A stretch of DNA of 64,000 nt from the human T2T-CHM13v2.0 reference genome, Homo sapiens, in NCBI RefSeq assembly GCF_009914755.1, contig NC_060925.1; one strand, given 5' to 3'. Both the position numbers and the translations under genes were made by a program. Under the pieces are notes generated by a model, which was given only the letters and a program-made list of their open reading frames with translations, ran no database searches and had not been told where the DNA came from. Of the stretch, positions 1-64,000 are shown piece by piece; the first letter of the stretch is position 1, and each line of letters begins with the position of its first letter.

Positions 1-119
1 GTTGAGTTGTACCCAAAAGGAAGGTGGGAAGGTGGCCTCTGCTTCTGGCCTCCCAGGTTCAGGCTCAGTTAGCATCTGATACGGGGTTAGTTGGAGCAGG
101 AAGACCCCCAAAATCAAGC

Positions 120-200
120 TCCCTTCTCATTTTACAGATGAGGAAACTGAGGCCCAGGAAGAGGGAAAACTTGCCTGAGGTCCCAGCGCTGGGTGGCAGT
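120..200 (-). mobile_element. MIR SINE fragment
   Basis: MIR core 'cattttacagatgaggaaactgaggc...acttgcctgaggtc'. Confidence 0.85.
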
Positions 201-2194
201 GTTGCTGAGACCAGAACTCACCTCTCCTCTGCTCTTCACCGCTGTGCTCCTGGCTTCCCCCACCCATGCCTGCTCAGCTGTGCCTCCTCATTCCCAGGGG
301 CTCCATAGGAGGGATGAACCCCGAAGTGCTTCCATTCAGAAACCTCTCCAGGAGGGTCCCCAGCAGAAGCCTTCTTGAGCCTCCTCTCTAGTTTTATGTC
401 CTCTGCCTCGGGGGAGGATCTCACTTTGTGGGTCTCCTGACTTTGACCCCAGCCTGGATGAGATGTCTGGCTGAGCTAGTCATCTCTGAATCTTCTCTTC
501 TCTCCAGTCAGCTTCCAGATGCCAGTCTCTGTTCTTTCAACCTCTACCTTGGAGCTGTCTTTCCTAGACTGGAGAGTGGAATGCTGGAGGGAGTGCAGGC
601 AAGGGAAGGGGGTTGGCGGGAAGCATGGTGCCACCTCGCCCTGATCCAGGATGTCCTGTTTGGGTAGAGCTTGTGTTGAATGAAGCCCTGGACCATGCTT
701 TACCACTTTGGACCCTGTGATTATTCCTGCATCCACATTACACATGGGGAAACTGAGTCCCATGGCAGTCCCATAACTTGCCCAGGTCGCTACTGAATGC
801 TAGAGTGAGAAACTCGATTCTATCGACAGACTTCAAATTCTGGGGAGGTACATGGGTGGAGAAGAGCCAGGAAGGATGGGGAGGAGATTTTCAGGAAAAG
901 AATCCGTGCAGGGTATGTGGAAGATGATGGAATTTTGTGAGATCAGGGCTGGGGGAATATTAATTGGACCTAGAGGAGAACTTTTCCTGTGTTTTTCTCT
1001 TGGAAACAGCTCCCTTGCTATATGAACCCTTGCCATCTCCTCTCCTGTGTGTGTCTGTGTCTCAGAGGTGTTTTCTCACCTGTGATCCAGGTGTTGATTG
1101 GTGCTGTCATAGCCTTGCCTGGCACATCTGTTGGAAAATCACCTTGCTTTCCACCTTCTCCCTCCTCACCCCAGCCAGAGAGCCCACCTCCAGACCTGAG
1201 ACTTAGACCCCACACATCACCTGATGTTTGTCCTGGCCTTGGATAAGAAGGGTGGAGCCCACAGCTCATTGCCAGGCTCTGACCTCAAGCCCTGAGGCAG
1301 TAGGGTCTCCCCTCTGCCCACCATCTCTCACGTGAGCCTGGCCCCAACCCCAGGTCTCTCTGTTTATGGTTCCTATCATTCAGTGTGTAATTCTGGGTCA
1401 GTCCTTTCCCCACTCACCTGGCCCAGCTCCTGCACTGGCTTCCCTGCCCTGTCTGAGAGCCAGGCAGCTGGTGAAGACTCAGTGGCAATCGATGGAGCTG
1501 CAAATTGGGGGATACCACCCAGAATTCCCAAGAGACCCCATCAAGTAGTATGTTCTGCTCCAGCCAGTAGCAAGAAGTGGTAGAAAGAAGTTGGCTTTGG
1601 AGCCAGATAGCTCTGGGTTCAGATCCCAGCTTGGCTGCTCTGTCCATGAGGCATGGAATGAGGTGCTCCATAGCTCTGAACAGTAGCTCGTTCCTGTCTG
1701 TGACAGAGGCATATTTACAGGAGGGTACGAGGACCCAAACTGCCTGTGCCCATGAACGCTCAGAATGCATCGCTTATTGTATTCATATTTTAATACTCTA
1801 CTGATATTAATGGAATTCATATTCCAGAAGGAGAGGCAGATGTGCAAACAGACAATTGCACTCCAGTGTGACATACTCATGGTCGTGGCATCGTACAAGG
1901 CACTGGTTGCTGCCTGAGCTGCTGAAAAAATGGGAGTGAGAGTGCTGGGAAAACTAAGTGACACATGCTCAGGCAAGGAGTTTTAGTCCTTAGAGCTAAA
2001 CCTGTCTCTGCAGCCTGGAAACCCCACTCCCTCAGCTTCCTGCGGGGATGAGAAGGGGAGTGCCCAGCTACGAGCATTTCTCCTCCTGGCTGCTACCATG
2101 ACTCCAAGTAGGGCCATCCCTGGAATGGAAGACACAGTCACTCCTGCCTCGGTTTACAGTGGTGTTTCCCGACATTTGTTTTCAAGGACTCCAG

Positions 2195-2347
2195 CAGGGC
2201 TGAGACTAGGGTGAAGCTAGCCAGGTGCACAGGGGGTAACATTCAAAGAGGCACCCACTCACTCTCAGGATGGTGCAATGAGACGGTGTCCTTTAATTTT
2301 GCACTGCAGGCCCCTCGCTTGTCTCACTGTATTCGCTCCCATTCCTG
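2195..2347. mobile_element. Palindromic hAT MITE, MER96-like
   Basis: cagggctgagactagggtgaag...cactctcagg...cctttaattttgcac...ctcgcttgtctcac..cctg; the halves are imperfectly complementary and resemble MER96 as recalled. Confidence 0.65.
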
Positions 2348-2449
2348 GCTCAGGTTCTACAAGATGCTCTGAAAAAGATGGGCTCCAGAGTGTAAAATAT
2401 GAAGAAAAATTTCCCACTCTGGCCCAAACTTGGAGGGTCACAAGGCACT

Positions 2450-2810
2450 GTGAGCACACACTCCAGCTTCAGGGCCTTTGCGCTTGACATGTCTTCTGTC
2501 TGGAATGCTCTCTCCTCAATACCCCTATGGCTCACACCTTCCTTTATTCCAGCCTCCTCAGAAGGGCCTCCCAGGGCCCCTCTGGCTAAAGAAGCCCCTC
2601 CCCCATTGCCTTCTATCACTTCACTCTGCTTTGCTTTTCCTCATTATGTTTATCACCACTGGACATATTTTCCATCATTTATTTGATTATGGGCTCTTCT
2701 GCTAAACTGGCAGCTCCATGAGGACAGGGACGTGTCTATTGTTACTGATATGTCCCCATTGCCTACAACGGTGCCTGGTACGGAATAGATTCTCAATTAA
2801 TTTGTTTTTC
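2450..2810 (+). mobile_element. L2 LINE 3' end
   Basis: gggcctttgc...tctgtctggaatgctct...gtgcctggtac...ctcaattaatttg. Confidence 0.8.
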
Positions 2811-2939
2811 ATGCATAAAGGAAAGACAGGAAGAAGGAAGGAGAGAAAGTTAAGAGAAGTCCTGAAGGGAAGAACGGGTTTAATTATACTTAACCCAATA
2901 TCTCTTAAAATTCATGGATGTTGGAAATCATGTTTTCCT

Positions 2940-3393
<454 letters not shown>

Positions 3394-4029
3394 TCAGAGC
3401 CACCCCACTCCTGCACACACTTCCTGATTCACCTCTAAGACTGAGTGCGTATGCAGTGGGCTCTCTGATCTCACCCTGGCATGCCTCTGTGAATTCTACT
3501 GCCCCAGACATCTGCTGCGCCTGCCAGTGCTCCTAACACTACCACCCAATCACCAGAGCTGCAACCACTCCCCTACTTGCCCTCCCCGCCACCGCCACAC
3601 TTACACTTGCAATTCCCTCATGGCTTGCCAACAAATGGTGACCCTCCATCCCGCCCTGCCTGCCTCACAGGCACACACCATCTGCACCCACCTCGGGCTG
3701 CTCAAAGATTTATGCATCTGAGAATATGTCCTTCCCTCCTCTTTCCAGTGGGAGGAGGACCTTCATGAGCCTTGATCTCATCAGCCATCTGGACTGATGA
3801 GGCTCAACTCATAACTATATCTGCAAAGGTGAGAGAGAGCCCAGGGGAGGGCAGCCTCACTGGAAGATTGAGCCACGTGGCTCAGAATTGTGGCCATGGG
3901 GTCAGGTCCTCAACTCCTATCACAGTTCCTGCCACAATGCCCATCCTCCATCTTTAGGGCTGGAAGAAAAAAGTATGCAGGCTGCAGATGTACAGTGTTT
4001 GCCACTTTCTCTCACCTCTTCCGAGAGGC

Positions 4030-4250
4030 TGTAATAGCGTGGTGGTTGTCATGGAGCCCGAAGGTTTGGGTTTGAATTCCAGCTCTGTAACTTGCAGCTG
4101 TGTGATCTGGCAGGGGACTTCACCTCTTGGTTCACTCACAGAAAGTGGGAATCATAATAGTTCCTCTCTCCTAGGAGTGTCCTGGTGATTAAGTGAGTAG
4201 ATGCATATCATATCAAGTGCTTAGCCCAGTGCCTGGCACAAAGCAGGTGT
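4030..4250 (+). mobile_element. MIR SINE
   Basis: gggtttgaattccagctctg...gctgtgtgatct...gtgcttagcccagtgcctggcaca. Confidence 0.8.
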
Positions 4251-5892
4251 GCACATGTGAGCCAGTATCACAATGTTACACTCAGGCTTGGCTTGCCCGG
4301 AGGTCTCCCTTTCCGTGGGGTCTGTCCTCCTGAAGGTGGCCTCCTTGTTTGTCATGCCCCATGGCTGGGATCATCCAGGCTGGATCAGATTCCCTCTGTG
4401 CCCACCCACAGGCCCCCGTCCGCCTACCTAGAGGCTGGCTGGTCACCTGAGTGGTGACTGTGTTGGGCATCTCTGTCTCACCCTCACTGCTTGTTCCTGG
4501 AGGGCCGAGCAATGCCTGGGTCTCTGCTTCCCAGATCCTGGCCCCAGGCCCGCACAGGGTAGGTGGGAGTGAACTGGGGTTGAGTAAATGAGGAAAGGAG
4601 GATCCGGGTTGGTCCTTCTGATCTTGGAAGTTGGACCGGTTGGTTGTGGTTGTGGCTTTGTCAGACCAAGTGGGCTCCAGGGCTATCCAGGGGCTTGACC
4701 TCTGGCCTAAGTTACAGGCCACCCTGGAGTGAGCTCCTTGCCTTGCCCCTCACCCTGGAGGCTGGGTCCTGAAGCCTTGGACCGTGCAGGTCCGCTCTGA
4801 CTCCAACTTCCAAATTGATCCTCTCCAGGTCGATTCTTGTTTTGTTTTGTTTTTTGTTTTCCTGGAGTGTTGTAACCATTGAGTTCCAGGCAGGGGTCAG
4901 GCCCATGGGCTCCATCTATTCAGCTTGCCTGCACAATTGAAATCTTCGAACCCATCCTGGCTAGTTTTCTCATTAAGACTATCGGACTGGATTGATCCAT
5001 TAGATCAATGACTGGACATCAGCCGGCAGGAAGCCGATCAGATGAGCCTGGATGATCAGCCCAGGAATGAGGTTCCCCTCGGAACTGCGGTGAAGGTCCA
5101 GGCCTCTGGGATGGGGCTAGTGGAGGCAGAGGAGTGGGTTAGAGGCCTCACCAGACTAGACTTTGGTGTGGAGAGAGCAGTGTCCCCAAGGTGTGGCTAC
5201 CAGGGCAAGAGTCCCAGCGTCTGCTCCAGGCACTCCCAGGGGCAGCTGGTAGTAGTCCGGGAAGCATCACCTGGTGTTTGCAATGAGTTCAGACTCCTCC
5301 CCAGATAGTGGGTCTATAATGGACTTCTCTAACATATCACCACTGCCATGGCCAAGGCTTGGACCTGACCCTCCCTTTAGGTGGCAAAGTATGTGTGGTG
5401 GGAAAGCCAATGGAGGGTGTTAAGGAAGCCAATGGTGGTTTCCCAGGGCTCTCTTTTTACCAGGAGTCATTTGTTTATGAGGTTGGAAATGGAGGAGTAT
5501 GGGCACTTAGAACACCATGTCCCAGTGTGTATTTCTCAGATCCTGGCTGCGTAGGATGGTGGTGGGGCTTAAGGGGTGGCTGAGCGACCCATATTCAAAT
5601 AGGTTTGGAAATGCCAAGTAAATACATTTCGGCATTCATTTCCTGCAGGACCGAATAGATGAATCATGAATGCCACAACTCTAAAAAGGGGTGGAGGGGC
5701 GATGTTGGGGCACAGAAGCCTTCTCTGGGGTATCTTATAGAAATACATTGAGGCTGTTCTTGGAGGTGCCAGCAGGTCCTACCTTCAGGGAAAAATGTGT
5801 CCCAAGCAGAAGTGTTTTTGGTTTGGAGGGATCCATTGGAGCCAGGGAGGCAGCCAAAAAGGAGATGTTGAAGAGAGGGAAGAAGAGGGTGA

Positions 5893-6282
<390 letters not shown>

Positions 6283-6962
6283 TGACCTCAGCCCTGACCC
6301 AGTCCTGAGTTGTCCTGGGCATCTGCTGGGTCCCCGCCCTCTGCTGACACCCTCCTTGGGTACTAGCCATCCCTTCTACCCTCAGGACTGATCTGGTTTC
6401 CACCTTCTTTGTGCTCCTATTATGCCCCTACGCTTGGAAAACTCCATTAGGCAAAGTAGAAGTTACTGAGAACACCCTGGACCCTGGGCACAGTGTAATC
6501 ACAAGTGATATCTGATGGTGGAATTTTGAGCATGAGGCTTCGGATAATGTTTTTGGCAAGGGAGAGAGAAAAACAGGAAGGCTTCCTGCCTTTTGCAAAA
6601 TCAAATCACAGAGATAGTCTGCCACCTAATCTGACTACGTATAGGACTAATCCTGGTGTCTGGCACCATCTGAGAAGGGAATTGGTTAGAGATGAGAAGG
6701 TACCCACCTGCCCAGGGCCCAGGTGTTGGCACCAGGAAGAACAGCTTGGAATCTTGAGCACAAGGGGCCTTTTCAACCACTGAGTGAAATCTTCTTGTGT
6801 CTGGATGGGGCATCCCAGTCTTCTATCCCTTTGCCACAAAGGAATTGGGGCTGGGCTCAGAAGGTCCAGGGGGCAGTGATGCTTTTCTTCCAATGCATGC
6901 TTGAGTGTGCACAGATAAAGGCACCACCATCCTGGGGGAGAACTCCTCTTCTGTCATCTAAA

Positions 6963-7297
6963 CAGGGGTTGGCAACATTTTTTGGTGACGACTGAGATTG
7001 TAAATATTCTCCTGTCTGCCAAACATTCAGTCTTGGTCACAGTTACTCAACTCTGCTGGTATGGCATCAAAACAGCCACAGACAGTGTGTAAATGAAAGG
7101 GCATGGCTGTGTGTCAATGAAACTTTACTCATGGGCACCAAAGTCTGAATTTTGTACAAGGTTCATGTGTCATAATTTCTTCTTCTTTTTATTTTTTTTC
7201 AATGATTAAAAAAGGTAAAAACTGTTCTTAGCTCGCTGGCTGTACAGAACAGGCTATAGAATGACTTGGTTCATGGGCTATAGTTTGCAAATCCCTG
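6963..7297 (+). mobile_element. hAT-Charlie MITE, MER58B-like
   Basis: TIRs caggggttggcaa / tttgcaaatccctg; internal 'actcaactctgc', 'gggcatggctgtgt', 'ttcttagctcg'. Confidence 0.85.
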
Positions 7298-9739
7298 ATC
7301 AGAAACCACGCTTTCCTAATCTTTGTTGCCCTTTCTTCAAATGAAACGGATGGATAGCACAGTTAGGTGGAGCTGTTCTGGAGGAAGTGATGGAGCATGG
7401 AAGAGAGGGCAAGGAAGGTGGGGGGTGGGCACCAAACTGTGATTCAAGATCTAGAGCTGGCTCCTCTGCTCCTTGGAGCTGTCACCACATCTACACACAG
7501 AGCATGGAAACTCAGTGTTAGAGGAATCCCTGGGGCATGCGTGCTGTTCATAGTCTTGACTCAGAACAGCTCTCTTCAGTCTCCTTCTTGCTCTTGGTCC
7601 AGGTGAGCTTTGAACCAGCCTGTCTTGGCTGCTCTGCTTTGCATTTTCGGTCTCTGATTCATGGTTTGCTTGTTGTTGCTATTTTGTTGGCTGTGATCTG
7701 CACTCCTTCTAACCAAAAATCATAGTTCTCTATTTCAGCATTGCAGTCTCTCCTGTTTAGAGTTAATTCTAGTGCCCTCCACCCAAGCTCTTCAGGTAGC
7801 CTGGGCTTCACAGGTGTGAACCTGACATCCAGCACCCTAGAGGGTCCCAGCCTTAAGGAAGGGTGCCATCCTGGATAGATCAGTGGGCCTAGAGAAAGTC
7901 AAGGCATATGTTAAATAGTGCCATGAACTGAATCACTAAGAGGTGTATTTACAGGATATGGGAACTGCTTGGCTGACACAGGCTGGGAGCATCTCATTAG
8001 CACCTGGCAGAAGGACAGGGATAAATTAACTCCAGCTCACTGCTGATGATGGGACCACATCTCTCCCTCAGCCATCCCATAGATGGGATCAGAGGGAGGG
8101 GTGGTGAAAGACAGATAGAAATATGGAGACCCAGTGGGAACAGTTAATGGAGCGAAATGGAAGGAAGTTTGGAGATGGGAAAATAGCAGTGGGCACCTCA
8201 TTGCCTTCCAAGCTCTTGAAGCAACTGTCCTCCCTCCGGTTTGAAATCGAATGTTACCATAGTCACAGTGGTGAAAATCTCCCTGCAGAGGCTCCTGCTG
8301 GAGTTATGGGCAATGCTAGTGCCAGGCTGTGCCCAGGTGTAGAAGCCAGGAGCAGGTTTCCACATGGCTTGACTTGATGTTCTTGAAGATGGTGAGCAGG
8401 ACTGGGGCAGGAGGATCCATGTCCTGGGCTGGACAGAGACTCTCCTTTTTCTTCGCCATCCTCCGGTAGGGAGACCCTCCTCTCTCCCCCACTCTTGCTG
8501 CCTAACCTTGATGCCACTGGTAGTTTTAAGAATCAGTGGCATCTCTTACCATTGTCAGGCGCTGCATATCGGGCCATGGTAGGCTGCACTAATTAATTTA
8601 TTTTATTTCATTTCACATCCTTTGACTGAGGGCCTCTGGAGCAGGCGTATGCAGATGTATGCAAATCACATGCAAATCACCCACTAGAGCCAAATGCCTG
8701 GGCCCTTGTAATTCTGTAGCTGGACGGAGGTGGTGGCTCAGCTGACTGGTTACTGTCCTCAGGTCTCAGGGAGCCCACGTGCCCGCCTATGATGGGAAGG
8801 ATGGGGGCAGAGGAAGGAAGGAAATTCCAGGGAAGGGCTCCGTGTGGCCAGTTTTTGCTTTCTGCCACTCTAGCTTTCTCTAGTGATTGTCCCTCTTCCC
8901 AAAGAGGCAGCTGAAGGGAGAGAGATAAGAGCCTACCAAGATGGGGGCTCCAGGAGTCAAGGTCAGGGCAGGGCTTCCAGAGGGAATGGGAGCAGCAGCA
9001 ACAGGAGCTCCAGTCTCCTTCTCCAGCCAGACCCTCCTCTGACCCCTTCCTCCCCTGCCAGACGAACCCCCCACTGTGGCTTCCTTCCCCATCTCCCTCT
9101 CCCCGCAGCCTGCCCCCCTCCTCCAAGCAGGGAGCTGCCGAGTGCTGTTTGTTTTCTGTACGTGTGTTTGCTTCCCGTCCCAGCTTCCTTTCTCCATCCT
9201 CCGTGAATGAGCTTACAGAGCCCGGCTTGGAAGGAAATGAATAGATTACACAGGCCCAGTCAGGACTGTGGCTCCAACCCCGTTAGAAGGAAGAAGCAGG
9301 GCATTGTGATGAGGCCGCCACTGCCTGCTCAGCACAGTGGGCACAAAATGGCCCAAAACATGTGTCAAGCCCAGCAGCCTCCCCTCTGGTCCTAAATACA
9401 TTATCTTAGCAAAGGGATCATCCTGAGCTGTCAGAAAACATCATGAATGCATTGGATTCTTTGGGTAAATCAGGGCAGCTGATGAAATTATCTGAAGCCA
9501 TAGGGATCACCTAACCTTGGAGCTAACAAAACCTCTGGCTGGATATTTGGGAAGGTCTTGCTTGTGGACCCCTCAAGGGAGGGGAAGGAAATTGGGAGGA
9601 AGCGGCAAGAGCCTGACTCTTGGACACTTTACCCCCATGGTCTGGCCAAGTGGGGAGGAGCTCAGCCCGTTTGTAGAATAAGATGCCAAAACTATGAGAA
9701 TAGACTCAAGGAAGTATGTGTAATCATAGCCCCTTGGTC

Positions 9740-9945
9740 TGGGTTGTCCAATATGGTAGCCACCAGTCACACGTGGATGTTAACATTTAAATTAAATCAA
9801 ATTAATTTTAAAATTCATTTCCTCAGTCAGACTAGCCACATTTCAAGTGCTCACTAGCCACCTATAGCTGGTGGCCTCCATATTGGACAGATGAAGTATA
9901 GCACGTTCCCATCACTGCAGGAAGTTTCACTGGATAACCTGCTGT
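9740..9945 (-). mobile_element. hAT-Charlie MITE MER3
   Basis: tgtccaatatggtagccac...ctagccacatttcaagtgctca...catcactgcaggaagtttc. Confidence 0.85.
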
Positions 9946-10102
9946 AGAACATTGAGATTTTCTTTTGCAGCCTCTGGAATACACTGTGCTCACCTGACAA
10001 GAGAATAGCAGTGAGTGATCATTGAGTCAGTTTTCCAGGCAAACTTGCCCTGAAATGAATTTTAGTAAGATGGATCTCATTTGGTAACCTGACATCATTA
10101 GA

Positions 10103-10104
<2 letters not shown>

Positions 10105-10146
<42 letters not shown>
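10105..10146 (+). repeat. (GT)21 microsatellite
   Basis: Read directly. Confidence 0.98.
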
Positions 10147-10148
<2 letters not shown>

Positions 10149-10609
10149 TGAGGGAGGGTGAAAAAAGGGAGATGGTCATCATGCTCAAATCACTTCTTTG
10201 AAAACATAAAGATGTCAAGAGAGTTGTCATCCCTCTAAGGTGCTGAGTATCGTAGTTGTCTATTAAAGCCCTGTCCAACTTGAGGATGCTTTTCACCATC
10301 CCCCTCTGCTTTCTCCACTGTTACATGGGTTCATCTCCCAGATTTGAGTGTCCAGGCTTCATCTTCACAGCTCATATAGATAAGCTCCAGACAGCTTTTT
10401 TTTTTTTTTTTTTTGGCTAATAGAGTAGGGGTGCAATTCCATATTTCACCAGTAGGAGGCTGTCAGCTAATAACTAATCTACCCTAGCACTTAAGTTGGG
10501 ACTTGGTTCAAGAAAATGAATAATAAATAATGTTCTTTACTTAATCATTCCTATTTACATCTGTAACTGGGGACTTATTTATTAATGCTGCTTATACTAA
10601 TTTGAGTGG

Positions 10610-10775
10610 CTGACATTATTGAGCCTTTACTATGTGTGAGCACTAGATCAAGTGCTTTACATACGTGATGACATTTCATTTTCATATTTTCACTGAAAGG
10701 TAGATACTATGATTAATTCTATTTTCCAGATGAAGAAACTGAGGCCATTCGAAGAGACTGTGTCTCGGGTCATGT
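10610..10775 (-). mobile_element. MIR SINE
   Basis: attgagcctttactatgtg...gtgctttacat...ttttccagatgaagaaactgaggc. Confidence 0.8.
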
Positions 10776-12668
10776 TGCCTTCCCTGACTTCTCCAGAAAG
10801 CTGTAGGCACACCCTCCTCCATGAATCCTCTGTGTGGGTCTTTACACTAGTGCTTACCTCATCATGTCAAAATACCTGCCCCTGGACCATGACTATCTGA
10901 AGAGCAAAGACTGTCTTTTCTCCTGCTGTATTCTTGACACCTAGAGCAGAGTCACCTCAGTGAACATTTGCTAAATTAACAAATCATGGAGCTATAATGT
11001 GCACCTGTTGACAGACCATGCTATGTAGCCCACTTCTGTCTCATGTGGGCATCTGTGTAATGTTGATAGTATCTGTTGGTCAGGGGGTGGGGAGTGTGGG
11101 TCTTTGGATACTCAGGGGGCTTTGTTAAGTATGAAGGAAAAGGGAACATTTCTTATTAGGAAACACTGTCTGAACTCATTTGGTTGGAGGCCGCCTGCCC
11201 AGCAGGCAAAGCCGAAGGTCTGTTTATATCATGGAACTCCATTAAACAGCCACAGAGAATCATGGGAGTTTAACCTTTTACAGCAGTTTTTATCATCCCT
11301 CCTTTGTTTTCTCTCCTTCTTTTACAATTTGTTCCCAGGAGCCACTCTGGGCCCAGGTTACAAGGCCACAGAAAAGAGAGCCAGATAGAGAGAGAAGGAG
11401 ATCTACAAACAGTGATAACATCCCTGCTTTCAGTACCCCTTTATCTCACCTTTTTCACCATGTGGGAAGATGCATACCTGGGTGTGTGTTTTGTGGTGCA
11501 GATGATGCGACCTCGCCAGGTGATCGTCCCCTCTGGGTTCTGCTGGATGCCTCTGCAATGAGGGTTTGTGGTTGCTTGGGACCATTTGAAAAGGAATTGA
11601 GACTAGAGGCTGGGAAGGCTGAGGTAGGAAGAGAGAGGACTTGAGCATCAGAATACCTGTGTGTGAGTTTGACCTTGGGTGGTGACCTAACCTTTCAGCC
11701 TTTTAGAAACTTCACCTGAAATTGGGCATGAAAACATGTATTTTGTAAGCTTAAATGAGATAATGTCTGCAACCAAAAGACCCCATTGTTCAGCTCATTG
11801 TGGCACCTATTCAATGATAGCTATTGTCATTTCATGTCTGTTGATAGCTTACAGGATCTAGAGAGGGAAATTATAGAATAAGAGGGGAAGGTATTTGGGG
11901 AGGATCACCACGGTTAGATTCCTTGAATTCCATCCTACCACCTGCATTCCCAAGGGATATGGGCAGAGACAACGCTTTAAATGGTTATGCTGGTGAACTC
12001 ACTGGGTTTCAATTCTTGGAAACCCAGTGGCTTAACACAGTTAAGCCATTTCAATGGATTTTAGCTCTCCCTGAAACAGGGAGCTATTTCAAAATGGCTT
12101 TACTATCATTGGCTCTCTCTCAGTCCCAGCCCTTCACAATGTTTCATTATTTGAAGCAAAACTGAAAATGATGATCCTAAGGAGACAGGAGACAATACAG
12201 TCCAACCATATCATAAGGGCAAGAAGGTAGGTACACTCTCGGGTGACCAAGAGAGACCAGCACCAAGGTCCCAGAGGATGGGTCTAGACAACCCCTTTGG
12301 CCCTTCTTGCTTGGCAGCCACTCATCCTGGCTGCTCTTTGCTACTCCTCTGACCCCACATTCTGATCTTGAGTTCAGATCTTACAGATATAAGTCTGGAA
12401 AAGGATGTGAGTGAGGAAGACAAAAGCCAGGGTTGAGCCAACCCAACTTGCCTTGTCTAGGCCTCCTTCCCCAACCCCTGGCCTTCCAAAGAGCCAGGTT
12501 CTCCCTGATGAGGTATGTCCAGTGCTCAGTCTTATCATATCAGTCACATGGGAAGGAAGAGAAGGCAGCCAGAGAGGGCCCACCAAACAATAGTTGATTT
12601 TACAACAAATGTAATAACACATAAACAGGAAATAAGAACAAGTTCCCAGGTCTACTTCCATTGTAATC

Positions 12669-13025
12669 TGTATTCGTCTGTTCTTATGCTGCTATAAAGA
12701 ACTGCTTAATACTGGGTAATTTATAAAGGAAAGAGGTTTAATTAACTCACAATTCTGCAGGGCTGGGGAGGCCTCAGGAAACTTACAATCATGGTGGAAG
12801 GGGAAGCGAACACGTCCTTCTTCACATGGTGGCAGGGAGAAGTGCCAGCAGGGGAAATGCCAGGTGCTTATAAAACCATCATGTCTTGTGAGAACTCACT
12901 ATCATGAGAACAGCATGGGGAAAACCATCTCCATGATCCAATCACCTCCCACCGAGTCCCTTTCACGAACTTGGGAACCACAGTTCAAGACGAGATTTGG
13001 GTGGGGGCACAGCCAAACCATATCA
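12669..13025 (-). mobile_element. THE1-family (MaLR) solo LTR
   Basis: tgtatt...actgggtaatttataaaggaaagaggtttaatt...cacagccaaaccatatca; TSD taatc/caatc. Confidence 0.92.
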
Positions 13026-13459
13026 CAATCCTTTAATTCAACCCCAAGGAAAACTCCACCCCTAACCACAGCTGTTAAGTTGTAACCATCCAGACTCATC
13101 ACACTGAGCTCCTCCTCCTGGGGATGGGGTGATGGGAGAAACCTTCAGCTCCCTCTAGAGGCCAGAGTGTGAATCACAATCATTGCAGCCCTGATCCTTG
13201 ATCTTTAATGGAAGTTCTATTGGAAACCGGCAGGGGTACCTGACTCTGACAGCTCATTAGACTTCTCAGAGGCCACTAAAAATACACTGTTGTCTGAGAC
13301 TCATTCTACAGTTATTGAATCTGAATTTCCAGGACTGGAGCCTCAGGGCATTTGTACTTTTAACGAGTTCCCCAGATGACAGTGACGCACTCAACCCAGC
13401 CACGGAGCATGTCATGGCGTTTGTGAAACTCTGATAGAGGGAGCTGTTCCATGCACTCA

Positions 13460-15130
13460 TCCAACATTAATTCAACACATATTTATGAAACCAGGATGGT
13501 TCTAGGCACTGGGATTTCATCAAGGAAGAAGACAAGATCCTGTGCTCACACAGTTTACCATGGGGGAGGAGTTAAAAAGATAAACAAATAAGGAAGATAC
13601 CAGCTAATGATAAGCGCAGTGCATATAATTAAAATCGAGTGGTGGGATAGAAAGAGATTGTGTGGTCAGGAAAAGACATTTAAGCTGAGATCGCAAAGGC
13701 AACAGGAAACCTACCATGCCAAGGGAAGAAGGCAGAATAATCCAGGCAGAGGGGAAAGCAAATGCAAGACAGTTCTGTGGGAAAAAGCTTTGTGTGTTCA
13801 AATAACAGAAAGTGCATGTTGCTGGAACAAAACGAATAGGGGGTGATGTTGGAAAAATGGGCAGAGACCGTTCATACCAGGCCCTGTGCTGTAAGAAACT
13901 GAATCTGGAGTTATTCTAAGGGCACCAGGAAGCATTGAGTTTAAGCAGAGAAGTAACAGGGTCTGGTTTACTTTATTAAAAAGGTCACTTCTGGGTGGAG
14001 AATGGTTTGCAGAGGAGGTGAGAAACTGGCAGCAGAGGGGTCACTTGGAGGTTAGAATAGTTCAGGCAAGAGGCAACAGTGGTTTGGTTGACTACCAGGA
14101 TGGTGGTAGTGGAGATGATGGAAGGGAAAAATGTTCTGCTTATGATTTGCAGGTAGAAGTTAAGGGCTTGCTAACATGTGGAAGGGATGAGAGAAGGGGG
14201 GATTCAGGATGACTCCCTGCTTTGGGGCTTCGGCTGGGTTTGCAGGAGCAGTGCTATTTAATGAGACAGGGAGGACAGGACAGGAGAAGCAGGTTGCAAG
14301 GTGATATGGTTTATGTCCCCACCCAAATCTCAGTTTGAATTGTAATAATTTCCATGTGTCAAGGGTGGGGCCAGGTGGAGATAATTGAATCATGGGGGCA
14401 GCTTCCCCCATACTGTTCTCCTGGTAGTGAATAAGTCTCATGAGATCTGATGGTTTTATAAATGGGAGTTCCCCTGCACAAGATCCTCTTGCCTGCCACC
14501 ATGTAAGATGTGACTTTGATTCTCATTTGCCTTCCACCATGACTGTGAGGCCTCCTCAGCCATGTGGAACTGTGAGTTCATTAAACTGTCCTTTTATAAA
14601 TTACCCAGTCCCAGGTTTGTCTTTATTAGCAGTGTAAGAACAGACTATTACACAGGGACAGGCGTCAAGCACTCTCTGTTGGCCATGTTAAGCTGGGAGT
14701 GCCTCTAAGACATGGAGATGGAGCTGCTGCAGCCGCTGTTGAGGCCACAAATCTGGAATGTTGGGGAGAGGTGAAGCCTGGAGACTTATACTTGGCATTG
14801 TCAGAGAATGGATGGTACCCAGTGCTAGACCCTTGGGCACTCCAATATTTAGAGATAGAAAAGTAGACCAACAGAGAGGCTGAGAAGGAGGAGGAACAGC
14901 CAGCAAGATGTGAAGACGGTGAGGAGAGTGGAGTGTCCTGGATTCCAAGAAAAGAAAGTGGTTTCAGAAATAGTAGAGTCAGCTGTCAGCTAGCTGTGTC
15001 TCACACTCCAGTGAGTGACTTGAGAGCAGAGAAATGACCATGAACTTGGTAACATATGGAGCCCACTGGGGACCTGGGCAAGGGCAGATTCCTTGGAGGT
15101 CGTGGGGGCTAATGCCTAGCTAGAGTGGGC
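13460..15130 (-). mobile_element. L2 LINE, interrupted by a THE1 LTR
   Basis: Antisense L2 motifs (caacacatatttat, ttccaggcagaggg-like, ggccatgttaag..gagtgcct) on both sides of the LTR. Confidence 0.75.
14302..14652 (+). mobile_element. THE1-family (MaLR) solo LTR
   Basis: tgatatggttt..ccccacccaaatctca...ataaattacccagtc...cagactattaca; TSD caagg/caggg. Confidence 0.92.
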
Positions 15131-15256
15131 TGAGGGGTGCATTGAGATCGGCAGTAACATGGCCTTGAGATTTTGTCTAGTAAAGAGTTTTGAGCTTGAA
15201 CATCTGAACAAACCTTTGCAAGTAACATGAAGACCCAATTGCTTCTATTGAATCCA

Positions 15257-15447
15257 CTCCTATTTGCATGTCATTCATAAAATTACAAGCCCACTGTCTT
15301 TTCCTACCATCCTTAGCCTTTCAATCTGGGACTGGTGGCAGCCTCGCTCTCCTCATCGAGAATGTGAAAGTGGCAGCCGAGAGGGTTTAGGGGATTCTAG
15401 TGTAATTAAAAAATGCATTTGGTATTTGAAAGAAAAATCCTGCTCTA
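15257..15447 (+). repeat. Copy 1 of a local direct duplication
   Basis: Aligns by eye to 15944-16117 at about 88% identity plus a ~13-bp indel. Confidence 0.92.
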
Positions 15448-15943
15448 CCATTTAATTAACTCAGTGGCCTTGGATGACAACTATTCCCAAAACTTCCTAG
15501 GCACTGTACACAGGTCTGAAGGTATAAAGAAGGACAGGTGGGCCCACTCCCCTCGAGGGGAGCGCTTCCCGTCCAGTTGCCCATCATCAGGTTGTTAAGT
15601 TCTGTTTCATCACCTGGCCAATGGGCTTGACTGCACTTTCCCTAAGGATCTCACAAAGATTTGTGCAAAACAGACGAAAAGCCCCACAGACCAGCTGCTT
15701 CTGTCCCCCGTGGCGCAGGGGAAATAGGCTTCACATATATTACTTCATCTTCTCTTTTCCGCCTGGGCAAATCTTACTCATTCTCTCCTCTGTGAAGCCT
15801 TCTGACCCCTCTCACCAAAGCAGAATTAAGAGATCACCTGCTGTGTTCTCTCAGCGTTTTGTACATTCTTCAATTAGAGAGACAGCACCTGGTAGCTTAG
15901 TTATTCATCTTTGCATCTCTTGCGGAGTTTTATTTTTCCGCTT

Positions 15944-16117
15944 CTCCTATGTGTCATTCATAAAATTACAAGTCCATTGTCTTTAGCCTTTCAATCTGGA
16001 ACTGGTAGCAGCCTTGCACTCCTCCTTGAAAATGTGAAAGTGGCTTCCCAGAGAGTTTAGGGGATTCCAATGTAATTAAACAATATATTTGGTATTTGAA
16101 AGAAAGATCCCGCTCTA
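15944..16117 (+). repeat. Copy 2 of a local direct duplication
   Basis: Aligns to 15257-15447. Confidence 0.92.
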
Positions 16118-18179
16118 GCCCTTCATTTATGAATGATCCTTGGGCCAGGGATTCTATGTGGGGGCCTCAGGGTCCCTAGGAAATATGTGGATGGGCTTCT
16201 GGGGGTGCTCAAAACCCCAGAAAATATGCCTAATATGTTGTGTGTGTTTTTGTGGGAGAAAGGTGCAGAATATTCTCAAAGGACTCTGTGATGCCCCCAT
16301 GCCCCAACTGAAAAACCCAGGAAATGCAACAGCAGGCATGCAGGTGTTCGCTGAGTGTGAAATGTGTAGGGCATCTCATTATCTCCACTCTTGGGTCATC
16401 AAGGTCCATATTTAGGTTGGCTCTACCAGACCCTGTAGCTGCGAGGTTGTGCCAGATGGCCCATGAGTGGTCCACGAGCTTCCAAGGAGTGCAGTGGGGA
16501 ATGGGGGTGAGAGGTGAGGCAGTCAACCTTAGGCAGGAAGAGCTGCTGTGTGATTGGGATCCGTCCAGACACCACAGCTCAGTCAGCCTGGATTTGTGCA
16601 CAGATGCCCTTGGACGGGAAGAGGAGATAAGAAGCAGGGTGGTGGGGGAAGACTGGCTTTGGCCACACATCACTGTTCTCCCTGGCTTGAAGGGGAGCGG
16701 TTTTTGACCAAGCAAATCCATCTTCTCTTGGGGATTAAGATCAGTTTCTGATAATGGCAAGGAGACCACTTCCCTGGTCCACATGGGGTTGATAAGAGCT
16801 CTTGGCTTCCAAACTCTTGAGGGGGGTGCCAACAGCTGAAGTGGACACCCAAATAACCAGGTGTTTTATTAGACCACATGCAGAGTCCACCAGTGATGGG
16901 CTCCCACACTGCATGGGTGAGAAAGACACGGCATATCTAAGGATAACACACTGATGACTCAGCTCACTTCACTTACCAAGAAAAGAAAAGAGCAAGGGCC
17001 TGGGACACACCATCCTGCTGTGTGATCTTGAAAAAACCACAACCCCTCTCTGAGCTCCAGGATCTTCATAGGTAAAATAAAAGCGTGCAGTGAGATGGTC
17101 TCTAAGGAATATGCAGCCTCTCTCCCACCTTGCGGTCAACCTCCCCACCCCGCTATCTTTTCCCCAGAAGACTCAGAGCTAATGGAAGAGGTGGGTGCCT
17201 CCCAGGTCAGGGCACCCCCCAGCTGAGGCTTGAACAATGCTTTCTCAGGGGTGAGAGTCCTGGCCTGAGCTACTGTTGGGGCCTCCGAGCACATGGAATC
17301 CGGAAGTATATTAAGCCCAAAGTGTGATTTCCAGCAGATTCTTCCTGGCTTTCCTATGCCCTGTTGGGTTTAAATGACAAAGGGGCTGACTTAACTTGTC
17401 GGAAAAGGATTAAAGGTGAACTTCAGCTCCAGCACACCAGTGAAAAAAAAAGAACATGACTGAAATGAGGGATGTTTCCCAGCTCAGACTCACCATCCCT
17501 CCTAAATCCTTTCTCCCCTCCTCTCCCCACATTTTCCTTGTTGGGTGTGAGCTCCCACAGGGCAGGCAGTCTTCCCGTTGCAGACAGGCACAGCTGTGTG
17601 CTTTTCTAAAACACATATCTGACCTTACCACGACCACCCCTCCCTGCCCCACACTTCGCAAGAGCTTCTCATCACCTGAAAGACCAAGTTCAAGGTCATT
17701 GGCCCAGCATACAAGGTTCTTCTTGATTCAACCTCTGTTGACTGATTTCTTCAGCCTTGCTTCCTACCACGTTCCCAAATGGGCCCACCATTCGAATCAT
17801 ATGGCTGATTTGCAGTTCTCAGAATGTGCCAACGTTCTTTCCCACCTCCGAGCTGGTGCATATGTGCTGTCTCTGCGTGCAATGCCCTTCTCCCCTCCAT
17901 CTGGTCAACTCCTACTTGCCCTCCAAGGCCCAGCTTCAGTGTTGCCCCCCCTCCCCGCCACCAGAGGCTTTTCCCCATCCATTTTTCCCCCTTCAATCTT
18001 CTTCCACATTCAACTGCCATGACCCAGGCTGAGTTAGCTTCTCATAACACTCTCAAAATACTAAGCACGTGACCATATGACTCAACACACTGGACTCATG
18101 TGTTCATTTTTGCAGCAGATATTTCTTGAGTACCAACTAGTGCCAAGCCTTGGGAATAGAGCACAGAATAAGAACAATG

Positions 18180-18513
18180 GGCTGGGCACACACAGGCTGT
18201 GGCTCATGCCTGTAATCCCAGCACTTTGGGAAGCTGAGAAGGATAGATCGCTTGACCCCAGAAGTTCAAGAACATCCTGGGCAACCTGACAAAACCCCAT
18301 CTCTATAAAAACACAGAAAAATTAACCAGGCATGGTGGTGCTTACACCTGTAGTCCCAGCTACTCAAGAGGCTGAGGTGGGAGGATGGATTGAGCCCAGG
18401 AGGTCAAAGCTGCAGTGAGCTGTGATTGCACCGCTGCACTCCAGCCTGGAGGACAGAAAGAGACCCTGTCTCAAAAACAAAAACAAAGAAACCCAAAACA
18501 AATACGCAAAACA
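18180..18513 (+). mobile_element. Alu (AluJ-type)
   Basis: Both arms; J-like 'gaggatggattgagcccaggaggtcaaagctgcagtgagctgtgatt'; degenerate A-rich tail. Confidence 0.93.
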
Positions 18514-18879
18514 AGGTAGCCCTGTCTTTTGTGGAGCTTGTAGTTAAGTGGGAGGAAACAGGTATTACATGAAAGACTGTCAAATAAATGCTTCTTTCAA
18601 ATTGTGGTCACCGCTTTGACAGAGAAAGACAGGTGTCTGCTTGCTGAGAGCTCATAGTAGGAGATGAACTGTAATAGTTGAATGTCTGTCTCCCAGAATG
18701 CAAACCCTTTGCTGGCAGTGACCAGGTGTCCTGTTTGTCTTTCTCTCCTGAGTGTCTAGCATGATGCTGAGCACATAGCTTAGAGGATGGATGGTTGGAT
18801 GGATGGATAGATGTATGCATGGATGGATATCTTATGTGGCCCTGAGGGTCACAGAGGTAAACTTGTAGTTGATGAGGTT

Positions 18880-19010
18880 AATAACTTTCCCACAGTTGGA
18901 GCTTTTCAACCATGGATGGGCTGTCTTAAGGACTGGTGGACTTCCTAACCCTGGAAATGTCTAAGCAAATGGCATGGCCACCTGTCAAAACTGCAGTAGG
19001 AAGTAATCCT
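18880..19010 (+). mobile_element. L3/CR1 LINE fragment
   Basis: aactttcccacagttggagc..caaccatggatgggctgtct..ccctggaaatgtctaagca resembles the L3 3' region. Confidence 0.6.
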
Positions 19011-20355
19011 GGGCCCAGTGCACCCAGAGCTATTGACCCTATTTGTTTCAGCTCTGGAATTCTGTGCTGCCTCAAGCTCAGCTGCGCAGCCATGATATCA
19101 TGACAAGGGGTAAGAAGCAGAGTGTCCAGCCAACCTGGCTAGTTGGGGTTGAGTATGGGGCTTCTGTGGAAATCAGGCATCAGAAAGTTCCAGATTCCCC
19201 AGGAGTAGGGTTATGTGACTGTTCTGAGAAGCAGACATGTGTGGCTGTAAATGTCCAGAGAAAGTGCCCCACCCTTGAGTGAACATTCAAAGGTGAGGCC
19301 AGGGGACACCTGGGAGTTGAGAGGAGGGGGAGGATGTGAACGAATTTTATAGGGTTCAGAAGTCCACTCCACAACTTATGGCCTTATACAAAGCATCTCT
19401 GTCCATGCCACACTGCTTTAAACACATCAGTGATGCCTTTCCATGGTTCTTAGGATACAGACAAATATCCCTGGTGTTGCCATACAGGACTTTGCATTGT
19501 CTGGCCCCTGCCTGCCCCTCGAGGCTCCTCTCCCAGTATGCACCCATAAGTGAAGATTCTGGGGATATCAGAGACCTCAGAGAGCCTTGAGAGAAGGAGG
19601 TAGAAGGACTAGAGTCAGGGAGACTGAGGTTAGGTGAGGTTAAGCAACTTGCTCAAAGTCCTGCTGCTAGATAGTGGTTGAGTCAAACTTCAAAACCCAA
19701 CTCTCTGACTACAAAGTTCAGCTCTTTCTGTTAGGTCCCATTGAAGGCCATAAATACCCTGTTAGGGGTTGGAGGGATTTCCCCCTGAGCGATGGGCAGT
19801 ATGAGGACTGGACCCTCGAATGCGCTGAATCCCTCTGGCTTGGGGAGCCTGTGGCAGGTAAGACAAGCCTTCCTCCCATCTCCCTCATATCATCATGAAT
19901 GCCACTGCTGTAGCGGTGCGTTCAGGTCAGGTGCTGCGCTAGGTATGTTACAAAGATCACCTCACTGAATCCATACAGGAATCACAAGATGCCGGTACAG
20001 TTGTCCATTTTAGGGTTGGGGACATTGAGGCTCAGAGAAGTTAACTAACTGACCCCAAGTCTTGCATATGGTAAGGCGGAAGGGGTTTGTCTGAGTCCCC
20101 TTAGAGCAGCCCAGCCTTCTCACTCTAAGCTGATGGAGTGGTCTGGATCCCCCTTTGGGAAGCTCTGTGGCCTCCTCCGTGGGGGAGAGATGGAGATGGC
20201 CTGGGGGCAGAGGAGCTTCTGGACATGGCTGCTTCAGGCTGTCCTCATCATCACCCTGCCGGAGCCATCTGTCTGCAGTAGTGCTGCGGCACAGATCCAC
20301 ACAGAGGCTGTCAACGTCAAATGAGGACTTGAGGGAAAACAGCTTCCACCCTGCA

Positions 20356-20421
20356 GAGATGACACAGGCAGCACGGTTCACCTACTCTGAGATGACACAG
20401 GCAGCATGGTTCACCTACTCT
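20356..20421 (+). repeat. 33-bp tandem duplication (2 copies)
   Basis: gagatgacacaggcagcaYggttcacctactct x2, one mismatch. Confidence 0.97.
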
Positions 20422-21384
20422 CAGCACGGCAGAGCAGACAGGTGTAAGGAAGGGCCCCTTCTCCCCCACGCTGCCTCCCTGCATGCCCCTCCCAAGCTGG
20501 ACTCTCTTTTGGTGAATGGTGGAAAATGTCTAGCAAAACCGTCCACGGCTGAGGCTGCTTCCAGTCATGGCACACAGACCTCAGGAATCCCATTAATGAG
20601 AGGGATGGCTTCTGAATTGGATACCATTCTTCAAGAAAGGAAGTTGTATTATTATTATTTTATTATTTTGCAAAGTGGTAGAGTAACTCAAATGAGTCTA
20701 AACAAGTATTGTCAAGTAGTGGTTCTTGGGGGACCTGCTGTAATGGCTATAATAGTCATTTCAATTGGCACATTAATTATATGGGAGCAGGTGCTTCTAA
20801 AATAATTGAGGGTGTAAGAAGGCTGTTTATTTCCTTACGTGCTTTCAACGTTCCCCTTCAACCCTCTTTACTCTATGAATATCAAGTCATGCAAAGCCTG
20901 TTCTTTGGAGACAGAGAAGTGAAGCCTGTCTGAAATCGCAGGCTCTAATTTAGGGAAGTCTCCAGTTTATTCGTTCATCCCTTCATCCCTCCAGGTAGAG
21001 AACTAACACCTGCAGAAAACCTTGGCAGGGCCTTGGCTGCAGCCTAGAGATGCCATCCCTGGCTCACACTCTGCTGGGGGGGACAGGTGTCATGTGACCC
21101 GCACCCTTGTCTGGAGCTATTCAAGAGTGAGGAAGGGACAGTGGGCATGGCAAGTAGAGGTGAGAGCAGGTGCAAAGGCCTGGGGGTGGCCCATCTGACT
21201 CCCATCAGGCGCTCAGTGAAGGGTCAGGAAGAGGGGAGGCAGGAGGAGGAGGCTGAGGGCAATCAGGGACCTATGCCAAGTCTGGGGTGCCCTGCAATGG
21301 AGCTTGAGCTATATCCAAGGGGAACAGTCAAGAAATTTTAAACACAAAAGCATCATCATTCGATTTTAGGAAGCTCTGGACCCC

Positions 21385-21930
21385 TCCCTAGAGATGTCTG
21401 ATAAGCATCTCAGACTTAACATGGCCAAAGCAAAGCTCTGCATTTCTTCCCTAAACCTACCCCTCCCTTAGTCTTCTCCACCTCAGCGAACGGCATCACC
21501 ATCCACCAGTTTCCGAAGCGAAAAATCTAGGGCGTCTCTCCTATCACATCTCATCCCTTGCCCCTGCCCACTCCCCGCATCTCTTCCATCGAATCCGTTC
21601 TAAAAGACAAGCCCTGAATCCACTGCTTCTTCCCCATTCCTGGGCCTCCAAGCCAGCTGAAGCCTCTATCACTACTTCAAGTCAGCACCCTCCTGATCAC
21701 ACTCTCTGCTTCCACTCTTGTCCCCTCAGCCCCCAAATCCAGTATCCACCAAGCAGCCAGAGTGACCTTTTGAAATCAGAACAGTCTTATCATTCCTCAG
21801 TTTTGCCTGATACTTAACAATAAAACCCGGGAGGCACCACCCGGTCTGGCACTGCCCCTTTCTGGCCTCGCCCACTCCACTACCTCCCACCACACCAGCC
21901 TCACTTGGGTTCTGTAAACAGGAGCCAGCC
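21385..21930 (+). mobile_element. L2 LINE fragment
   Basis: gatgtctgataagcatctcagacttaacatggccaaa...gcagccagagtgaccttt. Confidence 0.8.
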
Positions 21931-22884
21931 CACACCTCCAGATCCACGATGTGCAGGCCCTTGTGTTGGGTGCTGCTGGGATTTCAAAGATGAGCAGCAT
22001 GAACCCTGAGGAGCGAGCATATGGACCAGCAGTGAAGATGCTGCTTTGCCAAGGTGCCTCTAGAGACAGAAAGATCCAAGAGCAACTCCTGCCTCCACCT
22101 CTTCCTCTGTCACCTCCCCCATTCTCCATATCTGTGTCTATAAAATGGGATGGTGATAATAGCACTGACCTCGTGGAGGGCCATGACAGCAACCATGCAA
22201 CCAAGCATGCCTGGAACAGTCCAGATGGCGCTTGTTATCTGAGGGTGACTGTTAAGAGCAACCCTTGTTCAGCCTCAAAAGTGCCTGATTTGGACGACAA
22301 ATGACACTTTTGCCAATGCAGCATTCTGGAAGCGCTTTGCAAATGTCGTTTCTCAGGATGGTGCTCTACTTCTCTGTGCACATAGACTATGGGACAGATT
22401 CAAGGGCAGCGCTCCATGCATTGCCCCCGGTCGGGAGATTTCTTAAGCTACAACTCTGGGCAATGGTAGAAAGAGGGACGGAGCCCTAGCCTGCCAGATG
22501 AAAAGAGCTGACTTTGGAATTCACCTCCCTCTCCCTTTCCAGCATGGACCATGGGCCTTGATCCCACCTAGGTGTTGGGCTGTGATGGGCAGGACAGGAA
22601 TCACGGTTTAAGGGGTTGTTGCAGGTGATGCTGGGTGGGCCTTTCTCTGTGTCTGAAAGCTCGTGAAGGAAAGGCAACCCAGTCACCCAGGAGTGGACTC
22701 AATGCCGGAACAATGGATCCCTTGCACAAGTCCAGCTGCATTGCTGACCTATGTGGCCTTTCCAAACTGTGCCATACGTAGAGCCTGTTGCTTCATCTTT
22801 CAGCAAATAGTTATTGAGAGCCCTCTGTGTCTCAGGCCTGGTGCTGGATGCTGCCACAGAGGCCCCTGCCCTGGTGGAATAAAG

Positions 22885-23820
22885 GAAACTGGTAATTGCA
22901 CATTGATCTTCTATGCAGACATCTTACTGACACTTATCAGTGCTAATAGATTTTTTTTATTTTGATCTTTTGCATTATGATGTGAAAATATTATCTGCAA
23001 ATAATAATAATAATAATACTTCTCCTCTCAATGCCTGAGAGACAGCATTTTTAAGGTATAAAAATGTATATCCTGGAACCAGATCACTTGGATTCAAATT
23101 CCAGCATTGCCACTTAGAAGCTGTGTGACTTTTAACAAGTTACTTAACCTCTCTGTGCTCCAGTTTCCTCATCTCATGTAATGAACTTAGGACAGTGCCT
23201 GACGCTATATAAATATTGGTAGGGCTATACTTATTGAACTGATTATAATTTCTTGCCTTATTCCATTGTCTAAAATTTCCAGAATGCTTGTAAAAAAAGG
23301 TTTCCCTGTCTTATTCCTAGTTTTCATAGGAATGCATTTATAATTTTAACATTGCATATGATACTTCCTGCTGGCTTCTGATAAATATTCTTTTTTGTTA
23401 TGAATAGGAAGGTTACTTCTATTCCAATTTCACCTAGAATTTTTATAAAGAAAAATTAATTAAATGCTTCTTAAAAATCTATTGAAATAATCATATGGTT
23501 TTTCTCCTTTAATTTACTAATGTAATGAATTATGTTGATGTTTTTCCTAATATTGAGCCTCCATTGGGTTTTTGTAATTTCTTTAAACAAATAGCTTGTG
23601 TAGCAAATTAAAAGAGCTCTCAAGTATTTGTTTTTTTATTATTATAAATGGGATCTTTTTCATTGGATTTTCTGTGGGTCTCTGGGATGTAAGAATGCAA
23701 TTGATTTTTTGTGGCTTTATCTTGCATCCTACAAATTAGATGAATTCATTTTTTTTCTCTTTAATAAGCATGTAGTGCTTTCTCTGAGTTGTCTAGGCAT
23801 CCAGTCTCCCCAGCTGATAT
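22885..23820 (-). mobile_element. Old L1 (L1M/ME-type) fragments with a nested MIR (~23040-23220, +)
   Basis: AT-rich antisense L1-like text (tctattgaaataatcatatggtttttctcctt); MIR core at 23075-23180. Confidence 0.65.
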
Positions 23821-25240
23821 TTTTGTTTCCTTCTTTCCTGTATTTTTAGATCTATTGCATTTAGCAATGAGCAAGCATGTGTTGAGTGCCTACTATGTGC
23901 CAGGCACTGGGCTAGGATCTGTTTCCTCTGCTGCTGTTGCTGCTGCTTGGCAGGGTGGGTGGTTGGAGTACCCTCTTCAGCTGGAATATTGAGAGCAGGG
24001 GCCTTATGAGGGAATGAATCCCAGGAGGTCCCAAACCACTTAGAGTCAGATCAGGATTCAAACACATTAACCCTCAGGTCAGGCTGCCTCCTGACCGATG
24101 ACTCTCCCCTTCAAGGGGCAGGGGTAATTAACCTTGACAAAGAAGGGGAAACCAAAGCTTGGGAATGCAGCAGTCATTTCTGGCCTGGAGGTGAAGATAG
24201 ATGCCCTTACCCTGCAACCTGGCCTTGAATGGTCCAGCTCTCTGACCTTCTTTTTGTTCTTGCATCTGGGACTTGCTGCTATTAAACAGGAGTGAAAGTC
24301 CCAGTTATATTTTGTTTCTCTTGAGCAGCATCCCAGCTCTGGGGGGTGTGAGATGGCATGGCAGCATGCTGCCATCCCAGGCCCTCCCTGAGTCTGTGAA
24401 TGAGGCCCTCTTGCTTCCTGGGTGAATGTCACTAAGAGGCTGATGGCATCTCAGTGCCCAGTGGGCCCCCCTCACTGCCTGGCATGACTCTTGCTGCCTC
24501 AGGTCCCACCCCTTCCTGCCTATAGATTTGCCCTTGGTTTTTGAGCTAATTACTCCGTCTCATCACTGCACTGACTCTTCCCAGCATCTGACAGCCCTGT
24601 GAGCGTGTATCTTGTAATCTCCCTTCACCTAACACAAGTCAGCTTAATTATGCATGTGGAGCTTAGGACTCCAACCTCCAGGCTCATACTCTGCAATTAT
24701 TTCTGTGGTCTTGTCCCCTTTGGCTTCCTGCAAAGATGGCAGCTGGTGTCTTGCTGTGGAGTCCCTGGAGTTACACCCTACACGGGGTGCCTGACTGAGA
24801 AGGCAGAGGGAGCTAGCTCGGTATGTGCTGTAATCTCCAAACTCCATGCTTGGGACATCTTTTATTAATTCACACTAAATTGCAGTGTGGTTTGTGGCAA
24901 CCTGTCTAGCGCACCCTGGCGGCACCAAAGAGCTGCCCTGTCCACACCAACAACAGGCTTGGGAGCCTCCCAGGATCCCGGGAAGTCCTCAGGCTCTGCA
25001 CCCTGCCCCAGGCTCTTGGCAGACTCTGTGAAGCTCAACACATCTGAGTTTGGAAGCTGCTTTGGACTCAGGGAGAAGAGAGCGAATCTTTGTTGGTTAT
25101 TGATGCTGAGCCAGGCACTAAGCTAAGAGCTCTCCATGCACCACCGGAAGGAGGAACTACAAGTAGCTCCATTGTATAGACAAGAAAACTGAGGCGCAGA
25201 GACGTGATGTGAATTCCCAAAAGTTGCAGAGCTGGAATTC

Positions 25241-25311
25241 TTTTTTTTTTTTTTTTTTTTGAGACAGAGTCTTGCTCTGTCGCCCAGGCTGGAGTGCAGT
25301 GGCACGATCTC
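25241..25311 (-). mobile_element. Severely 5'-truncated Alu (51 bp plus 20-nt tail) inside a MIR
   Basis: T20-gagacagagtcttgctctgtcgcccaggctggagtgcagtggcacgatctc; TSD tgcagagctggaatt / tgcacagctggactt. Confidence 0.92.
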
Positions 25312-25869
25312 TGCACAGCTGGACTTTGAACCCAGTGCTTCTAACTCCAGACTGCCACTCTACCCGTTTTCTTGTTCCCTTGAGATGGTCAGGGGATGTG
25401 AACCTTCCACTTCACAGGGGCTGCCAGCCTTGGTGACCCCAGGATGGGGGCCAGCTCTGTCAGGCTTCTGGAGGCAAGACTGGGTGCCTGGACTGTGCTG
25501 GGGATTGAAGGAGCAGGTACATCCCCTTCCTCCCCTGGGCCATCAACTCCTTCATCCGCCTGGGACCTGCTGCCAGCCTCATCCACCACGTGTCTTTGTT
25601 GCCCTGGGTGGTGGCAGGGAATGAGGGTGCCATCCTTTGAGTGTGAGCTTCTGGAGCTCTTACACTCAAAGCATCAGAGGTGAAAGTGGCAGGAGAGTGC
25701 CCAGCCAGGAACCATGGGCCAGGAAGCAGCCCATCCTCGGAGGTGGCAGGTCACTGGCCTGTCAAAGCCTCCATTCCCTTATCTGCAAAATGAGAGAAGT
25801 AACGCCCCTGGATGGGGTATCGCAGGGAGAAAATGACATCACTCTGGCAAGGGCTGGCAAATAATATCA

Positions 25870-26100
25870 ATACCAATAACAAGCTACTGTTTATTGAGCA
25901 CTGACTATAGACCAAATGCTGTCTAAACACTTACATATATCAGCTTATTTAATCCCCATAGCAACCCTAGGGGTGGGTACTGTCATTGTCCCCATTCTAT
26001 AGATGAGGAGACAGAGACACAGAAAGGCAATCATTTGCTCAAGATCCCACAGGATTTGAAGTGGGATTCAAACTCTGGTGGTTTGGCTTCAGCATCTACA
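25870..26100 (-). mobile_element. MIR SINE, near full length
   Basis: tttattgagcac...ttatttaatcc...cccattctatagatgaggagacagag...gggattcaaactc. Confidence 0.85.
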
Positions 26101-27560
26101 CTCTCATTTAGTACCTTCTTTAAAATGTTAGTTCCTCCCCCAAACTCCAGCCCCACACACACGCAGTCTGCCCAGGCAAATAGAGCCATTAGCTATAGGT
26201 GTGAGCACTCCAGTTAAAAATTCCAGGGATTAAAGCATCTACACTGGCAAGGATAGAAGTGTCTACACTGCAAGGAGGATTTTTCCTCTAGTGCTGGAGA
26301 GAAATGTGCACGTAACACCACCAAAGGAGATGCAACCAGGTTATTGGGGTTATAAATGTCCCCTAAGCTGAGCTTCTGCCTCTACTTCCCTTTTGTTTCT
26401 TCAACACTCCCCACAAGAGGCTGTGTACACAGTGGGAGCCTGGCTGATGCTGGCTAACTGGACTCTGAAGGGAGACACTGCAACGCATTTCGAGCTGCCA
26501 GAATTAACCCCTCTGTACATCTCAAAACTTTGCACAGCATAGCGGGGGCTTTGGGCAGCCTGTCGGAGGTTGATTTCTGTGATCTGGTGAAATTCTGTGG
26601 CGTGATTGATAGATTGCCTTTGTAGAAAAGTGATGCTGGGATTTTCCATTAGAACAGGGAGGCTCGCTGTTGTGGCTTTCTAGAAGGTCAGAGGGTAGGA
26701 GCTGGGAAAATGCTACCCAAGCAGACAGACAGTCTCCTTCTTGGGGCCTTGAGAGATTCATTCAATGTGTTCACTTCATGCCTGCCGTGGTGCTTAAGAC
26801 ACAGATATTGATAAGATAATATCTGACAAGTCCACATGGCGAGTTCTCCGGTGCAAGGTGCTCTGGGTGAAAATCCTTCATTCCTCCAACATTCCCACAC
26901 CATTCCTTTACTTAACAAATAGTTACCGGGCCCCTACAGGGGTGTCAGGCCCTGTGCTAGTTGCTGAGACTAAATATAGCGTTGAACGAGATAGGCAAGT
27001 TCTCTCTACACCCAAGGAGCTTACATCCTGTTGGGATGCAGAGCAGGTAGGCCTGACCTGCTTGGTAAGTGATGGAGGGGTACATAGCATGGACCCCCCC
27101 AAGCCAGACTCGAGTGGTCAAGGTTGGCTTCGCAGGGGAAGAAAAGTATACACTAAGGTTTGAAGAATGAGTAGAACCTAGCTGGGAGCCTGCGCAGGCC
27201 TCCTAAAATGAGAGAAAGTGTGGCACCCCCGCCCAAATTAAACTGGATCATGCGTTTGGAGGCCAGACAGGGAGGAGGAAAGGAATGGATAGCAGCCAGA
27301 GAGGTGGGCAGGACCCAGATCAGGTATTCACCTTGGTGAGATGCTTGAACCTTACCTGGAGAACAAAGGGGAGCCATTCTTCTTAAGCAGAGGAGCAGCA
27401 TGGTCTTATCTGCTTGCTAGCTGTGAGGTCCTTGAACTGGGATTAGGGGAGGGTGGGAGGTGTAAGGACAGGGCAAGGGCTCCAGGTTGAGGGCAGCTGC
27501 AGCCATTCAGGTGAAAGTGATGGCAGCCCGAGTTAGGGGATCAGCAGTTGGGGGTGGATC

Positions 27561-27711
27561 ATGGGCAATAGGTGGGTGGCCAGGTGCCTGCTAGACACAC
27601 CGCACAGTGAACAGATGGCTGAGTGAGAACGTGGAGGCTGCTTCACCAGATGCAGAAGGTGAGGGAGAGGGAAAGGTGGTGTGGGAAGGGGCAGCTGTAC
27701 GTGCAAAAGCA
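27561..27711 (+). repeat. Left arm of a ~150-bp inverted duplication
   Basis: Reverse complement of 28560-28709; about 93% identity in the core. Confidence 0.95.
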
Positions 27712-28213
27712 GTGTGGACATTGGGGGCAGCCTCTCTGGGCTTGGAGAGCTCAGCCGGCACAGTTAGATGGCCGCCCTGAATGAAGCCCAAGCTGTTTTG
27801 CCCCCGTGGTGTCTCTCACCCCGCTGTGCCTATAAATCTCTCTGGTTGGGGCCAGAGGAATGGCCCAGAGCCATGCAGCAAGAGAAGAAGTTTCAGTTTT
27901 TCAAATAACACCTGCCAACAGTTGCTCTGATTCTAGATGCTAGGTTTTGCCTCCCTTTCCTCTACTGGCCCACAGTTGTGGATGGGAAACCCACTGGCAC
28001 GGGTGCTGGCAACAGTCAGACTGCACCCCAGGCCCTGGCTCTGGACCACCTTCCCTTTGTGTGTCTTCAGCCTCATTTCCTGCTGCCAGGGGAGGCATTG
28101 GCAGGATCTGACTCTGCTGCCGGCTCTGCCATGAGGCAGGCTGCTCCCCTCCTTTCCCTGGGGAGAGAGGTGTGGACACGGAGGAGGCAGTTGGGGCCCC
28201 AGTGCCCAACATG

Positions 28214-28347
28214 GTCTCTGTGTCTCTGTCTCTCTCTTTCTCCTCCCCTCCCTCCTCCCTCCCCCCTTCCATCCCCCACTCCCTCCCTCGCTCCCTCCCT
28301 CCCTCCCTCCCTCCCTCCCTCCCTCCCTCCCTCTCCTGCTCTCTCTT
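28214..28347. repeat. Polypyrimidine (CCCT)n / CT-rich tract
   Basis: Read directly. Confidence 0.95.
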
Positions 28348-28559
28348 AGTTCAATTTGTACAGGCTTTTCAGAGACCCCAGGGAATTCACATGTGTATTG
28401 CTTTGTAAATGTTCTGACAATGCTCTCAGGTGCCAGGGCTGTGTCTTCAGCATCAGTTTGGGAGTTCCTTCAGGAGCAAATGACTGCATCTCCCTCAACA
28501 GACTGGGAACCCCTGAGGCCAAGGGCTGAATGAAGAGAAATTACTAAAGACAGAGTAAG

Positions 28560-28709
28560 TGCTTTTGCACGTACAGCTGCCCGGTCCACACCACTTTTCC
28601 CTCTCCCTCACCTTCTGCATCTGGTGAAGCAGCCTCCATGTTCTCACTCAGCCGTGTGTTCACTGTGCAGTGTGTCTAACAGGCACCTGGCCACCCACCC
28701 GTCACCCAT
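28560..28709 (-). repeat. Right arm of a ~150-bp inverted duplication
   Basis: Reverse complement of 27561-27711. Confidence 0.95.
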
Positions 28710-28944
28710 CGCTGTCTCTCCCTCTCTTCTTTGTGCTGTCTCATAAAGAGATATGTAATTAAACTACCTTCAAACATTATATGGCGAAAATTATAAACTA
28801 GAAAGAGGATCGCCATGTAGTTAAAGCCAGGTTGAAATCTCAGCTCTGCCATTTACTGGTTTTAACCTCTCTGGACCTCAGTTTCCTCTTGTGCTAAGTG
28901 GGGATAGTAACTCTAAACTCACAGAGCCATAAAAGTTAATATTC

Positions 28945-29515
28945 CCAGTCTACAAGCATTTATAAAGTGCCTGAGTGCCAGGAACTATTCTAGGCACCAG
29001 GATGTAATGGTGAATAAGACAAACAAGATCTCTGCTTTAGTGGGGTGAGGAGACAGACCATTAATTAATTAATTAGCAAGAAAATATCAGATAATGATAA
29101 GTGTGGTGTAGATAATTTCAGGTGATGTGATAGAGAGTAACTGGGGCTTCTTAGATCAGCTGGCCAGAAAAGATGCCTCTGGGGAAGTGACATTGAAGCT
29201 GAGCTCTATATGACAAGGAGTTAGCCAAGCAAAGACCTGAGGGAAGAGCATGCCAGGCAGAGAGGGTATCTATGGATGGGATGAGCGTGGTCACACTGTC
29301 AAGGGATTAGACTGTGTTCTTGGAAAATAGGCAAAGGAAAGGGGAACACAAGTCAGGGCGGTGACAGGGCTTTCTCACATTGGGCTTTGTAGATCTTATT
29401 CTTAGCATAATAGGACTTAGTGGAGAGTCTTAGGTGGAGAGTGACATGATCTAATTTAGGTTTCAAAAAAAATTATCTGGCTGTTGTGCATAGACTGGAC
29501 TGTAGGGGAGTGTGC
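28945..29515 (-). mobile_element. L2 LINE fragment
   Basis: gtgccaggaactattctaggcac...gaagtgacattgaagctgag...gagtgacatgatctaattt. Confidence 0.8.
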
Positions 29516-29519
29516 TAGT

Positions 29520-29860
29520 CAGGAGAGCCTGCGTTGTGCCCCACTAACAAAATAATCCTCAAATCTCAATGGTTTGTTGCAACAAAGGTTTATTTCTTAT
29601 TCACGGAAAGTTGGATATGAGTCTGGCAAATCTCCAGAGCTACTCTCTTCCATGAAGTGACTCAGGGATCCAGGCTCATTTTGTCTTGTAGTTCCATCCT
29701 CTCAATATGCACAGTTACCATCCAAAGGGGGCACAAAACCAAGAGAGTCATGTGGATTGCTCTTATGGGCCAGTCTGGAGGTGGCTTAAGTCATTTCCAC
29801 TCATTGTGTCCATCCACACGGATGCAACTGTGAGGGAGGCTGAGAAAGTGTAGTTTTACT
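29520..29860 (-). mobile_element. MLT1-family (MaLR) LTR
   Basis: aaatctcaatgg..caacaaaggtttatttct..gtgactcagggatccaggct..atttccactca. Confidence 0.7.
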
Positions 29861-30203
29861 GGATGCCCAGGAAGAGGATAATGAAACAAGATTTGGGGAT
29901 CATACAGCTGTTTCTGCTAAGGACAGAAGTGTGTATATGGAGGCTCTCCCAATGTTCCTGACTAGGAGAGCTAAGAGGCTCTCCTAGTCTTCCTGATGAG
30001 GGATGATGGTGGCCTGCATGTGAGAAGTGGCAATGAGGATGCAGGGAAGTGGACACATGTAACATTCATACAACACTTGGTACTATGGCTAAGCAGTAGG
30101 CCCCCACTACACAATAGCTCTTATTTTAATATCCTTTATAATTAAAACACCTTAATCTTTCTTTACAAGATGAAGTCATATTTGCCAAATGGGTTTTCTC
30201 TGA

Positions 30204-30545
<342 letters not shown>

Positions 30546-32500
30546 TGACCAAGGCTTTTTTAAAGACATGCTCATAAAACCTTGGAATGTAGTAATGGCT
30601 TTTAGAGATGTTCAAGTCTTCCTTCTGCATTTTAACAGGTAGAAAGAGTGAGTGCTTCAGAGGTGGCCGTAGCTTTGCTCCAGTCACAGAGGCAGTCGAC
30701 ATCTAAGCAGGGGCCAGGGCCAGGGCCCAGGTCTATGTGCCTGTCTATGAAGTCAAGTGATTTCCGGATTTCTTCTCCCCCAGCAAGTCCAAGAGTACAA
30801 ACAGCTGGGGAAGCCTGGGGTAGAGTTTCTCTCCTGGTCACATCAGATAAGATCTGAGTGGAAGAGGAGGAAGGGAATCAGAGAGGACTTGGTCTTGCCC
30901 ACCCAAATCTGTCTGCTGCTCTTTTTCCTTCTTGTGCCTGAGAAACAATATACGGGGGCCGGGGGTACAAAGATCATGGGTTCCAGCCCACCTCTGCCAT
31001 TTCCTCACTGTTATATCTTGAGTTAGCTACTTAACCTCTCTGAACTTTAGACTTCCCTTTTAGAAAAGAAAGCTAATGATGCCAGCCTCGCCAGGTTGTT
31101 ATGAGGGCTACATGAGATAGTGTAGGTAACAAACCTTTAGCTCAGAGCTTGATACCTAGAAGATCCTCAACCCTGGAAGTAATTAATTGGAAGAAACGCT
31201 GAGCCTCCTCTCCTCACCTTCCCCCTCACACCCAGCACCCTGGGTGCTGTCCCTGTGTCACCTTGTAAAAGCCCTTCTGGAATTGGGACAAGCTTAGGAA
31301 CTCACTCTACCATAATAAATGAATGTGTCCCTCTTTCCCCAAGCAGGCTGCGTTTCCCAGCATCTTCATCCGATGTGCAGGGTCTACCCAGCCCCGTGTT
31401 TCTCTGCTGTAAGATACACTATGCATCCTTGGCACCTTGCCCAGAGGGCCAGGGGGGGCCTCAGCAAACCCAAACTTTCCTGAGTCATCTGATGGGCTAC
31501 ACTGTTTCCTGGCACCCTAATGTCCTTAAATGAACTTCTGTTGTTTGCCTTGAATCAAATTCACTGGGAGCAGGGGAGCCAATGCACACCCTTGAGGACT
31601 GGGCCAGGTCCCAGGATGGGCCACAGCCCATCAGCCTTGCAGAAGCTGCATGGGCCCCTTCGTTGCTCCTTGGTCCTGCCCAGAGAACCCCCAGGCTGGA
31701 TCCTACCAGTCCCTGGGATCCAGCATGGCTTTCAGAAGTAGCTCAATAAAGAGAATGTTAAAACCTTTTAATGCTTGGCAGGGAATCTGTCCTTTGCCAA
31801 AACACCAATTAAAGGCCCAGGCCAGTTCAACATGACTTTATTACTAGCATTTTATCTGGAAGAGAAGGGATGGGGGGAGGTAGCATTTTATCTGGAAGAG
31901 GAGGCAATGAAGCCTCTGGGAAACACCCTCTCTGCTTCCTCTGACAGGAACAACCCCGCACAGTCACTGGGCGCCTGCTTCCTAGAAGGCTCCAGAGAGA
32001 AGCCAAAAGAGAGAAATGAGATAATGGAGTGAGGTTACTCAAAGAAGCCTTTCTGAAACAGCAGATTTTAAGCTGGGCTTTGAAAGGTGGATCAAGTCAG
32101 GGGAAAGTGGAAAGAAAGTGGGGGCTTCTCAGGCAGGAGATTCTGCAGGAGCAAAGGTGAGGCTGAGGGGCTAATCCTCAGTGCTGATTGGACACTTTCA
32201 TTGTCTCAGGAACTGCGCTAAGCATTTTAGACGTGATCTCTAATCTTTCAAACCACCCTGGGACACAGGCTCTATGATTATCACCATTTTGTAGATGTAG
32301 AAGCTGAGGTTTAGGTGCTTCTACCCAGTTCATGCTTGTAGTAAGTTCTGGAGCCTGAACTAGGCCCAAGCAGATGATCCCAGTGCTTCTGCTCTTAACC
32401 CCAGGCTGAGAAGTGAGAGATGAGTTGGGGAGGGCTCAGGCAGATGTGAAGTGGAGAGAGTTTGTCATTCCTTGAAGTCCAGAGGCCCCCATTTCCCTCT

Positions 32501-32720
32501 TTTTGAGCCATTCACTGGATCTAGACCTCTATCTGAATACAGCGAATGGCTCAAAACCCTAACCCTAACCCTAACCCTAACCTTATCTAGCTCCATCCAC
32601 ACATTCACTGGATCTAGGTATCTTTAACCCTAACCCTAGAGTTAGATTCAAAAACATAATCCTAACCCTAATCCTAACCTTATTTAGTTCTACCCACCCA
32701 TTCACTGGATCTTGACCTCC
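32501..32720 (+). repeat. Hairpin plus telomere-like (CCCTAA)n inside a ~95-bp tandem unit
   Basis: 13-bp perfect IR at 32501-32513/32544-32556; (CCCTAA)4 at 32557-32580; 'cattcactggatct' recurs at 32509, 32602 and 32699. Confidence 0.9.
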
Positions 32721-33034
32721 TGCCTGAACTTGTCCCTGGGCCCTGGTCCCTCTTGTCAGCTGTCTTCATCCTTTCTAGTCTAGTAGGTGCCATTGAAAGC
32801 CATTGCTCCCAAAGGGGTATCTCTCTGTCAGGTGGCCTTCTCAGGTTGTGGCTGATGGACTTGAAATTCCTCATCAACCACTAAATAGGCTGTTGCCTGT
32901 GCCACTCCTGGACATAGGTTGTCCAAGCCAAGTGTCTGGTGGCTCTGTTCCACTTCTGGAATCTTCCAGAAACTTTGTCAATGCTTATAGCCTATAAGAG
33001 CATGGTGATTCTTCAGTTGTTTGCCCATTCTTCT

Positions 33035-33090
33035 ATCCATCCATCCATTCATCCATCCATCCATCCATCCATCCATCCCTCCATTCATCC
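33035..33090. repeat. (CCAT)n tetranucleotide repeat
   Basis: Read directly. Confidence 0.95.
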
Positions 33091-33869
33091 AGCACTTATT
33101 TTGAGCCAGTGACGTTGTCCTTCTTACACTGGGCCCTCAGCACTGTGGGCTGGGACTATCTGGAGAATGAAGGGGTTAGTTCACACAGCCTATCTGCCTT
33201 CAGGCTTTGTCAAGGGATAGGTGCTTTGAAGCCACAAGGTGAAATACACTGACCCCAGCGAAAGTGACAAATTTGGCCCTGCCCAGATCTGGTCTTCCAG
33301 TCTCCAGCCCCTTCCTCTGTAGAGATGTGCATGAAGAAGTGTCCCAGCACCTGGATTACAGAGTGAGAAACTGAGGCTTGGAGGAGGGGGCTAAGCCTGC
33401 CTCAAGAGCATGGCAATCTAAAGCCAAACTTCACTCTGCACTCCCCTGGGTACCTGCTCATTACTCACCCACCTTGATGCCCCTGCTGGGCTTGTGGGGG
33501 CTTTCTCCCATCCAAGCAGGATGGTTTTTGTCAAGCCCAATATTGCCCATGGTCTTGTGCAGAGAGATGTGCCCTCTGCCTGTTGCAATGCTGTGATTGG
33601 GACAGACATGGACACATCCTCACAGGACACACAGATGACAAAATAAAGGCTCAAATCCCTTCTCCTGATTCTGCCATCATGCCCCTAACTTCCTCATTCC
33701 CTCACTTCTCATGGCCCTCCCTTTCTTCCACACTCCTCACTCTCATTTCTTTGGCTCTGTTCATCTCTGTTCTAAATCATTCCCTCTTTCTTTCCCTGAA
33801 ACTCCCTCTTGATTATACCCTGTGTTCCTCTCTTCCTCTCTGCATCTTACACCTGCTCACACACATTGA

Positions 33870-34560
33870 GAGTCATCCTCAACCCCCCTTCCTACTGTTT
33901 CCCCATACCCAGGTCATCTTGCTCCAAGTCTTGTCAATTCCACTTCCTAAATCTCTCTTCAATGTGCCTGCTCCTCCCCTCCCTCCTGAGGTCCCAAAGT
34001 GCTGTTCTAGTCCACCATCATCTTAGTCTGAATGTCTGTTACCTCCCAACTTGCCCAGAGGTGCAGGCTTGTGCAGCCCCAGTCCATTCTCCACACTGTA
34101 GCTAGAGGGAACTTTCAAGATGCACATCTGATGGTGTCATTTCACTGCATAAACCCCTGCAGCAGCTTGCCATTGGCCTCAGGATGGAGTGCAGCTCTGT
34201 TCCATGTCCTACAAAGCATTACAGAATCTGGCCTCTGCCCACCCTGCACCCCATCTTTCATCAGCCCCAACCCAGGCCCTCCCACCTGATGGGCTAGCCA
34301 TGCAATGGGGCTTCTTTCTATTCATCAAATTAGCCATGCCCTCCCTGACCTCTGGGTCTTTGCCTGCTGTATATGCCCTCCTGTATGACTAGGGTAATTC
34401 CTACCCCCCTTTAGGCTGGAAATCTTTCCTCAACTGCCAAGTCTGGGTGAGATGCTTCTGCACTGAGACGCAACTGCACTGCAATGGTTCCCTGTGATTC
34501 CTAAATTACAGCATTTATTAAAGTGAATTCTAATTGCCTGTTTAATTGTTTGCTTTCACT
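33870..34560 (+). mobile_element. L2 LINE fragment
   Basis: caagtcttgtcaattccacttcctaaat...cagtccattctccacactgtagctagag...gggtctttgcctgctg. Confidence 0.75.
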
Positions 34561-34680
34561 GCTGGAGCCGCAAGGGCTTAGGGTACAATAGGCTTCCAGT
34601 TCCCCAAGGAAAGCGTACAGCTGTCTCCCTAACGTTTGTTTTCAGGTCACCCAGGGAGCCGGCTCCCAGGGCTAGCCCTG

Positions 34681-34701
34681 AGAGCTGTCCGTGGTGCTGA
34701 T
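34681..34701 (-). promoter_or_regulatory. RE1/NRSE silencer (REST binding site)
   Basis: Minus strand ATCAGCACCACGGACAGCTCT versus consensus TTCAGCACCACGGACAGCGCC; both half-sites are intact with canonical spacing. Confidence 0.88.
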
Positions 34702-37700
34702 AGTTCCCGTGTTTCAGCAAGGGGCAGCCTCACTCAGAAACCACCCTGGCGGTGCCCTGTGCGCTTCTCCTGGATGTTTCCCAAGGGGGAAGGAAAGGCC
34801 TTGGTCTGACATTCTGAATCCACGATCTGCCCTTCCCAGTGGATCGGGGCCTGCTGGTTTGCGGAGGTTCACTGGGAAGGCTTTGAGCTGCTGCCGTTAC
34901 CTCCTGGTACCATATTTGCCTCTCAGCATCTGGCTATATTTCTGAGACAGGGGAGGAGACATCCCAGCCGCAAATAATTTAATAAAGACTTTTCCATCCG
35001 CTAACCTAATCCCCTCTTCCTCCATCTTTTAGTACCAGGGACATGGAGACCAGGTCCCCTTTCCTAAAACCCTGGCCCAGTTGCCGGCAAGCGGACACTC
35101 TCTAGCCAACTTCTTTACTCCACATCATTCCAGGAACTGGCTGACTCTCTCCATAGCTCACCCATCTCAGTTGCCTCCTCTTCTCCTCTCAAACCCAGCC
35201 CTCTTGGTAATATTGGATTAGCCCACTTTCTTGAAAGCTGATTTTCTATTTGCATAATCCTTCCCTCTCAGAGTTGCTAGGGCCTCCATGATAAGCTGAT
35301 GGGCCAGGGCAGTCAAGCAAATTATACTCTTTATTCTGAACAGCATTGAAAGTGAGGGAAATTATTTTTTAAAGAAAACACACGCTTTATTTTCATCTCC
35401 ACATTCCTTTTGACCAGGAGCATCATGCCAGTGTTGACTGCACTAGCCTATGTCTCCTGGAATACATAGATCTTTATTTTACCAAACTACAGCAGGCAGA
35501 ATGGAAGTCAGACCTATAGAAGGTCTTCTTAATATTAATAGTGGAGAGAATGCATATGAAAGCCCCTTGTAATGGCAATACATTACTCTTTATATATATA
35601 AATCATATTTCCACCTGTCATCTAATTTTTTTCCCCATCCAACACTATAGACAACTGTATAGGTACTTTCCCCATGTGACAGTGGAGGCTACGGAGGCTC
35701 AGAGAGACCGTATGTCAAGTCATGGCTGGAGTGGAAACTAGAGCTGCTGATTAGAGTTTCTAGGATGCCTGATGCACTGAGCTCAATTCTGGCCAACAAA
35801 CACTTAGCAGTACCCACTGTGTGGCAAAGGCACCGAGCTACAGCCACAGAAAGGCTTGGGTACAGTGAATTTCTACTGCATGCCTACTGTGCACCAGGTT
35901 CAGACATTACAACCTGGAGGATTTAGCCCAGAGCACAGACATCTACAAAAAGGGGGCTGGAAGAATAGTCAAGAGGAAGGCATCCTTTTCCTTGAGGCTC
36001 TTCTCTTTGTCCAGTACTGGACAAAGGGTAGAATGACATGGGAAACTTCTCCCTCCCCCTCATGAACCCTTCACCTGAAGTCTTCTGAGAGCCCCGTGGG
36101 CAAGGGGCCCCCTGCTGCAGTCTCCCACTCAAAAGTGAGTGATGCTCTTCATTGAGCTGAGGCAGGGCCGCTGGCTGCTGAGTTATATTTATACAACTTG
36201 TAAATCATCCTGTCAGGTCCTCCTGAGAAACCCAGGCACCAATGTGCAGGAGGTAGCAGCCTCTGTTGGCTTCTTCAATTCCTTTGGGACAGTTGTGCTC
36301 CTTGACACTCCCCAAGTTTTTTGGCTGCTTAAGGTGACCCACCAAGGATACACAAGCAAAGACAGAAGGGATGGGAGAGGGAAAGGGGTTCCCTTCTTTG
36401 CACTGGGTTTTGTTGCTCTCTCCAAGATCTCTTCTAGGGGGTGTTTGGGGATTAAAGGGACTTCTGTCTACCACCCTGCCTACTTCTGTTCTCTTCTCTG
36501 TCTAGACTGATTAAGGAGCAGAATGTCCCAGAGGCAAGAGAAGGGACTCAGTAACCACCAATGGTAAGGTGGACCCTGTAGCCTTTGGGGCTCCAGCAAC
36601 CTTGACCTTGGCAGTTGGTGCTTTTAGCAAAGCCCAGTAGGATGGTAGAAGGAGGACTGGATTGGGAGTCAGGAAACCTGGGTTTTAGTCTTGATTTTTG
36701 TCATAAGTACACAGTTTGAATTTGGGCATGTCTGAGCCTCAGTTTCCTTGTGTGTGAAATGAAGCCCCTGTGTAAGAATGTTTAAGGAGAGAATCCTTCC
36801 TTAGGGTGGAGGCATGATACAGTGAAGAGCTCAGACCTGCATTCAAAGCTTGGTCCTTGCGTTTTCCAGCTGTGTAACCTTGGGCAGTTTGCTTCACCTC
36901 ATTGAGACTCAGTTTCTTCATCAATAAAATGGGAAGATACTTCCTTCCATGTGATCTTGTGAGAATGGAATGCACAGCAAAGCTCAGTTTCTGATACAAG
37001 GCTTAGCACCTAGTAAGTGTGCAAAAGTGCTCATCTCTCCCCTTCCGCCAAATCCAGTTTCCAGACATGCTTTCTGCAACTGATTCTGAAAGAGTAACCA
37101 GGCTTCAGTGCTCATCTGAGTTTGATGGTGGACAGAACCAGGCAAGGAGCCAGGTCCAGCCCTTTTTTCCCTCCCTCTCCCTTTGGCCTCTGCTGGGGCC
37201 CTTTTGAAAGCAGGCAAAACACAAATACATATTGAAAGAAATTAAATGGGTTTGGCCACTGGGCCTTTAGGTGAATAAATAAAACAGTAAAAGGAGAAAG
37301 ATTACTCTTAGGTTGGGCACCTGCCACATCCCCTCGGGGCTGAGCCACATGACTGAGGCCAGTTTATGAGAGAAATCTTAGTGGAACTTTGGGGCCAGGC
37401 CAGCTTGGGTTTGCATCTTGATTCTCCCTTTGGGCATCTTTCTGATGCTGAATGGGGCCACTCTAAGTCTCAATTTCTTCATCTGTAAAATGAGGAGATC
37501 CATACCCATCTCACAATGGTCAGGACTAGAAAGAAAGCCACCATGAACTCATTGTGGACAGTAGGTGCTCAGTACAGGCTAGTATTCCACCCTGTCCCAG
37601 AATCATAGAACAAATCAAGGTCATTCATTTTAACTGCAGAGGATAAAGAAGAGGTCTGAAAAAGGCCACTGGGTTTGGCCTCCATAAAGTTCCTGTTGGA

Positions 37701-38518
37701 AGGAAGTCCCCCTACAAATGCCTTTCCTCCATTCTTTGCCTCCCCAGAACCTCTTGCATTCTAGTCTTCACTCTTTTCTCTTCATGGGGACTTTCCTCCT
37801 GACATTTTATATAAAGAAGAGAGAGAGAAAAGTGTGAGGGATGAGGCTCAAGGAGGAAGGGTGTGTGAGTGTGTGTGTACACACATAGGATGAGGAATGG
37901 TACACACGTGTATAGGCTGCAGAGAAGGAGCCAGTGGGTGGAGAGAACTTGGAGGTGCACTGATGTGAAAGTCAATGAAGAGATGAGGCCACAGCATGTG
38001 TAGGCAATGGCGGGCTTGGGAACCCAAGTGAAGGGCTCACCATGGAAAGAAGCATGAGTTCTTGGGCAGTAGGGGCACAACGGTGTTCTGGAGTTGTGTG
38101 TGTGGTGACAGACAAACCTGGGTTAAAACTCCAGCTCTGTAACTTGCTAGATGTGTGGCATTTGTCATGTCCCTTCATCTCTCCAAGCCTCAGCTTTCTC
38201 TCTTCTTGAATGGGTATAAAAACATCCCCCTCATCGTTTGGAGAGGCAGTAGATTTAAGTCAAGACTAGCACAGTGCTTGGCACTTGGAATATTCTTAAC
38301 AAATGTTGGCTCCCTTTCCTCCTCATGGCTGGAGAAGCACGCAGAGGATGAGCGAAGATGTGGAGAGGGGCAAACAGGAGGGACACTGAGGATGGTCCGA
38401 GGAGAGTGAAAGCCCAATGTCTGTCGAGGGAAGGGGCAGGTGGCTGGTCCAGGGGCCAAGGCCAGCCAAGAAGCAAGAGGCCCAGAGATGGTGGCAGGAG
38501 AGCTTTGCCTTATCTTTG

Positions 38519-39027
38519 TGCTGCAGGGTGGGGGAGCCCCAAAATTGGAGCTTAGCCCGGGAGGGTTCTTGGCTTCACCAGGAAATAATTCAGAGGTAAG
38601 CCGATGGTGTTAGACAGCGACTTTTATTGAAGCGGCAGTGCACAGCAGCCACTGAGGGAATGCTCCTTGCAGAGCAGGGCTACCCCACAGGTAGTGCACC
38701 CATAGTCATAGTGCAGAGGCCGTTTTGCACTCCTATTTATACCCACTTTCAATTACATGCAAATTAAGGTGTGAATTATGTGGCCATTTCTAGAAAAAGT
38801 GTGGTGACTTCCGGGTCATCAGGTCATTGCCATGGAAGGGGGCAGTAACTTCTGAGTGTTGGCATGGCAATGGTAAACTGACATGGTGCACTGGTGGGCA
38901 TGTCTTATGGAAAGTTCCTTCATGTCTTATGGAAAGTTCCTTCCATCCAGTCCCTGTTTTAGCTATTCCTCAGTTTGGTCCAGCGTCCGAGCCCTGCCTC
39001 TGGAGTCCAGTCCCACCTCCTACCTCA
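38519..39027 (-). mobile_element. ERV1 solo LTR (MER66-like), complete
   Basis: TG..CA termini, perfect 4-bp TSD TTTG (38515-38518 / 39028-39031), TATA box and AATAAA on the minus strand, internal 22-bp tandem duplication at 38899-38942. Family name is from recall. Confidence 0.85.
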
Positions 39028-39496
39028 TTTGGAACTTCTGCACAGTTGCCATAGGAATCCATCCTGGTCTTGGCTAGTGGGGCCTTTTCCACGTGGAGGT
39101 GTTGGGGGCCACCTACCTGAGGGGAGGTATGCAGAGTGAGGGAGCAGCAGATGGAGCCTAGGTGAAGAGATGGGGGGACATCGCTTTGCCTCGAGACCAG
39201 AAGTGACTGGAGACATTCTAATCAGTCCTATCTCTTGTATTTTGATTCAAATGGAGCCTAGGACTGCTGGAGCACCCAGCTGGGGACCCCAGGCCAACCC
39301 AGCTCTCTGTTCCTCCTCCCACTTCAGCCAGGCCAAGCATCTCTGGCTGCACCTGCTTCAGGAAGATGCTTGCAGCAACTAAATGAGAGGACGCATGGGA
39401 AGCCCTTAGCACCGTGGCTGGCCTATAAAATGTTTTCCAGAAGTGTCATGCAAGAAGGGAGAAGAGGAGACAGAGAAGAAAAGCCAGTCAGGGGTC

Positions 39497-39828
39497 TTAG
39501 GTAGGAGGTGGGACTTGACTTCAGAGGCAGGGTTCGGATGCTGGACCAAACTGAGGACTAGCTAAAACAGGGACTGGATGGAAGGAACTTTCCATAAGAC
39601 ATGCCCACCAGTGCACCATGTCAGTTTACCATTGCCATGCCAACACTCAGAAGTCACTGCCCCCTTCCGTGGCAATGACCTGATGACCTGGAAGTCACCA
39701 CCCTTTTTCTAGAAATGGCCACATAATTCACACCTTAATTTGCATGTAATTAAAAGTGGGTATAAATAGGAGTGCACAACTGCCTCTGAGCTATGACTCT
39801 CGGTGCACTGCCTGTGGGGTAGCCCTGC
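39497..39828 (+). mobile_element. Partial inverted copy of the adjacent LTR (U3 plus TATA, no polyA signal)
   Basis: About 94% identical to the reverse complement of 38674-39027. Confidence 0.92.
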
Positions 39829-39959
39829 CTGTGAGGTCTTAGGTCTTGGCCCTCTGGGCCAGAACAGAAGGACCTGGTACCTCTCAGAACTCACTCTCAC
39901 CATCAGCGTCCAGAATGTCTCCCTGCCTTAACCTTGAAGATGCCAGAGGAAGTGGAGGG

Positions 39960-40560
39960 ACTTGGGTCTGTCCTAGGCAGGGTTTCCCCTGAAGCCCCCC
40001 GACCCCTCAGACAAGGATTTGAGTACAAATCATGTATTTTGGAGGTGACGTCGGGAAGTATTGTCAGGGGAGTGTGGATGTGAACCAGCAAAGGGAAGAA
40101 AGCCAGTGAAGTTGTAGCACTGGGCAGGTGGGGCTCAGCTTCACCAGTGAGCTCTGGGAAGTGGAGTAGAATGGAGTTGCTAAATCTCCAATGTGTGTAA
40201 GAATCACCTGAAGAGGCTTCTGAAACCTTCCAGAGCCCCACCTCCAGAGAGTCTGATTCAGCAGGTCTGGGGCGGGACTCAAGAATTTGCATACAGCAAA
40301 CTCCCAGGTGCTACTGATGCTGCCAAATCGGGACCGTACTTTGAATAGCAGTGTAGACTACACCTCTGGGTTAATCCCCAGCCCACAAAGGGATGGGGAA
40401 GCTGGAGTATTTATCCACCCACTCCGCATCTGTCCTTGTTGAGGGCTGCTTCTGGGGGCATGAACTCTGGAGGTTCTGGCGACCGGATAAAGAACCTGAG
40501 GCAGAGAGTGCAGTGGATGGCAGCAAGTGGACACGTGAGGACGGATGGGATGAACACTGT
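39960..40560 (-). mobile_element. Old ERVL-type LTR (LTR16/33-like) with a nested MER5-type MITE (~40170-40355)
   Basis: 'cagacaaggatttgagtacaa..ttggaggtga'; MER5 motifs 'agaatcacctg..tctgattcagcaggtctgggg..aagaatttgcat..ctcccaggtg'. Confidence 0.6.
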
Positions 40561-43500
40561 GGCATCTGCTGCAAGCTCAGAGGGTCCGGCTTTGAATCCT
40601 GGCCCTGTCTTCTATAATTTGTGGGATTTAGGTAAAGTCTATAATCTCCCCAAGCCTCAGTTTCCTCATTGAAAAAATGGGGATAATAATTCCAACATCG
40701 GTGTCATTATGGAGATGTAATGAGATTAATCTGGTGCGAGTGTCTGGCACATAGTAGATGCACCGTAAATGTTTATTGCATCTGTAGCAGCGCTGTTCCA
40801 GAAGCGGGATGAGAGAGGTCTGGTTCCTGGAGAGAGCTGGAGGCTGCAGGCTGGCACAAGCCCTGCATGAATCCATGTCTGCTTGGATCCTCGTTGCCTT
40901 AATAAGTAAATAATCAATTGAGAGAGATTCTTCCTGGGTGCTAAGAACCAAGTCCTTTCCATCTGCAGCCATCCAGAGGCAAGCTTTACTAGAGACCTGG
41001 CCTCAAGGGGCTGCCTGCGACCTGGCATGTTTTCCAAGGGGCTGGTGAGGCAAGTCTGCATTTCCAGGGGTGGTTGGCAACTGCAACTGCACACTGAATG
41101 CTGTGGGAATGGAATGCATTGGCCGCTTCCCCTTCCCCACCCCGGGGTAGCTCCCAGCCCATTCTTTTCCCTCCCTCCCTTGAGTATGTGGGGGATGGCA
41201 TAAAAGGAAGCATTCTGGACATCCGCAGGATGGGGCAATTGGCACCTGCAAGACAAAATCAAGAATTTCAGGTGGTGGGAGGTCGTGCAGAAAAGAGGAG
41301 AGGTCAATGGTGAAAAATACGGAGGGCCACTTGGGGAAATAAAAGAACAACAACTCAGAGGGTTAACCATATCACACTGAGTTTTTCTAGTTTATAATAG
41401 CACTGGGGATTTGGATGTAGGATGCTACTCAGAGCCAGTTTCGGGAAGGACTCTTACTGCCTGGGAGCCATTTGGCTTTCTCAACCTACTTGCATCACTG
41501 CTTGTGAAACAACAATGAGGTGAGCCTGAGCAAAGGGAAGAAAGAGTGTGGGGGTCCTCCAGCCCCACCCCCACCTCTACTAGGCACCTGCTCAGCACCA
41601 TTGCAGTGTAACGGGTCCAGTTTTGAACCAGGCGAATGCACATCTGAGTTTCAGGTTCATTTTTGCCTCTCACTCGCTGTAGGATCTTGGGACTCCGGTT
41701 TTTATTTGCGATGTGAATCTATTCAGTTATCTCTGGGGTCCTTTTTGCTGACAGCTTCTGGATCTTAATTTTGGGGAGGTCTCTCAGAACCAAACACTTC
41801 TCCAGCCAAGCAGGTTTAGGGAGAACCCAGAGCAACCTTCTCTGGCAGCATCACCCAGAGCGGTTGCGAAAAGTGCGGATTCCCAGTCCCACTGGGGCCC
41901 TGCAGAGTCAGACACTCTTCCTGTAAAACCCAGGAATTTTCTTCTTCCACTGCATGCTCATCCCCCCTGACTCTCACACGTATTGCATTTTGAGAAGTCC
42001 TGTCTAAAAAACAAGAAAATTTTCTCGTCTTCTTTCTCTTCTGTAGTCAGTTAAACAAAGCCACCCAGCTGGGCCAGGTCACCTGATGCTGGTGCATTTA
42101 ATATCTAAGTGGAAGCAACAACTCATCAAAAGGAACAGTTTACAATTGCCTGGGATAAAACTATTTTCTTTTCAATCTTCCCTGGAAAGTGACAGATAAT
42201 AACCAGCCTGGAGACTGTAATATTATTAGGGCCAAAAATAAAATAAAACCCCTTAACTGCTTCCTCTTACAGAGAGAAGCCAAATAGTTCTTCAACTCAT
42301 TTAAATAAAGTGATTGTTTTCCTTGCTCATTATCTTAAATTCCCAGGAGTCTGCAGTCCCCTCCTTCTGTATGAGGGGATGGCCCTATTTCCCCCTCTCT
42401 CATCATTTCTTATTTCACAAGAATCCCGTTAAGACCGGCAGCAAGAAGCCATGCATTTATGAACCACTTTTAGCATGCTTGCTTTCTGCCCGGCCCCCAA
42501 CCCTTAAATTAAATGAGATAATATATCTGAGGCATATAGAACAACTCCTGGCATAGAGTAAGTGCCCAACTCATGTTTATTGTCATTATTAATGACATTT
42601 GAATACCATGATTCTGGTCTCAACAAGATAGTCTGTGCCTTCAGACAAGTCATTGCACACTGAGCCTTAGTTTTTCCAGCAGTGAAATGGGGGAGAGAAC
42701 ACATGGACGGAGGGAGCCCAGAGCAGGGATTATTATGCTAGAATCTCATTACAGGAGGGCATGAGGACAGATAGCCCCTAGGCAAAGGGGTTAGAGTTCT
42801 TAAGGCCTTGTTATTTCCTTAACATACCTACAGAACATACAGGAGCTATGTCTGCCCCCAGACCGGTTGGTGCAAATGTAGCTGAAGGAATCATTGAATT
42901 TGACCTAAACCTCTGTTCTTCTAGGAACTTTGTTCCAGATGATTCTCTGAGGACAATTTACCTCCTCTATGCTCTGTCTCCTCTTATCAGTTGTGGTGAC
43001 TTAGATGGCTCCCGTTACCTTGACAACCCTACCCTTCCCCTTCTCTACCAAATGAAGAAGACAGGGCCTGCTTTGCAGGGCCATGGTGAATATTCAAGCC
43101 AGCTTAGGCTCAGGGCCACCACACTGTGCCATCCCACAAATAGCAGCTATTACAGTGGTCGTGAGCATGATGTCACAATCCCGGCTCTTTTCACAAGCCT
43201 GCAACCCCTTCCCTGCAAACCAGAAATCCAAAAAGCTCTGATAAATGAAAGATTTATTTTATTTTGTTCTATTTTTTGTAATTCATTGGATGAGAAAACT
43301 GAACCTGACCTGAACTGACTTGAAATGACTTGGTGGCAAAACCCAGCCTGGGTCGATGGGAGGATATTTATGGTATTTGTTTTTCTCACTTAGTATCACC
43401 ATCCAAATGCGTCACTGCAGAAATATTAATGTTGAGTGATTACATAGTGATTCTTTGGACCCCAGTTGTGTTGTGTGATATATTGAACAAGCCCCATATC

Positions 43501-44274
43501 ACCTTTCAGAAGTAGGGTTCAGCCTGAGCTCTGGGACACATCTGGCTCCAAGGGTTCGGGATGGTGGTTGTGGAACTAGTGTTAATGTCAGGCAAAAATT
43601 CTCACCTCTGGGTGTCCTCTGGGTGTTCCTCCTGCAAGCTTCCATTCTGGGAAAATTGTTGTTCATGCAGCGGCCTCCTCACTTGCCCCTGTACATAAAT
43701 CCAGCTCAAACCCACCCACTTGGGTACACCTGCATCCTTGGGGAGCCCCTTTCTTGGAGTGCTTAGTCTCCATCCTATCACGCTGCCCACCTGCCCCTAC
43801 ACCAGTCCGGTTTCCAGGCCAACTCCTGTGCCCATCAGGCCACTGGAAGGGACAGCGTCCTCCCTGCCTGACCTCCACATGCTTGCCTTCCCCCATGTGG
43901 CACTGCTGGCTGAATTCTCTGCTCTTCACTCCGATTTTTGGCACCAGAGCCACACAACCGGGATCTCAAAACAGAAAGAATGCATTTCCTAGGCAAGCCC
44001 GCTCCTTCCTTAAGCTCGCAGGCTGAGGAGCGGGCAAGGTGCAGCCAATGGGCTCTGTCCCAGCGCCTGGGCCTTCCACTGGCATTTTCTCCAGCAGGTT
44101 TTCCTCCTGAGCCATAGAGATTAAGAGCTTGGAGGTGCCCACTGAGGGAGAGGCTTTTAGGGATTTAATGCAGCCTTGATGAAGCCCGGAGACAGGGGCA
44201 AGGGGTTCTTTGCTATCAGAACGTGCAGATGAGGTGGGAATGCCCCAGAAATTTACCCTGCAGGCTCTGGAATA

Positions 44275-44530
44275 GCAATATTATTATGAATAATATTGAT
44301 TGATCACTTTCCATGTGTCAGGCTCTGCATTGAGTACCTTACATGAACTATCTCATTTAATCTTCACAAGACCCTAGGAGGTGGCTACCATTATTATTCT
44401 CATTTTATAGAAAAGGAGAGAGGGTCAGAGAGGCTAGGTAACTTGTTCCAGGCCACACAGCCAGTATATGGTAGAGCCAGGAGCTGATCACAGGCAGTTG
44501 GATTCAAGAGCCCAAATTCTTGACCATATG
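44275..44530 (-). mobile_element. MIR SINE
   Basis: tatctcatttaatcttcacaa..attattattctcattttataga..taacttgttccaggccacacagccag. Confidence 0.85.
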
Positions 44531-44536
44531 TGTATC

Positions 44537-44990
44537 TGTGATCTATTACCATGAACATGCTGTGTAACACTTGGACACAGAGCCTCAGTGGTGTACAACA
44601 ATAGGCACTTTTTTCTCACACATTCAGGTGGATGAGCTAGGTAGCTGTGCACACTCATATGTCTGAGAGCATCTGACCTTTGACTGACCCAGGCTGTCCT
44701 CACTGGGACAACAGGAGTGACCAACTCTGTCCCATGTGTCTCCCATCCTCCAGTGGGCTGGCCCAGCATGTACTCATGGCAGTGGCCCAAGAACTTATGT
44801 GGAAACTTGCTAGGCCTCCAGAGGCCATGCACTGTCACTCATGCATTGTCACCTCCCTGTTGGCCAGAGCATATCACATGGCCAGCCCAGGTCCAAGGAG
44901 CAGAGAAATAGATGCTGCCTTTTTAGTGAGAAACGCTGAGTGTGGACCCAAGAAGTCGTGAAAATGGGAACCCTTTTGCAATTCACTACG
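44537..44990 (-). mobile_element. MLT1-family (MaLR) LTR
   Basis: ctcagtggtgtacaacaata..gttggccagagcatatcacatggccagccca..agaaatagat. Confidence 0.7.
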
Positions 44991-45984
44991 TGACACAGGG
45001 GCCTTCACAGCCACAGTGTGCACCTATGTCCTGCAGGGAGACAAGAGGGACCACCTGAGAGTCTCATGACCCTGGATTCCACCTCTGTGAGCTCCCAATC
45101 AAACTGAAAGGGAGACCCAGCAAATGGGGTCAATGAAAGCTCTCTGCTTTCAGGAACTTCCAGGACTAATAAGGGAGACAATATTTGACCTCCAGGAGAG
45201 GCCAGCATGATGGAGGAGACTCAGTCTCTGCCCTTGGAGAGCCCATGGCCCCTGGCTGTGGAGAGCTGTATGTATGTAACTCAGGCTCAGAGAGCTCCCA
45301 GTAGGACAGGGTAAGCATTGACCTCACTCTAATGGGAATGGGTTGTCTAATAGGTGAGGCAGGACACTGATATAAGCAGAAAATAAATGTCATTGTACAC
45401 TGAGGACCAGCTGATTTGGGGAGATACGGGAAGAACTTATTCAGGAGAGTCAATTTGTGTGGGCGTTTTGGAGGTGGTGAGGTTCAGCTACAGTTAAGGA
45501 AGCAGAAGCAGCTCTCAGCTGGACAAGGATTAGAAGGTGAGCATCAGGGTGCTCAGGAAAACAGGATGTGGGGAGCTCATTTTCCAGTTCCTTGGCCTTT
45601 GATGGAGACTCTTCTCTACCCTGCCCTGGCCTCCCACTTGGGCCCACCCTCTGGTAACATCCTAGATTTCCTCTGCCTCCCTCACTCCACAGCAGCCACT
45701 ATGGAAAAAGACATTTCTAGGCTCAGAGGGAGAGTGGAAAGAGGTTTGGAGAAAGGCCTCAGGCCACTTTGAGAAGCTTGGAAAAAGGGGAGCATGGAGG
45801 AAGCGGGAGAAGAGGGTAGCTCTGCGGCTGGACCTGGGACTTTCCCAGACACTGAGCTCTCAGATCACGGGCCCTAGGTGGAGGCTGCTTTCCTTGGACC
45901 ATGCCTGGGTCCACCGTCAGAGTTGGAGGAGCTCATTCTGCAGCCTGTGTCTTCTAGAACAGGCCTCTAGGAGAGAAGGAACTG

Positions 45985-46172
45985 CAGCCTGCAGGCCAAC
46001 TCTGGGCCACCACCTCTTTCATAAATAAGATTCTGTTTGAACACAGCCATGCTCATTCAGTCATGTATTGTCTGCAATAACAGACTGAGTAGTTGTGACC
46101 CAGAACATTTGGCCCATAAAGCTTAAAATAGTTACTGTCTAGCTCTTTACAGAAAATGTTTGCCAATCCTTG
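45985..46172 (-). mobile_element. MER58A-like hAT MITE
   Basis: aacacagccatgctcattc..gagtagttgtgac..tttacagaaaatgtttgccaatcc. Confidence 0.8.
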
Positions 46173-49100
46173 CTCTATCTAGAACGAGAACACCACTAGG
46201 ACAGGGATCTTCGTCTGTTTTATTTGCTGCTGTGTCCCCAGTGCCCAGAACTGTGCCTGGCACATAACAGGTGCTTAATCAATGCATGCAGAATGCAGGA
46301 ATGAACGACTTGGCCTCTCTACAAATCATGTTTTCAACCACACGGAGCAATATTACCCAACCCCTTTGTTTTAATCTACTTCGACTGATCATTTTACAGA
46401 TGGGAAAACAGAACTTTGGGAAGTCCAAGTGAGCAGCATTAGTCCTCCAGCCAGTTAGTAGCAGAGCCAGCTCTGGGACACAGGACTACTGACCCACAGG
46501 GCAGGGCTCTTTCTGCTGGACATGCTGAAATGCTCCTCAACAGCTTCTTACCACAAGGTAGCCTGCACCATCAGCTAGGAGATTTTCTCCTTTGGCATTT
46601 GGCAAAAGATTCCCAGCTGCTGTAAGTGCTTTTGGGCTGTGGCTGGGGGTGTCAGGGACTCCTGGGTCCCAAGAAGTGAAGCTGAAGCCGAGATGGGTCC
46701 CAAAGACAGGTCACCAAGCTTACATGTGATATGTCTGGAAAGACACCCAACCCCAACTCAGGTGCGCGGTGAAACCTGCAGCTGTGGTTTGCCTCATCTC
46801 TCCTCCGGCCCTAAGGTGGTCACCAATGTGCCTTGGGAGTGGGGGAAATTATTTGTCAGAACTTGCAAAACAAAAGGCAATTTATTCCTCTGCAGATCCA
46901 GAAACAGATAGAAGGGCGGGAGGAATCATGCATGTAGTTGGTCTCCCTCCTGAAGGTCTCCAGGGTTGGAGAAAGGGCTGAGAGCTGTCCCACAGGCTTA
47001 TCCGGATGGAAGGCAGTCTTATGTCCCACATGTGACACCAAAAGCAGGAATCCCTCATCCCTGTCCTTGGCAGATTCTACAAGTTGAAACACATATAGGA
47101 CAGGCCCACCTCACTCTTCATGATAGCTCCCAGGTATGTTGTATAGTAAATCCTGTGCCTGTAACAATTCAGGGCAATCTCTTTCCTGAGCTGGTCGATT
47201 GTTCTTGATGTCCTCAGCTCCTCGTCCAAACCTCTTAATCCAGGAGCAAATGAGCTGTAAACAACCGCATCACATGGGGCGCAGGAGGAGCTGCTATTGA
47301 AGGAGGAAGTGAGGCTGCAGCAGCTTTGCAAACAGAGGGTCACTGGGGATTGGGGTGGCTGCAGACTCTGATGGGATCCCATAGCATCTGCAGGTGAGGG
47401 TGGCTGCTGATGCCGATGAGACTTGGGGTGATCCACCTGGGGCAGGTCTTGGACAAGTGTGATGCCCTGAGGGGCCATTTGGGCATTTGCCTGAGACTTT
47501 AGGGTGACTGTCCTTTCTCAGTGGATGCAGAAGGATCCAGACAGCCTTGATTCTGTGTCATTGGCATGGATGCAAGTGTTTGGGGAGGACTTGTTGGAGG
47601 AGGAGGAGGAGGATCAGCATCTTTGAATAAATGATACGTTTACAAGGAAAAGCTTACTGTGGGCTCCCCTCAGCCAAGAAGTGAGACTGAACAGAAGGTC
47701 TCTTCTTGGCCCAGAAGTTCTCTAAAGTCCAGAGTCTGCACCTCCTGCTGCAGAGCTGTGTCTGGGAGCTCCATAAGAGTCAGAGCTGTGTCTCCACCAT
47801 CAGTCTGATGATTCCTCAAGACCAGTAAGTATACATGTGCACCGGACCAGCAGCTCCTAGTGGGTGGGTGCTAGATACCCACAGTCTGAAGCGCATCTCC
47901 CTCATCCCTCCAGCAGCAAGGTGAGCCCTTTCTTGCTCTCCAATGGTGATCTCGGACCTTTCTTTCCCCGCAGGGCCCCTTGAGAAAGAGCAGAGTCTTC
48001 CAGGAAGGCAAGGGCAGCCACTGAGTTAGGAACTGGAATTTACTGTGTGACCTTAGGCAAGTCCTTTTCCCTCTCTGGGCCTCAGTGTCCCTCAAACAAA
48101 AACCCAGAGACTTTTCCAGTATGTTAGAAGCATCCTTCCGGTTCTCTCAGCTCCTGCCATGTGCCTTCTGGAGGTAACCTTCTAAGGACTCTGCACCAAC
48201 CACCGCCCTTCACCCTCATGCTATCTCCCTTTCTCAAGGACCCCGGGCCCCAAGGCAGAGCCAGGTGGCATCTTTGCACTTACACTGGCTGACTCTACAC
48301 TAGCTGTTTTGCTCCCCATTCTGCCTTCACAGCATTTCTTGTGGTTGAACTACCAGTCTTGCAGGGAAGCAAAATGAAGAGACCCCAACCCTGCCTGCCA
48401 TCCACTCACTCTCCAAAGTGCAGGGAAACAGCTCCTTTGAAGACCTCAATTTAAACAAGGGAGAGAACAGTTCTGAGATTTTCTTCCCACTCTCTTGGCT
48501 CCATCCCTTATAATGGTTTCGTTCCCAAGCCCCAGATATTCTGGGGAGGGTGAATGGGCAGAGGATGGGGGTGGGCCTGGATGACTCATGCCCTGCAAGG
48601 TTCTGCCAACACTCGGCATCTGGTCCTGCTTCATGCCTCTCCAGGGCAGCCTCGGGCAAGAGGGAGCCCTTGGTGTCAGAATGCAGGGAGAGGGCACTGA
48701 GCACCAAGCTGGCACCTGGGTGGGAGGTGTCCAACACATGCAGCTTCCTTCCCTGTGCAGAGCATCTGCAGCAGGACTCTTCTTGGATGCTCAGAGCCCA
48801 CCATTAACTAGAGACCAGATTTCTGACCAAGGCCATGGAGGCGGCCATGTTGGCTGCACTGAAAACAGCCGGGCTCCGTGACAATGGGCTTCCTGCCCTT
48901 CGTGCAGACCCCACCAGTGGAGGGGTGTTCTTCAGCCTCCTTCACATCAGTGTCCATCAGAGATTCAAAAAAAAAAAGGAAACTACCCAAACTGGTGCCA
49001 TCAAGGCTGTCACTCACTCTCCTCCCTACGAGCCAGCCGCATGTGCGATTTGACACACTGGTAGCATTTCTGCAAATTACACATCATTCTCCCCACTGAA

Positions 49101-49513
49101 GCCACACCTTTGACTGCTGTAGTATTTACCTGACCGTGCAAGTAATTTTCAGGCTTCACTTAGTGGGCCACTGAGGCATGGAAGAAAGCAGGGATGGCGT
49201 TGACTTTGGACAGCAGGCCCAAGAGAAGCTGAAATATTATTAGAAGGTGTCCTAATAGCTCAGACAAGCACAGAGAGACAGCTGCTCGCAGAGCTATGGG
49301 CAGAGGATTGGTTTTCATGGTTCTCTATGAAGCATTGTCTCACTGCTGCTTACATGCCTCTGAGGATGGAGAGCTCACCACCCACCGTAGACATACCATT
49401 CCATCTCTGAGTGCCTCTGACAGTGACAAAGTACTGTATTGACACTGATGGTATCTGTCATCCCATAACTTCAACCCATTAATGCTGCCTCTGCTTCATG
49501 GGTGATGTAGAAT

Positions 49514-49704
49514 TAAGGTGATCAGCTCATTTCGACTTGCCCAGATGTTTCCCAGTTTTAACACAGAAAGCCCCACATCCCAGGCCTCCACTTTAATGAG
49601 TAACTCAGTGTGGTTTGTCTAAACCTATCCAGATTTTAAGTCTGAAAGTCCTGCATCCTGGTAACCCTCTCAATCACAAGCAAACCTGGCCTAGTTATCA
49701 CCCT
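49514..49704. mobile_element. hAT-Blackjack MITE (MER81/MER94-like)
   Basis: Termini taaggtga / tcacccta; internal 'cccagttttaacacagaaag' occurs twice in degenerate form. Confidence 0.6.
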
Positions 49705-50153
49705 ATGCAGAAAAATCTATGTCAGCAAATCTGAAAATCTTTCCTCCTCCATCTGATAGCCTACCCAAGGTACAAGTGCGGTTGCCGTGATTCCTCTTGC
49801 CCTCCCTCCCCTAGGCACCCCAGGGAGGCAGGAAAGATCAACCGGGAGCATCAGTGGCTGGTCCTGTCTCTAGAAGGAGCAACATGGTGGATGGGCCAGA
49901 CTCAGTCTTGGGCTCAAACCCACCTGTGCCACTTCTTAGCTGGGTGGCCTCAGCCAAAGCCCCAGACCCTCAGGGCTGTGGAAGGTGTCAAGGAGATTTT
50001 GGGTAGGAAGCCCCAAGACCATGGGTGAGTAGCTGGCATGGAGGATGGCACCTTGAGAGGCTAGGGATGGAGTGTGGCTCGTGATGGACCAACAGGGTGT
50101 CATTGAGAGGCAGGGCAGCATGGCAATGGTCATAGCCTGAGTTCCAAGTCCAC

Positions 50154-50539
50154 TGTATTAGTCCATTTTCATGCTGCCGATAAAGACATACCCAAGACTG
50201 GGTAATTTATAAAGAAAAAGAGGTTTAATGGACTCACAGTTTCACGTGGCCAGGGAAGCCTCATAATCATGGCCTCACAATCATGGCAGAAGGTGAAAGG
50301 CAAGTCTTCCATGGCAGCAGACAAGAGAGAAATGAGAACCAAGTGAAAGGGTTTTCCCCTTATAAAACCATCATCTCTCGTGAGACTTATTCACTAATAC
50401 TAGAACAGTATAGGGGAAACCGCCCCCATGATTCAATTACCTCTCACCAGGTCCCTCCCACAACATGTGAGAATTATGAGAGCTACAATTCAAGATGAGA
50501 TTGGGGGTGGGGTGGGGGGGACACAGCGAAGCCATATCA
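50154..50539 (-). mobile_element. THE1-family solo LTR inserted in a MIR
   Basis: tgtattagtccattttcatgctgc..gactgggtaatttataaagaaaaagagg..ccatatca; MIR sequence resumes after it. Confidence 0.92.
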
Positions 50540-51224
50540 CCCTCTCTGCCACTTCCTGGCTACATGATCTTGGGCCAGTCGCTTCACCCCTCCAGGCTTC
50601 AGTTTCCTCATCTGCGTGGAATAAGAGCCCTGCTTCCTAAGGTAGTTGGGAGGATCCAGTGAGCAGGTGCACACAGGGCACTTAGCACCTGGCCTTAGAT
50701 GAGTTCTGAGGAAATGGTCGCACTTCCACTGTTGTCATCGCTGCTCTCCACATCATTATGTTCATGCTGAAGATCCATCACCCATGTGACCGCGACAGCC
50801 CCTTCTTCCATTTTCCAGCTTTGGAATGAGTGGTTTGGAAGAAGCTGGATCTCTTAATAGGTTGAGTGTGTCCCCTCGGCTCTTGCCAGGGACCTGGCTG
50901 CCCTGGGGCAGTGGAGAGGGGGCCTCTCAAGCCTCTCACAGTCTTGCCCACTGGACAAAAGAGGCATTTTAATTCAAAGATGCACTTAACTTTAAAGATC
51001 CCTCCCCCAGAATTTTCCCCATTTGGCCTTTGACATGCATTCAAACCCCTCAGATGACAGAGATATGTGGGAGGAGACAATAAAACCACAAAAGGAATGG
51101 ACAAGAGGCCCAGCCTCTGTCCACTTTATGCTCAGGTGGGAGCTGGTGTCTTTCCCCGTTACTGGCCAGGTCTCCTTGCCCCCACTGGGCCCTCCAATCC
51201 CTTCTCCACTAGCAGCCAGACGGA

Positions 51225-51970
<746 letters not shown>

Positions 51971-52588
51971 TAGGAGCTGCCCGTGCTACCTCTCAGGCTC
52001 TATTAGGACCCCAGTGCCTAAGTCTAACTCCTGGGTGTGGCTGAAATGCACCTGGCCTGGGAGTTTGGATCCCAGCTTCGCCACTAGTCTGCTGCTCTAT
52101 GTGTTGAGGGAAATCACTCGGCCTCTCTGGTAAAGACACCTACCAAGTCAAAGATGAGTCAGGGGCTCACATGGTCCAGTTAGAAGAAAAGAATTGTAAG
52201 TGTGTGGCAGAGCATTTGGGTATTGGCTAACTTGTTTCTTTACCCCATTATTATACTAGGACTGGAGATACACGGTGTTGGGCAAAATGGTTCCAGCCCC
52301 TACCCTTCTGCAATTTATAGCCAGGTACTATCAGGTATCTATGACAAAGGCCTATGAAGGCTATAACCACACCTTCTTGCTCAACACTCCAGACCTTGTG
52401 CCTATCACAAAGCTAGCCTCTTAGCCTGGGCTCAAGAAGTAAGTATGTACAGGTTCCGGTCAGGTTGGCCAGAAGAGGAGAAACTGAACTCTTCCTGGAG
52501 AGATTAGGAAAAGCTATTGACCTGAGTCGCAAAGAATGAGCCAGAATCAGACAGGTAGATGAGGAAAAGAGGGGCTTATAAGCTAGAC

Positions 52589-52794
52589 CAGGGGTTGCCT
52601 AACTCTGGCCCATTGGCCAAATCTGGCCATCTGTTTTTGTAAATAAAGTTTTATTGGAATACAGTCATGTTCATTCATTTCTGGATTGTCCAGGGCTGTT
52701 TTGTGCTATAAGAGCAGAGTTGATTAATTGTGACAGACGCTGTGTAGCCTGCAAATCCTAAAATATTCTTACAGAGAAAGTTTGCTGTCCACTG
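52589..52794 (-). mobile_element. MER58A-like hAT MITE
   Basis: caggggttg..tttgtaaataaagttttattggaa..aaagtttgctgtccactg; degenerate 8-bp TSD agctagac/atctaaac. Confidence 0.85.
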
Positions 52795-52854
52795 ATCTAA
52801 ACAAAGGAGTCAGGCCAAGGAAAGGCCCAGAAATCTCTTTCTTGCTTAGAACTA

Positions 52855-53193
<339 letters not shown>

Positions 53194-53949
53194 CTAAATT
53201 GTGTGGCCCAATGCAGAATGAAAACAGGGGCCTCTTCTTAAAAACCGATTACAAATTTCAAATTTCAGAAGCAGAGTCTTAAACCACCTGCAGAGCCCTT
53301 GTAGGCACAGGTCTTTGTGCAGCTCTTGCAGGCTCTGGGCAGAGTTAGAAGTTGCGCTCATGCTCTTCCCTGGGAAACCACACTGGGAGTAGATCTGGGA
53401 GGCAGTCTTGACCCAGGGATCTAAGCTGGGGCTTGGCGTCTCCAATCCCCAAGCCAAACCTCCAGAAAGACCAGCCTCGGATCTACTCCCCAAGCCAAGG
53501 GGATGGAGAACTGGCCTTCCCGTCTCAGCTCTCCCGTCCCATTCTTGGAGCCTGGCTGTGATGAGAAGCAGAGGTGGGCCCAGCTGCCTCTCCCACCGGG
53601 AGTGTCTTGGTGATCAGACATGCAGCAGCCATAAGAAGACACATGGCAGTTTAATGGGACCCTCTCTCTGACGATGCTGTTCTCCCCATGCTCACCTGGA
53701 ACTATCTGATGGGGGAGCAGTGGGGAAAGGAACCTCACTTCACCCAACTATGGAACAGCAAAATGAGAACAAGGGCTCATGGAAACCTTCCATGCTAGGT
53801 GTCCGCTCAACCCCAACCCCTTAGATTCCTGGACTAAAGTCTGTGTCATCTGCCCTTCCATTGCACAGACACCTGCAGGAGACAGGAAGCCAGATGGAAA
53901 TGCGGCCAAAGTCTTTATTCCCCAGCTCCTCCCAGTGGGGCCCCTGGGT

Positions 53950-54210
53950 CCCTCCACCCAAGCTTTTGGGTGGAATTCTTCTTCAGCTGCTGCTCTCTTG
54001 GATTCAGGGAGACCTCCCACTCCTTTGCCCCCTTCCCTTTTCTCCTAAGAGGACTACAGTCCCCACCGGTCTCTGCCCCAGTGTTGCCTCATGCCTTATT
54101 GGAATTTCTCCGCCGTGCCCATATCTTTGTAAATCACCTTGGAATTAAGGTCTTCTTATTTATGATCTTTTCAAGGAATATCTGTTTCCTGCTGTGCCCT
54201 GCCTGGCACA
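53950..54210 (+). mobile_element. ERVL LTR 3' part (LTR33-like)
   Basis: ctttgtaaat..attaa..atctgtttcctgctg..ccctgcctggcaca. Confidence 0.55.
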
Positions 54211-56295
54211 ACCATCTTCCCCCAACCCAAATGGCTTCAGTCAAATAGAGCCTTGTAACAGATGGAAGTTGCATCCACACTTCCTCTTGCAAAGGTGGGT
54301 GCTGAACAGGGCTCCTCCTTGGCAAGAAGTTGACCACTGCTCTGGCTGAGCAATTCTAATGCTTCCCCTGGTGTCTGCTGGGATCACTGGGTAGTATTCA
54401 GTGGGCGGCTGATCTGGTCTGCAGGGGTCAAGGCAGCTTTACCCACCTGCAGGCATGGCTAGAAGGCTGGCTCAGCAAGGTCCCCCTCCTTCTCCAGGTG
54501 GCCTCTCTAGCACCACAATGGGATGTCTTAAGCAGCAGCTCAGGATGTACTTGTTCCCAGAGCCCTGAATGAAAGCTTCCAGCCCCTAAGGCTTGGGCTT
54601 GGAGATTGGCACACGTCTGCCACGTCCGCCAATTCTATTGGTCAAAGCAGTCTCCAAACATGTCTAGTTTCAAAGGGAGAGATCGTAGACCCCCCGACCC
54701 CCGCCATCTCTAATGCAGGAATCTCAAAGAATATGTGCCATCTTTCATCTACCACACATTCCTTCCTCTCATTATCATCACCTTCTTCATTTGCTGAGAG
54801 CTGGGGTCACAAGCCATTGTCTGGGGCCAAATTTGTCCTGCAGATTGTGTTAATTTGATCTACACTGGGGTTTCTGTTTTTAATTAGATGACTTGGACCT
54901 GCATAGACTCCCTGTCTCAACACTGGTCCCACCCTTCCCGCTGCCTGCCAGGGGCTCTCTCCTTGGCTCCTGGGGCCATCGTTTGGTGGTCCTGGACTAA
55001 CAGGTGCATGGGACCAGTCAGATGGGCCACACACAAGGACACTCATACATACAAATTATCAGAACTTTTATATAACTCATCTCTCCCAGCCCAATTTCTG
55101 GAAATAAATGCTGGTTCAACAAATGTGTAGACCTTTTCTGAAGTCTCCAAGATGGTGTTGGGGAAAGAGACAGGACTGAGAGACCCAGGGGCCTGTGTTC
55201 TTGTCACCGTACTGCCTGGTGGCCTTGAATAGATCGCCTGGCCTCCCTGGGCTGTTGCTTCTGCATTGTGCAGAACAAAGAAAAGATGTCACCCCTGCAT
55301 CGTGCAGGACAAAGGCTGGGGTCACCCCAAGTTTGAGGCCCAGCTCCTGCCTCTTGTCTCAGGCCGATCACTCCATCACTCTGGCCTCGGTTGCCTCCTT
55401 TGAAGATTGGGGCCATAACGTAAATCCCGTGGGGTGGTTGCAAGGATGAAATACAGTGCCAGGCACGGAGCACTTGGTCCTGACAGGCCCTCCTGTACAC
55501 TCTGATGCTCTGTGCCTGCGTGGGGCCTTCAGAGGCCAAACTCCCCCGCCCTAGCTGAGACTCACTCACCTCTGTGTCTAGCACAGGGGCTGACACATAG
55601 TAGGTGCTCAGGGAACCCTTGTTGGATTGGACTGACCCTTTGTCAAACAAAGCAGTAGCAAGAGAAATGAAAACGTGACTTTTTTTAAAAAAAAGAAAAC
55701 TTGTGCAAGAATGTTCTTAGCAGCTTGAAGCATAGCAGAGCCCAAGTGGAAACTGTCCAGGTGCCTTTTAACAAAAGAACAGCTTAACAAACATAGCGTC
55801 TCCTTGACATGGAATACTACTCAGTGATTAAAAGGAATAAACCATGGTACACACACAGCAGGGGTGGATCTAAAAAATATTATGCTGGGAGAAAAGAGCC
55901 TTCCCTGGAATCTACGTACCGTATAATTCGTTGATACGAAATTCTAGAACAGGATAAAATGTGACAAACAGATTAGAATAACGATCATCTCTCGGGTGAG
56001 GTTTGGCTGGGAAGGAGCGGAGGGAATTTTCTGGAGTAATGGTAGTGTTCTGCATCCTGAGAAGGGCTCAGCTTACACTGGTGCACGCATTTGCCAAAAC
56101 TCAAAAAGAACCCTGAGTGGTACTCTTGAGATTTGTGCAATTCATTGTGTGTAAATTTGACCTCAAAAGAAAAGGAATTGTAAATAAATATTGAACTCTA
56201 AATAGAAGGTTTAGGAGTAAACTGTACAGGTGTCTGCAGCTCACTTTGGAAGGCATCGAATAAATAAGGCTGTGTGGCTGCATCGAGAGGGATGA

Positions 56296-56985
<690 letters not shown>

Positions 56986-58569
56986 TAATTGTGGAAGCCA
57001 GGTAATGGGTATATGGGTGTTTGCCTTAAAGATTTTTACACTTTCCTGCATGTTGGGAAATGTTCGTAATCAAATGTTGGGGGAAGAAAACATGAAGCTA
57101 TAGAACTAAGCTAGGGCTTGTCTCTGAGCCTCATCTGTCAAATGCAGACAGCACTACCCAGACGGGCAACCCTGGGATCAAACGAGAAGCAGTGAATAAA
57201 GAGGAGCCCATGGGGACGTGGCAGGAAGCAACTTGATTCTTCTAAGCAAGCGGGGCCCCACCTCCTCATTTGGATCTCAGCTTACATGTGACCTTCTGAG
57301 GCTGCCCTCCCCTGGCCACCCATCTCTTGTAGCCATCACCCTATGTTAATGTCTGCATGGCAATTCTCTCTAGCTGATACATCTCTTCCATCTTCCTTAA
57401 TTTAAGGTATCTGTCTCCTGACAGTAGAATGTGGATTCGAGGAGAAGAGGGACATTGTCTTATTCATGGCAATATCTCTGGCACATAGTGGGGACACAGT
57501 AACTCTTTGTGGAATGAAGGAAGCAATGAGTAGGGCCTGCATATGCTCTATCGTAACCCCTCAAGTGCAGAATTCTGCCACCCAGAATTTGCCTAGTGTT
57601 AACGCCACCCCCATAGAACAGCAGGAAGAGAACTTAGCAATCAGCCATCCCCTGGGCCCCATTTAACAGATGGGGGAGCCAAGGCCCAGAGAGGGAATGC
57701 AAATTTCCCAGCATCCGCTACCAGTGAGTGGCTGAGCAGAGATGGGGCCCAGGTCTTCTAGCTCCCAGCTCAGTGTTCTTCCTCTCCAACTGGCTGCTGG
57801 AGCTCGTGGTAAAGTGCTGATTCCCAGGAACAGCCGGCAGATGGACAGACAGGCTTCACTGGGCTGGGCTGCCCTGATGCCATGTGTTAATTACAGCAGA
57901 CAGGATATGCCAGCCTAGCAATGTTTGCCGGTGCACCCGCCCCTCGTTTAGCAGGTGGGCAGGCTGGCGCAGGCCACTGATCTGCCACGGGTCTGCCGGC
58001 GGCCGATCATGCTGACACAGGCCCAATTGTGCACAGCGCCTGCTAAGTGGGGTGGGCCAGGCAGATTGGCACAGCAAGGGCCCTCTCCGAGGACTGGCAG
58101 CCCCTTCTGACTGCATTGGTCAGCCAGACTGGTACAAGCTGGGCATCTGTCCCATGATGAGCCCTTGCTGGACACAACCTGTCTACACAGGTGTGCCCAC
58201 TGACCGGCAGCCCGGGGGGTGACACGGGGACTGAGTGCTGAGCATGACCATGGGGAGACCTTGTAGGGGGTGTCATAGGCAGGGGATGTGGGCCAGAACC
58301 TCACACACAGGTACACAGATACTGGGATCAGATAGGACTCTGCCATGCTCCCGCCCCCCACACCTGCCCTGTTGACTGGTGGGATCCAAAAATCAAGTTT
58401 GCAGCCCTGAAAGAGGGGCTGGAAAAGTGGTCTCTTCTCTCCAACCCAATGCCTCTTCCCAATTGCCACTAGTTCTACTGTTCACACTGCAGCCAGGGGG
58501 ATTTCTCTGATACCAATGGAGCTGATCACTCTCCTGTTTGAAGCCTTCAATGGCTCTCCATTTCCCTCC

Positions 58570-58810
58570 AATAAAATAATAGTAATAATAATATGCATTA
58601 TTAGCATTTTACAGCTAACAGCACTCAGTTATAGCATGTGTACTATGTGAAAGACACCTTCTAAGCACTTTATAGGGAAGAACCCGATTCATCCTCCACC
58701 CTAGATGGTGGTGCTATTGCTATCCTCATTTTACAGGTAAGGAGACTGAGACAGGGAGATAGGAGATCTCAAATTGACTTGAACCTAGAGGTCTGACTCC
58801 AGAGCCTAAC
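58570..58810 (-). mobile_element. MIR SINE
   Basis: ctaagcacttt..cattttacaggtaaggagactgag..ttgaacctag. Confidence 0.75.
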
Positions 58811-59219
58811 CACTACCAAACCCAGACTCCACATGTGTGAGCCATGACCCTCCCACACCAGGCCCTTCTACACAGCACCCCCAGAACTTGTCCTGAACCC
58901 CCCTCACTCTCTACCCAAGCCTTGCCTTCTTGTTGATGCCTGGGGACCCCCATGATCTCCTCCTGTCTGCCCCGAAGGCTCTGCTTCAACCTCCAAAGCA
59001 GGGCTCAGGGTCCCCTTCTGGGCAGGGCCTGCCCTGGACCCTCCCTGGCAGAGCTCCCCGGCCTGCACGCCAGTGCCATTTCCACTCCATGTCAGCAGCC
59101 TGCTGCTGAGCGAGCACCTGCTGCTAATGTTTCTCTCCTGACCCCAACCTCCACCTCACCCATTCTGTGAACTCCCTGATGACCCCTCTGTCCACAGGCC
59201 TGGCCTGCAGGAGGTGTTT

Positions 59220-59385
59220 ATGAATGAAGAAATGAACGAATGAATGAATGAATGAATGAATGAACAGGTAAGTGAATGAATGAATGAACAGGTGAGTGAA
59301 TGAATGAATGAATGAACAGGCAAGTGAATGAATGAATGAACAGGTGAGTGAATGAATGAATGAATGAACAGGTGAGTGAAAGAAT
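59220..59385 (+). repeat. (GAAT)n L2-tail-type minisatellite with alternating 24/28-bp units, each containing CAG|GTRAGT or CAG|GCAAGT
   Basis: Donor-like motifs start at 59268, 59292, 59320 (GC), 59344 and 59372. Confidence 0.95.
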
Positions 59386-59451
59386 GGGAAGCTGAGGTCA
59401 CTGGGGTTACAGGAATGCACACCGAGGGTGTGTAGTGAAGAGTGGCTTTCT

Positions 59452-59848
<397 letters not shown>

Positions 59849-60803
59849 TTAAACTGGGAAAGAGCCCCCGAGCCCCTCTCTTTAGGGGCAAGCCATGTGA
59901 CCCTGAACCCTGTCTCTAATGCTGGGATTTTCCAAGAGCATACTTGTCGGGAGGCAGGGAGGAGGCAGCGAGGAGCTGGACATGATCACCTGGTCTGGAG
60001 GAGGGACCTGAGTATCTCAGGTGCTGCAGCTGTTCAGCCCTCGGTGAACCTGTGCTTTTAGGGTCTGGATTCCAAGCATCTGGATTTGGGGGTGTGGTGG
60101 AAAGAGGGTGTGCTTCGGAGCAAAGAGCCTGGCTCCCAGCTCTGCGGACTCCTCCCTCTGTGACCCTGGGCATGCCCCTCCCCTCTTTGGGCCTTGGCTT
60201 TGCCTTGTGTAAAATGAGAGCCCTAAATGGGACAGTCAAGGGCGCTCCTGCTCTGAATGACCTCCTAGGGCACCAAGGGTCCAGCAGTTGATGGCCCCCT
60301 GGGAAAGCTGCAAAGAGACCCTGGTGAGGAGTGGGCCTGGGGGTTCCGGACTGTGTATCCGGTTGTGGTTCCTGACCCCTGTGTCCAAATGACCTGATGA
60401 CGCTTGTTAAAAATGCAGAATAAGGACTGCATTCAGAAGTCACTGAGTTGGAACCTCCAGGATGGGCTTCCGGGGAAACTGACATTTTCAAACCCCACCC
60501 CCACTCTGGCCCAGGTGATTCCACTGTGCACTGAAGTTCGAATGTCTGGCATCTATCTGAGGCCCTTTCTATTTCCCCTGCTTCCTGTCTGCTAGCCCCT
60601 AAAGCATGAAGCGGGAGCGGGGTGCTGCATGGGAGGTGGAGAAGGAGGTCTCAGAGCTCCCATGCATGTGTCTGATAGAGTTTGGGGGGCTCAGGTGTTT
60701 GGGTCGTGACTGTGGGCTTTGTATTCGACTGGTGGGTGCCTATCTGGGCATGGGAAATGGCAAGGGAGATACAACCTTACATTTGCCAAAAACTCATCCC
60801 CTT

Positions 60804-60807
<4 letters not shown>

Positions 60808-60855
<48 letters not shown>

Positions 60856-60856
60856 A
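60808..60856. repeat. (CA)n microsatellite
   Basis: Read directly. Confidence 0.97.
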
Positions 60857-62669
60857 CCCTTTCCCGGAGTGAGGAGCAGGGTATATAATTGCACTTACAG
60901 CTGTGGGTGCAGGCATTGTGCATGCACGACACCGTAAGTCCACAAACTGACACGCAGCCCTGAAAATGCCTGCATACACTCTCTTACACTCCCTGTGAGA
61001 CCTCCTGGTCTTCCCTGTGCTAACATCTAAAACTACGCATGAACATTCTCATTATTACTTTGCCTTTCACACACATGTACAGCCTCGTAGGCAGCCTGGA
61101 AACACACCTATTTGTACAGTCATCCCTACGGATGCACAGATGCACACCCATACTCCGTTGAACACAGGCTTCCTTGTTCACAGCAGGCTCACCCACGCAG
61201 GATGGGGTCCCAGCTCACACCAGTGGCACACACCTCCTCACACTTGCAGGAGCACCTGCCCACATGTGGAGTGTGGGTCCTACAAAGAAGCTGCAGCCGC
61301 TCTCCTCCCTGCCACTCTCCCCCCAGCCCCCAGGCCCATCTCTGAGCTGCTGTCTGCCATCGCACGGTAACCGGATGAGACAGGCAATTTATGACACCAG
61401 CTGTCTCTGTCAAAACCGGATCTCCCACACACACCAGGGGAAGCCAATTACCTTGAGCCCAGCCCTGCCAGAAACCGGGGCCCACAAGGGAGAGCAGGGA
61501 CTGCCCAGAGAGGTGAGTGGCACCTGACATGAGGATTTTCTGCCTCTTCTTGTCTTTGGGCATCTGGTATCCTCTTCCCCCAGGCCCCCTTGGGGAGGAC
61601 AGAGCCTGCCCTACCCTCTCTGAGGCTGCTTCTCTGGCCCAGCTCCCAGGCCTAGGAACTGCAAGAGCGGTTTCAGGGTGGAGAACAGGTGGGCAGGGAG
61701 GTTTAGGGGAAGAGTGGTCCAGGGTCGTTATGGCAACAAGAAAGGGAAGAACCCTGTGCCCCTCCCCCTACACAGCAGGCGGCCAGGCGGCTGAATCATT
61801 CTCCCAGGCTTCCTCTCCGCCTTCATTCCCCTCACCTCTTCCCTCAACACCCCTGCCCTGGTTTTCCTCTCCCTAGAATACCTACTCCCTTTCTTGCCCC
61901 CCTGCCCGAAACTAAAGCCAACTCTACTACCTGAGCCACTTCCTGTCTGGACTTTGGAATCAGACCCATGTTCAAAGCTCTCCATTTCACCACCTCCTAA
62001 CTGGGAATCAGGGCAAATGGCATCCCTTCTCTGGCCATGGGTTTTGCATCCAAAAGAAAAAATGATGTTCATTCCTATAAAAACAAATGTTGAAAAGGAG
62101 TCTTCTAAGTACCAGACTCCGTTCTATAATCGGGGATGCAACATTGAACAAAATGAAGTCCCACCCTGGGCTTCAGGCTCCACTGCAGGAGTCGGAAACC
62201 ACACGTTTCAGAAATTTAGAAGAGATGAGTCAGTTTTCTCACTGTCCTCATCTGCTTTGTTTACAGCCATACTCCCAGCACCAAGCACAGCTCCTGAAAG
62301 GACCTCAAGCAATAGACAAACTCACAAAGGCACCAGTGGACTCAAGCTCTAGCCTGAGGTTGACTTGGTCTAGTGCCATCTTTGTGCCCAGCCTTGCAGG
62401 GCGCTTTCTAGGCATACTTTCTGAGTGGGTGGGATGGCGGCAGATCTGCTTAAGTGAACAGGAAGTCCGTTCCTTCCTTCACTGACTCATTGGTTCATTC
62501 CACAAATGCACATTGAGCATGTACTACGTGCCGGTTCCCATGCTAGGCTCCTGGGATCAAGTGAGATGGGCAAGGACTCCCACTTGATAGTTGCATGGCA
62601 GAAGTTTCTAGATTTGCTCATCACCTCCCACAGTCTAGAAGCTGAGCAATAAATTCACACTAACAGCAG

Positions 62670-62870
62670 TGTCCACTTGCCTTTGCATTTTGCAAGACGC
62701 TTTTACATATGTTTGTTTCTTTTAGTATTTCTCACAACTCTGGGGTGTGAGTTTGTTTAATATCCCTCGCGTTACAGATGAGGAAACTGAGGCTTAGAAA
62801 CAATCAGTGACTTGCCTGAGAACCCAGAGCCAGGGAGTGAAGCACCCACAGTAAAACTGAGTCCCTTTCT
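62670..62870 (-). mobile_element. MIR SINE
   Basis: ttacagatgaggaaactgaggcttaga..gtgacttgcc. Confidence 0.8.
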
Positions 62871-64000
62871 AGCCCTCATTGTCTCTTGCATTATCTAATT
62901 TAATGCCCTTTTCCCCTAACTACCATGAAAGGCAGGTATCGCCTTAGGCTGTTTACAGCCAGGGAGCACCTCTTGCCTGGGCTGGGATTGGAAGCTGTGC
63001 TGGGCTGACACAAGATCCCAGGTGCCATCCACTCCTCTATATCTAATCAGTTCATTAAAACCCTCCTTGCAAACACTCTCTCGGCTGCCTGGACACAGAG
63101 ACCTCAGCTGCTCCATTTCCAGGAGAGCAAATTCCTTCCTGGCTGGAGAGGAGTTGGGATAATGTAGGCAGGCAATTTAAACAGCCGGCAAAATACACCA
63201 GCAGTTTTCACTCTCTGCCACTATTACACTTTCCAGCCGTGGCGGGATTGGCCCATAAGTGGGATATCAAGTTTATTACAGCTATTTCCAACCTGTAATT
63301 GGTTTTGTGGAAAACAAAGAGAAGGAGGTTGGGAAGGTGGGGGGAGGTGATATTTTCCCCTTTTCTTTTTTTTTTTTTTCTTTTTCGGATGACAGCACCC
63401 AGGGACATTGGTGAGGCAGCCGAAGTTGGAGACTTATTTGTTTTTCAAATTAAACAGCCAGGCCGGTCAGCGGGCTCTCACACTGCTGGCTGGACTAAGT
63501 CCACCGGCCACGCTTTGATGACTCTACTTGAAAAGCAACCTGGCCTGGCTGCAGCCTAGATTTGCTGGTTGGGGTCAGGGGGCAGTCAGGGCCCAGAGGT
63601 GGGGTCTGGCAGCTCTGGAGCATGAGAAACTGTGGTCTCTAGGCTGACTCTTCTAGAATCAGAACACTGCGGGCATTCAGGGCAGCAAAGAGTCCTCAGT
63701 TTCCTCATGGAACATTTAGGGAAACTGGGTCCCAGAGAGAGGAACAGTGCAGAGACAACCTTTGGGACTTAGAACCTAGCTCTCTGCCTCTCAGAAACTT
63801 CTACACAGTGTAGCTGGTCATTTGGGGGAATTCCTGGCTGAGATGCTCTCAGCATGGGGAAGAAAAGAGACACCTGTTCTTAAGAACCCATGTTACGGTC
63901 TGCTGCCATCATTGCAGTCCACCCACCCTGACCAACCTCCCTACTTCGGACTTAAGAAAAATACGCAATAGCTAATATGATGGAGCACTTTCTGTTACGA

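What the first reader, a model, noticed from the sequence alone, without database searches (positions are those of the whole stretch)
59125..59385. Candidate TDP-43-gated poison exon with five tandem 5' splice sites in a (GAAU)n repeat
Seen on the IGSF21 sense strand: a pyrimidine-rich run ending tccaCAG (59197; alternative ctgCAG at 59210), then a (GAAT)n array. In it CAG|GTAAGT (59268), CAG|GTGAGT (59292), CAG|GCAAGT (59320), CAG|GTGAGT (59344) and CAG|GTGAGT (59372) recur at alternating 24/28-nt spacing. The shortest exons are 70 or 57 nt. After exon 2 they read [13 protein letters not shown] or [14 protein letters not shown], so every donor choice is a poison outcome. Established: CAG|GTRAGT is the optimal U1 site, and UGAAUG/GAAUG and GUGAGUG-type motifs are TDP-43 ligands. 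Inference: the repeat unit co-amplifies donor and repressor site, forming a copy-number-tunable switch or U1 decoy array that would cut IGSF21 output when TDP-43 is lost. I cannot tell whether this exon is already catalogued.
Basis: partly seen in the sequence, partly recalled or inferred. Interest (0 to 1): 0.85.

Follow-up and report, generated by a model that had tools for sequence, protein, structure and literature searches.

The report
Known TDP-43 cryptic exon in IGSF21
This stretch is a hidden exon in the synapse gene IGSF21 that neurons wrongly splice in when the protein TDP-43 is lost, as in ALS and frontotemporal dementia; it is already in published lists, although its unusual repeat structure is not described there.

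Summary
The core interpretation is also right, but the exon is already catalogued.

- **Identity.** A published RT-qPCR primer for "IGSF21-CE, cryptic exon, intron 2" (eLife 2025) matches window 59203-59222 exactly and uniquely. Published junction tables map onto acceptor 59198 and onto donors 1, 2 and 3.
- **Response to TDP-43 loss.** In TDP-43-depleted human neurons, use of the acceptor rises from PSI 0.002 to 0.33. IGSF21 mRNA falls (log2FC -0.71, -0.39, -0.85), and the RT-qPCR signal for the cryptic exon rises 149-296-fold.
- **Patient tissue.** The junction is seen in 9 of 20 and 12 of 70 brains with TDP-43 pathology, against 0 of 27 and 0 of 130 controls.
- **Not observed.** Donors 4 and 5 and the alternative acceptor 59211 do not appear in the tables I could read.
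- **Added here.** The array is one (GAAT)n microsatellite that stays in 4-nt register, and each donor is three mutated units. A 52-nt higher-order unit is duplicated at 51/52 identity, and the one difference turns donor 3 from GT to GC. The array holds all four CAGGTRAGT sites of the 64-kb window. It is also the window's densest cluster of published TDP-43 iCLIP 6-mers (83 per 200 nt against a mean of 1.5).
- **Still inference.** TDP-43 binding to the array and tuning by copy number were not tested. The only hint of length variation is a 4-nt difference between GRCh37/38 and CHM13.

The parts
6080..6192 (+). IGSF21 exon 2 (113 nt). It is the upstream partner of the cryptic junction and ends on a codon boundary.
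   Evidence: Annotation in the finding. Only one frame is open, and it ends ...VWYR with no leftover bases. hg19 18554392-18554504 in the Leafcutter clusters has the same 113 nt.
59139..59197 (+). 3' splice-site region of the cryptic exon: a pyrimidine-rich run, branch-point-like CTGAT at 59176 and CTCAC at 59155, and the acceptor CAG ending at 59197.
   Evidence: Pyrimidine fraction is 0.70 over -22..-3. The nearest upstream AG is at 59113, giving an AG-free zone of about 83 nt. Branch-point use is inferred and not shown.
59198..59291 (+). Cryptic exon, main published form: acceptor 59198 to donor 2 (CAG|GTGAGT). It is 94 nt in CHM13 and 90 nt in GRCh37/38 coordinates.
   Evidence: hg38 exon 18281081-18281170 in Brown 2022 MAJIQ. 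Junction 18281170-18291866 is listed for 5 knockdown datasets in Brown 2025. hg19 18607664-18618360 is in the eLife Leafcutter cluster. The mapping is anchored by the identity 18607575-18605378 = 2197 = 59198-57001.
59198..59267 (+). Short form of the cryptic exon ending at donor 1 (CAG|GTAAGT, 9/9 match to the U1-complementary consensus). It is 70 nt here and 66 nt in hg19.
   Evidence: Junction hg19 18607640-18618360 is in the eLife Leafcutter cluster. It is absent from the Brown 2022 and Brown 2025 tables.
59198..59319 (+). Long form ending at donor 3 (CAG|GCAAGT, a GC donor in CHM13), 122 nt.
   Evidence: Junction hg38 18281198-18291866 (donor 2 + 28 nt) in Brown 2025. It is listed for Humphrey-i3Cortical only; in tissue, 3 of 20 RiMOD TDP-43 pathology cases against 0 of 27 controls.
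59225..59227 (+). First in-frame stop codon (TGA) after exon 2. It comes ten codons into the cryptic exon, ahead of all five donors.
   Evidence: Translation.
59220..59386 (+). Compound (GAAT)n array carrying the five donor motifs. It is both the exon body and the flank of every donor, and it is the window's densest cluster of TDP-43 iCLIP 6-mers.
   Evidence: From 59222 there are 43 four-nt units in register, 22 of them exact GAAT. Each donor is the triple GAAC-AGGT/AGGC-[GA]AGT. There are 83 motif starts in 59207-59406.
59268..59371 (+). Two 52-nt higher-order copies (59268-59319 and 59320-59371), identical at 51 of 52 positions. The single difference (59269 T, 59321 C) is the +2 base of the donor.
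59344..59377 (+). Donors 4 and 5 (CAG|GTGAGT at 59344 and 59372). They are present in the sequence but are not seen as junctions in any table read.
   Evidence: Sequence. hg38 18281222 and 18281250 give 0 occurrences.
59426..59436 (+). Short canonical GU-type motif (GGTGTGTAGTG) 55 nt past donor 5. It is an alternative or additional TDP-43 site.
   Evidence: GTGTGT at 59428, TGTGTA at 59429.

Best explanation
Window 59198-59291 is the published TDP-43-repressed cryptic exon of IGSF21 intron 2. Minor forms end at 59267 and 59319.

Shown:
- In normal neurons the exon is skipped.
- When TDP-43 leaves the nucleus, exon 2 splices to the acceptor at 59198, and the exon then leaves through one of the tandem donors, mainly donor 2.
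- The reading frame stops after nine new codons.
- IGSF21 mRNA falls by roughly a third to a half.

Inferred:
- TDP-43 normally coats the single-stranded (GAAU)n array. That array fills the exon body and abuts every donor, because each donor is followed directly by GUGAAUGAAU-type sequence. The coating would keep U1 snRNP and exon-definition factors off.
- The array is a mutated microsatellite whose donor-bearing 52-nt unit was duplicated. Each duplication therefore copied a strong 5' splice site together with its likely repressor sites.
- I see no evidence that this is a physiological switch. Most likely it is an accidental, highly spliceable pseudoexon that TDP-43 keeps silent.

My confidence in the identity of the exon is about 0.97. 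My confidence that the (GAAU)n array is the TDP-43 site is about 0.6.
For: Identity:
- The eLife 2025 primer 'IGSF21-CE, cryptic exon, intron 2' matches 59203-59222 exactly; it is the only hit at up to 1 mismatch and none of 100 shuffles matched.
- Its reverse primer lies in exon 3, at window 70118-70137 inside 70042-70163.
- Leafcutter cluster clu_130 (p 8.0e-17, adjusted 2.2e-13) holds the junctions exon 2 -> 59198, donor 1 -> exon 3 and donor 2 -> exon 3.

Response to TDP-43 loss:
- RT-qPCR signal for the cryptic exon rises 296-, 149- and 181-fold, and the canonical transcript falls to 0.55, 0.41 and 0.63.
- MAJIQ PSI goes from 0.002 to 0.33.
- Gene log2FC is -0.71 (adjusted p 1.2e-13), -0.39 (adjusted p 8.6e-10) and -0.85.
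- IGSF21 is down in motor neurons in a single-cell model.

Disease tissue:
- The acceptor junction has at least 2 reads in 9 of 20 TDP-43 pathology cases against 0 of 27 controls (RiMOD), and in 12 of 70 against 0 of 130 (FTD frontal/temporal).

Stop codon:
-.

TDP-43 ligand:
- AAUGAA, GAAUGA, UGAAUG, AUGAAU and GUGAAU are among the top 20 k-mers around intronic TDP-43 iCLIP crosslinks (passage in PMC12586162).
- The AUG12 RNA binds the RNA-binding domain with KD 2.6 nM (passage in PMC13558559).
- The array has 83 such 6-mer starts in 200 nt, against a window mean of 1.5 and a next-best 41 at a (TG)21 run.
- The array is unpaired in the centroid fold.

Origin:
-.
Against: - I saw no CLIP data over this locus, so binding is inferred from motifs alone.
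- AA-type motifs are weaker ligands. AUG12 binds about 50-fold less tightly than (GU)6, and most of the array is pure GAAU without the GUGU core of AUG12.
- Brown 2025 associates AA-containing motifs with late-responsive cryptic exons. IGSF21 has no dose-response class in that table.
- A short canonical GUGUGUA motif at 59428 could be the real site.
- The NMD evidence is mixed. Under UPF1 knockdown the donor-2 junction is 'NMD rescued' but the acceptor junction is 'non-NMD rescued'.
- Donor calls from short reads are partly ambiguous. Donor pairs share 19-23 identical upstream bases, and donors 3 and 5 share 50.
- The Leafcutter test is per cluster, and I found no per-junction effect sizes.
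Confidence: 0.8

Rival explanations
1. The exon is TDP-43-dependent, but the (GAAU)n array is not the repressor site. It only supplies strong donors and purine-rich, enhancer-like exon sequence. Repression would come from another site (the short GUGUGUA motif at 59428, or a more distant element), or indirectly through another factor that changes when TDP-43 is lost.
For: - A canonical YG/YA motif pair sits at 59428-59434, 55 nt past donor 5.
- AUG12-type RNA binds about 50-fold weaker than (GU)6.
- Both early- and late-responsive cryptic exons most often use canonical YG motifs in their bound regions (Brown 2025 passage).
- The exon contains GAAGAA at 59226-59231. That this is a purine-rich splicing-enhancer type is recalled knowledge, not tested here.
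Against: - The 59428 motif is only two overlapping 6-mers, whereas the array has 83.
- AA-type 6-mers are a recognised iCLIP-enriched class.
- The array abuts every donor, which is the position where steric block is simplest.
Confidence: 0.3
2. The array is a copy-number-variable switch or U1 decoy. The number of donor-plus-repressor units differs between people and sets how easily the exon escapes when TDP-43 falls, or the extra donors soak up U1 without splicing.
For: - The 52-nt unit is duplicated at 51/52 identity, so the duplication looks recent.
- The distance from the acceptor to donor 1 is 66 nt in hg19/hg38 coordinates but 70 nt in CHM13. This implies one more GAAT unit in CHM13.
- At least three donors are used.
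Against: - The only length difference seen is one 4-nt unit in the first block, downstream of the stop codon. It changes neither the number of donors nor the coding outcome.
- The spacing between donors 1-2-3 is the same (24, 28) in GRCh37/38 and CHM13.
- I saw no population data.
- Donors 4 and 5 are not seen in use, but nothing shows that they act as decoys.
- No paper among the 25 listed of 149 holding 'IGSF21' and 'repeat' concerns this array, judged by title.
Confidence: 0.12
3. The relevant function is at the DNA level. The array, with its CAGGTG E-boxes, is part of the RefSeq-annotated enhancer 59005-59574, and the splice-site likeness is incidental.
For: - The hub annotation lists an enhancer at 59005-59574.
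- Three CAGGTG motifs lie in the array, at 59289, 59341 and 59369.
Against: - CAGGTG is common: 53 on the + strand and 54 as CACCTG in the window.
- RNA-level use of this exact acceptor and these donors is documented.
- An enhancer role would not exclude the cryptic exon.
Confidence: 0.08

Closest known systems
IGSF21 intron 2 cryptic exon, as catalogued in Brown et al. 2022 (PMC8891020, supplements), Ganssauge et al. 2025 (PMC12289307, primer table and supplements), Brown et al. 2025 preprint (PMC12667841, supplement) and the 2026 review PMC13343711 (tables)
   Same: It is the same object: same acceptor, same donors, same dependence on TDP-43, and the same detection in FTD/ALS cortex.
   Different: In the passages and tables I saw, it appears only as coordinates, a gene name or a primer pair. 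I found no description of the (GAAT)n array, the tandem donors or the 52-nt duplication. The gene name is absent from the main text of Brown 2025, Grima 2025 and O'Neill 2025.
UNC13A cryptic exon
   Same: It is TDP-43-repressed, marked 'NMD rescued' and detected in patient cortex (rows). According to the title of PMC8891020, inclusion is modulated by cis variants (ALS-risk SNPs). That makes it the nearest precedent for a genotype-dependent threshold.
   Different: The modulating variants are SNPs, not repeat length. That the binding region is UG-rich is recalled, not checked here. No tandem array of donors is involved.
STMN2 exon 2a
   Same: It is a neuron-specific TDP-43 cryptic exon and a top marker in the same datasets.
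   Different: It ends in premature polyadenylation and is 'non-NMD rescued' in all three assays. That its TDP-43 site is a GU-rich stretch is recalled.
AA-containing [UG]n class of TDP-43 binding motifs, and the AUG12 RNA of the TDP-43 RRM structure (PDB 4BS2)
   Same: Five of the eight 6-mers of that class tile the array (AAUGAA, GAAUGA, UGAAUG, AUGAAU, GUGAAU). Each donor is followed by GUGAAUGAAU, which equals the last ten bases of AUG12.
   Different: This is a long, nearly pure GAAU repeat, not a UG run interrupted by AA. Binding here is not shown.

Membership tests
TDP-43-repressed cryptic exon | Not an annotated exon, with near-zero inclusion when TDP-43 is normal | tested here: met
   The RefSeq table in the finding has no exon at 59198-59319. 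Control PSI is 0.002. The junction has at least 2 reads in 0 of 27 and 0 of 130 non-TDP-pathology brains.
TDP-43-repressed cryptic exon | Inclusion rises on TDP-43 depletion or nuclear loss | tested here: met
PSI reaches 0.33 on knockdown. The Leafcutter cluster has adjusted p 2.2e-13 and RT-qPCR rises 149-296-fold on mislocalisation. The junction is listed for 5 knockdown datasets.
TDP-43-repressed cryptic exon | Found in tissue with TDP-43 pathology | tested here: met
   9 of 20 (RiMOD) and 12 of 70 (FTD frontal/temporal) cases. It is also listed for ALS motor cortex and FTD cortex in the review tables.
TDP-43-repressed cryptic exon | Cluster of TDP-43 binding motifs in or next to the exon | tested here: met
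   83 iCLIP-class 6-mer starts in 200 nt, all of the AA class, against a window mean of 1.5.
TDP-43-repressed cryptic exon | Direct TDP-43 crosslinking at the site, and direct repression in a minigene | not testable with these tools
   No CLIP tracks are available here, and I found no minigene data for IGSF21 in the passages read.
Poison (NMD-coupled) exon | In-frame stop more than about 50 nt upstream of the last exon junction | tested here: met
   TGA at 59225-59227, after exon 2 of 10 (annotation in the finding).
Poison (NMD-coupled) exon | Isoform rises when NMD is blocked | tested here: inconclusive
   In the UPF1 knockdown column, the donor-2 junction is 'NMD rescued' and the acceptor junction is 'non-NMD rescued'. 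The class boundary is a 5% PSI change.
Poison (NMD-coupled) exon | Regulated use in normal physiology, and conservation | not tested
   No other species' sequence and no tissue atlas were available. Control PSI near zero argues against normal use.
Polymorphic minisatellite (VNTR) | Tandem higher-order units | tested here: met
   Periods of 24, 28 and 52. The two 52-nt copies are identical at 51/52 positions.
Polymorphic minisatellite (VNTR) | Copy number differs between individuals | tested here: inconclusive
   The only evidence is an inferred 4-nt (one GAAT) difference between GRCh37/38 coordinates and CHM13 in the first block. Unit number could not be compared.

The most novel reading that the evidence does not exclude
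The array is a length-polymorphic element in which each 24/28-nt unit adds one strong donor plus a block of AA-type TDP-43 sites. Alleles would then differ in how much TDP-43 loss is needed before IGSF21 is mis-spliced. That would be a repeat-length cis-modifier of loss of an inhibitory-synapse gene in ALS/FTD. It would also be a natural test bed for condensation-independent (AA-motif) TDP-43 repression acting directly at 5' splice sites.
Probability: 0.12. Interest if true: 0.6.

Novelty: already known. Interest (0 to 1): 0.3.

Why it matters
IgSF21 is a postsynaptic organiser of inhibitory synapses that works through neurexin-2alpha (title and abstract of PMC5581337). Its loss through this cryptic exon is therefore one plausible route from TDP-43 pathology to synaptic dysfunction. 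The junction is also a specific tissue marker, with 0 of 157 controls positive in the two cohorts read. That much is already in the literature.

This analysis adds the anatomy. The exon and its splice donors are built from a mutated (GAAT)n microsatellite, and that microsatellite is itself made of a recognised but weaker class of TDP-43 ligand. If binding is confirmed, the locus would be an unusually clean case of TDP-43 sitting directly on tandem 5' splice sites through AA-type motifs. It would also be a place where repeat length could matter.

The finding further shows that a sequence-only reading can recover a real disease-relevant cryptic exon.

Tried and rejected
- **Rfam scan of 58400-60200.** Nothing lies in the array. 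The only hits are sub-threshold Alu-derived SRP and miRNA-like matches at 59452-59740.
- **RNA fold of 59150-59440.** z = -1.76, and 9 of 200 shuffles fold as well. The array is unpaired in the centroid, so I dropped a structure-based explanation.
- **Dispersed repeat family.** The 25-mer unit has 6 hits at up to 1 mismatch in CHM13. Four are here and two are short single sites with a broken donor. The 18-mer of donor plus GAATGAATG has 4 hits, 3 here and 1 single-copy on contig 8. This idea is rejected. Plain (GAAT)8 is common, with 664 overlapping hits.
- **Alternative acceptor 59211.** The expected hg38 coordinate has 0 occurrences in the Brown 2025 table, and it is absent from the Leafcutter cluster.
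- **Ma 2022 supplements.** 0 occurrences of IGSF21 in the 12 of 14 files searched.
- **Paper search for IGSF21 with VNTR or tandem-repeat terms.** I set min_terms badly, so it returned papers without IGSF21 and is uninformative. The repeat search listed 25 of 149 papers, none about this array by title.

Full report
**1. Observation**

The sequence is as described.
- A pyrimidine-rich stretch ends in tccaCAG at 59197, and a second ctgCAG ends at 59210.
- A (GAAT)n array follows. In it, CAG|GTAAGT (59268), CAG|GTGAGT (59292), CAG|GCAAGT (59320), CAG|GTGAGT (59344) and CAG|GTGAGT (59372) recur at 24/28/24/28 nt.
- Tandem Repeats Finder gives periods of 52 (3.2 copies, 91% matches), 28, 24 and 4 over 59220-59386.
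- Exon 2 (6080-6192) is open in only one frame, which ends on a codon boundary. After exon 2 the candidate exon reads [13 protein letters not shown] (TGA 59225-59227), or [14 protein letters not shown] from 59211. Every phase meets a stop within 16 codons.

The feature stands out from the background.
- All 4 CAGGTRAGT 9-mers on the + strand of the 64-kb window are in the array.
- Of the 7 GT donors matching CAGGTAAGT at 8/9 or better in the intronic part of the window, 4 are in the array.
- The acceptor is moderate: pyrimidine fraction 0.70 over -22..-3. It has branch-point-like CTGAT at 59176 and no AG for 83 nt upstream.
- With that acceptor quality as the threshold, 15 of the 19 acceptor-donor pairings of 30-300 nt in the intron end at array donors, 4 of them starting at 59198. 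Only four pairings lie elsewhere.

**2. What it is**

The exon is already published.
- The RT-qPCR primer table of Ganssauge et al., eLife 2025 (PMC12289307; passages and supplements read) lists 'IGSF21-CE, cryptic exon, intron 2'.
- Its forward primer matches 59203-59222 exactly and uniquely.
- Its reverse primer is not in the window. It lies in the same genome at window-equivalent 70118-70137, inside exon 3 (70042-70163, 122 nt).

That paper's Leafcutter output (hg19) has an IGSF21 cluster with p 8.0e-17 (adjusted 2.2e-13). Its junctions are 18554504-18605235, 18554504-18607575, 18554504-18618360, 18605378-18607575, 18605378-18618360, 18607640-18618360 and 18607664-18618360.

The coordinates map onto the window as follows.
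- The neighbouring cluster gives exon 2 as 18554392-18554504, which is 113 nt as in the window. The convention is therefore last exon base to first exon base.
- The exon ending at 18605378 corresponds to the RefSeq alternative exon ending at 57001.
- 18607575 - 18605378 = 2197 = 59198 - 57001, so the cryptic acceptor is 59198.
- The two donors are 24 nt apart, as donors 1 and 2 are here.

Brown et al. 2022 (PMC8891020, supplements) has the same junction in hg38 (18228010-18281081).
- It is flagged as a cryptic novel acceptor, with PSI 0.002 in control and 0.33 in TDP-43 knockdown i3 cortical neurons.
- The exon is drawn as 18281081-18281170, which ends at donor 2.
- The annotated junction into exon 3 falls from 0.998 to 0.746.
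- The gene has log2FC -0.71, adjusted p 1.2e-13.

The Brown et al. 2025 preprint (PMC12667841, supplement media-2.csv and text passages) lists three junctions.
- The acceptor junction is listed for five knockdown datasets. It has at least 2 reads in 9 of 20 TDP-43 pathology brains against 0 of 27 others (RiMOD), and in 12 of 70 against 0 of 130 (FTD frontal/temporal).
- The donor-2 junction is listed for the same five datasets (3 of 20 against 0 of 27; 1 of 70 against 0 of 130).
- A junction 28 nt further on is donor 3, the GC donor. It is listed for one dataset, with 3 of 20 against 0 of 27.

Further published evidence:
- eLife RT-qPCR shows the cryptic amplicon up 296-, 149- and 181-fold and the canonical transcript at 0.55, 0.41 and 0.63.
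- DESeq2 gives log2FC -0.39 (adjusted p 8.6e-10) and -0.85 in a second dataset.
- A 2026 review lists IGSF21 among cryptic-exon genes in ALS motor cortex and FTD cortex.
- A 2026 preprint reports IGSF21 down in motor neurons after TDP-43 mislocalisation.

**3. What was not seen**

- Donors 4 and 5 (expected hg38 18281222 and 18281250) have no occurrence in the Brown 2025 table, and neither does donor 1 (18281146).
- Donors 1 and 3 do not occur in the Brown 2022 files.
- The second acceptor (59211, expected 18281094) occurs nowhere.
- Ma et al. 2022 supplements hold no IGSF21 in the 12 of 14 files searched.
- The gene name is absent from the main texts of Brown 2025, Grima 2025 and O'Neill 2025.
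- Supplements of bioRxiv-only preprints were closed and may hold more.
- Short reads cannot cleanly tell the donors apart. Donor pairs share 19-23 identical bases upstream of the junction, and donors 3 and 5 share 50. The published split between donors should be read with that in mind.

**4. Anatomy added here**

- From 59222 the array runs in an unbroken 4-nt register for 43 units, 22 of them exact GAAT.
- Each donor is three mutated units, GAAC-AGGT-[G/A]AGT.
- The 52-nt blocks 59268-59319 and 59320-59371 are identical at 51 of 52 positions. The one difference (59269 T, 59321 C) is the +2 base that makes donor 3 a GC donor.
- So a plain microsatellite acquired a donor-like 12-mer by point mutation, and that 12-mer was then copied by higher-order duplication.
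- Plain (GAAT)8 is common in this genome: 664 overlapping hits, against 20 for the reversed control.
- The donor-bearing form is not common. CAGGTRAGTGAATGAATG occurs 4 times, 3 of them here.
- The distance from the acceptor to donor 1 is 66 nt in hg19/hg38 coordinates and 70 nt here, while the donor spacings are equal. CHM13 probably carries one more GAAT in the first block.

**5. How it most likely works**

Shown:
- Inclusion depends on TDP-43 loss.
- A stop follows after nine codons.
- The mRNA falls.

Inferred: TDP-43 binds the array itself.
- The 6-mers AAUGAA, GAAUGA, UGAAUG, AUGAAU and GUGAAU belong to the 'AA-containing [UG]n' class among the top 20 k-mers at intronic TDP-43 iCLIP crosslinks (methods passage of PMC12586162).
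- The array has 83 such starts in 200 nt, against a window mean of 1.5. The next-best region is 41, at a (TG)21 run.
- Each donor is followed by GUGAAUGAAU, the last ten bases of the AUG12 RNA used for the TDP-43 RRM structure. AUG12 binds at 2.6 nM, about 50-fold weaker than (GU)6 (PMC13558559 passage).
- The array is unpaired in the centroid fold.
- TDP-43 on these sites would cover both the exon body and the U1 landing sites.

Against this reading:
- I saw no crosslink data.
- A short canonical GUGUGUA motif sits at 59428.
- Brown 2025 links AA motifs to late-responsive events.
- The NMD evidence is mixed, with the donor-2 junction 'NMD rescued' and the acceptor junction 'non-NMD rescued' under UPF1 knockdown.

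**6. Comparison and novelty**

This is a member of the TDP-43 cryptic-exon class. More precisely, it is the very exon already listed since 2022, so the novelty class is 'already known'.

I did not find the repeat anatomy or the tandem-donor architecture in print. This rests on searches, which cover main texts only, and on the passages I read. The idea that repeat length tunes the exon is untested.

The nearest precedent for a genotype-dependent threshold is UNC13A, where risk SNPs drive mis-splicing (title of PMC8891020).

**7. Verdict**

- The extension (tunable switch or decoy) is unproven, at about 0.12.
- Interest is 0.3. It is low because the exon is catalogued, and not zero because the architecture gives a clean, testable case of AA-motif repression at tandem donors within a length-variable repeat.

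Noticed in passing
window 56858-57001 (+): A 144-nt exon made from an antisense Alu (acceptor ttttttgtag|, donor CAG|gtaatg). It is open in phase 0 for 48 codons, so it could insert in frame between exons 2 and 3. Its junctions (hg19 18605235/18605378) are in the same Leafcutter cluster, including one that joins it to the cryptic exon. RefSeq's alternative exon 56973-57001 shares its donor. Its coordinates do not occur in the Brown 2025 table.
   Followed up: partly
window 10105-10146 (+): A (TG)21 run on the sense strand of intron 2, about 3.9 kb past exon 2. It is a canonical high-affinity TDP-43 ligand and the window's second-densest motif cluster (41 starts per 200 nt). I did not examine it for nearby cryptic splice sites.
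   Followed up: no
window 47074-47133 (+): Another good-looking pseudoexon: 60 nt, acceptor pyrimidine fraction 0.80, donor 8/9 or better. It has no TDP-43 motif cluster, and I did not look for it in the published tables.
   Followed up: no
window 59448-59764 (+): A sense-strand Alu lies 60 nt downstream of the array. It gives sub-threshold Rfam hits to SRP RNA and to Alu-derived miRNA families (mir-1268, mir-1285, mir-3135).
   Followed up: no
intron 2, exon 2 to cryptic exon and cryptic exon to exon 3: By coordinate arithmetic, CHM13 has 65 nt less than hg19/hg38 between exon 2 and the cryptic acceptor (53006 against 53071). It has 55 nt more between donor 2 and exon 3 (10751 against 10696). 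I did not locate the indels responsible.
   Followed up: partly
Brown 2025 supplement media-2.csv (PMC12667841): Four of the 15 IGSF21 rows are junctions other than the three identified here. They could be a further IGSF21 cryptic event.
   Followed up: partly
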